Assembly (NCBI GenBank): GCA_963422735.1
Contig: OY730476.1
Location: 4,480,001 to 4,544,000, forward strand
Reading direction: 5' to 3'
From: Candidatus Latescibacterota bacterium
GTDB lineage: Bacteria > Latescibacterota > UBA2968 > UBA8231
Length of the DNA: 64,000 nucleotides
The position numbers and the translations under genes were made by a program. The stretch's first letter is position 1; each line of letters starts with the position of its first letter. Of this stretch, positions 1-64,000 are shown piece after piece. The notes below the pieces were generated by a model. That model was not told where the DNA came from, did not search any database, and was given only the letters and a program-made list of their open reading frames with translations.

Positions 1-2247
1 GCCGGAGGCGGAGAAAAGGCGACGGGGTTGGCCACGGTCAAAATCTTCCTCTCGGCCGAGAGCCACGTCGGCAATGGAGAGTGCCTCTATGGGCGCGGCG
101 TCCAGCAGGATCTCGTCAAAGCGTCGGCTGGGCGGCCCCCCGGGCTGGTGCTCCACAAAGGTGGGATTGAGGTAAAGCGCGAACTCGCGCGTTTCCCGCG
201 GCTCGACCGTATTGGGCCAGATTTCGGCAACGGTCCGGTGCGCCACTGGGGGCAGGAATTCCACGGCGATGGACCGTAGGCTGGCTGCTACGTCGGGCGA
301 GGTGGAAAGCAGCCGTGCTTGGAGCTGCAAGAAGCGGCGCGGACTGGGGGAGGTCACGAGCTGGTCCGAGCGGGTATAGTGCTGGCTCCAGCTACTCCAG
401 CCGCCGCCGGGTTGCAGACTATTCATGATCGGCCCCTTAAAACTGGTCGGCAGGTTTGTGTACTCGGTTTCGGTTTTGGGGTCGCCGCCGTTGCCGTAGT
501 ACTCGACGATTTCCACGAGGCGATCGCCGGTGCGCGTGCGGATCTGCACATCGACCCGTTCTGAGTCCGGCAAATCGGCCTCCCATTCGATGTGGCCGAG
601 AATGACCGAGCCGGGCAGCTTGATCATCGGCGAGGTGAGTGTGACCTCAGAGGGGTAGCCCTCGCCGAATAGCTGCACCTCGCGGATGCGGTCGCCGGTG
701 TTGTACCCGCCAGCGCGCCCTACTTGGCTAGTGAATATCTGGCTGGTGAGGTAGCGCACTTGCTCGAGCTTTTCAAACTCGCTCTCCACAGTGCCGCCGT
801 TTTGGCGATGCATCTCGCGCCACTTTAGGCTGCCGTTGGAATCCCGGGTGCCATCGGAGATGCGGACGACCATTTCGTCCACTCCGCTGATGCTACCAAC
901 CATGCGGAAGTAGTTGAGCCAGAAGCGCGCCCCTAGGTCGAGGGTCATAATGCCGCGTTCTTCAAAGCGAGGGTCAGGCGACCAGACGAATTGGAGGAAG
1001 TTGCTCTCGTAGCGACCGTCGAACCCGGGCAGGCCGCCGAAGGTGCCAGTCAGTTCGACGCTGCCGCCGCCACCGATGACGTCGAGGGCGATGTTGTCGC
1101 CTTGGGTCCACACTTCTACGGCCGCTAGGCGAGGCCGCTCGCGTCGGTAGTGGACGAGGCGACCGCGGCGTTCGGGAGCGACGTCCTCGTATATGCTGCG
1201 GACGACTTTGGTCTCAGTGCCAGCCGCGTTGACGATGTGGTAGTCGATGCCACCCTGTTCGTCGAGCGGCAGGGCCGCGAACTCGGCTTCGGTCACGACC
1301 GCAAACTTGTCTAGTTTGCTATCGGTGACTGCGATGCGGAGGATGTGGAGTTGCTGGTAAATACCCTCGTCGTCCGGGTCGAGGTTGAACTCCACCGAGG
1401 TTTGGTCTTCGACCGGGGCAATAGTGCGGTCTATGAGCGACAAAGCCGCACCCCGCGCGTCCGAGGCCGTTCCGAGCAAGCGAACTTGGCGGAAAGGCTC
1501 GCCCTTGTTGGGATCTAGGAAGCGCAGCACCACCTTGGCGATTGGGACTAGCCGGCCCAAGTCGATATCGACGGTCCAATTTTCGAGCGAGTGGTTGTGG
1601 TATTCGACGCGGCGATCACCCGGAGCGGCTGCTTCGTACGCGGCTTCATCTACCCGCCGCTCTAGTCCATCGTCACCTTTGACAAAAAAGTAGATAGGCC
1701 CTTTGGCAGCCGGCGCGAGGCCGTTGTATTCGGTGCGGGATACTAAGGTGGTGGGTTCCCAGTAGGTCGTGGGGTCCGCGTCGAGAATGGCTGAGGCGGT
1801 TTCGACGCTAGTGCCGGCTTGGCGGATGCCGCCGTGATAGTAGTACCAGATAATCGGATCGCCGACCTCGATGTTCTTCTTTTTGTTGGCCTTTAGATAG
1901 ACGATTGGCTCCCCAGCCACGGTGGCCGGGGCCGTGCGGATGTTGAGTGGTATGGGGCGGTCGGCGCGATTTAATTCCTTGGCCAGCTTGTCGTATGCAC
2001 TCTGGTTGCCGATCAGGGTCTGGAAGCGATCGAGGTCTATTATGGCGTCGGTCGCTTGGCCGATGCGGCGCGGAGAGAGCGCGTGGGTCTGGGGATCGAT
2101 ATGCACGGCGTGTTTGGGCCGCGTCCAGTGCTCCCATTGCGCGGCGCGATTTATAGCCACGCCGTCGGCGGTTAGCTCAAACCCCTCTTGTGCTTCCGCT
2201 TGGCTCAAGAAAAGGAGCAACGGCAGGCTCCAGCGTTGGATGGTCAT
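1..2247 (-). CDS. Large secreted protein, partial (runs off left edge); paralog of the FlgD-tailed proteins at 12499-15177 and 15299-17431
   Basis: Not in ORF track because no stop lies in the window. ATG at 2247 with GGAG upstream; signal peptide MTIQRWSLPLLLFLSQAEA. Hand-translated segments show discoidin-like 'ILDADPTTYWEP...VDIDLGRLVPIAKVVLRF' and family motifs 'VQIRTRTGD', 'WSSWS', 'TSPSPRRFLQLQ', 'AEIWP'. Confidence 0.85.
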   Translation of the reverse strand, partial: MTIQRWSLPLLLFLSQAEAQEGFELTADGVAINRAAQWEHWTRPKHAVHIDPQTHALSPRRIGQATDAIIDLDRFQTLIGNQSAYDKLAKELNRADRPIPLNIRTAPATVAGEPIVYLKANKKKNIEVGDPIIWYYYHGGIRQAGTSVETASAILDADPTTYWEPTTLVSRTEYNGLAPAAKGPIYFFVKGDDGLERRVDEAAYEAAAPGDRRVEYHNHSLENWTVDIDLGRLVPIAKVVLRFLDPNKGEPFRQVRLLGTASDARGAALSLIDRTIAPVEDQTSVEFNLDPDDEGIYQQLHILRIAVTDSKLDKFAVVTEAEFAALPLDEQGGIDYHIVNAAGTETKVVRSIYEDVAPERRGRLVHYRRERPRLAAVEVWTQGDNIALDVIGGGGSVELTGTFGGLPGFDGRYESNFLQFVWSPDPRFEERGIMTLDLGARFWLNYFRMVGSISGVDEMVVRISDGTRDSNGSLKWREMHRQNGGTVESEFEKLEQVRYLTSQIFTSQVGRAGGYNTGDRIREVQLFGEGYPSEVTLTSPMIKLPGSVILGHIEWEADLPDSERVDVQIRTRTGDRLVEIVEYYGNGGDPKTETEYTNLPTSFKGPIMNSLQPGGGWSSWSQHYTRSDQLVTSPSPRRFLQLQARLLSTSPDVAASLRSIAVEFLPPVAHRTVAEIWPNTVEPRETREFALYLNPTFVEHQPGGPPSRRFDEILLDAAPIEALSIADVALGREEDFDRGQPRRLFSASG

Positions 2248-2266
2248 GGGGATTCGCTCCAAGGTT

Positions 2267-3931
2267 TCACTCGCGCTGTACTAGGCTGGCTAGCAGCGAA
2301 TCGGGTAGAGCGGTGACGAGCTGCTCGGCGGATATGTCGATTTCGTCGCGATATTTTTCCCGCAGCGATGCAATCCATTGGTCAAAGCGCGCTTGTTCGG
2401 CCTGATGCGCCAGGGCCGCCCGCGCCCGTTGCTGTGAGTGCTGTGGCTGCTCTGGGCGGGCAGGATCGGTGCGGATCACCACGAACAAGGCAAACCCTTC
2501 GCGGGTTCGCACTGGGCCGTTTAGGACGCCGACCTCGGCCCGTTGCAGGGCGCGCCAGAGCTGGGGATACGGGATGCTGTTGTAGCGGTGCATGCAGACG
2601 AGGCCGTCGGTGCGCCGTGGCCGCAGCGGAAAACCGCGGGCCTTGGCTAGGGCGACCAAATCCTCTTGGCCCGTCAAAGTGTCTTTGAGCTGCTGCGCCT
2701 CTTGCAGATTGGGCGCAATCAACTCGTCAAAGCAGATGGACTCCGGGATGGTGAATCGTTCGGGATGCGCGGCGATATAGTGATCGACATCGGCTGTGGC
2801 TACGGTGACTGAGTCGCTTACTTGGCGTTGATACACCGCTTTGAGCAGCAATTCTTCGTCGGCTTTAGCCAAATGCGCTGCGGCTTCTGGCTCTTGGTGA
2901 TAGCCCGCCTTTTCGGCCGCGTCGGCCAAAACGAGTTCCGGCAGGATAGTGCGGCGCGCAAAGGCCGCAATGGTCGCGCTGTCTTGCAGTACCTCTGGAC
3001 GCGTTATCCGATGCTTCTTCAGAACTTCTAAATATTCTTCGGTAGAAACCTGACCGCTGGCGTAAGCGAACAGAGGCGCATTCGCTCGCGATGGCAGGGC
3101 GGCTAGCCCCTGCGCGGTCAAATGCCAGCCCAATTCATAGGCGAGGAGCTCGACCTGCTGCCGCTCGACCTGCTGCCTCTTGGCTTTGGCTAGCTCTTGG
3201 GCGAGCAAGTCCCGCTGGCTATCGACCTCTATTTGGCGATCCTCTATAAAGCGCACCAAGTGAAATCGTCGGCCTAAGGGCAACGGCTCGGATACGACGC
3301 CCGTCGGCTGGTGATCGAATACGACCTCTGGAACCCCAAGGCGGCTGGCCATGGAGCGACTGACAAAGCCGATCCGACTGCGCTGGGCGGCCGCGCGCGG
3401 GTCGAGCGTGTGTTGGGCAGAGAGTTCGGCAAAGGAAGCACCGGCTGCGAGCTGGCGCTGGATCGCTTGGGCTTCGGCCTTCGTCTGGACCAAAATGGCC
3501 GTCATGAGCCGCTCGCGTCCGAGGTCTTGTTCTTCAAAAAAGTGAGCGATGTCCGCGTCCGCAACTTGCGCCTGGGGATGGAGATCGCGCTTTCGGTACA
3601 GGTTCGCCAGATAGGTGCGCCGCTGGAGTCGCTGCTCAACCCACACAGCCGGCTCACGTTCTAGTCCTATTTCGCGCGCTTGGCGCAGCATGAGTTGGCG
3701 GTCGATCAGAGTCTGCAAGTAGTCCTGCCGCGCCGCTTGCCCCTGTTGGGCCGGACGTAGCCCCGGCAATACGTTTAACGCAAATTGGCGTAGCTCTGCA
3801 CTCGTGATGGTCACATCGCCGACTAGGGCTACTGGCGGCGCATCTTGCTGGCTGCATGCGACCGACAAAACCAACGCCGCCCACGCAGCGGCGCATCTGC
3901 GCCGCAAAACATTTCTGCTTAGAGTATCCAT
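2267..3931 (-). CDS. SurA/PrsA-like foldase lipoprotein with two parvulin (PpiC-type PPIase) domains
   Basis: Lipobox LSVA-C; SurA N-domain 'QDYLQTLIDRQLMLRQAREIGL'; parvulin-like 'GASFAELSAQHTLD', 'GVVSEPL', 'GPVRTREGFALF'. Confidence 0.8.
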   Translation of the reverse strand: MDTLSRNVLRRRCAAAWAALVLSVACSQQDAPPVALVGDVTITSAELRQFALNVLPGLRPAQQGQAARQDYLQTLIDRQLMLRQAREIGLEREPAVWVEQRLQRRTYLANLYRKRDLHPQAQVADADIAHFFEEQDLGRERLMTAILVQTKAEAQAIQRQLAAGASFAELSAQHTLDPRAAAQRSRIGFVSRSMASRLGVPEVVFDHQPTGVVSEPLPLGRRFHLVRFIEDRQIEVDSQRDLLAQELAKAKRQQVERQQVELLAYELGWHLTAQGLAALPSRANAPLFAYASGQVSTEEYLEVLKKHRITRPEVLQDSATIAAFARRTILPELVLADAAEKAGYHQEPEAAAHLAKADEELLLKAVYQRQVSDSVTVATADVDHYIAAHPERFTIPESICFDELIAPNLQEAQQLKDTLTGQEDLVALAKARGFPLRPRRTDGLVCMHRYNSIPYPQLWRALQRAEVGVLNGPVRTREGFALFVVIRTDPARPEQPQHSQQRARAALAHQAEQARFDQWIASLREKYRDEIDISAEQLVTALPDSLLASLVQRE

Positions 3932-3979
3932 AATTACGTTGCATTATATAAAGAAACATTTGTTTAAGGAAATGCCGTC

Positions 3980-5722
3980 ATGCACTTTGGCATCCGGTTT
4001 TTGACTTCACACCCCATCTGGATAGCGGCGTTGGTGCTGGCGTGCTACGCCAATACTTTGGGCAACGGCTTTGTTTTCGACGACTCGGCGTATCTCGCTA
4101 GCGAAGCGGTGCGTGCGCTGGCCCTGGGCGATCTTTTTGGCGCTAGCTGGATGGGGCTGGAGCTGTACCGACCGCTCACCTTGCTCTCGCTTGGGCTCGA
4201 TTGCCAGCTCTTCGGGGAAGCTCCTTGGGGTTATCATCTAACCAATGTCCTGTTGCACGCGGTCAATAGCCTGCTTCTGTACGCATTGGCCCGAGACCTG
4301 CTCGGCGAGGATCGCGCCGCGCTGTGGGCCGCCTTGCTGTACGCGAGTCATCCCCTCCAGACCGAAGTGGTAGCTTGGATTTCGGCGCGGGGCGATTTGC
4401 TGGCCAGCCTGTTGTCGTTGAGTGCTTTTCTAGCGCATCGGCGGCGGCGCGCACTAGCCTATTTGCTGTACGCGGGAGCCTGCCTGTCGAAGGAGACGGC
4501 GATGGTTTTGCCGGTCGCACTTTTCTTGGCGGACTCACGGGGGGGAGCAGCGGCTTGGAGCAAGCGGCACTGGGGATATGGGGTGGCCCTGCTGGGCGTC
4601 TTAGCGTTGCGTTGGATCGCGTTGGCCGACGCCCCTGCTGGGCCGGTCTCTACCAATTTTTTGGCCGGCCTCGGCCCGTGGCAGCGGCTCGGCACGGCCG
4701 TGGCCATTCTGCCGCGCTACTTGCTGCTGATCGCCGCGCCGCTGTACCTGTCGGCGGATTATTCATATACATCGATCCCCCCGGTGACGTCGCCTTGGGA
4801 CGGGTGGTTTGTTGCGGGCTTGGCCTGTGCGGCCGCATTGGTCGCGCTGCCTTGGGTGGCGCGTTCGCGCTTTCTCGTCTTTGCCAGCGCGTTCTTTGGC
4901 GCGTGCCTGCTGCCGGTGGCCAATCTGTTTTTCCTCGCGCCCAGCGGCATGGCCGAGCGTTATTTGCACTTGGCCATGATCCCGGTGGCCCTGACTTGGG
5001 GTTGGGCTGGGCAGTGCTGGCTGCGGAAAAGCCCGGGACAGCAGCACCTAGTTTGGGCGGTGGCATTGTGCGCGGTGGTGCTGGGCGGTGCGCGCACCAT
5101 CGTCCGCAACCGAGATTGGCACAGCGATGCCCGCTTGTTTGCCGCCGTCTTGACGCACTATCCAGACAACGCCCGCGCCCACGACAATCTCGCGTTTGCG
5201 TACTATCAGCAGGGGCAATACGCGCGCGCTTTCCACCACTACCAGCAGGCGGTGGCCATCCAGCCGACCCGGCTGCGAGCGCATTTTAACCTCGGAATAC
5301 TGCACAGCGCGGCGCGGCGCTACGAGGAGGCGATCGCGTCCTTCAAGACTGCACTGGCCCTGCATCCCACTCACGTTGAAACGCATTTCAATCTCGGCCT
5401 GACCTACCAGAAAGCTAGGCGTTACGAGGAAGCTATAGGACACTATGGTATGGTGCTGAGTTTGGCACCGCACCATCTGAAAGCACACTACAATTTAGGC
5501 CGCGCCTACGAGCGCGTCGGCCGCACAGAGGCTGCCATCCGGCAATACACCGCGCTCGTGGCGCTAGACACCAAGACCGCTAAGGCGTATTACCGCTTGG
5601 GCGAGCTGTACCGTCGCCAACAGCGCCACGAGGAAATGGCCGCTGCTTGGACTACCTTGCTGCGCCTCGACCCGACGCACCGCGAGGCCGAGCGCATTCG
5701 TCAGGCACTGGACGAGAAGTAG
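3980..5722 (+). CDS. TMTC-like GT-C protein O-mannosyltransferase with C-terminal TPR repeats
   Basis: 'FVFDD', 'YRPLTLLS', 'GYHLTNVLLHAVN', 'HPLQTEVVAWISARGDLL', 'LSKETA', 'AERYL', 'RNRDW' followed by about 6 TPRs. Confidence 0.85.
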   Translation: MHFGIRFLTSHPIWIAALVLACYANTLGNGFVFDDSAYLASEAVRALALGDLFGASWMGLELYRPLTLLSLGLDCQLFGEAPWGYHLTNVLLHAVNSLLLYALARDLLGEDRAALWAALLYASHPLQTEVVAWISARGDLLASLLSLSAFLAHRRRRALAYLLYAGACLSKETAMVLPVALFLADSRGGAAAWSKRHWGYGVALLGVLALRWIALADAPAGPVSTNFLAGLGPWQRLGTAVAILPRYLLLIAAPLYLSADYSYTSIPPVTSPWDGWFVAGLACAAALVALPWVARSRFLVFASAFFGACLLPVANLFFLAPSGMAERYLHLAMIPVALTWGWAGQCWLRKSPGQQHLVWAVALCAVVLGGARTIVRNRDWHSDARLFAAVLTHYPDNARAHDNLAFAYYQQGQYARAFHHYQQAVAIQPTRLRAHFNLGILHSAARRYEEAIASFKTALALHPTHVETHFNLGLTYQKARRYEEAIGHYGMVLSLAPHHLKAHYNLGRAYERVGRTEAAIRQYTALVALDTKTAKAYYRLGELYRRQQRHEEMAAAWTTLLRLDPTHREAERIRQALDEK

Positions 5723-5799
5723 GTAACATCTTTGATAACAAGGAGTTACCGACTTATACAATGGAGACTGTGAGCGCGGCGGTACAAGGAAAAAGATGC

Positions 5800-5828
5800 T
5801 TGACTTTCAATAGTGTTGGGAGTACCTT
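5800..5828 (+). promoter_or_regulatory. sigma70-type promoter
   Basis: TTGACT-N17-TACCTT upstream of the gene at 5887. Confidence 0.55.
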
Positions 5829-5886
5829 GAGGCGTGATATACCTAAGTACTCGTTCTATCCACGCTAATTTATGAAGGAGATGGAG

Positions 5887-6792
5887 ATGCACAAAACGTT
5901 AGTAAGTGCCTTACTCGCCGCGGTGATTGCGCTACCGGCTCTGGCTCATTTTCCTCCTGGCGAACTCCTGTTCGCGGTGCAGTTCCCAGATGAAAATATA
6001 CCGGTCATCGACGGCAATCACGCCGATTGGGCGGCCGTGCCGCAGATCCCCTACGAAGTAGGCAACGACAAGTACTCGGATTCGGTGTACAGTAAGTTGC
6101 GCGGCGAAATCGACGTCAGCGATCTGAGTGTGCGGCAGATTGTCGGCTGGAACGACAATACCAATCTGCTCTATTTCATGGCCGAGGTCTTCGACAATGT
6201 CCACACCCGCGACGCCGAAGAGCCGAATGCTTGGTGGTCCGACGACGCTTGGGAAATTTACGTGTCGCCGACGCATCCTGAAGTTGAGGGCGGCGGTGGC
6301 CATGCCCCCGGGCAGGAAGGCGGCATCCTCAAGGTGGGGTACAACTGGTCCATGCCGCCGACGGCGGGCGCGTGGGGCGGGTACAATCCCCCATTTGATT
6401 GGGTCCTCGATCCGGACAACAACGACGCTTGGAAGTTCGCGTACACGTTTGAAGGAGAAGAGTTCGGCGAGAGCACGTATTTCTACGAGGCTTGGATTCG
6501 GCCCTTTGACTTCATTCCCGACGATGGCGACCGCGAGGCCGCAGAAGAGACGGATCTCGAAGAAGGCCAGATCATCGCCATTAGCTGGACCTTCGGCGAC
6601 TTCGACATTGAAGGCGGGGCCGTTCTCGAAGACTATCAGGGCTTCTGGTCGGTATCGCCCAATGGCTGCTGCCGCGCCGACAACGACATGGTCATGAGCG
6701 AGCTCGACGACGCCATCGACTGGGGAACCGCTCCCGCCACAGCCGTTGAATCTAGCACTTGGGGACGCATCAAGACCGAGTTTAATCACTAG
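5887..6792 (+). CDS. Secreted acidic protein, CBM9/DOMON-like fold, C-terminal 'AVESSTWGRIK' motif
   Basis: AAGGAG RBS; signal peptide ending ALA-H; 'PVIDGNHADW', 'VGWND..NLLYF.AEVFDN', 'DDAWEIYV'; C-terminus TAVESSTWGRIKTEFNH. Confidence 0.75.
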   Translation: MHKTLVSALLAAVIALPALAHFPPGELLFAVQFPDENIPVIDGNHADWAAVPQIPYEVGNDKYSDSVYSKLRGEIDVSDLSVRQIVGWNDNTNLLYFMAEVFDNVHTRDAEEPNAWWSDDAWEIYVSPTHPEVEGGGGHAPGQEGGILKVGYNWSMPPTAGAWGGYNPPFDWVLDPDNNDAWKFAYTFEGEEFGESTYFYEAWIRPFDFIPDDGDREAAEETDLEEGQIIAISWTFGDFDIEGGAVLEDYQGFWSVSPNGCCRADNDMVMSELDDAIDWGTAPATAVESSTWGRIKTEFNH

Positions 6793-6830
6793 GTCCTGCT
6801 GGCTCGACCCGGCATTCGGTTTAGATGTAC

Positions 6831-6867
6831 AGGCGATGGGCTTGGCTAGCTCATCGCCTTATTTTTT
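6831..6867 (+). terminator. Rho-independent terminator
   Basis: Stem AGGCGATGGGC / GCTCATCGCCT followed by TATTTTTT. Confidence 0.75.
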
Positions 6868-6940
6868 AAGGAGCCATCTCAAAACCAAATGTAAACGATG
6901 AGACGGATGCCGGAGATGTCTGTAGAGGAAGTAGAGCGCG

Positions 6941-7387
6941 GTGAAAAAAGTTTATATTGAGACGACGATCGTCAGCTACCTTACGGCCAAGCCATCGAAA
7001 AATGTCTTGGCCGCGGCTTGGCAAGAACTTACAAGGGAATGGTGGGACCGTCGGCGTACTCACTTTGATTTGTTTACTTCTGAGCTGGTCCGAGCCGAGT
7101 CCTATAAAGGTGATGCGGCAGCCGCTCATCGGCGACTGAATTTCCTCGAGGGAATACCTATACTCGCAACGACAGATTCTGCAGTTGAGTTCGCCCGAAG
7201 AATGATAAAGGAAGGCCCCTACCGGAAAAAGCAATAGATGATGCGCTTCATATCGCGATCTCTGCTGTTCATCGATAACGCCGAGATGAAACCAAGTATC
7301 CGCGAACTTTGTATGCTGTATAGCCATTACTATCCAGAGATTTGCACTCCACAAGAACTTATGGGAGAAGGTTTAGATGAAAAATGA
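6941..7387 (+). pseudogene. PIN-domain (VapC-like) toxin, frameshifted and internally deleted
   Basis: 'VYIETTIVSYL...TREWW' ORF stops at 7237. 'EKAIDDALHIAISAVH' and 'IDNAEMK...PEICTPQELM' continue in other frames, and the usual 'LLTWN' segment is missing. Confidence 0.8.
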
Positions 7388-7553
7388 AATAGAAATAATT
7401 GAAGGCGTATGGAAAGCAAAAGACGAACTAGCTCGGCAATTTGAATACGATCTTGATCGCTTGGCAACAGCATTGCGACAGAAAGAGCAGGAGCATGGGT
7501 TTAAGGTTGTTGATTTCTCCCAAACTCCTCAGCCTACAGATTCGCAGATATAA
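7377..7553 (+). CDS. Small 58-aa partner (putative antitoxin) of the PIN toxin
   Basis: MKNEIEIIEGVWKAKDELARQFEYDLDRLATALRQKEQ...; overlaps the toxin end and resembles small proteins commonly paired with this PIN family. Below the ORF-track cutoff. Confidence 0.65.
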   Translation: MKNEIEIIEGVWKAKDELARQFEYDLDRLATALRQKEQEHGFKVVDFSQTPQPTDSQI

Positions 7554-7576
7554 AAAATGCCTTCAAGGAGCCCGGT

Positions 7577-10285
7577 ATGAGATCGCCTTTTTTTGTTGCG
7601 TCTCTATTTTGCCTCCTAGCCGGCGCGGCCACAGCCCAAGACTACGGCAGTCGGCTGGGCGTCCAGCGCGGCGGCAGGACCACGTTCGAGCCGCAGGGTT
7701 CGGGCGTTCTTTTTGATGCGATAGATCCCGCGCTAAAAAAGTGGTACATCCCGCAGGAACTCTTCAACGAGTACCGCTGGCGGCAGTGGGCGTATTCCAA
7801 TTACGCCCGCACACCGTACCAGCGCTACGTCGATGTGGCGTTGGAGGGCAGCTACTTCTACGACTTCTTCGGCAATTTTGTCAATCGCGGCTGGCTCATC
7901 TACAACAATAGCCAGAGCCAGCCCTTGCAGCGCGGCAACGAATTGTTCAAGGACAACCGCTTTGGCACTTGGTTTAACAGCCTGCTGATCGCCTCGGATT
8001 CCATCGGCGAGTACCACTACGCCCTCACTATTGGCAACGGCATCCGCACGACCCTGACGCCCATGACCTTTTCCAAGCCCGATTTCGACGGGGTTCAGTT
8101 CGACTTAGCCACGGACAAATACTTGCTCACTTTCCTGTATTCGCGGCTGAGCGAATCGGGTGGCTCGGGCACGAATGTAGAAGGCATCAACCGCACCAAT
8201 AATACCACGCTGATGGGAGGGCGCACCACCGTTCAAGTGGGAGATTTTACCACGCTGGGTTTCAACTTCGTCAATGCCCACCAGTCGAATACGCTCACCG
8301 ACGGCTTTGGCGGCAATCCCCTCGCGGGCGAACTGACCGTGGATCAGAAGAACGAAGCCATCTCTTGGATCGAAATTTTGCTCAGCGACGACTCGCCGGC
8401 CGATGGCGAGGGTGGCGCGGCGTTTTTCAGTGCCGGCTCGGACATCGTCATTACCTATTTGGACGGCAGCGTGGACCGCGGCAAGGAGATTGGGTTTGAA
8501 CCAGTCGTTGAAGGCGGCTTCCCGCAGGAGGGCTTTATCTCGGCCGACGGCAACGAGCAAATCCGCCTGCGCTACGATTTCAACAGCACGGATTTTTTGT
8601 TAGTCGCGTCGCAGGACAAATCGCAGATTCGCAAAGTCCAGTTCGACTTAGTGCTGGGCAACGACTACAAAGTGCAAGCCACGTCCAACCGCCAAACCGG
8701 CCGCAGCAACGACCCCATCTTCCTGCTGGTCGCACGGGCTACGGGCAACGTCAAGGACAACACCAATCTGCGGGTCGTCTCGTTTGAGTACGGCCTGCCC
8801 ACTGCGACGCAGATATTTGGGTTTACGCTCGCGTTGGAAGATGTCAAGGGCTTCCACTTGTACGGAGAGTGGGACAACAGCCGCACGTATCGCAAGTATC
8901 CCTATCCAAGCGCCGACCAAGGCAATACCGATCACAGCACCTCGTCGGGTACGTCCGAGAAGCCCTCGGCGGACGCCTTCATGCTCAACCTGTGGAAGCG
9001 CGCCTCTCCGTACTTCTTTTTTGCCGAGGCATTCCACATGGATCCGGATTATGCCACTTCGACATACATCAGCGAGCAGGACGGCTTCATCGACTACAAC
9101 TCCGGTTATTTTGCCGACCACAACCCAGGTAGCAACGAACGGTTCTTGGTGGAATTCGTCGAGGACAACGACGATCAAGACCGCATCCCGGATTGGGGCC
9201 GCAACGACGCCCTGTCGGTAGATCGCGCAGTCTTTCCGGGTTGGGACGAGAACAACGACTTCATTCCGGACTTCAACCAAAACGACAACGGTCGCGTTAT
9301 CAACCTAATCCCGGACTACGAAGAGCCTTTCCTCCGCCAACACGTAGATCGACCCGAATTTCTCTACGGCATTGACGCCAACAACAACGGCTGGGTCGAT
9401 CGTTTTGAAAACGACAATGAACCGGACTTTCCCTACAAGCGCGATCGCCGCGGCTTCAACGTGTATGCTGGAGTCAACATCACCCCGGCAATCCGCGCGA
9501 CCGTCGGGCATTTGCGCGAGGAGCGGATTACCTCAGACCAGCGCAACCGCGCCACATACGGCGTGCTAACCGTCGATGTGGATCATCCGAATTGGGGGCG
9601 GCTCAAGGTGATGGAAGTGCTCAAAAGCACAGCGGACGACATTCCGGACAACCTAATCCAGTGGGACAACCGCAACACGCTGCGCGACTCCCGCAACGTG
9701 GAAGTGCTGGACCCGCTGTTGGCACGCGACGCGCTCAACAATTCGCTGTACATCGGCCACACGTACGCGCCGCTAGAGGATTTGACGATTAAAAATTCGC
9801 TCAAATACGACCTGTGGCACCAGCGTCTCGGCCAAACGGCGCGCACCCAGTTCGGCTTGGACGAAGATGAGTTGTTCTTTGGCGTTATCAACAAGGCCGA
9901 TTATCTTGTCGAGCTGTCGCGCCTGCGGGTGCTGCCGAGATGGAAAAGCGAATACCGCCGCCAGACCTACGACCTGTTTACCAAGGACAATCGCGAAGAG
10001 CTGGCCGAGATATTTGGCGTAGTAGTAGAGCTGCCCGTGATGCGTCGCACGACTATAGCGACCGGCGTTGAATACGTGCTGTTTCGGGATCTGGAGGCCG
10101 AGATCAACAACTTCCAGTCCTTCATTACGGCGGGCCAAGTCACCAATGTGGCCGAATATCAGGGCTACGTGCTGACCACGCAGGTAGGCCTGAAGTTCGA
10201 CGCGCGCGACTTTGAAGATCCGGACATTAAAACTCGCACTGTGACGGAAGGCTTTATCACGGTGTACGCCGGCTTGGGTATCTAG
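7577..10285 (+). CDS. Large exported protein, candidate outer-membrane beta-barrel with Asp/Asn-rich calcium-binding loops
   Basis: AAGGAG RBS; signal peptide ending ATA-Q; motifs DNDDQDRIPD, DENNDFIPD, DANNNGWVD; amphipathic strands in the C-terminal third ending GFITVYAGLGI. Confidence 0.7.
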   Translation: MRSPFFVASLFCLLAGAATAQDYGSRLGVQRGGRTTFEPQGSGVLFDAIDPALKKWYIPQELFNEYRWRQWAYSNYARTPYQRYVDVALEGSYFYDFFGNFVNRGWLIYNNSQSQPLQRGNELFKDNRFGTWFNSLLIASDSIGEYHYALTIGNGIRTTLTPMTFSKPDFDGVQFDLATDKYLLTFLYSRLSESGGSGTNVEGINRTNNTTLMGGRTTVQVGDFTTLGFNFVNAHQSNTLTDGFGGNPLAGELTVDQKNEAISWIEILLSDDSPADGEGGAAFFSAGSDIVITYLDGSVDRGKEIGFEPVVEGGFPQEGFISADGNEQIRLRYDFNSTDFLLVASQDKSQIRKVQFDLVLGNDYKVQATSNRQTGRSNDPIFLLVARATGNVKDNTNLRVVSFEYGLPTATQIFGFTLALEDVKGFHLYGEWDNSRTYRKYPYPSADQGNTDHSTSSGTSEKPSADAFMLNLWKRASPYFFFAEAFHMDPDYATSTYISEQDGFIDYNSGYFADHNPGSNERFLVEFVEDNDDQDRIPDWGRNDALSVDRAVFPGWDENNDFIPDFNQNDNGRVINLIPDYEEPFLRQHVDRPEFLYGIDANNNGWVDRFENDNEPDFPYKRDRRGFNVYAGVNITPAIRATVGHLREERITSDQRNRATYGVLTVDVDHPNWGRLKVMEVLKSTADDIPDNLIQWDNRNTLRDSRNVEVLDPLLARDALNNSLYIGHTYAPLEDLTIKNSLKYDLWHQRLGQTARTQFGLDEDELFFGVINKADYLVELSRLRVLPRWKSEYRRQTYDLFTKDNREELAEIFGVVVELPVMRRTTIATGVEYVLFRDLEAEINNFQSFITAGQVTNVAEYQGYVLTTQVGLKFDARDFEDPDIKTRTVTEGFITVYAGLGI

Positions 10286-10289
10286 GGCG

Positions 10290-12491
10290 GTGGGAAGACT
10301 CGCGCTCGTCTGGGGCGCGGCTTTTGCGCTGCGGCTGTTGTACATTTTCCAGAGTCAGCGCAGCCCGTTCTACGATTTCCCCCTCGTCGATGCCAAGACT
10401 TATACTCAAACGGCCGCGGCGATGGCCCTCGGCCATTTCGGCGATCAGCCCTTTTGGCAACCACCGCTCTATCCGCATTTTCTCGGCGCGCTCTACGCGC
10501 TTTTTGAGCCGAGTTTTACCCTGCCGCGCCTAGTCCAAGCTGCGCTGGGGGCCACGTTGTGCTTGCTGATTTTCCGCTTGGGGCGCGTCTTTTCGCCTGC
10601 TGTAGGCTATCTGGCGGCCGGGCTAGCCGCTTGCTACGGGCCTTTCATTTTTTTTGAGGCCGAGTTGCTGCCGCCGGCCCTCGCGCTGGTGCTAAACCTG
10701 CTCGCGCTATGGGCACTGTTGTGGGCGGCCGAGGGGCGACCGCAGCGGCTGCTGCTACCCGGGTTCCTCTTGGGTCTTTCCGCGCTGTGCGTGGCTAATG
10801 TGCTGGCGTTTGTGCCGGTAGCTGCGCTGTGGTTGGTATGGGTGCGTCGCGGCCGGTTCGTGGGGGTGGCCGTGCTGTGGTTGGGAACCGCTTTGGCCCT
10901 CGCGCCGGTCACCCTGCGCAATTACTATGTGAGCGGCGATTGGGTGCTTATTTCGTACAACGCAGGTCTCAATTTTTACATTGGCAACAACGCCCAATAC
11001 GATGAGACTGTGGCGATCCAGCCAGGGCCGGCGTGGTTGGAATTAACCGCGCGGCCGCGCGTGGAGGCCGGCGCGAGGCAGCCTTCGGCCCAATCCCGCT
11101 TTTTCTTTGCCGAGGCTTGGGATTTTATTCGCCAGCAGCCTTTTGCCTACCTGAAGCTGCTCCTGTACAAATTGTATCTGTTTTGGCATGGCGACGAGAT
11201 TGGCCGCAATCAGGACCTGTACTTTGCCCGCCAGTACGCGCCGTTGCTACAAGTGCTTTTGTGGAAGTACGGCGTGGCATTCCCCTTTGGGCTGCTGGCA
11301 CCGCTCTCGCTGGTGGGGCTGGGCCTGAGCTGTCGGAATGGCTTGCTGCGCCGCCCCGAACCCCTGTTGCTCGCATTATTCGCTGGCGCGTACATGCTGA
11401 CGGTGGTGGCTTTTTTCATTAGCGCGCGCTATCGCCTGCCCGCGATTCCCATTCTACTGATTTTTGCCGCATATGGTGGCCGGGAGCTCTACCTACTGTG
11501 GCGACGGGGAGCGCACCGCGACCTACTCGTCGGCTGCGGTGCCGCATTCCTGTTGGCTGTTGCGTGTAACTTTCGGATGGGGGCGATGAATGTGGAGGGC
11601 GACGCCCACACGCACTATCGATTGGGCTATGTGTACGAAAAAAAGGGTCTGACCATCAATGCGATGGCCGCTTATGAGCAAGCACTGACGCTCGACCCGG
11701 ACATCAAGTGGGCGCATTTCAACTTGGCCTCTTTGTATGCCCGAAGCGGCGAATACAACCGGGCTATTGCTGCATACGGCGAATGTATCCGCCGCTTTCC
11801 CGAAGCGGTGCGGGCGCGTCTGGCGCTGGGAAACGTCTATTTGCGAACCGGTCGCTACCCCGAAGCGATCGCTGCATACGAGGGCTTGTTAGATGCCAAG
11901 GATGTGGACGCGGCGGATCTCTACGGGCGGCTCGGCTATGCCCACGCCCAGTTGGGGCAATTGGAGCAAGCCGCGGCCGCGTATGAGGAGCTCGCAGCCG
12001 CCAAACCGGATTCGCTTCAGGCGCGCTTTCAGTTGGGCGAGCTATACGAGCGGCTGGAACGCTTGGACGCAGCCCGCGCCGAATATCGGCAGATCCTGGC
12101 GGCGGATTCGCTGCAGGCTACGGTGCGCTACCGCTTGGCCCGCTTGCTCTTCTTCGCCGACCAAGCCGGAGAGGCCAAGGCCCATTTGCTGCAAGTGATT
12201 GCCCGCAACCCGGACGCGATCGATGCCCGATTTCTATTGGCCACCCAGTATATTGTCGAGCACAGAGCCGCCGCCGCCATGGAACAGGTACAGGCCATTT
12301 TGGCCGTTCAGCCAGAGCACTATCAGGGCAACCGCTTGGCCGGCCATTTGTACATGGTCTTGGGGGATACGCTCAAAGGGGTGCAGCACTTAGAGCAGTT
12401 TACCGAGTACTATCAGGAGGGGCGCTCGGCGGAGATTTTTGAGCAACTTAAAGAGCAGTGGGAAGAGCGATTGAAGGGAGCTGTGCGCTAA
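10290..12491 (+). CDS. GT-C glycosyltransferase (GT39/ArnT/PMT_2-like) with C-terminal TPR repeats
   Basis: 'VDAKTY', 'FWQPPLYPHFLG', many TM helices, 'NAGLNFYIGNN', 'FFISARYRLP', then about 8 TPRs. Confidence 0.8.
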   Translation: MGRLALVWGAAFALRLLYIFQSQRSPFYDFPLVDAKTYTQTAAAMALGHFGDQPFWQPPLYPHFLGALYALFEPSFTLPRLVQAALGATLCLLIFRLGRVFSPAVGYLAAGLAACYGPFIFFEAELLPPALALVLNLLALWALLWAAEGRPQRLLLPGFLLGLSALCVANVLAFVPVAALWLVWVRRGRFVGVAVLWLGTALALAPVTLRNYYVSGDWVLISYNAGLNFYIGNNAQYDETVAIQPGPAWLELTARPRVEAGARQPSAQSRFFFAEAWDFIRQQPFAYLKLLLYKLYLFWHGDEIGRNQDLYFARQYAPLLQVLLWKYGVAFPFGLLAPLSLVGLGLSCRNGLLRRPEPLLLALFAGAYMLTVVAFFISARYRLPAIPILLIFAAYGGRELYLLWRRGAHRDLLVGCGAAFLLAVACNFRMGAMNVEGDAHTHYRLGYVYEKKGLTINAMAAYEQALTLDPDIKWAHFNLASLYARSGEYNRAIAAYGECIRRFPEAVRARLALGNVYLRTGRYPEAIAAYEGLLDAKDVDAADLYGRLGYAHAQLGQLEQAAAAYEELAAAKPDSLQARFQLGELYERLERLDAARAEYRQILAADSLQATVRYRLARLLFFADQAGEAKAHLLQVIARNPDAIDARFLLATQYIVEHRAAAAMEQVQAILAVQPEHYQGNRLAGHLYMVLGDTLKGVQHLEQFTEYYQEGRSAEIFEQLKEQWEERLKGAVR

Positions 12492-12498
12492 CCTTCCC

Positions 12499-15177
12499 TC
12501 AATACGCCACGCCTACCGTGCGCACCCTACTCGTCTGACGCGCATCGCCATCTACGGAGAGCGACACCAAGTACAGCCCCGGCGGTACCCGATTGCCGTC
12601 GGCGTCGCGCCCATCCCAAGACAGACCGTCGTAGTGACCGCTCAGATCCGTTCCTGAGTAGAGCGACTTTACGAGGCGGCCAGACAGGTCGAGGACATGC
12701 ACTTCGACGGAGGTGGGTCGGGTCACCGCGAGGATGTCGTAGCCGATGGTCGCGGCGTCGTTGATGTCGTCGCCATTGGGGGTGAACACACTCGGCTCGA
12801 TGGCAAAGGAGCTGAACAGGTTGCCCTTGTTGATGTCTGGACTTAACACGGTGATTCCAGAGGCCGTGGGCAGGTCGCCTTCCCCCAAGAAGTCGGCGTT
12901 GCCCGCGGAGATGCGCTGGATGCTGCCGGCCTGCGACGACAGCACGGCCTGCCCGCGGAACAAGGTACTGTACAGCAGCACGCGCCCGCGGAACTTGATT
13001 TTTAGCAGCATCTGGCCGCCGTTGGCGGGTCGGGTGATTTGAGGAAAGCGCACGATCGCGTTGCGCTCGGTCACCGCTTGAATGACAAAGGAGCCGCCGT
13101 CCGCCGACTCTACGGCATAGGGCAGGGCGTGTTGGGTGCCGTCGAGTGTCTGTACCACGGCTTGGCCATTGGGAGCAGTCTCGATGTCGGCGTTTAGAAC
13201 CTGCTCGGCGACTAGGCGGTCGGGCAGTTCCCATATTTCGATCTGGTCGATGCCCAGCACTCGGTTAGAGGTTAGCAGTTCAAAGGTGTCGAACCCTTTG
13301 ACCCCGTCGAACTCCATTTTGGCGCGCACTGCATACGTGAAATCCACCGATTCAAAGACTTCCACCTCCCGCGGGAAGATCTCGGCGACGAGTTCCTCGG
13401 CAATCGGCGGCAGCAAGTATTCGATGGATAGCTGTTCCAATGCCTTCGTCGCGTTGATTTCGCTGTTGAGGAAATCGACAGAAAACTGGATGTAGCGACG
13501 CGGCCCCGGTGACAAAACCGGTGTGCCGCCCTCCCGTTCCCCCCCTTGGTGGGGCGACGACCAAGGGCTCCAGTTTTGTAGGTCCTCCGCGATTTCCCCC
13601 TTGCCCCAAACCTGCGGGGGCACGGCTTCGAGATCCGGCACGAGATCGAGGTATTCGTCGCGTGCGAGTTGTTCGCCCGGATGGTCTATGGAGGAGGCAA
13701 GCTGGTCATCTGACACGCGCTGCACGTTGCCGCGCTTGTAGAGTACCGGGGTTGGGTCGGTGCCCGTGCGAGTGCGGACGATGATCTCGGAGATGTCGCT
13801 GGCACCCCCTAGCTGGCGCAAGGGTTCGCTGGCCGTTGGCTCGGTGCTTTGCTGGCGGCCCGGCAGCACGGTCGCGCCGCAGTGGGTCTGGAAGCACTCG
13901 TACACGTTGGTGTAGCCTTGGTTCGCGGTAAAACGCGCCGTTGGAGCGCAGTCGCCGTAGTCGCTTGGGATGGCGTTGGTCGTGGTGAATACCGCGGATT
14001 CGACGCGGCAGGTACTGGCTTGGGGAGTGGGTCCGGTTAAATTGCTGCGGGTGCGCAAATCCACGGTTTTTTCGCGCCAGCTTACATTCCCCCAAGTGGC
14101 CGGTGCGCCCAAGTCGTACACGTGGGAGATGTAGCGGCTAGTGCCGATAAAGCCCTCGCCGAAGACCTCGAACTCGTCGATCTCATAGGGAAAGGAGGAC
14201 GTGGATTTGAGCCGCACAAAGCGCGCGGTCTGGGCGGGGTCAATCAACACTTCCACTACCGATTCTTCGTTGCTCGAGGTCTTCAGCAGCATCTCGAAGT
14301 CGTCGAGTTGGGGCACGAGGCGTCCGGTGCCGTCTAAGACGAGATTTTGCCCATTGTGGGCAAGCAACTCGAACTGGCGGATAAAGTCCGTCTGAAAGGG
14401 ATATTGGGGTGCGCTCTGCACGGTGTTGCGCGGATAGAAGCGGATGCGGTTGATGCCAATGGGGCTGCCGAGGTCGAGGACGATAAAGGTGCCTAAGGCC
14501 CCGAAGGTGCCCTTGCGGGCGAACGCATCTTCGGCTCCACCCGGCTCGATTAGCTCCAGCAGGGTCGCCTCCAGCGTAGATGCGGGCACGTCCTTGATGG
14601 CCGGTGCCGCAATGCCGCCGCCCCACCCGAGCGCGTGCAGGGCCACGTTCTCACCGCGGACGACGTGATCCGGGCTCAACAAGACCGGCAGGATGAGCGG
14701 ATCGACGCCTGCCGAGTACACCGACTCTAGTGCGGTGGCGACCCGCGCAACCGCTTCATCGAGGGGAATATCGTCTGCAAAATCAATGCGAATCAGGGAG
14801 AGTCCCTCGCGCTGGGCAGGCGTGATCGTCGTTGCCCCCGGCAGGGACGAGACTGCGTCTAGCAGCTTTTCTTCGGCTAGGGCCAGTTCTCCAGCGAGCA
14901 GTTCGGGCGGTGCTTGGATGAGGGTCTTGATCTGTACTTGGGGGCTTACCACCGCTAGATTGGACAGGTCAATGACGTTGCCCGGTACATTGCCGACCTC
15001 AGTGAAGAACCGGCTGACTTTGTATTCGGCAGGGAGCGGCTGCACGGCTGCGCCGAAGGTCTGCCCGGCCCAAGAGACGTTGCCGTTGTTGCCTACCCTC
15101 AGGGTATCGAGTGCCGGCAGGTCGGTGCCGAGTGCCAGTGCCCCCCAGAGGGTGGCCAACATGAGCCGATAAGGCAT
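12499..15177 (-). CDS. Large secreted protein with discoidin-like domain and C-terminal FlgD-type Ig domain
   Basis: Start re-assigned to MPYRLMLATLWGALALG (signal peptide); 'LDLGSPIGINRIRFYPR'; tail 'PSVFTPNGDDINDAATIGY...LSGRLVKSL...WDGRDADGNRVPPGLY'. Confidence 0.8.
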   Translation of the reverse strand: MPYRLMLATLWGALALGTDLPALDTLRVGNNGNVSWAGQTFGAAVQPLPAEYKVSRFFTEVGNVPGNVIDLSNLAVVSPQVQIKTLIQAPPELLAGELALAEEKLLDAVSSLPGATTITPAQREGLSLIRIDFADDIPLDEAVARVATALESVYSAGVDPLILPVLLSPDHVVRGENVALHALGWGGGIAAPAIKDVPASTLEATLLELIEPGGAEDAFARKGTFGALGTFIVLDLGSPIGINRIRFYPRNTVQSAPQYPFQTDFIRQFELLAHNGQNLVLDGTGRLVPQLDDFEMLLKTSSNEESVVEVLIDPAQTARFVRLKSTSSFPYEIDEFEVFGEGFIGTSRYISHVYDLGAPATWGNVSWREKTVDLRTRSNLTGPTPQASTCRVESAVFTTTNAIPSDYGDCAPTARFTANQGYTNVYECFQTHCGATVLPGRQQSTEPTASEPLRQLGGASDISEIIVRTRTGTDPTPVLYKRGNVQRVSDDQLASSIDHPGEQLARDEYLDLVPDLEAVPPQVWGKGEIAEDLQNWSPWSSPHQGGEREGGTPVLSPGPRRYIQFSVDFLNSEINATKALEQLSIEYLLPPIAEELVAEIFPREVEVFESVDFTYAVRAKMEFDGVKGFDTFELLTSNRVLGIDQIEIWELPDRLVAEQVLNADIETAPNGQAVVQTLDGTQHALPYAVESADGGSFVIQAVTERNAIVRFPQITRPANGGQMLLKIKFRGRVLLYSTLFRGQAVLSSQAGSIQRISAGNADFLGEGDLPTASGITVLSPDINKGNLFSSFAIEPSVFTPNGDDINDAATIGYDILAVTRPTSVEVHVLDLSGRLVKSLYSGTDLSGHYDGLSWDGRDADGNRVPPGLYLVSLSVDGDARQTSRVRTVGVAY

Positions 15178-15298
15178 AAAAACCTGCCTGTTAGGAATGA
15201 ACATGCTAATATAAAACCTAGCCCAAAGAGTGCATAGCGGGTTTTTTTTTAGTATGTTGCATCCCCGCCCTCCACCCCTTAAAAGTCGAGGTCGAGAT

Positions 15299-17431
15299 AT
15301 GCTCTTTGTTGGTCTTTTGCTCGGCGTGCTGGTCGCCTCGCCGGCCCTCGCTTTCAACGCGTACAAACTCGGAGGCGAGGACGGCAATGCTTGGATGGCG
15401 GCCCTGTCCTTTGAGCCGGGCCACTACGCGGTGCTCGACAGCGCAGGCGCGCCGCTTGAGATGCGCCCGGTGGCTTCCAATATCGCCTATGCCACTTGGG
15501 AAGACACGCTCAACGAGATCGTCGATGCGGACGATGGGCAGTGGATGCGCCCGTTTTTCGTGCCGCCGGATCTGAACTTGGCGCACCCCGAGGTCCGCAC
15601 TCGCATCGCCCGCGGTATTTCCAACAACATCACCACCAGCGGAAGCTGCAGCGACATCTCTACCCAATTGGTGCAGGTTGCCCCCATGTTCGACGGCGAT
15701 CCCAACACGGCGGCGTTTTTCAACGTCAGCACTAGTGCAAGCAGCGGGATCCAGAGTCGGTTGTACGTGCAAAATTCGATTGTCGAGCTGGGTGTTAATT
15801 ATCCTATCAATCGCATCCGCTTCTACCCGCGACTGGGCACTACCAACCCCAAAATCGACGAACTGCTCGCGTTGATGGGAGAGCCGCGCTTGGCCAAGGA
15901 AGACTTGGCCGAGGAGGATTTCACCGAAAACTTTCTACCGTGGTACGAGGTCTCGGCGGCCAATAGCTCCAACAACTTTGCTTCCCACTGCTATTTGAGC
16001 ACCCCCGAAAACCGCTGGTTCACCCGGATAAGCAGCACCCGCGTGGACGCGCCCAACGACTCGCGACTACTTACCCTGAGCAAGGAAACCGAAAATTTGG
16101 ATCCAATCGTCGATATCCGCTTCCCAACCGAGCAGTTCCAGTGGGTGGCCGTGCGTTCGCTCAATCCGATTGAAAACTGGGAGATCGCCGAATTTGAGAT
16201 CTTTGGCGAAGGCTTTGTCGAACGCGCCGTGTACACCACGACCGTGCTCGACTTTGGTAATCCCATGGCGTGGGGCAAGATCCGCTGGGACGGCGCGTTC
16301 GAGGAGGGGTCTAGTGTGATTATTCGCACTCGCTCGGGTAGCGACCCAGACCCCAATTTGTACTGGGTGCCGAGCAATATAGAAGGCGAGCCGACGCAGC
16401 TAATCCGCAAGGAGTTTGAACGCGCCGATTTGTCCGTGCGCTTTACGACCCTCGACGAAGAAAACTGGAGCTTCTGGTCGGCACCCTACGCGCTGATGGC
16501 TGGTCAGCGCGACTCTACTCTAGAGGCGGCAGAGTGGGCAGACGGCACCCCAATTCTCTCGCCCGGCCCCGAACGCTATTTGCAAATCCAGGTCATCTTC
16601 CTGTCGAGCCTGCACCAGGCTGGCGCACTGCGCGAGCTAGAAATTCAGTTCGCGCCGCCGGCGGCCTTAGAGGTCGTCGGGGAGATTTGGCCGCAGGACG
16701 TCTCGCGCAGCGGGAGCACGAACTTCACCTATAGCGTGCGCCCGACCTTTGCTCCAGGCGACACGGGCTTTGATCGGCTGGAAATTTTCACCCTGACCCG
16801 CGCCGAGGCCGTACATGCCGTGCGCGTTGATGGCGTCGCCTTGGACAGCGACTTTCCGGTCGAAATCCACGACGACCGCATCGTCGTGGCCCTGCCCAAG
16901 CTGGCGGGCACGAACGACACGTACAAGCTCATCGAGGTGGAGTTCGCCGCCCACGTGGTGCGCTATGGAACCCAGTACCAAGGCTGGGTCTTCGACAGCG
17001 AGAGAGACGGCGTCAAACAGCTCATTGACCCTGGGGACGCCAACATTGACTTTCCGGGCAACGCCCTCGGGGTGCGCACCGACGAGCTGGGCGCGAATCC
17101 GCTGACGCAAGTTCGCGTCGCGCCCAATCCATTCACCCCCAATGGCGATGGCCTTAACGACGCGGCCGAATTCCGCTTTCAGCTACACGACGTGTCGGTG
17201 CAGCGTGCGCTCACCGTGGGCATCTTCGATCTGGCTGGCCGGCCGGTGCGCCAGCTAAGGCATTTAAGCGCGATTCGCGGCTTGTTCGACCGCGGAGCAG
17301 CCGTGCCGGTGTGGGATGGACGCGACGACGCGGGCCAACAGGTGCCTCCGGGCCACTATATCTATCGCATCTCACTGGACACAGATGCAGAGACCGCGAG
17401 TCGGGTTGGCACTATCTCGCTCGTCTATTGA
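15299..17431 (+). CDS. Large secreted protein with discoidin-like domain and C-terminal FlgD-type Ig domain (paralog of the divergent gene)
   Basis: GAGG RBS, signal peptide MLFVGLLLGVLVASPALA; 'ELGVNYPINRIRFYPR'; tail 'PNPFTPNGDGLND...WDGRDDAGQQVPPGHY'. Confidence 0.8.
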   Translation: MLFVGLLLGVLVASPALAFNAYKLGGEDGNAWMAALSFEPGHYAVLDSAGAPLEMRPVASNIAYATWEDTLNEIVDADDGQWMRPFFVPPDLNLAHPEVRTRIARGISNNITTSGSCSDISTQLVQVAPMFDGDPNTAAFFNVSTSASSGIQSRLYVQNSIVELGVNYPINRIRFYPRLGTTNPKIDELLALMGEPRLAKEDLAEEDFTENFLPWYEVSAANSSNNFASHCYLSTPENRWFTRISSTRVDAPNDSRLLTLSKETENLDPIVDIRFPTEQFQWVAVRSLNPIENWEIAEFEIFGEGFVERAVYTTTVLDFGNPMAWGKIRWDGAFEEGSSVIIRTRSGSDPDPNLYWVPSNIEGEPTQLIRKEFERADLSVRFTTLDEENWSFWSAPYALMAGQRDSTLEAAEWADGTPILSPGPERYLQIQVIFLSSLHQAGALRELEIQFAPPAALEVVGEIWPQDVSRSGSTNFTYSVRPTFAPGDTGFDRLEIFTLTRAEAVHAVRVDGVALDSDFPVEIHDDRIVVALPKLAGTNDTYKLIEVEFAAHVVRYGTQYQGWVFDSERDGVKQLIDPGDANIDFPGNALGVRTDELGANPLTQVRVAPNPFTPNGDGLNDAAEFRFQLHDVSVQRALTVGIFDLAGRPVRQLRHLSAIRGLFDRGAAVPVWDGRDDAGQQVPPGHYIYRISLDTDAETASRVGTISLVY

Positions 17432-17436
17432 TTCAG

Positions 17437-19263
17437 ATGTACTGGGGAAGGGGTGCGCTGTGGTGGGTCGCTTGGGCCGGTCTGCTGCCGGCGTGTAAGC
17501 CGGCCGACGCGCCCGTCGTCGCCGAGGTTGGTCCGCACCGGATTGAGGCTGACGAGCTGCGCGCTTACGTCGCGCAGCTTCCAGCCGAAGACCTTGGTCT
17601 GTTGGACGCAGTCCGGCCCCCAGATGCGGCGGTTAGACGCCAATATCTCCAGCTAATCATAGATCGCTATTTGTTGCTGTCGGAGGCCCGCACTCAGGGC
17701 TTGGACAGTACGCAGCTATCCGCAGAAGAGATCCGCACCTATTACCAAGACCAGTATCCAGCCGCCTTGATGGAGGGCGAGCGCGGGGCTTTGTTGGCGA
17801 CCTTGCGAGAACAGCACGGCCACGAGGTGCGCGTCTATCCCAAGCCGCTAAAACGGGCATTGCCGGATTCATTGCTGGCGCGCAAGGCCCAGCAGTGGGG
17901 AGTGCTGTTGAGCCAGCGCGGGGGAACTTTCCTCAAGCAGGGTCGCCACCGCAAGGCCCTCGCCGTGCTGGAAAGAGCAGTCGCGCATGCTCCCGGCCTC
18001 GCGCAGACGCATTTCTACCTAGGTTTGGCCCATGCTCGCTTGGAAGAAAACGAGCAGGCCGCATCTGCGTTTGAACGCGCCGTGGCTCTTGCGCCGGAAG
18101 AGGCAGACTTTCACTACGCATTGGGCACCACCTTGCAGATGCGGCATCAGTACGAGGGCGCGGCGGCCTGTTTTCAGCGGGCTATTGAACGGAGCGCGGA
18201 CCAACCCCACTACCACTTTCGCCTCGGAGAGGTTCGTCGATCTTTAGCTAACTTTGAGGAGGCATTGACCGCGTACGGTGCGGTGCTCGAATTGCAACCC
18301 GACCACGCCGGAGCCTTGTACCGGCGCAGCGACTTGCTGGCTCGCAGTGGCGATTTGGCTGCAGCTGCGGCCGGGTTTAAAAGGGTCTTAGATTTGGCAC
18401 CGGAGAACGCGGCGGCCCTCGTCGATTTGGCCGGCGTCTATACCAAGCAGCAGCGTCATCCTGAAGCGGTCGCGGCCTTGGAACGCGCTCTTGAGTTAAA
18501 TCCGGTAGAGCACAGTATCTATTACCTGTTGAGCTTGGCATACGCGCAGGTGGGGCAGCCGGATCAAGCTGCGGCAGCCGCAGCCGAATTCCAGTCGCTG
18601 AGTGCGGCGGACCGCCACTACAAGGAGGGGCTACGCAATGCCAATCGCGGCTCTTGGGATCGCGCCGTTGACCTGCTAGTCCGTGCCGTGGCGGCTGATT
18701 CCTCCCACGTGCTAGCGCATATTCGCTTGGGCATGGTCTATCTGTATCAAGACGCGCCCACGCAAGGCATCTCGGTCCTCAAACGCGCGCTCGTGCTGGC
18801 TCCGGGCCATCTGGAGGTTCACTGCCTGTTAGGCGAGGCATACGCAGCTAGCGGCCAGCCGGACTCTGCTCGCCATTTTTTTAACCGAGCGCTTGGTGTG
18901 GATTCTATTTCCGTGCGGGCGCATTGCGGCTCGGCCAAGGTGGCGTACCAAGACGGCGACCCACAGGCCGCGGTGATCGCCAGCCAACGCGCCTTGGCCA
19001 TCGACCCCGATCACCGCGACAGCCACTATTTGCTCGGGTTAGCGCACGTGCAATTGGGGCAGTCGCGCAAGGCTTGGCGCAGCTTTCAGGCGTGTATTGA
19101 GATCGATCCCGGCGATGTGGAAGCTCTTTACAGACAGGGCTTGCTGTTGGTGCGCCACGGCTCGGTGGACGAAGCCCGGCGCGCCTTTGTCAGGATCTTG
19201 CAACGCGATCCCAATCACGTGGAGGCGCGACAACAGTTGGCGCTATTGGAGCGGGAGCAATGA
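17437..19263 (+). CDS. Lipoprotein: SurA-like N/C chaperone remnant fused to a long TPR array
   Basis: ATG 6 nt after the upstream stop; lipobox LLPA-C; N-terminal ~150 aa resemble both ends of the 2267-3931 foldase; roughly 12-13 TPRs follow. Confidence 0.8.
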   Translation: MYWGRGALWWVAWAGLLPACKPADAPVVAEVGPHRIEADELRAYVAQLPAEDLGLLDAVRPPDAAVRRQYLQLIIDRYLLLSEARTQGLDSTQLSAEEIRTYYQDQYPAALMEGERGALLATLREQHGHEVRVYPKPLKRALPDSLLARKAQQWGVLLSQRGGTFLKQGRHRKALAVLERAVAHAPGLAQTHFYLGLAHARLEENEQAASAFERAVALAPEEADFHYALGTTLQMRHQYEGAAACFQRAIERSADQPHYHFRLGEVRRSLANFEEALTAYGAVLELQPDHAGALYRRSDLLARSGDLAAAAAGFKRVLDLAPENAAALVDLAGVYTKQQRHPEAVAALERALELNPVEHSIYYLLSLAYAQVGQPDQAAAAAAEFQSLSAADRHYKEGLRNANRGSWDRAVDLLVRAVAADSSHVLAHIRLGMVYLYQDAPTQGISVLKRALVLAPGHLEVHCLLGEAYAASGQPDSARHFFNRALGVDSISVRAHCGSAKVAYQDGDPQAAVIASQRALAIDPDHRDSHYLLGLAHVQLGQSRKAWRSFQACIEIDPGDVEALYRQGLLLVRHGSVDEARRAFVRILQRDPNHVEARQQLALLEREQ

Positions 19264-19272
19264 ATGGACGCT

Positions 19273-20928
19273 TTAACGGTTTGGTTCTTCCACCACCAAA
19301 AGCTGATTTGCGGTCACATCCTCTAAGTGCTGTGTGCGGCCCGAAGGCCAGTGGATTTCGATTCGCTCGGCTGTGGTGTTCGCGCCTAAGCCGAAGTGGA
19401 CGCGCCCGTCGCTGTGCGAAAGGAAGCTGCCCCCGCTGACCCGCTCGGCGATCTGTTCGACTTCGCCGCTGACCACGGAAATCCGCGCCCCGATGCCATC
19501 GCGATTGGATGCGGTACCGATTAACAGCAGGCTCAGCCAGTTGCGCTGATTACCACCGTCGTTGCGCAGTAGTTGCGGCGGCCCGTCGAGGTTGAAGACC
19601 AAAACATCTACATCGCCATCGTTGTCGTAGTCCCCCTTGGCAGCACCGCGGCTGACGGCGGGGCGGCTCACGTCCCCGGCTGCGACTTCTGCAAAGCGGT
19701 AGGCACCGGCTGGCCCCTGATTGGCGAAAAGCTGGTTGGGTTCGGCGTAACCATCGGGCGCAAGGTGCCGAATTTGGGGATAGACGTGGCCGTTGGCGAC
19801 GAATAGGTCTTGGTCTTGGTCGTTGTCGTAATCGAGGAAACAGGTGCCAAAGGCCAAGTGGGGCAGGCTCGGCTCGGCGAGGCCGGCTTCGGCGCTGGTC
19901 ACAACAAAGGTACCGTCGCTGCGATTGCGGTAGAGAGTATTGTAATCGTCCTCAAAATGGGTCACCAGAAAATCGCCAAACCCGTCGCGGTCATAATCCC
20001 CATAGGCAATGCCCATGCCGGCCTGCGCCAACCCCTCGGTACTGAGGGCCACACCCGCCGCAACGCCAATATCGCGGAAGGTGCCGCCCTCATTGCGGTA
20101 GAGGAAGTTGGGCGCGGAGTCGTTGGCCACGTAGAGATCGGGGTCGCCGTCTTGGTCGTAGTCGCAAAAAAGGGCGCCGAGTCCGTAGGTCGGCTCTGCT
20201 TGTTCGACATGGGCTTGGCGGGTGACATTGCGAAAGGTGCCATCGCCTTCGTTGCGGTAGAGGGCGTCTTGTGCGCCGGGGAGGCCGAGCGGCCCGGCGA
20301 ACACGAGAACTCCCTTCCACATTCCGCCCCGAGGCGGCACACGCTCGGGCGCGAAGTGTAGGTACTGGGCTACGTACAGATCAAGGTCGCCATCCCCGTC
20401 GTAGTCGCCGAAGCTAGCACCCGTGCTCCAGCCCGCCAGATTGACGCCGGCGACCTGGCCGACATCGTGGAATCGGCTATTGCCCTCGTTCCGGTAGAAG
20501 ATGTTGGGGCCGTAATTGGTCACATATAGATCGAGGTCGCCGTCTTGGTCGTAGTCGGCCGCCGCGCAGCCCATGCCCCAACCCGCATCGCCGACCCCGG
20601 CCGTGCGGGTATAGTTTTCGAAGGTGCCATCGCCCATGTTGCGGTAGAGGGCGTTGGTCGGGGCCGCGGCCGAGTCGGGATAGCCTTCCAGCCGCGAGCC
20701 GTTGACCAAGTAGATGTCGAGCCAGCCATCCCCGTTGTAGTCGAGAAATGCGCCACCGCCGCCCTTGGATTCGAGGATGTAGTTTTTGACCCGGCTGCCC
20801 GAGTACATACGGAAATCCAAGCCGTGCGCTGCGGTAACGTCGGTGAAGCGCACAGAGGTGAGGTCTGGTGTGGGGACGCAGGCTGCCAAGGCCAGCAGGG
20901 CGCAGTAGGCGCAAGTGCTAGGGCGCAT
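19273..20928 (-). CDS. CRTAC1-family FG-GAP/VCBS repeat protein with ASPIC/UnbV C-terminal domain
   Basis: Repeated 'DYNGDGWLDIY', 'DYDQDGDLDLYV', 'NxLYRNxGDGTF'; C-terminal 'SNRDGIGARI...GGSFLSHSDGRVHFGLG...WPSG'. Confidence 0.9.
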   Translation of the reverse strand: MRPSTCAYCALLALAACVPTPDLTSVRFTDVTAAHGLDFRMYSGSRVKNYILESKGGGGAFLDYNGDGWLDIYLVNGSRLEGYPDSAAAPTNALYRNMGDGTFENYTRTAGVGDAGWGMGCAAADYDQDGDLDLYVTNYGPNIFYRNEGNSRFHDVGQVAGVNLAGWSTGASFGDYDGDGDLDLYVAQYLHFAPERVPPRGGMWKGVLVFAGPLGLPGAQDALYRNEGDGTFRNVTRQAHVEQAEPTYGLGALFCDYDQDGDPDLYVANDSAPNFLYRNEGGTFRDIGVAAGVALSTEGLAQAGMGIAYGDYDRDGFGDFLVTHFEDDYNTLYRNRSDGTFVVTSAEAGLAEPSLPHLAFGTCFLDYDNDQDQDLFVANGHVYPQIRHLAPDGYAEPNQLFANQGPAGAYRFAEVAAGDVSRPAVSRGAAKGDYDNDGDVDVLVFNLDGPPQLLRNDGGNQRNWLSLLLIGTASNRDGIGARISVVSGEVEQIAERVSGGSFLSHSDGRVHFGLGANTTAERIEIHWPSGRTQHLEDVTANQLLVVEEPNR

Positions 20929-21694
20929 GGGAACGGGCGCAGCGGAAGCCGATATAGGGGCTGCGTTCTACGGGCAAAACCTCAAAGCGGTTGATGCTGC
21001 GCAGCACCGGTTTTGGGTTGATCCACGAGCCGCCGCGCAGGACCTTGAAGCGGCCGGCCTCAGCTCCTTGCGGGTCTTTGTTCGGAGCCATGGCGTAGTA
21101 GTTCGCGTTGTACCAATCGGCACACCATTCCCAGACGTTGCCGGCCATGTCGAGCGCACCGTACGGGCTGGCTCCTGCTGGAAAGGAGCCGACTGGTGCT
21201 AGCCCGGCATAGCCGTCTTCCGGTCCCCAGAGATTGGCGCGGCCCACCGCAAAAGCCGCGCCCCAAGGCCAGAGCCGGCCGTCGCTGCCGCGCGCGCTTT
21301 TTTCCCACTCGGCTTCGGTGGGAAGCCGTCCGCCGCGCCAAGCGCAATACGCTTGGGCGTCTTGCCAGCTAACATAGACGACCGGATGGCTTGGATCGAC
21401 TGCTGCGCCGGGGCCGTGGGGCTGACGCCAGCTAAGGTCGTCGGCCTTTTCAGCCCCGAATTTTTCTGCCTCCGTCTGGTAGCCTGTGGCCGCGACAAAG
21501 GCGGCGAAGCGGGCATTGGTGACCTCGTAGCGGTCGATAGAAAAGGTGCTCAGATAGACTTGGCGGCTGGGTTTTTCGTCGGTGGCTCGCGGGTGATCGA
21601 TGCCCATGGTGAAGGGACCGGCTGGCACGACGACCTCGTCGGCAGCAACAGGTGCCGCCAGTAGCAGGGCCGATAGGATGCGCGAAATCCGCAT
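20918..21694 (-). CDS. Secreted FGE-sulfatase (SUMF1) fold protein, lacking catalytic cysteines
   Basis: 'GPFTMG', 'YEVTNARF', 'HPVVYVSW', 'RLPTEAEWEK', 'DMAGNVWEW', 'RGGSW', 'GFRC'. Confidence 0.9.
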   Translation of the reverse strand: MRISRILSALLLAAPVAADEVVVPAGPFTMGIDHPRATDEKPSRQVYLSTFSIDRYEVTNARFAAFVAATGYQTEAEKFGAEKADDLSWRQPHGPGAAVDPSHPVVYVSWQDAQAYCAWRGGRLPTEAEWEKSARGSDGRLWPWGAAFAVGRANLWGPEDGYAGLAPVGSFPAGASPYGALDMAGNVWEWCADWYNANYYAMAPNKDPQGAEAGRFKVLRGGSWINPKPVLRSINRFEVLPVERSPYIGFRCARSHAP

Positions 21695-21712
21695 ACGCGG
21701 CTGAGGGTGTGG

Positions 21713-23386
21713 CTAGCCCTTCTGTATCCGCGCCCAAGTATCGCGCAAGGTGACGGTGCGGTTGAAGACGGGTGCTTCCGGCGCGTGGTCTTCGCGGTCG
21801 GCGCAGAAGTAGCCGAGCCGCTCAAACTGGCAGGAGTCCCCCGGGGCCATGTCGGCGAGGGATGGCTCTAGATAGCAAGGGTTGAGGATTTTGAGCGAAT
21901 CCGGGTTGAGGTTGTCCAGCCAAGTGCCTTCAGGCGGGGCTTCGAGCGGTTTTTCGACCTTGAAGAGCCGGTCGTAGAGCCGCACCTCGGCTGGAACCGC
22001 GTGGGGAGCTGAGACCCAATGCAGGGTGGCCTTGACCTTGCGGCCATCGGGTGCATTGCCGCCGCGAGTGGCCGGGTCGTACGTGCAGCGCAGCTCGACG
22101 ACCGCGCCATTGTCGTCTTTGATGACCTCAGTACAGGTGATGAAATAGGCGTAGCGCAGCCGGATTTCGCGGCCCGGGGCGAGGCGAAAGAACTTGCGCG
22201 GCGGGTCTTCCATAAAATCCTCGCGCTCGATGTAGAGGTGCCGCGAAAAAGGGATGGAGCGGGTGCCGGCGCTTTCGTCTTCCGGATTGTTGATAGCCGT
22301 TAGCATCTCGCTTTGCCCCTTCGGGTAGTTTTCAATGACGACTTTGAGCGGATTGAGCACGGCCATGCGCCGGGGCGCGGTCTTGTTGAGCTGGTCGCGG
22401 ATGCAGTATTCGAGGAGGGAGATGTCGATGTTGTTGCCGCGGCGAGCGATGCCGGCTTCGGCCCAGAAGCGGCGGATGGCTTCGGGCGGGCAGCCCAAGC
22501 GGCGCAGGCCGCGCAAGGTGCAGAGCCGAGGGTCGTCCCAGCCGGCCACCAGCTTTTGCTCGATGAGTAGCCGGATGTATCGCTTGGACAGCACGGTGTA
22601 CGCGATGTTGCCGCGGGCAAACTCGATTTGGCGCGAGGGGAAGATGCCGAGCTGTTGGATGAACCAATCGTACAAGGGCCGGTTGTTGATGAATTCGTCC
22701 GAACACAGCGAGTGCGTTACGCCCTCAATGGAGTCGCTCTGGCCATGAGCCCAGTCGTATAGCGGATAGATACACCAAGCGTTGCCGGTGCGGTGGTGGG
22801 TGGTGTGCATGATGCGGTACACGACCGGATCGCGCAGGTTGATATTGGGCGCGGCCATGTCGATTTTGGCGCGCAATACGCGAGCACCATCGGGGAATGC
22901 GCCGTCTTTCATAAGCGCGAAGAGGCGGAGGTTTTCCTCGACGGAGCGGTCGCGGTACGGGCTGTTTTGGCCCGGCTCGGTGAGCGAGCCGCGATTTTCT
23001 CGGATCTCGTCCGCGGTCTGGTCATCCACGTACGCCAAGCCCTTTTCGATGAGCACGACGGCCCATTCGTAGAGCTGGCCAAAGTAATCGGAAGCGTAGT
23101 GCGGCTGCGGCCCCCAATCGTAGCCGAGCCAGCGAATGTCCTCCTGCATGGAGTCCACGTATTCTTGCTCTTCGCGCGTGGGGTTGGTGTCGTCGTAGCG
23201 GAGGTTGCACTGGCCTCCGTAGTCCGCGGCAATGCCAAAGTTGATCCAGATGGCCTTGGCGCTGCCGATGTGCAGGTACGCGTTAGGCTCTGGTGGGAAG
23301 CGGGTAATGACTCTATCGTAGCGGCCGCTTTTGAGGTCGGCGTCGATGGCTTCGCGGATGAAGTCGCGGTTTTTGTCCGTGCTCAT
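21713..23386 (-). CDS. glnS: Glutamine--tRNA ligase (with atypical HIGS motif)
   Basis: '[17 protein letters not shown]', '[10 protein letters not shown]', 'WCIYPLYD', 'VLSKR', 'GWDDPR', 'QFERLGYF', 'FNRTVTLRD'; start re-assigned to MSTDKN. Confidence 0.93.
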
Positions 23387-23451
23387 GGTTCCTCTGTGGC
23401 TGTTTGCAGCGTAGCAAATAATAGGATAGGGCAAATAGTCTCAGCGGCAAG

Positions 23452-24408
23452 TTACCCGCTCTTGCGCTTCCACCCGCTCGTCTTCCAATGCCCTCCTTGC
23501 CGCTTAAAGCCAGATTCCTTAGGCGGCAGCAAGCTGCGCAGGTGTTGGCCGCCAAAAGCAAAGCCCTCTAGGCCGGGAAAGCCGCGGTCCTCGTTTTCGA
23601 CGCATAGCACGTAGTCGTAGCCCGATTCCCACAGCGCGCCGATGATGGTGCTCCAGTTGATCTGGCCGCGGCCGGGGACGCGGTATTGCCACCACCAGTT
23701 GCCGATGATGCCTTGGCGGTAGAGCATCCGTTGGCTAATCTCGCAGTCCTTGACATCGGCGTAGTACCAATGGCCGGCAAAGTCGCGGATGACATCTTCG
23801 ACCGGTAGGATGTGCATCCACAGCCAGTGCGAAGGGTCGCAGGACAGGCCGAGGTGATCCGAGGGCACGGCGTCGAGAATTTTTTCCCACATCTCTGGGT
23901 TGCAGCCTATTTGGCCCATGCGCACGGCCACGTCGAGTGCGAGCCGGACCTTGCTGTCTGCGGCTGCTTGCACCACAGGCTCGAACATGGCTTGGAAGCG
24001 GTCAACTAGTTCGGCGGAGCGGTCGCTGGGATTGCCGGGTTCCGAGGAGAACATGCCGTAGAACTGGCCGTTGCGCACGGGAGCGCCGCTGCTGGTGACG
24101 ACGACTGGGCAGGAGAGGGCGCGGGCCGACGCAATGGCCTTGAGCAGTTTGGCTTGGGCAGCACGGGCCTGTTCGCGGTCGTCGTCGAGCAGGTTGTGGT
24201 GCGCGGTGAGGGCGGCGAGGTACAGACCGCGCTGGCGCAAGGTCTCCAGCACGGAGTCCGGCCCAACCGATAGAATGTGGTCCGAGTCGAGCGCACCGGA
24301 GTCGTTCAGGCGCACGCAGTCGAAATCGTGCTCCCGCGCCCAACGGGCGCATTCGTCGAGGCTCCAATTGTTCGCACCGCCGGCACGGGTCATAAAACTT
24401 ATATCCAC
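23452..24408 (-). CDS. Sugar phosphate isomerase/epimerase (AP_endonuc_2 TIM barrel)
   Basis: 'LGLSCDPSHWLW', 'DVKDCE', 'YRVPGRGQINW', 'GYDYVLCVENED'. Confidence 0.8.
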   Translation of the reverse strand: MDISFMTRAGGANNWSLDECARWAREHDFDCVRLNDSGALDSDHILSVGPDSVLETLRQRGLYLAALTAHHNLLDDDREQARAAQAKLLKAIASARALSCPVVVTSSGAPVRNGQFYGMFSSEPGNPSDRSAELVDRFQAMFEPVVQAAADSKVRLALDVAVRMGQIGCNPEMWEKILDAVPSDHLGLSCDPSHWLWMHILPVEDVIRDFAGHWYYADVKDCEISQRMLYRQGIIGNWWWQYRVPGRGQINWSTIIGALWESGYDYVLCVENEDRGFPGLEGFAFGGQHLRSLLPPKESGFKRQGGHWKTSGWKRKSG

Positions 24409-24485
24409 GAGCGAATCTCCTCCGCTTGAAATCGCGTGTCTTATGATTAGATTTTTGTACTCACTTCAAAAAAGAAAGCAATCTC

Positions 24486-25712
24486 ATGGTACATCTCAAC
24501 GATCACTACCTCAAGCTCAAAGCCGGGTACCTCTTTCCAGAAATCGCCCGCCGGGTCGATGCATTTGCCGCCGCTCACCCCCAAGCCGATGTGATCCGCT
24601 TGGGGATCGGCGACGTGGTCAAGGGCTTACCGCGGCCGATCGTCGATGCGATGAAAGAGGCCGTCGAGGAAATGGCCCACGACGACACCTTACAGGGCTA
24701 TCCGCCCGATCAAGGCCAGGAATTTTTGCGCGCAGTCATTGCCGAGCACGACTTTGGCGCGTGCGGTGTGCAGATTCACAGCGATGAGATTTTTGTCTCC
24801 GACGGATCCAAATGCGACTCGGGCAATGTGCAAGAAATTTTCGCCGACGATTGCGTAGTCGCGCTGACCGATCCGGTCTATCCAGTGTACTGCGATTCCA
24901 ATGTCATGGCCGGCCGCACCGGCCCAGCCGATGCGAGCGGTTCGTACGCCGGCTTGATCTACATGCCGTGTACGGCCGCCAATGCCTTCATCCCGCACCT
25001 GCCTGCAGGCCATGTCGATCTGATCTACTTGTGCTCGCCTAACAACCCTACGGGCGCGGTGATGACCCGCGACGCTTTGGCCCGCTGGATTGAATACGCC
25101 CGGCGGGAACAGGCCGTCATTCTATTTGACGCAGCCTACGAGAGCTACATCACCGATCCGTCAATCCCGCACTCCATCTACGAGGTCGAAGGCGGTCGGG
25201 AAGTGGCCATCGAGTTCCGCAGTTTTTCCAAGAACGCTGGCTTTACCGGCCTGCGCTGCGGGTACACTGTGGTGCCGAAGGATCTCAAGGGCCGCGCCGC
25301 CTCGGGCGAGGAAGTGGATTTGCATCGGCTGTGGGCACGGCGGCACTCGACCAAGTTCAACGGCGTGGCGTATCCGGTGCAGCGCGCCGCGGCGGCCGCG
25401 TACTCGTCGGCTGGCCAGCAAGGCATCGCCGAGCGCGTTGCGTTCTACATGGAAAATGCCGCGATCATGCGCCAGCAGTTGGGAGCGGCCGGGCTCACCG
25501 TGTACGGGGGCGAACACGCTCCCTATTTGTGGGTGGCCACGCCCGACGGGCAGGACAGTTGGACCTACTTCGACTACTTGCTCGACAAGGCCTACATCGT
25601 CGGTACGCCGGGTGCGGGTTTTGGCGCGGCTGGCGAGGGCTACTTGCGCCTGTCGGCCTTCAATCACCGCGACCGGATCGAAGAGGCCATGGAGCGGATT
25701 AGCCAGATCTAG
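24486..25712 (+). CDS. dapL: LL-diaminopimelate aminotransferase
   Basis: '[10 protein letters not shown]', 'IRLGIGDV', '[10 protein letters not shown]', 'DPVYPVY', '[14 protein letters not shown]', '[10 protein letters not shown]'. Confidence 0.95.
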
Positions 25713-25784
25713 GTCCGCGTCTCATCTTTCCTTATTGTCGCGGCTGGCTTGCGAAAATTCTGTTAAAAAATGGTTACATATATA

Positions 25785-25813
25785 TTGACGGATCGCCAGC
25801 GATTTATTAGATT
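25785..25813 (+). promoter_or_regulatory. sigma70-type promoter of the RHH-nadA operon
   Basis: TTGACG-N17-TAGATT. Confidence 0.65.
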
Positions 25814-25821
25814 ACGTAGGT

Positions 25822-25853
25822 ATTAATTAAATTTTATATAAAAAATAAATAAT
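25822..25853. promoter_or_regulatory. AT-only imperfect palindrome, candidate operator
   Basis: ATTAATTAAATTTTATATAAAAAATAAATAAT: 13 of 16 symmetric pairs around a perfect TTTTATATAAAA core, between the -10 box and the ATG. Confidence 0.5.
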
Positions 25854-25856
25854 CCC

Positions 25857-26066
25857 ATGCCAACCAAAGATCAGAGTCGCCGGGCCAAGGTGCGGACCTT
25901 TTCGGCGCCCGATAGGGATCACGAGATGCTCGACGCGATTGCCCGCTATCACGGCAGCAGCAAGAGTGCCATGATAGCCGGCCTCATTCGCAAGGAGTTT
26001 TGGCGCATTTTTCCCAACGGCACCGAGACCATCCTCCCCGACGAAGGAGCACAAGTCAAGCCATGA
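25857..26066 (+). CDS. Small ribbon-helix-helix (CopG-like) DNA-binding protein
   Basis: Strand 'VRTFSAP', helix 'DHEMLDAIARYHG', helix 'SKSAMIAGLIRKEF'; ATGA overlap with nadA. Confidence 0.7.
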   Translation: MPTKDQSRRAKVRTFSAPDRDHEMLDAIARYHGSSKSAMIAGLIRKEFWRIFPNGTETILPDEGAQVKP

Positions 26067-27049
26067 CCTACTCAGAGACGCTTGCCCCAGCCGCTGGGCA
26101 GTACCACAGCGACCTGCCAGCCGAGGAGATCATCGCCCAGATCGACCGCTTGCGCCGCGAGAAAAACGCGGTCATCCTCGCGCACAACTACCAGATCCCG
26201 CCGATCCAAGACTTGGCCGACTTCACGGGCGATTCGCTCGGGCTATCAGTAGAAGCTGCCAAGGCGGATGCCGAGCGCATCGTTTTTTGCGGCGTGCATT
26301 TCATGGCCGAGTCGGCCAAAATCCTCAGCCCCGACAAGCAGGTGTTCTTGCCCCATTTAGGCGCGGGCTGTTCGCTGGCCGACTCCATCACCCCCGAAAG
26401 CCTCGACGATTGGAAAGCGGACTATCCCGATCACGCGGTGGTGACGTATGTCAACTCCACAGCCGAGGTGAAGGCCGAGTCCGACATCTGCTGCACCTCG
26501 GCCAACGCCGTATCGGTGGTGCGCAGCCTCGATAGCGACAAGATCCTCTTTACGCCTGATCGCAACTTGGGTCGCTGGGTGGCCGAGCAGGTGCCGGAGA
26601 AAGAGGTCGTCGTGTACGACGGCGCTTGCCCAACGCACGATGTGCTGCGCGCCGCCAGCGTCGAGCTCACCCGCACTGAGTTTCCCGAGGCCGTTATCAT
26701 CGCGCATCCAGAATGCCGCGAGGACGTGGTCGAGATAGCACACGAAGTGTGCTCGACCACGGGGATGCTCAAGGCCGTGGAAAAGTACCCCGAGGCCAAG
26801 AGCTTCATCATCGCCACGGAAAACGGCATGTTGCACCAGCTTAGGCAGCGCTTCCCGCACCAAGAGTTCGTAGCGGCCGACGGCTGCATTGGCTGCCGGC
26901 TGCACTGTCCCTACATGAAGATCACCGACCTGCAAGACGTGTACTTTTCGCTGCTCTACGAGCGCTACGAAATCAAGCTAGACGACGAGGTGATTGCCGG
27001 GGCGCGGCGGGCGTTGGAGCGGATGATGGCCGTGCCACGGGACAATTGA
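26063..27049 (+). CDS. nadA: Quinolinate synthase A
   Basis: 'ILAHNYQ', 'GDSLGLS', 'FCGVHFMAESAKILSP', 'AGCSLA', 'YVNSTAEVKA', 'CCTSAN', 'AHPEC', 'CPYMK'; start at ATG 26063. Confidence 0.95.
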   Translation: MTYSETLAPAAGQYHSDLPAEEIIAQIDRLRREKNAVILAHNYQIPPIQDLADFTGDSLGLSVEAAKADAERIVFCGVHFMAESAKILSPDKQVFLPHLGAGCSLADSITPESLDDWKADYPDHAVVTYVNSTAEVKAESDICCTSANAVSVVRSLDSDKILFTPDRNLGRWVAEQVPEKEVVVYDGACPTHDVLRAASVELTRTEFPEAVIIAHPECREDVVEIAHEVCSTTGMLKAVEKYPEAKSFIIATENGMLHQLRQRFPHQEFVAADGCIGCRLHCPYMKITDLQDVYFSLLYERYEIKLDDEVIAGARRALERMMAVPRDN

Positions 27050-27061
27050 GCTTTTTTTGGC

Positions 27062-27840
27062 ATAAAGAAAAGAGCACCGAGGAACAGGACGCTCACTTGT
27101 GACGGCGACGAAATCGAGGCTCTTGCGCACGACTTGCTAGTGCTGACCGAGCCGGCGGCACTGGAGCAAATCGCCGATAGAATTATTCACGGGGATGCCT
27201 TCCGCGTCCTTTCCTTATTGCCTACCTGCTTCGCCGATCTCCTCATTCTCGACCCTCCCTACAATCTCACAAAAAATTACAACGGGCACTTATTTCAAGA
27301 AAAAGAGAAAGGCGCGTACGCCGCTTGGTTTGAGGAGTTGGTCTCGCTCCTCAAGCCGACCTTAAAGCCGGATGCAACCGTTTATGTCTGCGCCGACTGG
27401 AAGACGTCACTGCTGGTTGCCCCCGTTCTCGAAAAGCACTTCTGCGTTCACAATCGGATTATTTGGGAGCGAGAAAAAGGGCGCGGCGCGAAATCGAACT
27501 GGAAAAACGACAGCGAAGACATTTGGTTCTGCACTGTGGGATCGACCTATTACTTTGATGTAGAGGCGGTAAAGCTGAAGCGGAAAGTCATTGCTCCATA
27601 TCGAGTCCGATTTTGGGAAGCGGCACCACGGCGGTGGTAGCGCACAAGCTCGGACGCTCGTTCTGCGAGATTGAATTGAAAGGGGAATACTGCTATTGGA
27701 GCCAAAAGCGATTGAAGCGGACCCTTGCCGATCCAGCGATTCAGGGATATGCCGATGGCGTGTTTTGGGAGCGAAATAGCCTGAACGATCAGCCGCAGCA
27801 ATCGGCCGCTTCTATTGAACAAGAAAAATTACTGTTGTGA
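27062..27840 (+). pseudogene. Beta-class N4/N6 DNA methyltransferase, disrupted
   Basis: 'LDPPYN' present; after 'KRKVIAPYR' the target-recognition region is missing and the frame shifts into 'LGSGTTAVVAHKLGR'; probable start codon reads ATA before 'KKRAPRNRTL'. Confidence 0.8.
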
Positions 27841-28385
27841 AATCTATTTCTTACTACGATGGCAGTTACTCGAAAATTGCCAATAAGATAAAGGACTGTA
27901 TTAACAGTGCCCCAGAGTTTCTTTCGCCGGCGACAGCCGACAGCACAAGAGCTGTGGGTGATGCGTTAGAGGTGCTTATTGCCGATAAATTCGGTGATTT
28001 CTTAGGAAGGTGGTGTGCAGAATACTCGAGTGATTTTGCGCGTAGAGCTATGGCTGATTTGGCCTTTACAGACAAGGAGGGCTTCTATTCAGTCGTCGAT
28101 GTAAAAACTCATCGGAAGGACACCAAATTTAACATGCCCAATGTTACATCGGTCGAACGGCTGGCGCGGTTCTACGAATCTGATCAGAATATCTTTGCTC
28201 TGATAATGATTAAATATGCAGTTGAAGGCACGAAAGTTACTGTTACTGAATTTCTCGATTGGAATTGTCTGACGGTTGATGCCTTGGGATGGGACAGATT
28301 CAAATGAGCAACTCCAATGTCATAAACCTTCGAGACGGATATTCCAGAAAGTCGTGGATGCTCGAACTATGCGAAACGATGCGCT
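27837..28385 (+). pseudogene. PD-(D/E)XK restriction-endonuclease-like gene, frameshifted and truncated
   Basis: 'MADLAF...VVDVKTH...FNMPNVTSVERLARFY'; frameshift at 'ALGW/GQIQ', continuing 'MSNSN...YSRKSWMLELCE' into the convergent MTase; adjacent to an MTase. Confidence 0.65.
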
Positions 28386-29332
28386 TTTTCGAAGAGCATC
28401 TGCTGGATCGATTGGACGTCTTTCGCATCTCCCGTTCCGCATTCTGAATTCAACCTCTGTAGTGCGGCTTGATGAAATTCGGGCGCGATCTCAAAGCCTA
28501 TGAAGTGCCTATTGAGTCGCCGCGTGGCAACAGCCGTAGTGCCGCTACCCATGAACGGATCCAATACTACTTGGCCCTCTTGCGTTGTGAGCTTGATCAA
28601 GAACTCGATGAGCTTCAGCGGCTTCTGGGCCTCGTGAATTTTTTGTTCGCCCTTTTGGAAACCAAACGCCAAGAGATTTGTTGGGGTCGCGCCATGGCTC
28701 TGACACGCTTCTATGTTCATGGCTCCTACGCCTTGCTCAAGGATGTTGTCGGCAATAGTTCCGCCGATCTTATAGGGTTTTACGAACCAAGCAATCGGCT
28801 CATATAACGGTGCGAGGTTCCCCAAACGCCAGCCGCGCCACGCTTTGGCTTCTGCTTCTAACCCACGCCTCGCAAAGACAATGCTCACCCTTTGCGCTCG
28901 ATGATGCGCCGACTCTTTCTGCCAAGCGAGCATGTCCTTGAGAAGGAAACCGCTGTCTTCAAAAGCGTTGACGGCGCGGTGGATGGTGCGGCGGGCGCCG
29001 AAAACGAAGAGCGATGCGCCGCACTTCATTTTTGGCAAAAGCCGCTCAATCCAGCTTTGACACCACTGCTGATACTCTCGTCCAATATTCCTATCGGCCT
29101 GCGACCAGCCATTGATGGGCTTGCCTCGCCTCTTAAAGGCCGACTTCCCAGCCTGCGCGGGCGACTGCCCCAACAGCGCCGAGTTCGTATTGTCGTGTAA
29201 GACATCCCAGTCATCTAGGCTGATTCCATAGGGAATGTCCGACAAGAAAAGTTCAATGCTGTTGTCGGCCAAGCGCGAAATGTGATCCCGGCAGTCGCCG
29301 CGTATGATTTTGTCCAAGTACTCCTCGTTCAT
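28367..29332 (-). CDS. M.HindIII-like adenine DNA methyltransferase (intact)
   Basis: 'SDIPYGI..DDWDVLHDNTNSAL', 'FKRRGKPINGWS', 'HRAQR', 'EPIAWFVKPYKIG', 'HEAQKPL', 'LDPFMGSGTT', as recalled for M.HindIII. Confidence 0.88.
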   Translation of the reverse strand: MNEEYLDKIIRGDCRDHISRLADNSIELFLSDIPYGISLDDWDVLHDNTNSALLGQSPAQAGKSAFKRRGKPINGWSQADRNIGREYQQWCQSWIERLLPKMKCGASLFVFGARRTIHRAVNAFEDSGFLLKDMLAWQKESAHHRAQRVSIVFARRGLEAEAKAWRGWRLGNLAPLYEPIAWFVKPYKIGGTIADNILEQGVGAMNIEACQSHGATPTNLLAFGFQKGEQKIHEAQKPLKLIEFLIKLTTQEGQVVLDPFMGSGTTAVATRRLNRHFIGFEIAPEFHQAALQRLNSECGTGDAKDVQSIQQMLFEKAHRFA

Positions 29333-30241
29333 GCCGCCTCCAAGTCAAGGGTGCCGTTTTTGGCAACGGATTGAACCTTTTGAACCTTGTTGTCGAGTGT
29401 CCTCCACTTTAGCACCTCCTTCTATCGCGTCAGCGCGCGATAATCTCATAATTCGCTCTCGCTCCGCAGCGAGAAAAGTAAGTGCTTCTTCTTTCGAGAT
29501 AAGTATGGCCTCGTTTGATGCGAGTTTCTCATCCCGCCATATTGCACTGATTACTCCGTCAAAATCCAAAAATATGCGGTTTACTGTCTGCCAGTAGCTA
29601 GCTGCATTCGTTGACTAATTCATCGCTTCGACCGTTCTAAACATCTCGTGAACCAACTCCAATACCTTGTTCTGTGTTGATTCTTGGGCATAACGAACAA
29701 GCACGGCTAGATGTGCATAAGTCGCAATACAAACAGATCTATCAGCGGCCTGTTTATATATCTGACTTGCTCGAGAGGGCAATTGATATACCGGACAAAC
29801 AAGCATCGCATAGGGCTTCCCATGCTTCCAGTTATCCATTGCTTGTACCTTGAAATCTTTCTGATTCTTCGCTGTGCAGCTCAGTCTAAATACTTTTGCA
29901 TCAGCGACAAAACTGTAGTCGTCAGTGACGCACTCAACATCAGCTACATTCGCTCGCTCCTTGAGAACCTGGCTCGTAAACCCCATTGCACTATATGCTG
30001 TATGAATCACAACATCAGTGTACTTAGAGTACAGTTTCTCTTAGCTAGTATCGTGCCCATAGTGCTCCGGGATTGCACCACATAAACGCAGATGTCCAAG
30101 CAGGGAGTCAATACCTTGTGCTTGGACTTCCTGCGCTAGCTCTTGCTCAATCCTTGCGGCATCAACGCCAAAATCGCCACTTAGACGACTCATCTCGTCG
30201 ATCCAGTACTTTCGGTTCTCCACTTGTTCTTTGGTAATCAC
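29329..30241 (-). pseudogene. HindIII-family type II restriction endonuclease, inactivated
   Basis: 'IPEHYGHDTS*EKLYSKYTD', 'VADAKVFRLSCTAKNQKDFKV'; in-frame TAA (30041-43) and TAG (29615-17); 3' frameshift whose restored frame ends in an ATGA overlap with the MTase. Confidence 0.88.
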
Positions 30242-30312
30242 CGCAACTCCATTGTGTGTCCGTTGCTCGTCTTGCGTCTTGTGGATTTACGTCCCTCTCC
30301 TGCTACCAGCCG

Positions 30313-31626
30313 CTACAAATAGCTATTGACGATATTTTCTAGCATTTCCTCGCGGCCGCTGCGCTTTTCCGGCTCGCCGTGCTGATGGACGTATGCTGCT
30401 AGCTCGGCGAAGTTGGTCTCGCCGCGCATGATCTTTTCGCCGATGCCGCTGCGGTACGAGGCGTAGCGCGCTTCCACAAAGGCGTCGAGTGCGCCGTCGT
30501 CGATGATGCGCTGGGCCAGCGTCAGCCCGCGGGCAAACGAGTCCATGCCGCCGATGTGGGCGTGGAAGAGATCCTCCAAGTCGCAGGATCCGCGCCGCAC
30601 CTTGGCGTCGAAGTTGATGCCGCCGGGCGCGATGCCGCCTTGTTTGAGAATCACCAACATGGCGTGAGTGGTGGAGTAGAGGTCGGTGGGAAATTGGTCG
30701 GTGTCCCAGCCGAGCAGGTAATCGCCGCGGTTGGCGTCAATGCTGCCCAGTTTGCTCTCGGCTGAGGCGAGCTGAAGGTCGTGTTCAAAGGTGTGGCCGG
30801 CTAGGGTGGCGTGATTGGCTTCGATGTTGAGTTTGAACTCGTCCAACAGGTCGTATTTGCGGAGGAAGCTCAAGACCGTGGCCGCGTCGTAGTCGTACTG
30901 ATGCTTAGTCGGCTCTTTGGGCTTGGGCTCCACGAGCAAGGTGCCGGTAAAGCCGATCGCCTTTTTGTGTTCGACGGCCATCTGCAAGAAGCGTGCGAGT
31001 TGGTCCTGCTCGTGGGCCATGTTGGTGTTGAGCAGGCTGGAGTACCCCTCGCGCCCACCCCAAAACACGTAGTTGGCTCCTCCGAGCCGATGCGTGCATT
31101 CCATGGCCTTCTCGATCTGCGCTGCGGCCCAGGCGAAGACGTGGGCGTCGGGGTTGGTGGCGGCCCCGTGGGTAAAGCGCGCGTGCGAGAAACAGTTGGA
31201 CGTGCCCCAGAGCAAGCGGACGCCTGTGTCGGCTTGCAATTGCTCGGCCAGCCCCACGATGTGGTCGAGGCGGTCGTTGCTCTCTTTGAGGGTCTCGCCT
31301 TCGGGCGCGATGTCGCGGTCGTGCCAGCAGTAGAAAGGCGCGCCGAGTTTGGTGATGAACTCAAAGGCCGCGTGCAAAGTGTCCTCGGCGCGCTGCATGG
31401 AGTCGGTGGCGCGGTCCCAAGGCCGGTCGTACACCGGAGTTGGGCCAAAGGGATCAATGCCCCCGCCCTTAAAGCTGTGCCAAAAGGCCACGGAGAAGCG
31501 CAAGTGCTCGGCCATAGTCTTGTCGCCGACCATCGCCTCGGCGTCGTAGTGCTTGAAGGCTAGAGGATTTTTCGAGTCTAGGCCTTCGTACGCAATTTTT
31601 TCGATGCCCTTAAAAAATTCGCTCAT
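30313..31626 (-). CDS. xylA: Xylose isomerase (class II)
   Basis: 'NPLAFKHYD', '[12 protein letters not shown]', 'HDRDIAPEG', 'WGGREGY', 'EPKPKEP', '[12 protein letters not shown]', 'GWDTDQF'; start MSEFF. Confidence 0.95.
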
Positions 31627-31655
31627 GGTTTGCCCTTTCTGAGTTATGCGGTGGG

Positions 31656-32306
31656 TTATAGGAAATTCAACAGGTCCAGTGGCTCGGCGAGCAAGGCGAG
31701 GGCACCGCTTTGACGCAGTTCGTCTGCAGAGCGAAAGCCCCACGTGGCCCCCAAGGCGTACATGCCAGCCCGCGCGGCAGTCTGCATATCCGTGTCTGTG
31801 TCGCCCAAGTAGAGGCAGTTCTCCGGGCTGAAGCCGAGGGTGGCGGCGATGTGCAGGGCCGCGGCTGGGTCGGGCTTGCGCGGGACATCGGGCTGGGCTC
31901 CGCAGACCGGGTAAAAGGACCAGTGCGGCAGCAGCGCATCCACGGCGAGGCGCGTAAAGGCTTGGGGCTTATTGGAGAGGATGGCCATGGGTATGCCGTG
32001 TGCGCTCAGCGCGTTGAGTAGCTTGGGTACGCCCGCGTAGGGTTGGGTTTTGGCCCGCCAGCGCTGGCTGTACTCGGCTTCCATCTCGGCCTTGGTGCGC
32101 GCGACGGAAGCGTCGTCGCGGGCCGTAGCTGGCAGGGCACAGCGCACCAAGTTTGCAATGCCGTTGCCGACGAAGTAGCGGTACGCGTCAGTGGGATGCG
32201 GGGGGTGTCCGGCTGCAGTGAGCGCGGCGTTGGTAGAATCCGCCAAGTCAGCGAGCGTGTCGAGCAGGGTACCGTCGAGGTCGAAAATTGCGGCCGCAAA
32301 GCGCAT
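31656..32306 (-). CDS. HAD-superfamily hydrolase (phosphoglycolate phosphatase-like)
   Basis: '[11 protein letters not shown]', 'LSNK', 'RKPDP', 'YLGDTDTDM'. Confidence 0.9.
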
Positions 32307-32314
32307 GGACGGCT

Positions 32315-33088
32315 TTACTCTGGGGTGACATAAGCGGCGGTGATGCCGCCATCAACGACGAAGGTCGCGCCGGTGATGAAGGAAGCGTCGTCCGAGGCCA
32401 AGAAGATGACCGTGCGGGCGATCTCCTCAGCCTCGCCGAAGCGGCCCATGGGGATGTGGACCAAGCGGCGCTGTCGCTTTTCTTTGCTATCGAGATATTT
32501 CATCAGCAGTTCGGTTCGCAGAGGGCCGGGGCAGAGTGCGTTGACGCGGATGTTTTCGCATGCGTGGACAACGGCTAGCTCGCGCGTCAGCGCGAGGACG
32601 CCTCCCTTGCTGGCGGTGTAGGCCAATTGGGGCGTGGCCGCTCCGAGCAAGGCGACAAAAGAGGCGGTGTTGACGATCGCGCCGCCGCCGGCGCGGCGCA
32701 GGGCCGGAATGCCGTATTTGCAGCCCAAAAAGACGCCTTTGAGATTGACGGCCATGGTCAGGTCCCAGACCTCTTCTTCGGTGTCGATGGCGTCGGCGTC
32801 GGCGTGGTGTGAGATCCCGGCGTTGTTGAACAGCACGTCGAGGCGACCATAAGCGGCTTCGGCTTGCTGCACCATGCGCTCGCAGTCGGCGGTGTGGGAC
32901 ACGTCGGCCGCGATGGCGATGGCCTGTCCGTTGTCGGCCGCGATGGCGGCAGCCGTTTGCTCGGCCGTGGCCGCATTGATGTCAACGGCCGCAATGTGTG
33001 CGCCTTCACGGGCGCAGTGCAGCGCGGTTTGGTGGCCGATGCCCGAGCCGGCACCGGTGATGAGGACGACTTTGTCAGCGAGTCTCAT
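32315..33088 (-). CDS. SDR-family oxidoreductase
   Basis: 'TGAGSGIG', 'FNNAGI', 'YTASKGG', 'RVNALCPGP', 'VDGG'. Confidence 0.9.
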   Translation of the reverse strand: MRLADKVVLITGAGSGIGHQTALHCAREGAHIAAVDINAATAEQTAAAIAADNGQAIAIAADVSHTADCERMVQQAEAAYGRLDVLFNNAGISHHADADAIDTEEEVWDLTMAVNLKGVFLGCKYGIPALRRAGGGAIVNTASFVALLGAATPQLAYTASKGGVLALTRELAVVHACENIRVNALCPGPLRTELLMKYLDSKEKRQRRLVHIPMGRFGEAEEIARTVIFLASDDASFITGATFVVDGGITAAYVTPE

Positions 33089-34467
33089 GGCACGATGTCT
33101 CGCGCCGCCTCGCCTACGACTTCTGACAGCGCCGGATGCGCGTGGACGGTGCGGGCCAGATCCTCGGCACTCGCGCCGAACTCTAGGGCGAAGACGCCCT
33201 CGGCAATCAAATGCGAAGCCTGCGGCCCTAGGATGTGCATTCCCAAGAGCTGATCGGTGTGCGCATCAGCGACGATTTTGACTAGGCCGTCAATGTCGTC
33301 CATGCAGTGGGCGCGGGCATTGCCGCGAAATGGGTACTTGCCGACGGCGACCTCGCGCCCGGCCGCGGTGGCTGCTTCCTCGCTTGCACCCACGGAGGCC
33401 AGTTCTGGGTGAGTGTACACGACCGCGGGTATGGCCCCGTAATTGACCTGCCCGGCGCGTCCGGCCATCCGCTCTGCCACCGCGATCCCTTCGGCCTCGG
33501 CCTTGTGGGCCAACATCGCTCCGGGTATGAGGTCGCCGATGGCCCAGATGCCCTCGACATTGGTGCGCCACTGCGCGTCAACCAAGACCTGTCCTCGCTC
33601 GTTGATTGCCGCGCCCACGTCTCCCAGCCCCAACCCCGCGCTGCATGGTTTGCGCCCTACGGCCACCAATACCTGATCGCACGTCTCGACGCGCTGCTGA
33701 CCGCCGGCCGCTATGGTCAGCGTCACTTGGCCTTCTGCGATCGCGGCTGTTTGGGCCTTGGCCCCAAGCAGAAACGTTAGCCCCTGTCGCTTGAGTAGCC
33801 GCTCTAGCTGCCGGGCCATCTCTTGGTCCATCCCCGGTAAAATCTGATCCATGGCCTCTACTATGAGCACTTGGGCACCCAGCCTCGACCACACGGACCC
33901 CAGCTCCAGCCCAATGGCACCGCCGCCAATGACGACGAGCCGCTCCGGCACTTTTTTCAACGTTAGAGCCTCGGTCGAACTGATTACGTGCTCGCCGTCA
34001 AAGGGCAGGTTCGGCAGTTCCACAGGTACGCTCCCGGTGGCCAATAGGATGTGCTTGGCAGACAGTACCTGCTCGCCGCTAGCACCTTGCACCGACACGC
34101 TTTTCGGGGCGAGGACTTGGCCCGTACCGACGAAATGCGCCACCGCCCGGCCCTTAAACAGCCCCTCAATACCCTTGGTCATGGTCTGCACGATTTTCTC
34201 TTTCCGCGCCATCATGGCCCGCAGGTCCAAGCCTACTTCGCCCTGCCCGATTCCGTGGTGTCCCAACCCCTTCTTGGCTCTGTAGAACAAGGCACTTGAC
34301 TCCAGCAGGGCCTTGCTGGGGATGCAGCCGACATTGAGGCAGGTGCCGCCGAGGTAGCTTTTGTCAATGCAGGCCACCTTCATGCCGAGTTGCGCCGCCT
34401 TGCTCGCGGCCACGTAGCCGCCCGGCCCTGCGCCGATAACCACTAAGTCGAATGCAGTGTCGCGCAC
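33085..34467 (-). CDS. lpdA: Dihydrolipoyl dehydrogenase (E3)
   Basis: 'GAGPGGYVAA', 'GGTCLNVGCIPSKAL', 'MLAHKAEAEG', 'HAHPALSE'; downstream of sucAB. Confidence 0.95.
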   Translation of the reverse strand: MRDTAFDLVVIGAGPGGYVAASKAAQLGMKVACIDKSYLGGTCLNVGCIPSKALLESSALFYRAKKGLGHHGIGQGEVGLDLRAMMARKEKIVQTMTKGIEGLFKGRAVAHFVGTGQVLAPKSVSVQGASGEQVLSAKHILLATGSVPVELPNLPFDGEHVISSTEALTLKKVPERLVVIGGGAIGLELGSVWSRLGAQVLIVEAMDQILPGMDQEMARQLERLLKRQGLTFLLGAKAQTAAIAEGQVTLTIAAGGQQRVETCDQVLVAVGRKPCSAGLGLGDVGAAINERGQVLVDAQWRTNVEGIWAIGDLIPGAMLAHKAEAEGIAVAERMAGRAGQVNYGAIPAVVYTHPELASVGASEEAATAAGREVAVGKYPFRGNARAHCMDDIDGLVKIVADAHTDQLLGMHILGPQASHLIAEGVFALEFGASAEDLARTVHAHPALSEVVGEAARDIVP

Positions 34468-34480
34468 GGTTGTTCCTCTC

Positions 34481-35164
34481 TTAAAATATCCTTTCGATAT
34501 GCAATGACAGGTTCTTTAGCTTCGATAAACCATTAATTTCATCTGTCATCGCAACATAGCTTGATAGTGGGAGAAAAGTATTAGCGTAAGAAGAAAAATA
34601 TTGGTAATGAATTCCTCTTTCACAAACAAACTCTACCAAATTTATCCCATGTGTATTAAGGACATGAGAAAACTCATTGGCTGAATCTAAGTCTTGACTG
34701 CTTGGCTTACTACAATCATAGTAATATGGATCTGAATTTGGGTGATTATGAAAGATTAATACGGACGTATAATTTTCTTGCTCAGCAATATTGGCAAATA
34801 CAGGGAAACTACATATCTATCAAACCCTTTATTTAACCAAATCAAGTTGATTTTTTGTTCGTTTTCAAAAGCGACAATAATCCACTCGTGTTTTTTATAT
34901 TTTAGCAGTGCTGCTGCAACTGATGGAAAATCAAAAAGGCTTTCATTTATTTGATAAAATTTTCCATTTGGATTCATAAGCTTCTTATTCTTTATTTACA
35001 CTGAGCTCTCCTGTGGCGAATGAAAAGTATTCACAAACTTGTTTTTTTCTCTTTTTTCCTCCTAATTGTCTTACTTCGTCCTCATTTAATGGTCGAAGAC
35101 GTGTAAATACAAAGACAAGGCTAATAAGTCCCAAGATACCAACCAAAACTAAAATCAAATCCAT
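34481..35164 (-). pseudogene. AT-rich membrane-anchored JAB/MPN-domain gene, two frameshifts
   Basis: Three frames join to MDLILVLVGILGLISLVFVF (TM)...KKHEWIIVAF...VLIFHNHPNSDP...KPSSQDLDSA...HIERIF*; E..HxH..S..D JAMM/RadC-like motif; markedly low GC. Confidence 0.65.
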
Positions 35165-35378
35165 CCGGCAATGCTCTTCAACAAAAATGACACCTAACCT
35201 ATTGACTACTTAACAGGCAATCCTACTCAATAGAATTATCCCAGTGCCTTCATATAGTCCTCACCCCGTGCTCGCGCAACCAACTCTTCAGGGGCACATC
35301 GGCTTCTGCGGGTTTTGATATCCACGCCGTCACCGAGCAACATTATCGGGCGAGTGGCGCAGTTTCTCCAGCCTCCCA

Positions 35379-36578
35379 CTACACCTCCAGCATCAACCGC
35401 GCCGGATCTTCCAACAGTTCCTTTATCCGCACCAAAAACGAAACCGACTGTTGCCCATCGACGAGCCGATGATCGTAGGACAGTGCCACGTACATCATCT
35501 GCCTGATCGCCACTTGGCCTTCCACGGCCACGGGCCGCTCTTGGATCGCGTGCATCCCCAGAATTCCACTTTGCGGCGCGTTTAGAATCGGCGTAGAAAG
35601 CAGCGAGCCAAAGATCCCGCCGTTGGTGATGGTAAAGGTGCCGCCGCTTAGCTCGGCCATGGCTAGCTTGTTGTCGCGGGCACTCAGCGCGAGTCGCTTG
35701 ATGTGGCTTTCGAGCTGGGCGATGGACATCTGCTCCGCGTGGTGCAAAACCGGTACGACTAGACCACGCTGAGTGCTCACCGCGATCCCCAAATTGACGA
35801 AGTCGTGATACACAATGTGCGTACCGTCGATCTGTGCGTTGATCGATGGGAACTCGCCGAGCGCGAGGACAGCGGCCCGCGAGAAAAAGGACATCAGCCC
35901 CAGCGACGCACCGTGGACTTGGGCAAAGCGCTCCTTGTACTTGGCCCGAAGTTGCATAACCCCGCTCATGTCGATTTCGTTGAAGGTCGTCAGCATGGCC
36001 GCGTTGTGCTGGGCGGCGACCAAGTGCTCGGCAATGCGCTGGCGGAGCCGGCTCATCGGTTCGCGGCGGATGGGATCGGGACCAGCGGGCGCAGGCGGCG
36101 GTTTAATAGGAGCGGCGGGCGCAGGTGGTGGCGGAGTGGGTTCGGGGACTGATGGCGGTTGAGTGGGTTCGGGCGCGGGCAGAGCCTCTATGTGGGCGAG
36201 TACGTCCTTCTTCGTCAGCCGCCCGTCCTTACCCGTGCCCTCAATTGCGGCCGGCTCTAGCTCGTGCTCTTCGACTAAGCGGCGCACGGCTGGGCTTAGG
36301 ACGGGTTCGGGTTGGGAGGCCGGGACAGGAGCGGCGGATTCTTCTGTTTCCTCTATCTCCGCGACTACAGCCCCTATAGCTAGGGTGGTGTCGATAGGTT
36401 GTAGGTGTTTGAGAGTGCCACCGGCTGGGGATGGCAGATCGACGTTGGCCTTGTCGGTCTCTAGTACGCAGAGTGGCTCGTCCTGCTCGACGCGCTCGCC
36501 GTCGCCCTTGAGCCACTCGAGGAGAATTACCTCGCTGACCGATTCGCCCATGCCCGGTATTTCGACTTGTACTGACAT
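35379..36578 (-). CDS. sucB: 2-oxoglutarate dehydrogenase E2, dihydrolipoyl succinyltransferase
   Basis: Lipoyl 'LETDKA', E3-binding 'SPAVRRL...[10 protein letters not shown]', '[11 protein letters not shown]', '[10 protein letters not shown]'. Confidence 0.95.
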
Positions 36579-36588
36579 GCAAATGCTC

Positions 36589-39387
36589 CTAACCAGATTG
36601 CCGCCGCTGATGCAGCACCATGCCGCGGTCGCGGCCCAGTGCCTGCTCGACGATTTCCCGTTGCTCGGCTTCGTGAAGGAGTCCCGATCCGGTAGCCGGG
36701 CTGGCCGCTTCGTCGCGGCCCACGTAGTTCAGCTCGCAGTGTGCGGGCAGCAGTTCGTCCAGGTGGGGTCGGATGAAGCTCCAAGCCCCCATGTTTTGCG
36801 ATTCTTCCTGTACCCAGTAGAATTGCTCGACTGCGGGATAGCGGTCGAACGCAGCTTGGAGTTCGGCGGCCGGAAACGGATAGAGTTCCTCGACGCGCAG
36901 TAGCGCTACTCCATCGCTGCCGTTCCGCTCGCCGCAGGCGGCCACCAAGTCGTAGTATATCTTGCCGGTGCACAACACCACCCGGCCGACGGTGGCTGGA
37001 TCGGCGACGTCCGCGTCGTCGATAACCCGCTGAAACGTCCCGGCGGAAAACTCTTCTAGCTCTGAGACGCATTGCTTGTGCCGCAGGAGGCTTTTGGGGG
37101 TCATCAGCACCAGCGGCTTGCGGAAGTTGCGGTGGATCTGCCGTCGCAAGATGTGAAAAAACTGCGCTGGTGTGGTGGGATATGCCACCTGCATGTTGTT
37201 TTTGGCGCACAGTTGTAAGAAGCGCTCCAGTCGCGCACTCGAGTGATCTGGCCCCATGCCCTCGTAGCCGTGGGGCAACAGCAGCACCAATCCGCACATC
37301 CGCTGCCACTTGGCTTCGGCGCTGGAGAGGAATTGGTCGATGATCATCTGCGCGCCGTTGACGAAGTCGCCGAACTGGGCTTCCCACAAGACCAAGCGCC
37401 TCGGGTCCGCCGCACTGACCCCGTATTCAAAGCCGAGTACCGCCAGCTCCGACAGCATGGTGTTGAGCACGACGAAGTCGGCTTGGTCCCGCTCCAAACA
37501 CTGCAGGGGGATGTGCTCTGCACCCGTTTCGGTGTCGTGCCAGACGGCGTGGCGGTGAGCAAAAGTACCGCGCTGGCTATCTTGGCCGGTCAGGCGCACC
37601 GGCACCCCCTCCCGCAGTAACGAGCCGAAGGCCATCACCTCGCTGCAGCCCCAGTCAATGGGGGTCTGACCGGCGGCCATGGCGCGGCGCGCTTTGGCCA
37701 TCCTCTCGATTGTGCGGTGCAGCGAGAACCCTTTGGGGACTTGGGTCACCCGCTCGACGATCTGCCGCAGGATCTTGGCATCAACAGCCGTTTGTGCGCT
37801 CCAGTCATCGGGTGCCCAAGTCAGGCCCTGCCAGACGCCTCCGAAAGACGCAGTATGGGGCTGGACTTGCAGGCGGCGGGCGATTTGCTGGGCTTCTTCC
37901 AGCCGGGCGCGGATCCGCGCCCGGGTATCGTCGGATTCCTCTTGGGAGATTTTGTTCTGGGCAATGAGCTGGAAGGAATAGAGATGGAAGATCGTCGGAT
38001 GCTCGGCGATCTTTTGGTACATCAGCGGTTGGGTTAGGGTCGGGTCGTCGGCCTCGTTGTGGCCGTGGCGGCGATAACACCACAAATCGATGATGACATC
38101 CACCTTGAAGCGGTTCCTGAACTCCATCGCTACTTGCGCTGCTTGTACTACCGCATCGGGATCGTCGGCGTTGACGTGGAAGACCGGGGCCTGAATCTCC
38201 TTGGCTACGTCGGTTGGATAGGGGGTAAAGCGCGTCTCGTCGGCTGGGGCGGTGTAGCCGAGCTGATTGTTGATGATGATGTGGATGGTGCCGCCGGTGC
38301 GGTAGCCGGGCAATTCAGAAAGATTGAGGGTCTCAGAGACTATTCCTTGGCCGGTAAAGGCGGCCTCGCCGTGGATGAGCACCGGAACCACTCGCCCTCC
38401 TTCCTCGTCGTGCAAGTAGGCCTGCTTGGCATAGACGATGCCCTCGATGACCGGGTCAACTAGCTCCAGATGACTGGGGTTGAAACTCAGCGAGAGATGG
38501 ACCTTGCGCCCCGCGTTGGTGACGTGGTCGTAGGAATAGCCCTTGTGGTATTTGACGTCGCCCTCGTCGTCGTCGCGATCGATGCGGTCGGCTCCCTCGA
38601 ACTCAGCGAAGATCTTCTCGTAGGGCTTGTGCAAAAGGTGCGCTAGCACGTTGAGTCGGCCGCGGTGGGCCATGCCGATGACGATCTCTTCGACGCCTAG
38701 CTCAGAGCCGGTGCTGACCAGCTCGTCCAAGAGCGGCACCATGGACTCGCCCCCTTCAAGCGAGAAGCGCTTTTGCCCGACGTAGCGCGTGTGCAAAAAC
38801 TGCTCAAACTCCTCGGCGGCAATCAGCCGCGCGAGCACTTGGCGCGTCGCTTCTTCGGACAAGTTAGGGTTGTTGAGGCAAGGTTCGATCCGCTCTTGTA
38901 GCCAGTCGCGCTGATCCTTGTCTGGGATGTCCATGTATTCGACGCCAATGGAGCGACAATACGTGGCTTTCAGCTTGCTCAACAGCCCCTTTAATGTCCC
39001 GTCCGTGCGCCCGAGGAATCCGCCGTTGCCCACACTCTTTTCGAGGTCTTCTTCGGCGAGGCCAAATTCCACCAGATCCAACAGCGGCAGGCTCTGGCGG
39101 TTGTGCCCCAGCGGGTCGAGGCGGGCGACGAAGTGGCCCATTTGCCGATAGGCCTGCACGAGGGCTTGGACGCCTTCGAGGACCAAAAGGCCCTCGGTGG
39201 TCTCTATCGACTGCTGCGGCAAGACTTCTACTGGTTGGCTAGTGGTCGCAGAACGTGCGAAGCCGAATTCAAAGCCGCGGAAAAAGTGCTGCCACTCCTC
39301 TGGGATCGCGCTGGGATCGCGCTGGTACTGGGCATAGAGATCTTCAATGTACTCGGTGTTTTCAATATGGGTGTTGAAGGACGACAT
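36589..39387 (-). CDS. sucA: 2-oxoglutarate dehydrogenase E1
   Basis: '[11 protein letters not shown]', '[11 protein letters not shown]', 'GDVKYH', 'NPSHLE', 'WEAQFGDF', 'LLLPHGYEG', '[11 protein letters not shown]'. Confidence 0.96.
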
Positions 39388-39428
39388 GGGGCGGCTCCGG
39401 TTGTTAAATTATAAACCTAAAACCTTAC

Positions 39429-39506
39429 TACACGACACCTGATCTGAGTGCGCGTTTTTAGTGTCGCTTTGGAAAGGCGGGCCAGTTGAGACCCTAGTGT
39501 CGTGTA
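39429..39506. repeat. 10-bp inverted repeat pair upstream of sucA
   Basis: TACACGACAC (39429-38) and GTGTCGTGTA (39497-506). Confidence 0.5.
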
Positions 39507-39617
39507 TAGCTAAAATAGAGACAATTTTTATTGGCGACAATTTACCCTTATGTGCTGACGATGTCGCCTGAAGCAAAGATCGCAAGAGAAATTGCGTGGT
39601 TTCTCCCCGTCGCCCCG

Positions 39618-39737
39618 CTGGATTCCCGCTTTCACCTGCCTGTGCGTTGCACACATACAGGCGGGAATGACGAGTCTCAGGCCCGCTCCGGCCTAGGGCC
39701 CAACGGGGGCGTCATTCCTGCGGAAGCAGGAATCTAG
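39618..39737. repeat. Inverted pair of GTCATTCC-type palindromic repeats, first copy interrupted by a small hairpin insert
   Basis: CTGGATTCCCGCTTTC[acctgcctgtgcgttgcacacatacag]GCGGGAATGAC ... GTCATTCCTGCGGAAGCAGGAATCTAG. Confidence 0.7.
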
Positions 39738-39764
39738 CGCATGGACCACTCCGCGAACTAACTT

Positions 39765-39833
39765 GTAGAGACAAGCCTCTGTGCCTGTCTTGGCCGGGTC
39801 GGGATTGGGGCTGCCACAAGGGACGACCCCTAC
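39765..39833. repeat. Degenerate GTAG-family REP doublet (REPIN-like)
   Basis: GTAGAGACAAGCCTCTGTGCCTGTCT ... GGCTGCCACAAGGGACGACCCCTAC; starts GTAG, ends CTAC. Confidence 0.55.
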
Positions 39834-39938
39834 GATAAACTTTGTCGCTGCCTAGGCCTGCGCCCTGCGGCCCAATCCTTGAGCAGCTAAACGGCAACGC
39901 TTACATTCACTTCGGCCTTTCCCTTCAGAAAGTATCCC

Positions 39939-42900
39939 ATGCTACTCGCCTTTGTCGGCCCTCCGGCCCTGTCGTCTCTTCGCCGCCGGTCGCTCCTAGT
40001 GCGCTGCCAGCGTTGTGCGCCCGAAGTTGAGGATTTGTGCGCTGCGTACTTCTATGCCGTGCAATGTACGCGCGTCCTAGCTGACGACGAGATGAGGCGG
40101 CTCATGCACATCCTCGACGTGGACGCAGCCCTGCCGGCGCGGGCGCACAACGAGGTGGCCATTGGCCCGCGGCCGGGCACGACATCCCCGTGGTCGAGCA
40201 AGGCTACGGACATCCTCAAAAACTGCGGCCTAGCATTCGTGCGCCGCGTCGAGCGCGGTACGCTCTATACCTTTGCCGCCGATAGTTTGCCCAGCGCGGT
40301 CTTGCCGCTGCTCTACGACCGCATGACCGAGGCTCCGCTCGACTCCTTGGAGGCCCTCTTTCGCCGCGTGGAGCCCAAACCGCTAGTCTACATCCCGGTG
40401 CGGGCCGAGGGGCGGCGTGCGCTTGAGGTCGCCAATCGCGAGATGGGCTTGGCCCTCTCAGACGAGGAAGTTGACTACGCGCTGCACGCCTTTGCGGGCC
40501 GCGACCCGACCGACGTGGAGCTGATGATGTTTGCGGTGGTCAACTCCGAGCACTGCCGCCACAAAATTTTCAACGCCGATTGGATCATCGACGGCCAGCG
40601 CGAAGCGCACTCGCTCTTCGACATGATTCGCCACACGCATGCCGCTCACCCGCAAGGCACGGTTAAGGCGTATTCCGACAACGCCGGTGTGATCGAGGGC
40701 TTTGCCGTGCCGATCTTCGGCCCAGACGAGGGCTTTCGCTATGGATACCGCCAACGGCAGACCCATGTCTTGATCAAGGTCGAGACCCACAACCATCCCA
40801 CCGCCATCGCACCCTATCCCGGGGCGTCCACCGGAGTCGGGGGGGAGATCCGCGACGAGGGGGCGGCCGGCACCGGCGGCTGGTCGCAGGCGGGCCTGTG
40901 TGCCTTTTTCACCTCGCATCTGCACCTTCCTGGGTTTGCCCAGCCTTGGGAAAAAGAGCGTGCGGCCTTCCCAGATCGCTTGGCTACCCCGCTCGCTATA
41001 ATGACCGAAGGGCCGATCGGCGGCGCGGCCTTTGGCAATGAATTCGGCCGGCCCAACATCCTGGGGATGTTCCGCACCCTGGAAGACGACAGCACCGGGG
41101 GGTGGCGCGGCTACCACAAGCCCATCATGGTCGCTGGCGGCGTTGGCCTCATAGACGCCGCGCACGTCGAAAAGAAAATCCCGGCCGCGGGCGATTGCGT
41201 CATTCAGCTCGGGGGGCCGGCCATGCTCATCGGCCTCGGCGGCGGCGCGGCCTCTAGTATGGACACAGGTGCCAACAGCGAGGACCTCGATTTCGCCTCC
41301 GTGCAGCGCGACAACCCCGAGATGCAGCGCCGCTGCCAAGAGCTAATCAGCCGCTGCATCTTGCTCGGTGTGGAAAATCCCATCATCAGCATCCACGACG
41401 TGGGGGCCGGCGGCCTGTCCAATGCCTGCCCGGAACTGGTGGCCGATGTGGGGGCGCGCTTTGATTTGCGCGCCATTCACAACGACGACCCGGGCATGAG
41501 TCCCATGCAGATTTGGAGCAACGAGGCGCAAGAGCGCTACGTGCTGGTGGTGGGCCGCGCCGATTTGGATCGCTTTGCCGAACTGGCCGCGCGCGAGCGC
41601 TGCCTGTTTGCAGTCATCGGCGAAGTCACTGGCGACGGTGCGCTGTCGCTCGACGACGCGCTGCTCGGCGGCAAGCCCATCGACGACCTCGACCTAGCGG
41701 TCATTTTGGGCAAGCCGCCCAAGATGCTGCGCCGCGCGACGAGCAACCAGCCCGTGCGGCAACCCCTCGCCTTAGAGGAACTTTCGCTAGCCGAGGCCGC
41801 CGAGCGCGTGCTCCGCTTTCCGGCCGTAGCGGCCAAGACCTTTCTCGTCGCCATTGCCGACCGCACGGTCACGGGCTTGGTGGCCCGCGATCAGATGGTT
41901 GGTCCCCATCAGGTGCCGGTCGCGGATTTGGCTTTGACCTGCCACTCCTTTCGGGGGTACACCGGGTCGGCCATGGCCATGGGCGAGCGCACGCCCCTCG
42001 CCTTGGTGGATGCACGGGCGTCCGGGCGCGTGGCCATTGCCGAGGCCATCACCAACATTGCCTCGGCGCACATTGGCCCGATTCACCGCATCAAGCTGTC
42101 GGGCAACTGGATGTGCGCCTGCGGTGAAGAGGGCGAAGACGCGGCCTTGTACGACGCGGTGCGCGCAGTAGGGTTGGAGTTTTGCCCGGCATTGGGAGTG
42201 TCGATCCCGGTGGGCAAAGACTCGCTGTCCATGCGGGCGGTGTGGGAAGACGCCGAGGGCATGGCGCACAAAGTAGTCGCGCCTTTGAGCTTGGTCGTCT
42301 CGGCCTTCGCGCCGGTGGACGACGTGCGCCGCCACGCCACGCCCGATCTAAAGCGCGTCGGCCGCACCCGGTTGCTGCTCGTGGATTTGGGCCGTGGGCA
42401 AAACCGTCTCGGCGGCTCTTGCCTCGCCCAGGTGTACAATCAAATCGGCAGCGAGGCTCCAGACGTAGATGCACGCGATGTGCGCTGTTTGTACGAGGCC
42501 ATACAGACTTTGCTCAGCCAAAATCTCGTGCTCGCGTACCACGACCGCTCCGACGGCGGCCTCTTCACGGCGGTGGCCGAGATGGCGTTTGCGGGCCGCT
42601 GTGGCGTGGAGTTGGAAGTTGCCGCGCTGGGCCGCGATCTGCTCGCCGCGCTCTTTTCCGAGGAAGTGGGCGTTGTGATCCAATACCGCGCCGAGGATGA
42701 GGAAGCCGTGTATAAGGTTTTTGCAGATCAGGCTCTCACCGATTGGGTGCATGACATAGGCCAGCCCGTTGACGATTTGCATCTGCGCGTTTGCAGCAGC
42801 GGCGATCTCGTCTATGCTGCTCCACTGCTCGACCTCCACGCAGCGTGGGCTGAGCTGACGTATCGGATGCAGGCCCACCGCGACGACCCGGACTGCGCCC

Positions 42901-43775
42901 GCGAAGAGTACGAGGCCCTTGCCGATGGGCAGGATCCGGGCCTGAGCTTCCACTTGGCACACAAAGCCGCTCCGACCATAGGCGGGAAGGCTCGGCCCCG
43001 CGTGGCGATACTGCGTGAACAGGGCATCAACGGCCAGGTGGAAATGGCTGCGGCTTTTGACGCAGCCGCCTGCGAGGCGGTTGACGTGACCATGACCGAC
43101 CTGTTGGCAGGCCGCGTCGAGTTGAATTCATTCCACGGGCTGGCTGCCTGCGGCGGCTTTAGCTACGGCGATGTGCTCGGGGCCGGGGCCGGCTGGGCGC
43201 GTTCGATCCTCTTCCACGATCGCCTGTGCGAGCAATTCGCCGCCTTCTTTGAGCGGCCAGATACCTTTTCCTTGGGGGTGTGCAATGGCTGCCAGATGCT
43301 GTCGCACCTCAAGGGGCTGATCCCGGGCGCGGCCAATTGGCCGCAATTTGTGCGCAACCGCTCCGAGCAGTTTGAGGCGCGGTTTGCCACCGTAGAGGTG
43401 CTGGAGAGCCAATCGGTGCTCTTGCGCGGCATGGAAGGGTCGCGCCTGCCCATTGCGGTGGCGCACGGCGAGGGCCGCGTCCAATTTGGCGACGATCAGG
43501 CACTAGAACGAGCGCGGACGCAACATCAGCTCTGCCTGTGCTACGTGGATAACTACGGTCGCCCGGCCGAGCGCTATCCGTCCAATCCCAACGGCTCGCC
43601 CGGCGGGTTGACGGCCTTCACCACTGCTGACGGTCGCGCCACCATTGTGATGCCGCACCCAGAGCGCGTCTTCCGCAATGTGCAGTTGTCATGGCGTCCT
43701 ACCGAGTGGACGGGCGAAGAAGGACCTTGGCTGAAGCTATTTCAGAATGCCCGAGACTTTGCGGACGCGAGCTGA
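39939..43775 (+). CDS. purL: Phosphoribosylformylglycinamidine synthase, large single-chain type
   Basis: '[11 protein letters not shown]', '[11 protein letters not shown]', '[12 protein letters not shown]', 'GKDSLSM', glutaminase 'CGGFSYGD', 'GVCNGCQM', 'MPHPER'. Confidence 0.96.
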
Positions 43776-43792
43776 CTAAGAAGATCCACAGC

Positions 43793-44836
43793 ATGAAGCA
43801 ATTGATTCTCTTCATTTACATGAGTGGTCTGCTTTTCGCTTCCCCGGTGGGTGCGGCCACAATCGAAGAAGTGCTGGCGTACTGCCGTGCAAAGGACCAA
43901 GAGGCCGACCGGCTCGCTTGTTATGATGAATTGGCTCGTGCCGTCGCAGAGGGCGTAGCCCTTCCCGCCCTACCTAATTCCGGCATAGGTAAGTGGGAGG
44001 TGAGTCAAGAAGTCTCGCCGGTTGATGACTCGCGAACTGTATACATGTACTTAGCAGCGGAGAACGAAGTTGATGTAAGAGGTTGGGGATTGGGGGCCAC
44101 TCGCCCGCGGCTTATAGTTCGTTGTCAGGAGGGCGAAACGGAGGTATACATTATTTACGATTCGTCTTTGGATCTCTTGGAAGACTATATCACCGTTTTG
44201 ACCCGTTTTGACAAGCACGCTGCACAAGAGCATCGTTGGGGTCTGTCCACGGATAAGGAGGCGATTTTTGCGCCGGAAGGCGTTCTTTGGGCGCGTACGA
44301 TAGCAAATGCGCAAAAGCTGTTTGTGCGATTTACTCCGTCGGGAGAGAGTCCGGTATCTGCTACTTTCCATCTGATGGGCAGTGAAGAGGCGATGCGTCC
44401 ATTGCGCGAGGCCTGTGGCTGGGGGATAGACCTACCATTAGATGACGTGACCATTGAGGACACCGAGCTCGATTTTGGTCTCGACGATCTGGCCCCGCCG
44501 CCGCCATTAGAGGAGGAGGTGGTTGAGGAAATCGAGTTGGAGGAAGAAGAGATCGTTGAGTTGTGGCGGGTGGAGAAGCAGCCTGTGATTACCAAGAAAA
44601 TAAAGCCGAAGTATCCGGCCAACGCCCAGAAGGCCAATATTACGGGCAAGGTGTTTGTCACCGCGCTAGTGGGCAAAGACGGCAAGGTCGAGCAAGTGGG
44701 CAAGATCACGGGTCCCAAGGTGTTCCACGAGGTGGCCAAGGCCGCCGCTCTTGAGTCGGAGTTTACGCCGGCGATGCAAAACGATAGACCCGTCAAGGTC
44801 TGGGTCAGCCTGCCCTTCACCTTTAGGAATAATTGA
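43793..44836 (+). CDS. Secreted VasI-like domain fused to an acidic/Pro linker and TonB C-terminal domain
   Basis: Signal peptide; 'DRLACYD', 'GKWEV....SPVDDS', 'LIVRCQEG', 'WGLSTD', 'PLREACGW'; then 'PPPPLEEE', 'PKYP..AQKANITGKVFV', 'FTPAMQNDRPVKVWVSLPFTF'. Confidence 0.75.
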   Translation: MKQLILFIYMSGLLFASPVGAATIEEVLAYCRAKDQEADRLACYDELARAVAEGVALPALPNSGIGKWEVSQEVSPVDDSRTVYMYLAAENEVDVRGWGLGATRPRLIVRCQEGETEVYIIYDSSLDLLEDYITVLTRFDKHAAQEHRWGLSTDKEAIFAPEGVLWARTIANAQKLFVRFTPSGESPVSATFHLMGSEEAMRPLREACGWGIDLPLDDVTIEDTELDFGLDDLAPPPPLEEEVVEEIELEEEEIVELWRVEKQPVITKKIKPKYPANAQKANITGKVFVTALVGKDGKVEQVGKITGPKVFHEVAKAAALESEFTPAMQNDRPVKVWVSLPFTFRNN

Positions 44837-44876
44837 CACATATCCAACCCCTTCTCTCGTCAAGGAACCTGTCTAT

Positions 44877-45878
44877 ATGAACAGCTCAAAAGAACAGCGA
44901 CCGCCCATCCGCTGGGGCATCCTCGGCCCGGGCAGCATTGCCCACAAATTCGCCGTTGGCCTCAAGGCCATTCCCGAAGGGGAGTTGGTCGCCGTTGGCT
45001 CGCGCAACCCACAGCGCGCCGACGCCTTTGCCGACCAGTACGGTGCCCCCAACCGCCACGCCTCGTACGAGGCCCTCAGCACCGATCCCGACATTGACGC
45101 GGTGTACGTGGCCACCCCCCATCCCTTCCACAAAGACCATGCTATCCGCTGCCTCGAAGCCGGCAAGGCCGTGCTCTGCGAGAAGCCCTTTACCATCAAC
45201 GCCGCCGAGGCCGAATCCGTCGTCGCCAGCGCCCGCGACAACTGCGTCTTTCTGATGGAGGCCATGTGGACCCGCTACTTGCCCATTATGGTGCAGGTGC
45301 GCCAGTGGCTCGACGCTGGTGCCATCGGCGAGCCGCTGATGGTCAACGCTGACTTTGGTTTTCGCGCCAGCGTCAATCCCACCGGCCGGCTCTTCAACCC
45401 CGCTCTGGGCGGCGGTGCCCTGCTCGACATCGGCATCTACGTCGTCTCCTTTGCAGCAATGGTCCTCGGGTCGCAGCCAGCCCAGATCGCCGCTGCCGCG
45501 CACCTTGGCGAAACCGGCGTTGACGAGCAAACCGGCATCGTGCTCCGCTATAGCAGCGGTGCCATTGCCAACCTCTCCTGTGCCATCCGCGCTTCCACCT
45601 CACACGAGGCCCGCATCGTCGGTAGCAAGGGGACGATTGCCATCGATCCGTCGTGGTGGAGAGGCGAAAGCGCCACGCTCAAAGCCGGGGGCCGAAAAGA
45701 GCATATCGAGTTGCCGTTGGAGGGCAATGGCTATAACTACGAAGCGCAGGAGGTAGCCCGCTGCCTCGCCGCTGGCGAATGCGAGAGCGCGGTCATGTCG
45801 CTCGACGAAACCGTGGCGCTGATGCGGATCCTCGACGAAATCCGCGCTCAGATCGGTCTAAAATATCCAATGGAATGA
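44877..45878 (+). CDS. Gfo/Idh/MocA oxidoreductase (dihydrodiol/xylose dehydrogenase-like)
   Basis: 'RWGILGPGSIA', 'YVATPHPFH', 'VLCEKP', 'MEAMWTR', 'GGGALLDIGIY'. Confidence 0.9.
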   Translation: MNSSKEQRPPIRWGILGPGSIAHKFAVGLKAIPEGELVAVGSRNPQRADAFADQYGAPNRHASYEALSTDPDIDAVYVATPHPFHKDHAIRCLEAGKAVLCEKPFTINAAEAESVVASARDNCVFLMEAMWTRYLPIMVQVRQWLDAGAIGEPLMVNADFGFRASVNPTGRLFNPALGGGALLDIGIYVVSFAAMVLGSQPAQIAAAAHLGETGVDEQTGIVLRYSSGAIANLSCAIRASTSHEARIVGSKGTIAIDPSWWRGESATLKAGGRKEHIELPLEGNGYNYEAQEVARCLAAGECESAVMSLDETVALMRILDEIRAQIGLKYPME

Positions 45879-45891
45879 AAGGAAAAAACTC

Positions 45892-46860
45892 GTGCAATAC
45901 GGCAACGTACAAGGCATCAAAAAGAATATTTCGCGCTTGGTTCAAGGTTGCATCATGCTCAATCGCAGCCAAAAAGAAGAAGGCTTCGCCCTGCTCGACG
46001 CCGCTCGGCAGGCCGGCATCACCGCGTATGACACGGCCCACGGCTACGGCGGCGGGGAAGTAGATCGCATGCTCGGGCTGTGGATGGAGGAAAGGGGCAA
46101 CCGCGATGAAATCGTCATCATCGGCAAGGGTGCTCACCTCAATCAAGATCGCAATCGCGTCACTCCCTATGACATCGCCGCGGACATGGCCGACTCGCTA
46201 GTGCGCCTGCGCTCTGACTATATCGACCTCTACCTTTTGCACCGAGACGACCCGGCGGTCCCGGTCGGCCCTATCGTCGAGGCACTCAACGAGCATCACG
46301 CGGCCGGCCGCATCCACGCTTTCGGCGGCTCGAATTGGACGCCGGAACGCTTGGCCGAGGCTAACGAATACGCAGACAAACGCGGGCTCGTGCCCTTTGC
46401 GGCTTCCAGCCCGAACTTCAGCTTGGCGGATCAGATCGCCGAGCCGTGGAAAGATTGCCTGTCGATTGCCGGCCCAAGCCAAGCCGCCGCCCGCACGTGG
46501 TACGCCGAGCACGACATGCCGCTGTTTACTTGGTCGAGCGTGGCCCGCGGCTTCTTCTCGGGCAAAATTACCCGCGCCAGCGCCGAGCAAATGCGCGACC
46601 AATTCGATGGCTCCATGCCCAAATCGTACTACGGCGAAGACAATTTCAAGCGGCTCGACCGAGCGTGGGCACTAGCTGAAGAAAAGGGGCTGTCGGTGCC
46701 ACAGATCGCCTTGTCGTACGTGCTCAGCTACCCGCTCAATATATACGCCTTGGTCGGCAGCATGAGCGGCGATGAGATCGCGGCCAACGAGCAGGCTCTC
46801 GACAACCCGCTCACCGAGGCGGAGAGGGCGTGGCTAGATTTGCGGAGCGAGGAGCGCTAA
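45892..46860 (+). CDS. Aldo/keto reductase
   Basis: 'YDTAHGYGGG', 'GKGAH', 'DYIDLYLLHRDD', 'GGSNW'. Confidence 0.9.
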   Translation: MQYGNVQGIKKNISRLVQGCIMLNRSQKEEGFALLDAARQAGITAYDTAHGYGGGEVDRMLGLWMEERGNRDEIVIIGKGAHLNQDRNRVTPYDIAADMADSLVRLRSDYIDLYLLHRDDPAVPVGPIVEALNEHHAAGRIHAFGGSNWTPERLAEANEYADKRGLVPFAASSPNFSLADQIAEPWKDCLSIAGPSQAAARTWYAEHDMPLFTWSSVARGFFSGKITRASAEQMRDQFDGSMPKSYYGEDNFKRLDRAWALAEEKGLSVPQIALSYVLSYPLNIYALVGSMSGDEIAANEQALDNPLTEAERAWLDLRSEER

Positions 46861-48321
46861 ATGGCTAAGCGTCCCAATATCGTCGTCCTGATGTCCGACC
46901 AGCAACGGCTCGATACTGTCAGTTGCTATGGGCTTAACGAGGTGTGCCAGACGCCTCACATTGACGCCTTAGCCGCGCGCGGCATTCGCTTTGACTCGGC
47001 GTTCACGCCGACCGCGATCTGCTCGCCAGCCCGCGCATCCTTTTACACGGGCCTCTATCCGCACAAGCACGGGGTTACGGCCAATGGTCTGTGCCTGCGC
47101 GAGGGCGTACGCGGATTAAATCACTATCTGGCCGAGGTCGGCTACCGCTGTGGATACGCCGGCAAGTGGCACGTGGATGAGCAAACCGGCCCTACGGGAT
47201 ACGGGTTTGCGGGCCAGGATTTCATGGGCTACGCCTTTCCGGGGTCCGACTTGCTCCCGGGCCTGCAATTCGGAGCCAAACCGAGGGGACACAACCCGTA
47301 TGCCGATTATCTCAAGGAACGCGGCTTCGACCCACCGCCGCCGGTGTCGCACCGCTTTGTCGGCACTAACCCCTCGAACCAGGCTCAGGAGATGTTCGCA
47401 TTGCACGAGGGGCCGATCGAGTCGTGCATTGAGTATTTCGTCGCCGAGGAAGCCATTCGCGTCCTCGACGAAGTGGCTACCGATGAGCAACCCTTTTTCC
47501 TCTGGGCCAACTTCTGGGGGCCGCACAGCCCCTCGCTGGTTCCAGAGCCGTACTTTTCCATGTACGATCCAAAGGCTATTCCCGAACACCCCGGCTACGC
47601 CGAGACCTTCGACAAAAAACCCTATCGCCAGCAGTTAATCGAGAGGCTGTGGGGGTTGGGCGATTATGGTTGGGAGGGGTTTCAGGAAATTGCCGCCCGC
47701 TACTTTGGGCATTGTACGCTTATCGACGACATGGTTGGCCGGATGGTGGCCCACTTGGAACAACTGGGCGTCCTCGACGACACCATTATCGTCTATACCT
47801 CGGATCACGGAGACTGCCTTGGTGCGCACAAGCTGATCGAGAAGGGCGAGTTTATGTACGACGAGATCTACCGCATCCCGCTCGTCATCGCCCACCCCAA
47901 CTGCCAAGCTCCGGGCACGGCCTGCGACGAATTCGTCTATTTGCACGAAATTATGCTCTCGGTGCTCGACGCCGCCGGTCTCGAAGTTTCCCCGGACCTC
48001 GACGGCCAGTCCTTTCTCCCGGCCATAAAGGGCCATCCGTTTGCGAACGGTCGCGAGGAAGTTTACTGCGTATTCGACCGCCATTTTACGGTCGCCAACC
48101 AGCGCATGGTCCGCACCCGCACCCATCAGTTTACCTTTAATTCGGGCGACCCGGGCGAGCTATACGACTTGCAACGCGACCCCTATCAGCTCGACAACGT
48201 GTACGGCGACTCTGCGTACGAGGCCGTGCGCCAAGACCTTATGGGGCGGATGGAACGCTATATGGAGGAATTGAGCGACCCGTTGGGCGGATGGTTTGGG
48301 CGGATTAAGGGCGCGTATTAA
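46861..48321 (+). CDS. Cys-type sulfatase (no signal peptide)
   Basis: 'RPNIVVLMSDQ', 'CSPARASFYTG', 'GKWH', 'TSDHG', 'ELYDLQRDP'. Confidence 0.92.
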   Translation: MAKRPNIVVLMSDQQRLDTVSCYGLNEVCQTPHIDALAARGIRFDSAFTPTAICSPARASFYTGLYPHKHGVTANGLCLREGVRGLNHYLAEVGYRCGYAGKWHVDEQTGPTGYGFAGQDFMGYAFPGSDLLPGLQFGAKPRGHNPYADYLKERGFDPPPPVSHRFVGTNPSNQAQEMFALHEGPIESCIEYFVAEEAIRVLDEVATDEQPFFLWANFWGPHSPSLVPEPYFSMYDPKAIPEHPGYAETFDKKPYRQQLIERLWGLGDYGWEGFQEIAARYFGHCTLIDDMVGRMVAHLEQLGVLDDTIIVYTSDHGDCLGAHKLIEKGEFMYDEIYRIPLVIAHPNCQAPGTACDEFVYLHEIMLSVLDAAGLEVSPDLDGQSFLPAIKGHPFANGREEVYCVFDRHFTVANQRMVRTRTHQFTFNSGDPGELYDLQRDPYQLDNVYGDSAYEAVRQDLMGRMERYMEELSDPLGGWFGRIKGAY

Positions 48322-48398
48322 ATTGCCGAGGAAACTCTCGTAAAGTTAGGCGGTCTCTTTCCGCAGAGTACACCCCAAGTACCCTTAGGAGGTGCCAG

Positions 48399-49679
48399 AT
48401 GGAAATGTTCCTGATCCTCGCCCTAGTTTTCGCTGTGTTACTCGTCGTGGTGATCGTCATCGTTCGGACGAACCTCTTTATCTGCCAGCCCAACGCGGTC
48501 ATCATCTTCTCGGGCCGCAAACGCCAGACATCTGACGGTCGTGCGGTGGGTTATCGCGTGATCAAGGGAGGCCGCGCCTTTCGCATCCCACTCCTCGAAA
48601 AGGTTGATCGCCTCGACTTGCGCACGATTCCCCTCGAAGTATCGATCACGAACGCGTACTCCAAAGGCGGCATCCCGCTGTCGGTGCAAGGCATCGCCAA
48701 CATCAAGATTGCCGGCGACGAGCCGCTGCTCGGCAACGCGCTAGAGCGCTTCTTGGGCATCCAGCTCACCGAAGTCCAAGACATTGCCAAAGATACCCTC
48801 GAAGGCAACCTGCGCGGCGTCCTCGCCACGCTGACCCCGGAAGAAGTCAACGAGGACCGCCTCAAATTTGCCCAATCGCTCATCGGCGAGGCGGACGTCG
48901 ATCTGCAGAAGTTGGGCTTGGTGCTCGACACGCTCAAGATCCAGAATGTCTCCGACGAGGTAGGCTATCTCGACGCTATCGGCCGCAAGAGCACTGCTGC
49001 GGTCCTCAAGGAAGCCGAAATCGCCGAGGCCGAAAACCGCGCCGAATCACAGGAGAAATCCGCCGACGCCCGTCGCCGCGGCGAAGTCGCCGACGCCGAG
49101 GCCCAAGTCCAGATCGTCGATGCGCAAAACTTGCTCCGCGTCCGCAAAGCCGAGTTAGAAGGCGAGGGCTTGGCCGCGGAGAAGCGCGCTGTGCAGATTG
49201 CCCGCAAAGCCGAAGTCCAGGCCGAGCAGCAGGTCGAGCAGGAGCGCCTAGCGCTGCAAAAGCGCCGGCTCGAAATTGAAGTCATTGAGCCGGCCCGCGC
49301 CGATCGCGACGCGGCCGAGTTGCGCGCTAAGGGCGAGGCAGCCAACATCCTCGAAAACGGCCTCGCCGAGATCGAGGTACTCAAACAGAAGAACGAAGTC
49401 TGGACCATTGCTGGCCCCAATGGCAAGGAGTTGTTGTTGATCCAGATGCTGCCGAACTTGGTCGAGCAAATCACCGCCATGGCCAAGGACATCAAAATTG
49501 ACCACCTCGCCGTCGTCGATTCCGGCAACGGCGGTCAGAGTGGCCTGCCGGCGGTCGTCAACCAGATCGGGGCGCTGGCCCCTGCGCTTTTCGAGAGCAT
49601 CAAGGCCACCACCGGCGTCGATTTAGCCTCGGTCATCGGCGAGAAGGCCGACGGCCAGATCCCGGCGCAGGAAGGGTAG
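48399..49679 (+). CDS. Flotillin-family SPFH protein
   Basis: N-terminal TM, 'AYSKGGIPLSVQGIANIKI', 'TLEGNLRGVLATLTPEEVNEDR', AE-rich coiled coil. Confidence 0.9.
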   Translation: MEMFLILALVFAVLLVVVIVIVRTNLFICQPNAVIIFSGRKRQTSDGRAVGYRVIKGGRAFRIPLLEKVDRLDLRTIPLEVSITNAYSKGGIPLSVQGIANIKIAGDEPLLGNALERFLGIQLTEVQDIAKDTLEGNLRGVLATLTPEEVNEDRLKFAQSLIGEADVDLQKLGLVLDTLKIQNVSDEVGYLDAIGRKSTAAVLKEAEIAEAENRAESQEKSADARRRGEVADAEAQVQIVDAQNLLRVRKAELEGEGLAAEKRAVQIARKAEVQAEQQVEQERLALQKRRLEIEVIEPARADRDAAELRAKGEAANILENGLAEIEVLKQKNEVWTIAGPNGKELLLIQMLPNLVEQITAMAKDIKIDHLAVVDSGNGGQSGLPAVVNQIGALAPALFESIKATTGVDLASVIGEKADGQIPAQEG

Positions 49680-49680
49680 C

Positions 49681-50181
49681 GTGGATCTCTTTTACCTCTA
49701 CTTGAGCTGCTTGATCGTCGGGGGGATCGCCGTCGGGGCCTCGCTGTTTGGAGGGGACGGCGATGGCTTGGACGACGGCCTGCAGGCACTGGCTGTTTTG
49801 CGGCTGCGGCTGTTCTTCTTTTTTGCCTTCTTCTTCGGACTGGCCGGGATGCTCGGCAGCCTGCTGATGGGGTCGGGTGCTGCGTTGTTCACGGCATTAG
49901 GTAGCGGTGTAGTCTGTTCCTTCTTGGGCGACTGGACGCTGAATCGGTTGAGCAGATCAAGCGCCGACAGTTCGTTGGCGGGCGACGACTTAATCGGCCT
50001 TGAAGCCGAAGTCACCGTCCCCATCGCCAGTGGCGGCACCGGCAAAATTTCCGCTACCGTTCAAGGCCGCACCATCGAACTATTGGCGCGCCGGGCCGAC
50101 GCTCAAGGCCTACTCAACTCCGGGGACCGGGTCTTGGTCATCGAAGTCCACGACGGCGTCGCCGTCGTCGCTCCGAGCTAG
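49681..50181 (+). CDS. Short NfeD-like membrane protein
   Basis: Hydrophobic N-terminus and OB-fold tail 'LIGLEAEVTVPI...GKI...GDRVLVIEV'; adjacent to flotillin. Confidence 0.8.
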   Translation: MDLFYLYLSCLIVGGIAVGASLFGGDGDGLDDGLQALAVLRLRLFFFFAFFFGLAGMLGSLLMGSGAALFTALGSGVVCSFLGDWTLNRLSRSSADSSLAGDDLIGLEAEVTVPIASGGTGKISATVQGRTIELLARRADAQGLLNSGDRVLVIEVHDGVAVVAPS

Positions 50182-50188
50182 CGCTACT

Positions 50189-51526
50189 CTACCCCCCAAA
50201 GCGGCAGACGATTTCGTAGATCACCTGCGTTGCAAAGAGCAGTTCTTCCACGGAGATGCGCTCGTCGTGGGCGTGGATTAGGGCCATCTCCTCCTCGCCT
50301 GGCGGCTGCCGATAGGGCATAAAGCCGTAGATCTGGGTTTCGGGACGGCGCGGCACAATGTGCTTGGCGTCGGTGCCGGCCGGCATCAGATAGGGGAGGA
50401 CTGGCGCGTTTGGCTCGCGCTTCTGCATCACTTCGGCGATCGTGCGGAAAAGCAGGGTGTCGGACGACGCCTCCAAGGGTGGTGTGTACTGATCGATCTC
50501 GATGACGACCTCATCGCCGACAAATGTGCGCAGCTCGGCCGCGAAACTCTCTGCCGTCTGACCGGGCACTAAGCGCCCATCGATCCAAGCAGTTGCCTCC
50601 CCTGGAATCACGTTGATCTTGGAACCGGCCTGCATCATGGTCGGCGAGGCCGTGTTGTGCAGCACTGCTCCCAACTCGCGGCGCAAGGTGCGGCCAATGG
50701 GCAGGTCGCGCAGCGCGGCATCTGCGGTCGCCGGGTCGAGGACTTGCTGCCAAAGGGCGGCTTCGGCGGCTGGACAGCGGCTGGCAATTCCCTCTATAAA
50801 GCGGCGTACGCTCGCGGACACGTGCGCGGGAAACACGGCTCCTTGCAAGCCAGCTAGTGCTCTGGACAGCTTGACGATCGCGCTGTCGCCGTGTGGCATG
50901 GAGCCGTGCCCGGGCGTTCCGCGGCCGATCAGGCGCAGCCGGCACAGTCCCTTTTGCCCGGTCTGGCAGGTGTAAAACCGCTGCTCGCCAACCGCGAAGT
51001 CGCTGCCGCCGCCTTCGGTGATAATCAAGGGTGCGTCCCACAGTTCCGGTCGATTGTCGATAATCCACCCCGGCCCGTGATTGCCTTTGCCGGCCTCCTC
51101 GTCGGCGGTGGCGGCGAAGACGATGTCGCGGTTGAGTTGGACGCCTTCCCGCTGCAACAACAGCAACACCATCAAATTCGCCGCGACCATGTTCTTCATA
51201 TCCAACGCGCCTCGCCCCCACACGCAGCCGTCGGCCAGTGCGCCGGAAAAAGGCGGATGCGTCCAGTGTTCAGGCTCGGCGGCCACCACATCTGTATGCC
51301 CCAATAGCATGAGCGGCGGCTCGTCGCCGCCGGTCAGTCGCGCGAGAACATTGCCCCGCCCAGGCGCGGACTCGACGAAGATCGGGTCAAAGCCCTCTCG
51401 CCGCAGTACGCCTTTGAGATAGCACGCGGCCTCGCTTTCGTTGCCCGGGGGGTTGGTGGTGTCGATGCGGATGAGGGCCTGCAAATGCCCGGTCACTTCG
51501 GTGCGCACAGCTTCCCAGTCGATCAC
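50189..51526 (-). CDS. M20/M25/M40 metallopeptidase (ArgE/DapE-like)
   Basis: 'TTNPPGNE', 'GHTDVV', 'GRGALDMK', 'ADEEAG', 'GTDAK', 'HAHDERI'. Confidence 0.9.
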   Translation of the reverse strand: MIDWEAVRTEVTGHLQALIRIDTTNPPGNESEAACYLKGVLRREGFDPIFVESAPGRGNVLARLTGGDEPPLMLLGHTDVVAAEPEHWTHPPFSGALADGCVWGRGALDMKNMVAANLMVLLLLQREGVQLNRDIVFAATADEEAGKGNHGPGWIIDNRPELWDAPLIITEGGGSDFAVGEQRFYTCQTGQKGLCRLRLIGRGTPGHGSMPHGDSAIVKLSRALAGLQGAVFPAHVSASVRRFIEGIASRCPAAEAALWQQVLDPATADAALRDLPIGRTLRRELGAVLHNTASPTMMQAGSKINVIPGEATAWIDGRLVPGQTAESFAAELRTFVGDEVVIEIDQYTPPLEASSDTLLFRTIAEVMQKREPNAPVLPYLMPAGTDAKHIVPRRPETQIYGFMPYRQPPGEEEMALIHAHDERISVEELLFATQVIYEIVCRFGG

Positions 51527-51608
51527 AATGGTTCCTTTCGGTTTGCTAGAAGCTATTCATACATCCTGCACTACATATTCACGGTCGCGAGTTGACCAAC
51601 AGCAGCCA

Positions 51609-51932
51609 TCAACCGGAATCAGCCGTTGCCAGCCGGAAAATCTCCAACGGTACTGCTACCAACAGAGGCTGAGCGGCCCCCGTGCCAAAGACGGCGGGTA
51701 CTATGAACTCTTCGCCCTCTAATCTCATCCAAGTTTGACCGATTTCCCGCTCTATCCTGCTGCCGTCGGCAAGTATAAAATTGGCTCTGCTGAGAGGGAC
51801 AACTCCCAATCTTCGCAGAAGGGGTTCAGGCAGCACGGTGTAGGTTGCGCCAGAATCTACCAGCGCACTAACGGCCTCAAAATGCCGTTCTTGGGGATCG
51901 CCTATTTCCCGCTCAATCTGAAAGATTCCCAT
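51609..51932 (-). pseudogene. Small clan-AA aspartyl protease, 3' end damaged
   Basis: GAGGAG RBS; 'ALVDSGATYTVLP', 'LADGS'; usual LLG reads 'LLV' and the tail 'QRLIPVDG' lies out of frame. Confidence 0.65.
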
Positions 51933-52121
51933 CTGCTTGACTCCTCTTGCCAAATTATAAGGACAGGTACATAGGCTGCAATAACGGCACGGACTTCGGC
52001 CAATTTCGCGCAACGCCTGCCAATTTTTCTAGGCCGCGCTGACAGTATGGGCAGTGCCCCTTTTGTACTAAAAAATTCTCAACTCTATGTATAACAACGA
52101 GATGTGTAAAATTCTAAAATG

Positions 52122-52138
52122 TTGGCACGGCTTTTGCA
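52122..52138 (+). promoter_or_regulatory. sigma54 (-24/-12) promoter of hsp20
   Basis: TTGGCACGGCTTTTGCA, matching TGGCAC-N5-TTGCA with GG-N10-GC spacing. Confidence 0.8.
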
Positions 52139-52191
52139 CTTATGAGCAAAGGCCATACGAACTAACCACCACTTAACAAGGAGAAAAAATC

Positions 52192-52653
52192 ATGGCCGTC
52201 AAAACCTTAGTACCTAGCGCTCGCGTCAGCAATCGCCCGTGGCGCAGCCCGTTCGATCACCTCTTCGATGCCTTCTTTGGCGAGGACTCGCGCCTGCCCG
52301 TTTTGGCTGGCAACGCGGCTTTCACCCCTCGCATCGACGTCAAGGAAGACGACGTCTCCTACGAAATCTCGGCCGAACTGCCGGGGTTGGAGGAGAAGGA
52401 CATTGAGCTTTCCGTCTCCGACGGATCCCTCGTGCTGCGAGGCGAAAAGAGCGACGCGAGGGAGGCGAAGGAAGGCAAGTACTACCGCGAGGAGCGCATC
52501 TACGGTCGCTTTGAGCGCGCCTTCCACCTTCCCGATGGAGTAGAGGCAGACAAGATCGAAGCCAAGTTCAAGAACGGCGTCTTGGCAATCACCCTGCCCA
52601 AAAAGGAGGAGGCGAAAGAGGTCGTCCGCCAGGTGGAAGTCAAGGCCGGGTAA
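52192..52653 (+). CDS. Hsp20/alpha-crystallin small heat-shock protein
   Basis: 'PRIDVKE', 'AELPG', 'ERIYGRFERAF.LP', 'IEAKFKNGVL.ITLPK'; AAGGAG RBS. Confidence 0.95.
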   Translation: MAVKTLVPSARVSNRPWRSPFDHLFDAFFGEDSRLPVLAGNAAFTPRIDVKEDDVSYEISAELPGLEEKDIELSVSDGSLVLRGEKSDAREAKEGKYYREERIYGRFERAFHLPDGVEADKIEAKFKNGVLAITLPKKEEAKEVVRQVEVKAG

Positions 52654-52702
52654 AGACCGACTAGTTGTTCACTAAGCCGGAGTTAAGGACGGCTGAACAC
52701 CG

Positions 52703-52733
52703 AGGGGAAGGGCATTAGCCCTTCCCCTTTTTT
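52703..52733 (+). terminator. Rho-independent terminator
   Basis: AGGGGAAGGGC-ATTA-GCCCTTCCCCT then TTTTT. Confidence 0.85.
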
Positions 52734-52835
52734 ATCTACACCGAGTAAACTCGATAACTCTGAAACAAACAAAGGTATTTGTACCGGAACCTTTTTAACT
52801 CCTAATAAGAGGGCTTTTGTAAGCTGTGGTGGCCT

Positions 52836-53366
52836 CTATGTATGGCGGCTACGGCTTTGAACCTTCGATACGAGCCACCACCCTACTGCATCGAGACAGA
52901 AAACAACTATGAGGGCAACAGCCGGGCCAAACCAAGTATGTTCTTTGGGCGCGGTCCATGCGAAAATATAGATAAATCCCAGCAGATAACACACCGCATC
53001 CATCCGCTTCCGCGCCAATGGAGCCGCAAGATACATGCAGGCGTACGTGCTGGACGCAATCCATGTCCATGAAAATAGCCACGGTGTCCGGCCATAGAAG
53101 GGAATGCTGATGAGCGCGTAGCCTGTCCAATCGGTCGGAAACAGATCAAAGGCATGGTGGACGGAAAAAGCGATGCTGACGCCCATCGCAAACGCATTCC
53201 AAAGCGAACCCTTAGGAGATATCAGAATCCACAGTATAAGGGGGATGAGCGGACTGTGCGTGATGATAGAGCGGTGAAGTAGCAGATATTGGTCGATGTC
53301 TGGCAGGATGATCCCGCAATGAAGTCCTAGTGCAACAAACATCGGGGTCAAGACAGCACGTAACAT
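52836..53366 (-). CDS. Membrane protein, YdjM-like metal-dependent hydrolase
   Basis: 'LPDID', 'HRSIITHS', 'HHAFD', several TM helices. Confidence 0.65.
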   Translation of the reverse strand: MLRAVLTPMFVALGLHCGIILPDIDQYLLLHRSIITHSPLIPLILWILISPKGSLWNAFAMGVSIAFSVHHAFDLFPTDWTGYALISIPFYGRTPWLFSWTWIASSTYACMYLAAPLARKRMDAVCYLLGFIYIFAWTAPKEHTWFGPAVALIVVFCLDAVGWWLVSKVQSRSRHT

Positions 53367-53415
53367 TTGATTCCCTTCGATTGGCGCGGTATCACTTGGC
53401 GGCTCAGGATTGCGC

Positions 53416-53752
53416 CTAGGCCACCGAAGGCCGGTTGAGATTTCTCGTCCGTTGGTTATGGCTCAAATCCAGTTTTTCTAAGTTGGTCAAGTTTCCTAGA
53501 GCAGCCGGTAGAGAACCTGTCAGTTCATTATAGGCCAGATGATGTTTCTCATGTCGGCTTGCAGCAAAATCCCAAGTTCCCATAGCGCACGCAAAATTTC
53601 GGCTAGGTTGACGCAATCTACCCCGTTTTCCCGGCAGTCAACTTTTCAAGAGCATCGGTCATCAACACCTGCGAGTCGGCATAAAGCCCCGCATCAATCA
53701 GGGCATTCACCTCTTTTTCAAGGGCAGGTGCGTGAATTTTAATCTGGAGCAT
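53416..53752 (-). pseudogene. Mosaic of remnants: antitoxin-like N-terminus, possible PIN-toxin C-terminal piece, and leucine-rich-repeat fragment
   Basis: AAGGAG + MLQIKIHAPALEKEVNALIDAGLYADSQ...(53752-53618); 'CRENGVDCVNLAEILRALWELGIL'; 'LAYNELTGSLPAALGNLTNLEKLDLSHNQ'. Confidence 0.55.
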
Positions 53753-53919
53753 GGCTATCTCTCCTTGCTGGGGCAATACTGAGGTTGGATGCGTCAATTT
53801 TCCAGAAATACCAGAAATATATTCATATCATACGTCCTTGCGGCGACGGTCTCAAAGAGTCCGGCGATGGAGCAGACCCGGCCTGAACAACCCGAAAGTA
53901 CTGCATCTTTACGGTAAAA

Positions 53920-55263
53920 TCAGCACATGGCGTCCTGCTCGCGCCGCAGTTGCAACGCGAGCGAATCCGGCAAATCGACCATGGCGTAGCTGATCGCCGC
54001 GCCTTGCCGCACATCTTGCTTGAGCACGGCCCCCCCCGACAGCCCTAAAGGCAACAGCCCCTCTTGGCGCGCCACGGTCGCCTTTTCGCTCTGCCCCAAT
54101 ACGGTGTAGCCGCCCCCGCCGTCGAGGGTCTCTCCGGCTTTGAGATCTCGCTTGGCCACGGCCACCACATCGGCTGTGGGCACGGAGCGCGGGGCACCGG
54201 TTGGCAGGCCATAGAGCGCGACTTTGGCGATGGTGATCGGGGCTTCAACCGCCACCAAGTGATAGGGGCGGTAGAGGAGGAAGTTTTTGCCGTCGCCGCC
54301 CGGATGCAGGTGGTAGGTGGCGAGGTCTTCTATTGTAAAGGTGTGCTCGCTGCGGACGACGACAAAGACGCCCATCTGTAGCGAGTCGTCGAGCAGGGTC
54401 TTGCCATCCTCGGCGACGCTGTTGGCTAGCTCGACGACCCCGCGCTGGCTCAGCAGCCCTCCTTCGGCGACCAAGCTGAATTTTCGTGGGATATCCGCCA
54501 AATTGCACGACGGCTCGTGCATCCCCCTTACATCGGGGGCTAGCCCGGCCATGTTGGCGATAGCCGTGGCCTCGACTTGGGCTTTGGTGCCGTCGCGGAA
54601 GGAGTTATACATCTTTAAGCTGATGTTGCGCCGCTGCAAGGTCTCCGCATCAAAGCCAAACCGCGCCGCCGTGTTGTCGGGGGTGCCTTGGGGATCGTCG
54701 GCAAAGAGGATAGTGCCGCGGCCCGCAGCCACTACTTCCAAGCCGAGGGACCACGCCCATTCGATTATGTTCATGGTCACCCCAGGCTGATCGCCATCGA
54801 CGAGCGAGTAGATCGCACCCGCACTGTCGGCCTTGCGCTTGAGCAGCGCGCCGATTGTCGCGTCTGTTTCCACATTGACCATCACGAGGTGGTTGCCGCT
54901 GGCGATGGCCGCGCTGGCCATGTTGGCCCCGACCGAGGTCGAGCCGGTCGCCTCCACCACTACGTCTAAATTCTCGGCCTGCGCGACCAACAGCCCGTCT
55001 TCAACGGCGGTGAATTTTCCCGCTTGAATAGCCTCTGCCAGTGCCTGCGGGCTATCCGCCGTTCCCACCGCAACATCCCCGTACCCCGCCGCGTAGGCGT
55101 AGCGGGCACGCGCTAGGTCAATGTCGGCAATGGCCGAGACGACCATGCCCTGCATCTGGGCAATCTGCGCGACCAACCCCCCGCCGAATTTTCCCGCGCC
55201 GATGATACCGACCCGGATGGGCTTGCCTTGCCGCTCGCGGTCGGCAAGCAATGCGCTGAGCAT
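53920..55263 (-). CDS. NAD(P)-dependent oxidoreductase with C-terminal SAF domain (COG4091-like)
   Basis: 'IRVGIIGAGKFG', 'MVNVETD', 'DGDQPG', 'DGTK', 'LYRPYHL', 'AKRDLKAGETLDGGGGY'. Confidence 0.85.
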   Translation of the reverse strand: MLSALLADRERQGKPIRVGIIGAGKFGGGLVAQIAQMQGMVVSAIADIDLARARYAYAAGYGDVAVGTADSPQALAEAIQAGKFTAVEDGLLVAQAENLDVVVEATGSTSVGANMASAAIASGNHLVMVNVETDATIGALLKRKADSAGAIYSLVDGDQPGVTMNIIEWAWSLGLEVVAAGRGTILFADDPQGTPDNTAARFGFDAETLQRRNISLKMYNSFRDGTKAQVEATAIANMAGLAPDVRGMHEPSCNLADIPRKFSLVAEGGLLSQRGVVELANSVAEDGKTLLDDSLQMGVFVVVRSEHTFTIEDLATYHLHPGGDGKNFLLYRPYHLVAVEAPITIAKVALYGLPTGAPRSVPTADVVAVAKRDLKAGETLDGGGGYTVLGQSEKATVARQEGLLPLGLSGGAVLKQDVRQGAAISYAMVDLPDSLALQLRREQDAMC

Positions 55264-55282
55264 GTATTCCTCCTCGCGTTGT

Positions 55283-56965
55283 TTAACAGAAATCTAAATC
55301 CGCCCCCAAGTTCGCCTGCAATACTCGCTCGGCGTACAGACGCCGCCACCCACGTGCTGGCGCGGCGGGTGCGGTCCATTCGGCTCGTCGGCGAGCGAGG
55401 ATTTCCTCGGGGACTAGCAAATCCAAGCACCCGGCTTCTACGTCCAACTCGATCAGATCGCCGTCGCGGACGAGTGCCAACGGCCCCCCGACGGCCGCTT
55501 CCGGTGCTACGTGCAACGCGACCGTCCCATACGCCGTGCCGCTCATCCGCCCGTCGGAGACACGCACCATGTCCTCGATGCCTTGGGCGGCGAGGTACTT
55601 GGGCAAGGGCATGGAGCCGGCTTCGGGCATCCCAAGGGCCACCGGCCCGGCCCCGCGCAGCACCAGCACGTGCTCGGGTGTAATGCCCAATGCGGGATCG
55701 TCAACGCGTACGGCGTCGTCCGGCCCGTCGAACACGACGGCCGGCCCGCGGTGCTTGTGCAGGTGCGAAGACGCGGTCGCCTTTTTCAAGACCGCCCCGT
55801 CTGGCGCGAGCGAGCCTTTTAGCACCACGAGGGACGATGCTGGCCCCAGCGGTGCGTTTAAGGTGCGGATCGCGGTTTGCCACGCGCCGGGCGCGGCCAC
55901 TTCCTGCAATAGCGCGCCGAGCGTTTGGCCGCTGACTCCTACCGCATCGAGGTCGAGCAGCGGCTCTAGTGCTTTGAGCAGGACGGGCACGCCGCCGGCT
56001 TTGTCGAAATCCTCCATGTACCCGGTGCCCGCCGGTTTGCAATCGACCAGCAGCGGCACTTGTTGGGCCGCCGAGTGAAAGTCGTTTAGCGACAGGTCCA
56101 CGCCGGCCCGGTGCGCAATGGCGAGCAGATGCACGACCGCATTCGTCGAGCCGCTCAGCGCGGCTAGCACCTTGAGCGCGTTGGCAAAGGCCGATGGCGT
56201 TAGTATGTCTTGTGCCGAGCGTCCCTCGGTAGCTAAGGCTATAGCCCGGCGACCCGTGGCGACCCCGAGCCGCAAACGCTGGCTTGAGACTGCGGGCGGA
56301 GTGGCTGCGCCCGGCAGCATCAGCCCGAGGGCCTCGGCCACGCAGGCCATGGTCGAGGCCGTGCCCATTACCATGCAGGTGCCAGCCGTTGGGCACAGGC
56401 TCTGCCCGATAGCGGCGATTTCTTCGGCGTCGAGCGCACCGACCCGGTGCTGCGCCCAAAAGCGGCGGCAATCCGTGCATGCGCCCAACCGCTCGCCTCG
56501 CCAGTCTCCGGCCAACATCGGCCCGGCGACGAGGTGGATGGCGGGCACAGACGCGGAAGCTGAGGCCATAAGTTGGGCCGGCAGGGTCTTGTCGCAGCCG
56601 CCGAGCAGCACGACCGCGTCCATGGGCTGGGCCGCGATCATTTCCTCGGTCGCCATGGCCATGAGGTTGCGGAAGAGCATGGCGGTTGGGGACAGGAGGA
56701 TCTCGCCGAGGGAAAGGGTCGGAAAGACGAAGGGTAGCCCGCCCGCTTCTAACACGCCCCGTTTGACCGCTTCCACGAGCTGGGGCATGGCGCGATGGCA
56801 GGTTGTGTAATCGGACGAGGTGTCGGCGATGCCGACGATGGGCCGCTCTAGGTCTGCCTCGTCGTAGCCGGCCGAAGCGAGAAAAGCGCGTCGCAAATAG
56901 CGGCTAAAACCGGGGTCGGCGTAGTGCGTTAAGTTGCGGTCGATTCCGGTGGCAGAGGGGGGCAT
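55283..56965 (-). CDS. IlvD/Edd-family dehydratase (probably sugar-acid dehydratase)
   Basis: 'GGCDKTLPA', 'GACTDCRRFW', 'GTCMVMGTASTM', 'GSTNAVVHL', 'SDGRMSGT'; start re-assigned to MPPSA with AGGAG RBS. Confidence 0.88.
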   Translation of the reverse strand: MPPSATGIDRNLTHYADPGFSRYLRRAFLASAGYDEADLERPIVGIADTSSDYTTCHRAMPQLVEAVKRGVLEAGGLPFVFPTLSLGEILLSPTAMLFRNLMAMATEEMIAAQPMDAVVLLGGCDKTLPAQLMASASASVPAIHLVAGPMLAGDWRGERLGACTDCRRFWAQHRVGALDAEEIAAIGQSLCPTAGTCMVMGTASTMACVAEALGLMLPGAATPPAVSSQRLRLGVATGRRAIALATEGRSAQDILTPSAFANALKVLAALSGSTNAVVHLLAIAHRAGVDLSLNDFHSAAQQVPLLVDCKPAGTGYMEDFDKAGGVPVLLKALEPLLDLDAVGVSGQTLGALLQEVAAPGAWQTAIRTLNAPLGPASSLVVLKGSLAPDGAVLKKATASSHLHKHRGPAVVFDGPDDAVRVDDPALGITPEHVLVLRGAGPVALGMPEAGSMPLPKYLAAQGIEDMVRVSDGRMSGTAYGTVALHVAPEAAVGGPLALVRDGDLIELDVEAGCLDLLVPEEILARRRAEWTAPAAPARGWRRLYAERVLQANLGADLDFC

Positions 56966-57437
56966 TTGACTCCTGTGCTTCTCACGGCAATTAGACTCCA
57001 AGTTGCGCTGCAAGGTCGTGGAAATTTTGCACAATTATGTCAAAACTCCCGTCTTGCGCGGTGTCTGCCTGGCCTTCCGTGGAGCGCGTAAGGCCATTCG
57101 CCGTTCCGCACGCGCCCCATAGCGGGTTCATAGCCAAGTGCGCCCAGTCCGCGGTAATCCACTTGTCGTAGCCTAAGCGAATGATAGAGTGCCAGTTGGT
57201 GACCGACAATCAGCGCCTTAATAGATGTTTGCCAAGATTCCATTCTTTTTCTCAGTTCAAAGCCGGAGCGCGACGCGCACTTAGGTGAGCTGCCGGGCCA
57301 AGTGCCGGTCAAACCGCTCGTCGGCGATCGCGACTGCCCAGATCATGTGCGAAATATGTCTTCGCACAACATATGGTATCAAGGGTATATCTGAAACTCG
57401 GTACAAATTTCAAGCTGAACTTGAGATTTGTACCGAA

Positions 57438-58400
57438 GCACCCGATATACGCCTGCTTTCGATAAGCGATCCCCACGCTTTCTTCTCACAATTTCCCCCG
57501 CCCGTTATCATCGACGAAATTCAGCGCGTACCCGAACGGCTCTCAACCATCCAGGTCCTCGCTGACAGCAGCCATCAACGCGGGCAAAGTCACCAGTTGC
57601 GTCTGCAAGTAGCTGTTGCCCAATCCCTAGCCGGACGCACCGCCCTCTTGCGCCTGCTGCCCTTGTCGATATCAGCCCTCAAAGCAAATAGCGTCACACC
57701 CAAGCGCGACGAATTTATCTATCAGGGCTTTGTGCCCCGCCTGTACAGCGAAAAAGTCAATCCGACTCGCCTATACCTAAATTACTGTCAAACCTATATC
57801 GAGCGCGATATCAGACAGATGATCAACCTCAAGAACTTCACGCGCCTGCTAGCCGGACGCGTCGGTCAGGTTTTGAATCTGAGCTCTCTGGCTAACGACG
57901 TGGGAGTGTCGAGTACCACACTAAAAGAATGGCTTGCGGTACTCGAAGCATCGCACACTATGCTTTGGTAAACGCATCATCAAATCGCCAAAAATCTATT
58001 TTACCGATGTCGGGCTCGCGTCCTGCTTGCTCGGCATTGAATCGTCCGCGCTCATTGCCCGGGATCCACTGATCGGCAATCTCTTTGAAAACATGGTCGC
58101 CATCGAAGCCTTGAAAGCCAGACTCAACGCGGGAAAAGAACCTGGACTCTACTTTTACCGCGACAACAAAGGCAACGAAGTGGACCTGTTGTTCAGGCAA
58201 AACAGGCCGTTAATCCCCATTGAAATCAAATCGGCCATGACGTTTAATCCAGAATCTGCAAAAGGAATCGCGCAGTTCCAGAAAATCGCGTCATCCACGC
58301 AGAAAGGCTACACCATCTACGCGGGAAATCTCACCCCGGAACTGTCCCATGCCAGCGCGCTGCATTTTACCGATTTCCCCCTTTCCGCCTTGCCCCATCC
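57438..58400 (+). pseudogene. AAA_14/DUF4143 ATPase (COG1373), degraded; boundaries approximate
   Basis: 'IIDEIQRVP', 'SLAGR', 'TYIERDIR', 'KSPKIYFTDVGL', 'YFYRD..GNEVD', 'IEIKS'; Walker A absent, 'LTGS' deleted, frameshift near 57965. Confidence 0.8.
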
Positions 58401-58468
58401 CAACAGCTTAGCTATTCTCATCTCCTCCCCGCCCGCCTTCGCCACACACTGCTTCAGGAAATTGAGCC

Positions 58469-61420
58469 TTGAGCTGCGACGCCGAGAAAATCGCCGAGCA
58501 CATCCGCTTTCTCAAACGCCGCATCTTGGGCAATGAGGTCGTCCATCACCAGACCTTGCCCGCGCGCTCGGCGCGCCTAGTCCGCAACTTGGCTGGCTTG
58601 CCTCCGGCCATGACCCGCATCCTCGAAATCGCCCGCATCCCCGCGCTCTATACGCACCAAGCTGAGGGCATCCAAAAAGTGCTGGAGGGTCAGCACGTGG
58701 CCATTGCCACGCCCACGGCCTCAGGCAAGACCTTGGTGTACAACGCGCCCGTGCTGGCCACGCTGCTCGACGACCCGGAGGCACACGCGCTCTACATCTT
58801 CCCGCTCAAGGCCCTAGAGCAGGATCAGTTCGACGAGCTAAACGGCCTGATGCAGGGCTTGGGGGGCGGGCTGAAAGCGGCCATTTACGACGGCGACACC
58901 ACGGCCCACCGCCGCCGGCAAATTCGCACCAAACCGCCGCAGGTGCTCTTCACCACTCCGGACATGCTGCACTCGGGCATCCTCGCCTTCCACGAGGCTT
59001 GGGCTGGCTTCTTCGCCCGCCTGCGCTACGTGGTCATTGACGAGTTGCACGCGTACAGCGGCGTCTTTGGCACCCACGTCCTGCACCTTTTTCGCCGCTT
59101 AAACCGCATCTGTGCGCACTACGGGTCCGGTCCGGTGTACATCACCAGCTCGGCGACGATGGGCAATCCCCGCGAGCTGGCGGGCGAGCTGCTCAACCGC
59201 TCCTTCTACGCGATTGAGGACCACGGCGCTCCGGCGGCGGTGCGCCACTTCGTGTTTGTCAACCCGAGCGAAAGCCCCAACACCCTCGCGGCCCGCGTGC
59301 TGCGCGCCAGCGTACTCGAGGAATACCGCACGATCGTCTTCACCCGCGCTCGCATCACCACCGAACTCGTGTATCGCTGGGCCACCCAGAGCCGCCCGGA
59401 CTTGCGGGAGCGGATTTCCTCGTATCGCGCGGGCTATTTGCCCAGTGAGCGCCGCCAGATTGAGCAGTCGCTCAACGCCGGCCAGCTCATGGGCGTGGTG
59501 GCCACGTCGGCCTTGGAGCTGGGCATTGACATCGGCGGTCTGGACGTCTGCGTGTTAGTCGGCTATCCGGGTTCGATCATCAACACTTGGCAGCGCGCCG
59601 GCCGCGTGGGCCGCGCTGGCCGCGAGTCCCTAATCCTCCTCATCGCATCCCCCGATGCCCTCGACCAGTACTTTATGCGGCACCCAGCGGAGTTTTTCGC
59701 ACGCGACTTAGAGGACGCCGTGGTGGATCCAATGAATCAGTACATCCTCAAAAACCACCTCGCGTGCGCGGCGCGCGAGCTACCCCTCGCCACTGGCGAA
59801 CCCGAGTACGCGCTCCCCAACTATCAGGAGGCGATTGATGCGCTGACCGCGGAAGGCGTGCTGCTGCAGAATGCCGAGGGCGACGCTTGGTTTGCCGCGC
59901 GCAAGCGGCCGCATCGCTTGGTCAACATGCGCACCATCGGCGAGTCGTATAACATCGTCGATAGCAGCAACGACCAGATCGGCACAGTAAGCGGCGGTCA
60001 GGTGTACGGCGAGTGCTACAAAGGCGCGATTTATTTGCATCGCGGCCGTCAGTACGAGATCGGCGACCGCAACCCCCAGCAGGGTCAGATCTACGCCGAG
60101 GAAGTGGATGTGACGTACTTCACTCGCGCCCGCACGGAAAAGGACACCGAGATATTGGAGGATCTGCGCTCGCGGCCCTTGCAGGGCTTTATGGCGCGGC
60201 TGGGCCGGCTCAAGGTCAGCTCGCAGGTGGTGGGCTACGAAAAGATCCGCGTCGGCGACCAAGTCGTCCTCAGCAGACACCCGCTGGAGTCGCCGGTGGA
60301 GCACTTTGAGACGATTGGCTTCTGGATCGAGCTCGACGCCCATTTCAAGGCCGACCTCAGCCGCCACCAGCACCACTACATGGGTTCGATCCACGCCATT
60401 GAACACGCCATGAAGTCGCTCTTCCCGCTGCTTGCCTTGTGTGATCGCACGGACGTCGGCGGGATTTGCTATCCCCAGCACCCCCAGCTCGGCAAAGGCG
60501 CGATTTTTGTGTACGACTATCACCCCGGCGGCATTGGCCTCGCGGAAAAGGGCTTTGCCCAGCTCGATCGCCTCTTGGACATGACGCGGTCCATGGTCGA
60601 AACCTGCGATTGCATGCTCGGCTGCCCGTCTTGCATCCACTTCCCCACGTGCGGCGCGGGCAACGTTCCCCTCGACAAGGCCGGTGCCATCCACCTGCTC
60701 GGCGTACTCACGGGCCGCCGGGCCATTGAGCGCACCGCGTCCACCGCCGAGGTCGTAGAGGCCCCGCCGATCTTCGCCGAGTGGGAGGAAGGGGAAGTCG
60801 CAGACGACGCGCCGTGCGAGCAAGGCCCGCACGTGGTTGTGTTCGACCTCGAAACCCAGCGCTCGGCTGCCGAAGTCGGCGGCTGGAACAAAGCCTACAT
60901 GATGGGCATGTCGGTCGGCGTAGTGTGGGACAGCCATACGCAAGCCTGTACCAAGTATTTTGAGGAGGACATCGACCGGCTTCTAGAGCACCTACAGGCG
61001 GCCGATTTGATCGTTGGCTTCAACATCATCGGCTTTGACTATTCGGTCTTGCGCGGGTACAGCCCATTCGACTTCCGCACGCTCAACACGCTCGACATTC
61101 TCCGCGAGATCCACCAGCGGCTGCGCTATCGCGTCAGCCTAGACGCGCTGGGCCGGGCCACGCTCGACGCGCCCAAGAGTGCCGACGGGCTGGACGCACT
61201 CCGGTGGTTCAAAGAAGGGCGGCTGGATTTGATTGCCGAGTACTGCCAAAAGGACGTGGAGCTGACCCGCGACCTGTTCTACTTCGGGCTGCGCGAAAAC
61301 TACCTGCTCTTCGACCGCCGCAACGAGGGCCGCATGCGCATCCCGCTCGACTGGAAGTTAGAGGACTTGGTGCGCGGGGACGGACGCGATTGCCCGCAGG
61401 CCGGACAAATGGCAGATTAG
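58469..61420 (+). CDS. MrfA/YprA(Hrq1)-like SF2 helicase with DUF1998 Zn domain fused to a DEDD (RNase_H_2, MrfB/YprB-like) exonuclease
   Basis: 'TPTASGKT', 'DELH', 'SAT', 'QRAGRVGR', 'CDCMLGCPSC'; C-terminal 'VFDLET', 'GFNIIGFDY', 'YCQKDV'. Confidence 0.88.
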   Translation: MSCDAEKIAEHIRFLKRRILGNEVVHHQTLPARSARLVRNLAGLPPAMTRILEIARIPALYTHQAEGIQKVLEGQHVAIATPTASGKTLVYNAPVLATLLDDPEAHALYIFPLKALEQDQFDELNGLMQGLGGGLKAAIYDGDTTAHRRRQIRTKPPQVLFTTPDMLHSGILAFHEAWAGFFARLRYVVIDELHAYSGVFGTHVLHLFRRLNRICAHYGSGPVYITSSATMGNPRELAGELLNRSFYAIEDHGAPAAVRHFVFVNPSESPNTLAARVLRASVLEEYRTIVFTRARITTELVYRWATQSRPDLRERISSYRAGYLPSERRQIEQSLNAGQLMGVVATSALELGIDIGGLDVCVLVGYPGSIINTWQRAGRVGRAGRESLILLIASPDALDQYFMRHPAEFFARDLEDAVVDPMNQYILKNHLACAARELPLATGEPEYALPNYQEAIDALTAEGVLLQNAEGDAWFAARKRPHRLVNMRTIGESYNIVDSSNDQIGTVSGGQVYGECYKGAIYLHRGRQYEIGDRNPQQGQIYAEEVDVTYFTRARTEKDTEILEDLRSRPLQGFMARLGRLKVSSQVVGYEKIRVGDQVVLSRHPLESPVEHFETIGFWIELDAHFKADLSRHQHHYMGSIHAIEHAMKSLFPLLALCDRTDVGGICYPQHPQLGKGAIFVYDYHPGGIGLAEKGFAQLDRLLDMTRSMVETCDCMLGCPSCIHFPTCGAGNVPLDKAGAIHLLGVLTGRRAIERTASTAEVVEAPPIFAEWEEGEVADDAPCEQGPHVVVFDLETQRSAAEVGGWNKAYMMGMSVGVVWDSHTQACTKYFEEDIDRLLEHLQAADLIVGFNIIGFDYSVLRGYSPFDFRTLNTLDILREIHQRLRYRVSLDALGRATLDAPKSADGLDALRWFKEGRLDLIAEYCQKDVELTRDLFYFGLRENYLLFDRRNEGRMRIPLDWKLEDLVRGDGRDCPQAGQMAD

Positions 61421-61468
61421 AGTCGACAACTATAGGAGTTGCGAATTGTCAATTAGTCAATTCCCTAA

Positions 61469-61622
61469 TAATACACGACAGTAGAAGCGGTATGAGACAG
61501 GTGCTAGTACGCTGTTGCTGAGCCTTTCGGCTCCGCTCTAGATAAGCTCCGCGGAGCGGATTTGAAGCATCTCATACCTAGATCCCCATGCGTAACGTCC
61601 ATTGGATTACTGTTGTGTATTA
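61469..61622. repeat. Nested inverted-repeat element
   Basis: TAATACACGACAGTA / TACTGTTGTGTATTA (14/15) enclosing GGTATGAGA / TCTCATACC and a central CTCCGCTC...GAGCGGA hairpin. Confidence 0.6.
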
Positions 61623-61642
61623 AGGTCAATTCCTAATTCCTA

Positions 61643-61757
61643 ACTGACGTTACGCAGTGCTTTGTCGCGGACGAACCCGTCCATGCAGGTGGGTCCTCCA
61701 GTAAGGGGAGAGGCGGGGCGAAACCACGCATGGTGAGGCAAACTGCGTAACATCAGT
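61643..61757. mobile_element. 115-bp MITE-like element
   Basis: 16-bp terminal inverted repeats ACTGACGTTACGCAGT / ACTGCGTAACATCAGT (15/16); no coding capacity. Confidence 0.65.
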
Positions 61758-61786
61758 AACTAATTTCAAAAGGAGCGAAGTACGAG

Positions 61787-62983
61787 ATGAAAATCACGGA
61801 TCTCAAATGCGCGGTCATTGGCAACAACCCGGTTGTCCGCATCAATACCGACGAGGGCCTCTATGGCCTCGGGGAAGTCGAAGCGAGCAAGCCTTATCTC
61901 AAGCCCCACGTACTGTTCTACAAGGATTTCATCCTCGGCGAGGACCCAACCGACGTCGAGCGGGTGATGCTCAAGATCCGGCGCTTGGGCAGCTTTAAGC
62001 CTTGGGGCAGTGCGGTCAGCGCGATCGAAATGGCGCTGTGGGACCTTGCTGGCAAGGCCGTGGGTGCGCCCGTGTACAAGCTGCTCGGCGGCAAGGTCCG
62101 CGACCAAGTGCGGGTGTACAATGGCGCGGTGCGCTTCCCTATGGAGGGCGGCCGCGCACCCTCAGACTACGCGGCCAACATGCAGCGCATGAAGGATGCG
62201 CCGCAAAAGTTCAGCATCATCAAACAGGGCCTCGCCTTCCACGGCGGGCGGATTACCGAGTCGCCCGAACATTTCTACGGCACCCACCAAGCCGGCCCGT
62301 TCCACGCCAATCGCGGCCCCTTGAGCGAACGCGGCCTCAACTACATCGTCGATTGCATCCGCGCGATGAAGGAAGTCTGCGGCGACGAGGTCGGCTTGGC
62401 GCTGGACTTAGGCCCGGGGTTTCTCGTGCCGGATGCGCTGCGCTTGGCCCGGGCGGTTGAAGACCTCAATGTGGCTTGGCTGGAGGACATGCTCACCGGT
62501 GATTACGTCCCCTACGTTTCGGCCGATCACTACCGAGAGGTCACGCAGAGTACCTCGACCCCGATTCACACCGGCGAGCAGATCTACTTGCGGCACAATT
62601 TTCAAGACCTGATCGAGAAGCGCGCCGTGGATATCATCGGCCCGGATCCCTGCGACATCGGCGGGATCGCCGAGCTCAAGTGGGTGGCCGAATACGCCGA
62701 TCTGCATGGCATCCTCATGGCCCCCCACGGCACGGGCGACGGCCTGTTGGGCTTGGCGGCTTTGGTGCAAATGGCCGCGGTCCTGCCCCAGAACTACCTC
62801 GCGTTTGAATATCCGACCGGCCAGCCCGAATGGTGGTACGACATCGTCGAGGGTTTGCCCGACCCGATTGTCGTCGATAGTCACATCGCCGTTTGGGACG
62901 CGCCCGGGATGGGCGTTGATCTAATCGCCGAAGAAGCGCGGCGCTATCTGTGCGAGGAAGACGCCGACTTCTTCGACATATAA
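61787..62983 (+). CDS. Mandelate racemase/muconate lactonizing (enolase superfamily) enzyme, acid-sugar dehydratase-like
   Basis: 'TDEGLYGLGE', 'SAIEMALWDLAGK...PVYKLLGGKVRD', 'WLED', 'HTGEQ', 'GGIAELKWVAEYA', 'APH'. Confidence 0.9.
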   Translation: MKITDLKCAVIGNNPVVRINTDEGLYGLGEVEASKPYLKPHVLFYKDFILGEDPTDVERVMLKIRRLGSFKPWGSAVSAIEMALWDLAGKAVGAPVYKLLGGKVRDQVRVYNGAVRFPMEGGRAPSDYAANMQRMKDAPQKFSIIKQGLAFHGGRITESPEHFYGTHQAGPFHANRGPLSERGLNYIVDCIRAMKEVCGDEVGLALDLGPGFLVPDALRLARAVEDLNVAWLEDMLTGDYVPYVSADHYREVTQSTSTPIHTGEQIYLRHNFQDLIEKRAVDIIGPDPCDIGGIAELKWVAEYADLHGILMAPHGTGDGLLGLAALVQMAAVLPQNYLAFEYPTGQPEWWYDIVEGLPDPIVVDSHIAVWDAPGMGVDLIAEEARRYLCEEDADFFDI

Positions 62984-63003
62984 AACGTACAGAAAGGAAA
63001 GGT

Positions 63004-63972
63004 ATGCACGCGGCCCAACTAATCGCCCCTCGCCAGTGGGAAATTATCGAGACGGCCAAACCTCAGCCGACCGCCAACCAGATGCTCGTGAAAATGGAAC
63101 GGGTCGCGGTCTGCGGCAGCGACAAGCCGCCGTTCTGCGGCGTCCACAAGCGCTATCCGCAGCCGCCCGGGGCCACTGGGCACGAAGGCATGGGCGTGGT
63201 CGAAGCCTGCCCTTCGGGTCGCTATCGGGAGGGCGAGCGGGTGCTGTTGTGGGGATTCGACCGCGGGCTTTTCCAAGAGTATGTCCTCGCCAAGGACGAT
63301 GGTAGTTGCATCCGGCTGCCCGGCGACTTACCCGAGGAAAAGGTGTTGATGAGCCAGCTTTTGGGCACGGTAATTCACAGTTTCTACAAGCTGGGCAACA
63401 TTATCGACCGCGATGTGGTGGTGCTGGGTCAAGGCCCGGTGGGGCTGCTGTTCAACGCGGTGCTGCGCAATCTCGGCGCACGCCGCATCATGGCGGTCGA
63501 TCCGTTGGCCTACCGCTTGGAGATGGGCCAGCGGATGGGGGCCACGCACGCGATCTGCTCGGCATCCCAAGACCCGGTCGCCGCGGTCGCCGAAATCACG
63601 GGCGGTGCCATGGCCGGTCTCGCAGTTGAGGCCGTGGGCGTCGCCGAGACCCTCGGCCTCGTGCCGGCCCTCTGCCGCCGCAATGCCGAAGTGATCTGCT
63701 TTGGCGTCCCGGACAAGGACGCCGCCGAGGGCTTGATGTCCGTCAAGATGTTGGACATGCTGCGCCAAGAGCTACGCTTGGTTTTCTCCATTGGCCCCAA
63801 TCCCGACCGCGACTACCGGCCCGCGCTCGATTGGATCGTCCAAGGGCGCATCAATGTCACTCCGATTGTCAGCCACGTCCTGCCCTTTGCCGAGATTCAG
63901 CAAGCCTTTGCCATGGCCTTCGACGATCCCGAGCCGCACCAAGCCCTGAAGATCGTGCTCAAATTCCCCTGA
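63004..63972 (+). CDS. Zinc-binding (MDR) dehydrogenase
   Basis: 'VCGSD', 'GHEGMG', 'GQGPVGL', 'EAVG'; lacks the structural-zinc loop. Confidence 0.88.
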   Translation: MHAAQLIAPRQWEIIETAKPQPTANQMLVKMERVAVCGSDKPPFCGVHKRYPQPPGATGHEGMGVVEACPSGRYREGERVLLWGFDRGLFQEYVLAKDDGSCIRLPGDLPEEKVLMSQLLGTVIHSFYKLGNIIDRDVVVLGQGPVGLLFNAVLRNLGARRIMAVDPLAYRLEMGQRMGATHAICSASQDPVAAVAEITGGAMAGLAVEAVGVAETLGLVPALCRRNAEVICFGVPDKDAAEGLMSVKMLDMLRQELRLVFSIGPNPDRDYRPALDWIVQGRINVTPIVSHVLPFAEIQQAFAMAFDDPEPHQALKIVLKFP

Positions 63973-64000
63973 CCCTGAGCGGAAAGGCAGCCAATCATGC

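Follow-up and report, generated by a model that had tools for sequence, protein, structure and literature searches.

We consider it likely that the 69-aa ribbon-helix-helix (RHH) protein encoded just upstream of nadA in this Candidatus Latescibacterota genome is a CopG-like autorepressor of the rhh-nadA operon and, depending on the lineage, of uptake systems as well. The evidence is computational throughout: sequence and comparison show how the genes are linked, which fold is predicted, and that the box array is present and unique. The initial annotation of the window (the whole 64,000-nt stretch of DNA that was analysed) had proposed an autoregulatory repressor of quinolinate synthesis; the nadA linkage, the box array and the predicted RHH fold support that proposal, in which binding is presumed.

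Organization of the rhh-nadA locus

The features of the locus are listed in Table 1. The identity of nadA is certain, with matches to PF02445 (E 1e-117) and NF006878 (410.7 bits against a cut-off of 294), and the TGA of the RHH ORF overlaps its ATG at 26063, as annotated. Also as annotated, nadB (C1:1373500-1374972) and nadC (C1:3968358-3969164) are not adjacent; both are distant from nadA (C1:4506063).

Table 1. Positions of promoter, operator and coding features in the window
Feature	Position	Strand	Remarks
-35-like hexamer, TTGACG	25785-25790	+	read directly; TTGAC kept in relatives
-10-like hexamer, TAGATT	25808-25813	+	17-nt spacer from TTGACG; recurs ahead of the same-genus receptor gene
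Extended palindrome over the three boxes, including the AT-only run	25819-25856		22-nt arms, 82% complementary
Putative operator box 1, TTAATTAA, perfect 8-bp palindrome	25823-25830		in the genome's top-scoring array
Putative operator box 2, TTATATAA, perfect palindrome, array centre	25834-25841		kept upstream of orthologues
Putative operator box 3, ATAAATAA, degenerate	25845-25852		11 bp past box 2, 5 nt before the start codon
69-aa ribbon-helix-helix ORF	25857-26066	+	strand ~11-17, helix 19-32, G33-S-S loop, helix 36-51, conserved tail 52-64
nadA, quinolinate synthase, 328 aa	26063-27049	+	start overlaps the RHH stop (ATGA)

A search of 25400-27400 for sigma-70-like promoters returned one match only, TTGACG-17-TAGATT, with the hexamers and spacer that the initial annotation had described (25785-25813). 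Since a single match is no better than shuffled sequence, in which the mean was 0.8, the promoter call rests on conservation: TTGAC was found in 49 of the 56 diverse orthologous upstream regions. In the leader, no Shine-Dalgarno sequence precedes the ATG of the RHH gene.

The NAD+-I riboswitch (nadA motif) controls nadA from the 5' leader in part of the Acidobacteria, the phylum that includes the Blastocatellia loci. We rejected this RNA element as a candidate, as Rfam riboswitch searches gave no match at E ≤ 1 in 25000-27500 of the window, and the single gathering-score match across 20 loci was a tRNA. RNA-library contigs from X8, X15, X16 and X17 cross the RHH-nadA junction, and among the records listed none crosses 25813-25840; these records are contigs that may include DNA and derive mostly from relatives at 90-95% identity, and they establish neither a transcript nor its start.

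The 69-aa protein is predicted to adopt the RHH fold

The protein has 156 homologues of 62-108 aa (67-91% identity), none of which carries a functional name, and 21 columns are invariant among 29 aligned sequences (alignment A1). Because only 48 matches at E ≤ 1e-3 were found among 1.84 billion cluster representatives, the family appears small and closed. A metagenome scan with the distant family pair P0148/P0158 yielded no locus. Pfam assigned the 69-aa protein to no family at E ≤ 1, so it falls below the RHH_1 (PF01402) gathering threshold of 20.5 bits, and NCBIfam gave nothing beyond a chance 11.7-bit match; the RHH_1 model does detect two other proteins of this genome. Remote family members reached 29.6 bits with the Pfam NikA-like model (cut-off 27) and 14.8-20.2 bits with RHH_1, under its cut-off of 20.5. 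Among named ESM-Atlas clusters, the closest ones all represent RHH families.

An AlphaFold2 model built from 57 sequences (mean pLDDT 76) shows extended residues ~11-18 (pLDDT ~81), a helix at 19-32, a 3-residue loop at G33 and a second helix at 36-51, which is the strand-helix-turn-helix layout of RHH proteins. An earlier model from 29 near-identical sequences had one unbroken helix from 18 to 51. The top Foldseek match in the PDB, with a probability of 0.97, was CopG, which superposes at an rmsd of 0.9 Å across 37 columns with 35% identity; next came the Rv0298 antitoxin, Arc, AmrZ, MazE, ParG, omega and NikR. Nearly all of the ~50 top PDB matches are RHH proteins, although every E-value was at least 0.58 and thus not significant. 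The family profile searched against PDB sequences also placed CopG first, at a non-significant E of 0.15, in an alignment that runs from the strand through helix A into the beginning of helix B. All of these E-values lie above 0.1, as is to be expected with ~40 aligned residues.

In RHH proteins, a G-x-S/T/N turn caps helix B. Here G33 is invariant in A1 and at least 90% conserved in alignment A6, S35 is at least 90% conserved in A1, and the turn G-S/T-S-K-S-A aligns with G-L-S-K-S-A of CopG. Taken together, the AlphaFold2 model and the Foldseek matches support the RHH-like assignment originally given to the ORF.

A three-box array lies between the promoter and the start codon

The stretch without G or C that the initial annotation had pointed out was found at 25821-25853. 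It measures 33 bp, more than any other AT-only run in the genome (4,953,052 bp, 59.5% G+C), where only 8 such runs reach 20 bp. The palindrome described there also holds, with arms at 25819-25840 and 25835-25856 and its centre at TTATATAA. The stretch consists of three 8-bp palindromic boxes of the form TTAnnTAA, with TTATATAA as the core and 11-bp spacing; at the position of box 3, relatives show TTATATAA or nnATATAA.

In a whole-genome scan, this array was the best site (20/24, with the runner-up at 18). Exact TTATATAA occurs at 20 sites in the genome, and no other one has flanking boxes. The proposal that a shared motif might be found upstream of orthologues and of nadB and nadC held in part: boxes do precede the orthologues, whereas the genome scan found nothing resembling the array in the nadB and nadC upstream regions.

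The RHH gene is linked to a distinct nadA group

The initial annotation had made its reading depend on linkage to nad genes. Directly downstream of the RHH gene, nadA was found in 79 of 80 genome loci, in 20/20 loci of relatives and in 70 of 80 metagenome loci, where 5 of the remaining 10 end less than 200 nt past the RHH gene. The loci, nearly all of which metagenomes have supplied, carry the labels Latescibacterota, Gemmatimonadota and Blastocatellia, from three phyla that have been little studied. In 46 of the 47 loci analysed, the RHH stop codon overlaps the nadA start. NadA proteins adjacent to the RHH protein are 72-98% identical to that of the window and those from RHH-less families of the same class 40-53%; across phylum labels, RHH-linked NadA is 64-98% identical. 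By these figures, the gene of a housekeeping enzyme travels as a conserved cassette together with that of its putative repressor.

Locus L127 has a GFO/IDH/MocA-type ORF downstream in place of nadA and may be a rearranged contig.

The boxes are conserved and periodic across relatives

We compared the 130 nt upstream of 56 diverse loci with 2867 background windows drawn from the same loci. A box at a match of at least 7/8 was present in 41/56 loci and in 38/2867 background windows, and an 11-bp box pair in 21/56 and 0/2867, respectively. Of the 74 metagenome-branch loci, 68 had a box and 29 a pair. Pairs were spaced by 11 bp (35 pairs), 22 bp (9) or 33 bp (3). Of 61 relatives, 23 contain the 19-mer that runs from box 1 across the 3-nt gap to the end of box 2. 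The two-box pattern was confined to the region ahead of rhh-nadA in five genomes from other phyla, where the reversed-pattern control gave 0. The Blastocatellia boxes overlie the -10 itself; elsewhere they lie between the -10 and the start codon. The 15/56 diverse loci without a box at 7/8 have other AT-rich palindromes upstream, as judged by eye only.

Further, the boxes covary with strand position 12 of the protein: TTATATAA at 7/8 or better accompanies V/I in 122/126 loci, P in 5/12 and S in 0/7, counts that are not independent because few clades underlie them. RHH proteins bind repeated or palindromic operator sites through the ribbon; the candidate sites seen here in silico are 11-bp periodic palindromic boxes that covary with strand residue 12. 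AT-rich boxes beside a -10 could partly reflect promoter or leader composition. The array appears operator-like, being conserved, periodic and located upstream of orthologues and almost nowhere else. The operator that had been suspected at the AT stretch thereby gains a periodic array specific to orthologue upstream regions, to which binding is predicted.

Second contexts: a receptor and a transporter

A second site of the 19-mer was found in 14 same-genus genomes, and all 12 of the second sites retrieved adjoin a downstream gene for an 883-887-aa CarbopepD_reg_2 + Plug receptor (TonB-dependent). The whole TTGACG...TAGATT promoter-operator module recurs ahead of this receptor gene, which has its own GGAGG and a 45-nt leader. 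As the two modules are alike over ~70 nt, spacer included, the likeness may stem from recent duplication instead of independent conservation.

At five other loci (L095, L159, L161, L181 and L184), the RHH gene and boxes are followed by a Peripla_BP_6 binding protein, and in L095, from a soil lineage, also by a BPD_transp_2 permease. Boxes and the tail motif REFWRxFPxGT are retained in these transporter-linked relatives, where nadA is not downstream. In the L095 MAG, NadA and nadC were not found, nadB had no match over the cut-off and NAPRTase was found; the missing genes are weak evidence because this MAG is fragmented.

Comparison with known systems

CopG (RepA) of plasmid pMV158, an RHH_1/PF01402 protein, is encoded by the first gene of a two-gene operon and acts as the repressor of that operon, bound to an array along one face of the DNA. 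The 69-aa protein shares its size class, beta-alpha-alpha layout and the stretch GxSKSAMI (loop and helix B), and CopG is its best structural match. Unlike CopG, however, it has ~20 additional conserved C-terminal residues and a basic N-terminal arm, no significant Pfam match, a chromosomal gene coupled to a biosynthetic enzyme in place of a replication initiator, and a putative operator composed of TTAnnTAA boxes at 11 bp. Arc and Mnt of phage P22 have the same fold (14-21% identity in the fold alignment) and act as a dimer of dimers on two half-sites ~11 bp apart, a spacing equal to that of the boxes here; those are phage immunity regulators, whereas here up to three boxes precede a metabolic target.

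RHH antitoxins of type II toxin-antitoxin systems are likewise small proteins with a C-terminal tail, encoded by the first of two overlapping genes, presumably autorepressing, and present among the fold matches. We rejected such a module, as the downstream gene encodes NadA (E 1e-117) or a transporter and not a toxin.

NiaR (YrxA) is an HTH and 3H-domain protein. NadR, NrtR and NadQ are large multidomain proteins, built either from HTH, NMNAT and kinase domains or from a Nudix-like domain and a winged helix. The 69-aa protein has none of their domains by Pfam or NCBIfam, and it is unrelated in sequence or fold to NadR, NrtR and NadQ, which are repressors of NAD synthesis or salvage genes; membership in any of the four families, NiaR included, was thus rejected. 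That the known NAD regulators are of other kinds, as initially claimed, agrees with the introduction of a 2025 paper, which names NadR, NrtR, NadQ and NiaR as the four known types of NAD-synthesis transcription factor (PMC12421817). The likeness to NiaR, a niacin-responsive repressor, is one of regulon logic, namely a de novo NAD gene together with transporters. PMC2330245 describes a NiaR regulon that joins nadABC with niacin transporters, a self-regulated niaR-niaP operon, and regulons made up of transporters alone where a species lacks the de novo pathway. In contrast to NiaR, the 69-aa protein matches no Pfam family.

Proposed mechanism and alternatives

DNA binding, cooperativity, repression and an effector are inferred. 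Two or three RHH dimers would sit side by side on one DNA face, on the 8-bp TTAnnTAA boxes (core TTATATAA) whose centres follow one another at 11 bp in the interval from the -10 hexamer to the start codon. Bound RHH would shut its own promoter and switch off the bicistronic rhh-nadA message. The overlapping stop and start codons would couple NadA synthesis to repressor synthesis, so that the loop would set the quinolinate synthase level. In this genome, the rhh-nadA operon would be the sole target; in same-genus relatives the same module would also drive the TonB-dependent outer-membrane receptor, and in the soil lineage the repressor would head a Liv-type ABC transporter operon. The candidate sensing site is the invariant end of helix B plus the tail (R45 K46 E47 F48 W49 R50. 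F52 P53. G55 T56). Given DNA binding, we lean towards a repressor that answers to a NAD-pathway metabolite, because one de novo gene plus uptake systems is the known pattern of NAD regulons.

Most of the data would be explained just as well by a loop that has no ligand. As a CopG-RepB-type homeostat, RHH would bind the same boxes, sharing the DNA-binding core of our main explanation, and sense nothing; produced at a constant ratio to NadA, it would simply clamp operon output and buffer dosage and noise. CopG autoregulates the copG-repB operon without an effector, and it is this protein that is the closest structural match. The rhh-nadA operon as sole target, here and in the five genomes of other phyla, and the near-universal stop-start overlap are also consistent with a clamp. 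However, a pure NadA clamp leaves unexplained why a TonB-dependent receptor and an ABC transporter stand under the same repressor-operator pair, and the ~20 residues past a minimal RHH, nearly invariant across phyla, suggest an extra function. We therefore regard a homeostat that senses nothing as rather unlikely.

The initial annotation had also suggested sensing through NadA or its Fe-S state, which found no support. In such a toxin-antitoxin-type loop, the tail would bind NadA (perhaps apo versus holo Fe-S) and the complex would alter operator occupancy. The layout does resemble RHH antitoxin-toxin operons in its small tailed protein, overlapping genes and autoregulation, antitoxins are among the top fold matches, and the RHH-linked NadA forms a distinct, highly conserved group. 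Against this, the tail motif and boxes are kept ahead of the ABC transporter, in one case in a MAG where NadA was not found, and the RHH protein contains no cysteine, so we consider it improbable. More improbable still is a small protein that does not bind DNA but serves this NadA clade as an accessory subunit or in its assembly, with the AT stretch as a promoter or leader loading ribosomes without a Shine-Dalgarno sequence. The lack of a significant DNA-binding family model, the bare ATG, and the close coupling and shared inheritance of the gene with a distinct NadA group would suit this reading. Against it, the fold search matched RHH repressors, the boxes combine palindromic symmetry with an 11-bp period and covary with a strand residue, the RHH gene also occurs without nadA, and a receptor gene with its own GGAGG and 45-nt leader also stands behind the module.

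Implications

Our literature search, which covered openly accessible articles, found no paper linking an RHH/CopG protein to nadA or NAD biosynthesis. The 69-aa RHH family looks like an undescribed regulator family of NAD supply. Tentatively, and going further than we would call probable, it might be a fifth, minimal NAD regulator family, in which a ~70-residue RHH protein senses a pyridine precursor or nucleotide via RKEFWRxFPxGT, and whose regulon would mark two undescribed NAD-precursor uptake routes: sponge-associated Latescibacterota would use a TonB-dependent outer-membrane receptor, and soil bacteria a Liv-type ABC transporter.

None of the four known NAD regulator types is suggested at the examined Latescibacterota, Gemmatimonadota and Blastocatellia loci, a gap that the RHH family would fill. 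It combines a very small, easily purified protein with a defined putative operator, and it may help to predict NAD-precursor transporters, much as the analysis of regulons did for NiaP.

Architecture of the rhh-nadA locus

The frame 3' of the small gene encodes quinolinate synthase beyond doubt (Pfam NadA, E 1e-117; NCBIfam NF006878, 410.7 bits against a cut-off of 294). The initial annotation had described a TTGACG-17-TAGATT promoter, a G/C-free run, a 69-aa ORF and a stop/start overlap with nadA, all of which are present in the sequence, and had rightly placed nadB and nadC elsewhere, since they lie 3.1 Mb and 0.5 Mb from nadA.

Features of the rhh-nadA locus and the region 3' of it (window positions)
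Feature	Position	Strand	Remark
-35-like hexamer	25785-25790		TTGACG; 17-nt spacer to TAGATT
-10-like hexamer	25808-25813		TAGATT
Run without G or C	25821-25853
Palindrome arms, 22 nt	25819-25840; 25835-25856		82% complementary
Box 1	25823-25830		TTAATTAA
Box 2	25834-25841		TTATATAA; palindrome centre
Box 3	25845-25852		ATAAATAA
RHH frame, 69 codons	25857-26066	+	ATG at 25857; TGA at 26064-26066
nadA frame	26063-27049	+	ATG at 26063, overlapped by RHH TGA
Adjacent ORFs	27134-27640; 27613-27840		each matches part of N6_N4_Mtase
ORF	27837-28307		weak HincII-endonuclease match, E 0.01
321-aa ORF	28367-29332	-

The promoter match is the sole one within 25400-27400; as shuffled sequence gives a mean of 0.8, it carries weight only because it is conserved, with TTGAC upstream of the candidate operator boxes in 49 of the 56 loci outside the window's near relatives. 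The AT-only palindrome of the initial annotation is real, and its AT-only run, the longest of just 8 runs of at least 20 bp in a 4,953,052-bp genome of 59.5% G+C, is not chance. No Shine-Dalgarno sequence was seen 5' of the RHH start, here or in the orthologous loci. The final box of many orthologues merges with the ATG (…TTATATATG), which makes the entire leader there operator. A reading as an NAD+-I riboswitch was rejected on an RNA-family search of 25000-27500 and of 20 loci.

Directly 3' of nadA, 27134-30241 has a lower G+C content (0.42-0.53 versus about 0.60) and looks like a restriction-modification island. Since each of its two N6_N4_Mtase ORFs matches part of that family, they resemble pieces of a single, frameshifted methylase gene.

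The small protein is conserved and most resembles CopG

A Pfam search of the 69-aa protein returned nothing at E<=1, and NCBIfam only a chance match of 11.7 bits; membership in Pfam RHH_1 was rejected, as the protein falls below the family threshold. A word-indexed search recovered 156 homologues (62-108 aa, 67-91% identity), every source name seen being 'hypothetical' or an automatic label, and exact look-up returned nothing but 'hypothetical protein' entries and a single automatic UniRef name that mentions a CopG domain. Among 29 aligned sequences 21 columns are invariant; the protein is real and tightly conserved. A profile run against 1.84 billion cluster representatives drew just 48 proteins at E<=1e-3, so the family is small and has sharp bounds. 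Odd architectures among the profile matches were P0123 (3500 aa, 20 matched stretches), P0157 (536 aa, seven repeats resembling the strand region) and P0135, a cytidylyltransferase-like N-terminus joined to the RHH C-terminal half, which may be a chimeric contig.

AlphaFold2 returned one single helix (18-51) from the 29-row alignment; from 57 more diverse rows it predicted an extended stretch at the N-terminus and two helices, 19-32 and 36-51, joined by a turn of three residues at G33, a conserved position (invariant among the 29 sequences), with a mean pLDDT of 76. Foldseek against the PDB ranked CopG highest (37 columns at rmsd 0.9 A, 35% identity, probability 0.97), followed almost only by RHH proteins (Rv0298 and MazE antitoxins, Arc, AmrZ, ParG, omega, NikR, MatP), with all E-values >=0.58, as is usual for such a short domain. 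CopG was also the best PDB sequence match of the family profile (E 0.15-0.5), aligned in register across strand, helix A and turn with GxSKSAMI common to both. Three remote members found by profile matched Pfam NikA-like above the cut-off or RHH_1 just under it, and the closest named ESM-Atlas clusters were RHH_1, RHH_3 and RHH_5. We filed the protein under the RHH superfamily, nearest CopG, on fold support that is consistent but statistically weak at this length.

The RHH gene is linked to nadA as a cassette

The RHH gene occurs in 37 of 61 related genomes, namely 33/36 of family f1, 3/3 of f3, 0/18 of f2 and 0/3 of f4, and all 20 relatives' loci carry nadA directly 3' of it. This linkage, whose absence in homologues the initial annotation had set as a refutation, extends further: by tblastn on one-genome-per-species contigs, most of them labelled Latescibacterota or Gemmatimonadota and the rest Blastocatellia/Acidobacteriota or single others, nadA followed directly in 79 of 80 loci (0-81 nt between matches). 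It also followed in 70 of 80 metagenome loci from a more divergent, mostly soil branch; of the other ten, five end <200 nt past the RHH gene, four continue into a periplasmic binding protein gene and one into another ORF. One metagenome locus (L127:585-1316) has a GFO/IDH/MocA-type oxidoreductase fragment in place of nadA. With the ATG nearest the aligned start taken as start codon, 46 of 47 loci show an overlap of 1, 4 or 8 nt between RHH stop and nadA start. Many of the loci analysed are closely related to each other.

RHH-linked NadA proteins are 72-98% identical to that of the window in related genomes and 64-85% in other loci, whereas the NadA of the RHH-less f2 and f4, although of the same class, is only 40-53% identical. 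The two genes thus act like a cassette inherited as a unit, to which a separate NadA subgroup belongs.

Candidate operators recur at 11-bp spacing

Across the 130 nt 5' of the orthologues one 8-bp palindrome, TTATATAA, keeps recurring, commonly as two or three copies. Boxes matching it at >=7 of 8 lie 11 bp (35 pairs), 22 bp (9) or 33 bp (3) apart, with any other distance in at most 2 pairs. By the same threshold, we found a box in 41 and an 11-bp pair in 21 of the 56 loci outside the near relatives, against 38 and 0 among 2867 equal-size background windows from the rest of the same loci; in the metagenome branch the figures were 68/74 and 29/74. In the window's group they occupy the interval from the -10 hexamer to the ATG, and in Blastocatellia the boxes overlap the -10.

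The three-box array of the window scores 20 of 24, the genome's highest, with the next-best unrelated site at 18. A scan of five genomes from other phyla (4.4-7.6 Mb) for the two-box pattern, one mismatch at most, had hits solely upstream of rhh-nadA, and the reversed pattern gave no site. The initial annotation had proposed a motif search upstream of the orthologues and of nadB and nadC; in the window's genome the upstream regions of nadB and nadC have nothing resembling the array.

Strand position 12 aligns with CopG R4, a base-contacting residue. TTATATAA was present at >=7 of 8 in 93/96 loci with V at this position, 29/30 with I, 5/12 with P and 0/7 with S, counts that overstate independence, as each residue class comprises a few clades. 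Visual inspection shows TTAATTAA or TTAnnTAA variants in the P and S clades. The direction of this covariation is as direct reading of DNA by the ribbon would predict.

Putative additional targets are uptake systems

At L095 and four metagenome loci (L159, L161, L181, L184), the RHH protein retains its tail motif and TTATATAA boxes, and its gene overlaps the start of a Peripla_BP_6 binding protein gene, followed in L095 by a BPD_transp_2 permease (L095:3989-7228). RHH there heads a Liv-type ABC transporter operon instead of nadA. The fragmented 4.4-Mb L095 MAG has one RHH copy and NAPRTase; in it NadA and nadC were not found, and nothing matched nadB above the cut-off.

A search among the 61 relatives for box 1 followed, after 3 nt, by box 2 gave 33 sites in 23 genomes (reversed control, 2). 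In 14 genomes of the same genus, a second site lies far away from rhh-nadA. All 12 inspected (L188-L199, one cut by a contig end; genomes G001, G003, G005, G008-G012, G020-G022 and G029) carry the same module of TTGACG, spacer, TAGATT and boxes, then a leader of about 45 nt with GGAGG and an 883-887-aa protein whose CarbopepD_reg_2 and Plug domains identify it as a TonB-dependent receptor. Its gene, monocistronic in the one locus examined, has its own GGAGG, unlike the RHH gene under the same module. Because its likeness to the nadA module takes in the spacer, over about 70 nt, the receptor module may be a duplicated regulatory cassette. The window's genome has no receptor orthologue (best match 32% over the N-terminus).

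A proposed model of autorepression

From these computations we consider it quite probable that RHH is a CopG-like, DNA-binding autorepressor. Two or three predicted dimers would sit on the 11-bp-spaced boxes along the same side of the DNA and shut off the rhh-nadA promoter, while the overlapping codons would coordinate the synthesis of NadA with that of the repressor.

A ligand-free clamp of the CopG-RepB kind seems somewhat less likely than a metabolite-responsive repressor. The putative regulon, one de novo gene plus uptake systems, resembles that of NiaR, and roughly 20 residues in addition to the minimal RHH hardly vary (among them R45 K46 E47 F48 W49 R50, F52 P53 and G55 T56). The NiaR regulon, as described in PMC2330245, contains a niaR-niaP operon under its own control and, in species that lack the de novo pathway, is made up of transporters only. 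Sensing through NadA and its Fe-S state, raised in the initial annotation, is the least likely of the three, since the tail persists beside partner genes other than nadA and the protein lacks cysteine. The RHH fold matches, the periodic palindromes and the nadA-less contexts all fit poorly with a role away from DNA, as an accessory protein of NadA.

RHH would resemble CopG or Arc in how it recognises DNA, and NiaR in regulon logic. RHH belongs to none of the four NAD regulator types listed in a 2025 introduction (NadR, NiaR, NrtR and NadQ; PMC12421817), consistent with the initial view that known regulators are of other kinds. Full-text searches of literature other than subscription journals and supplements brought up no paper that ties RHH or CopG proteins to nadA or to the synthesis of NAD. 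Fold and proposed repression mode are of a classical kind; what the literature searched does not describe is the pairing with a housekeeping gene for cofactor synthesis, a pairing kept as a cassette under three phylum labels.
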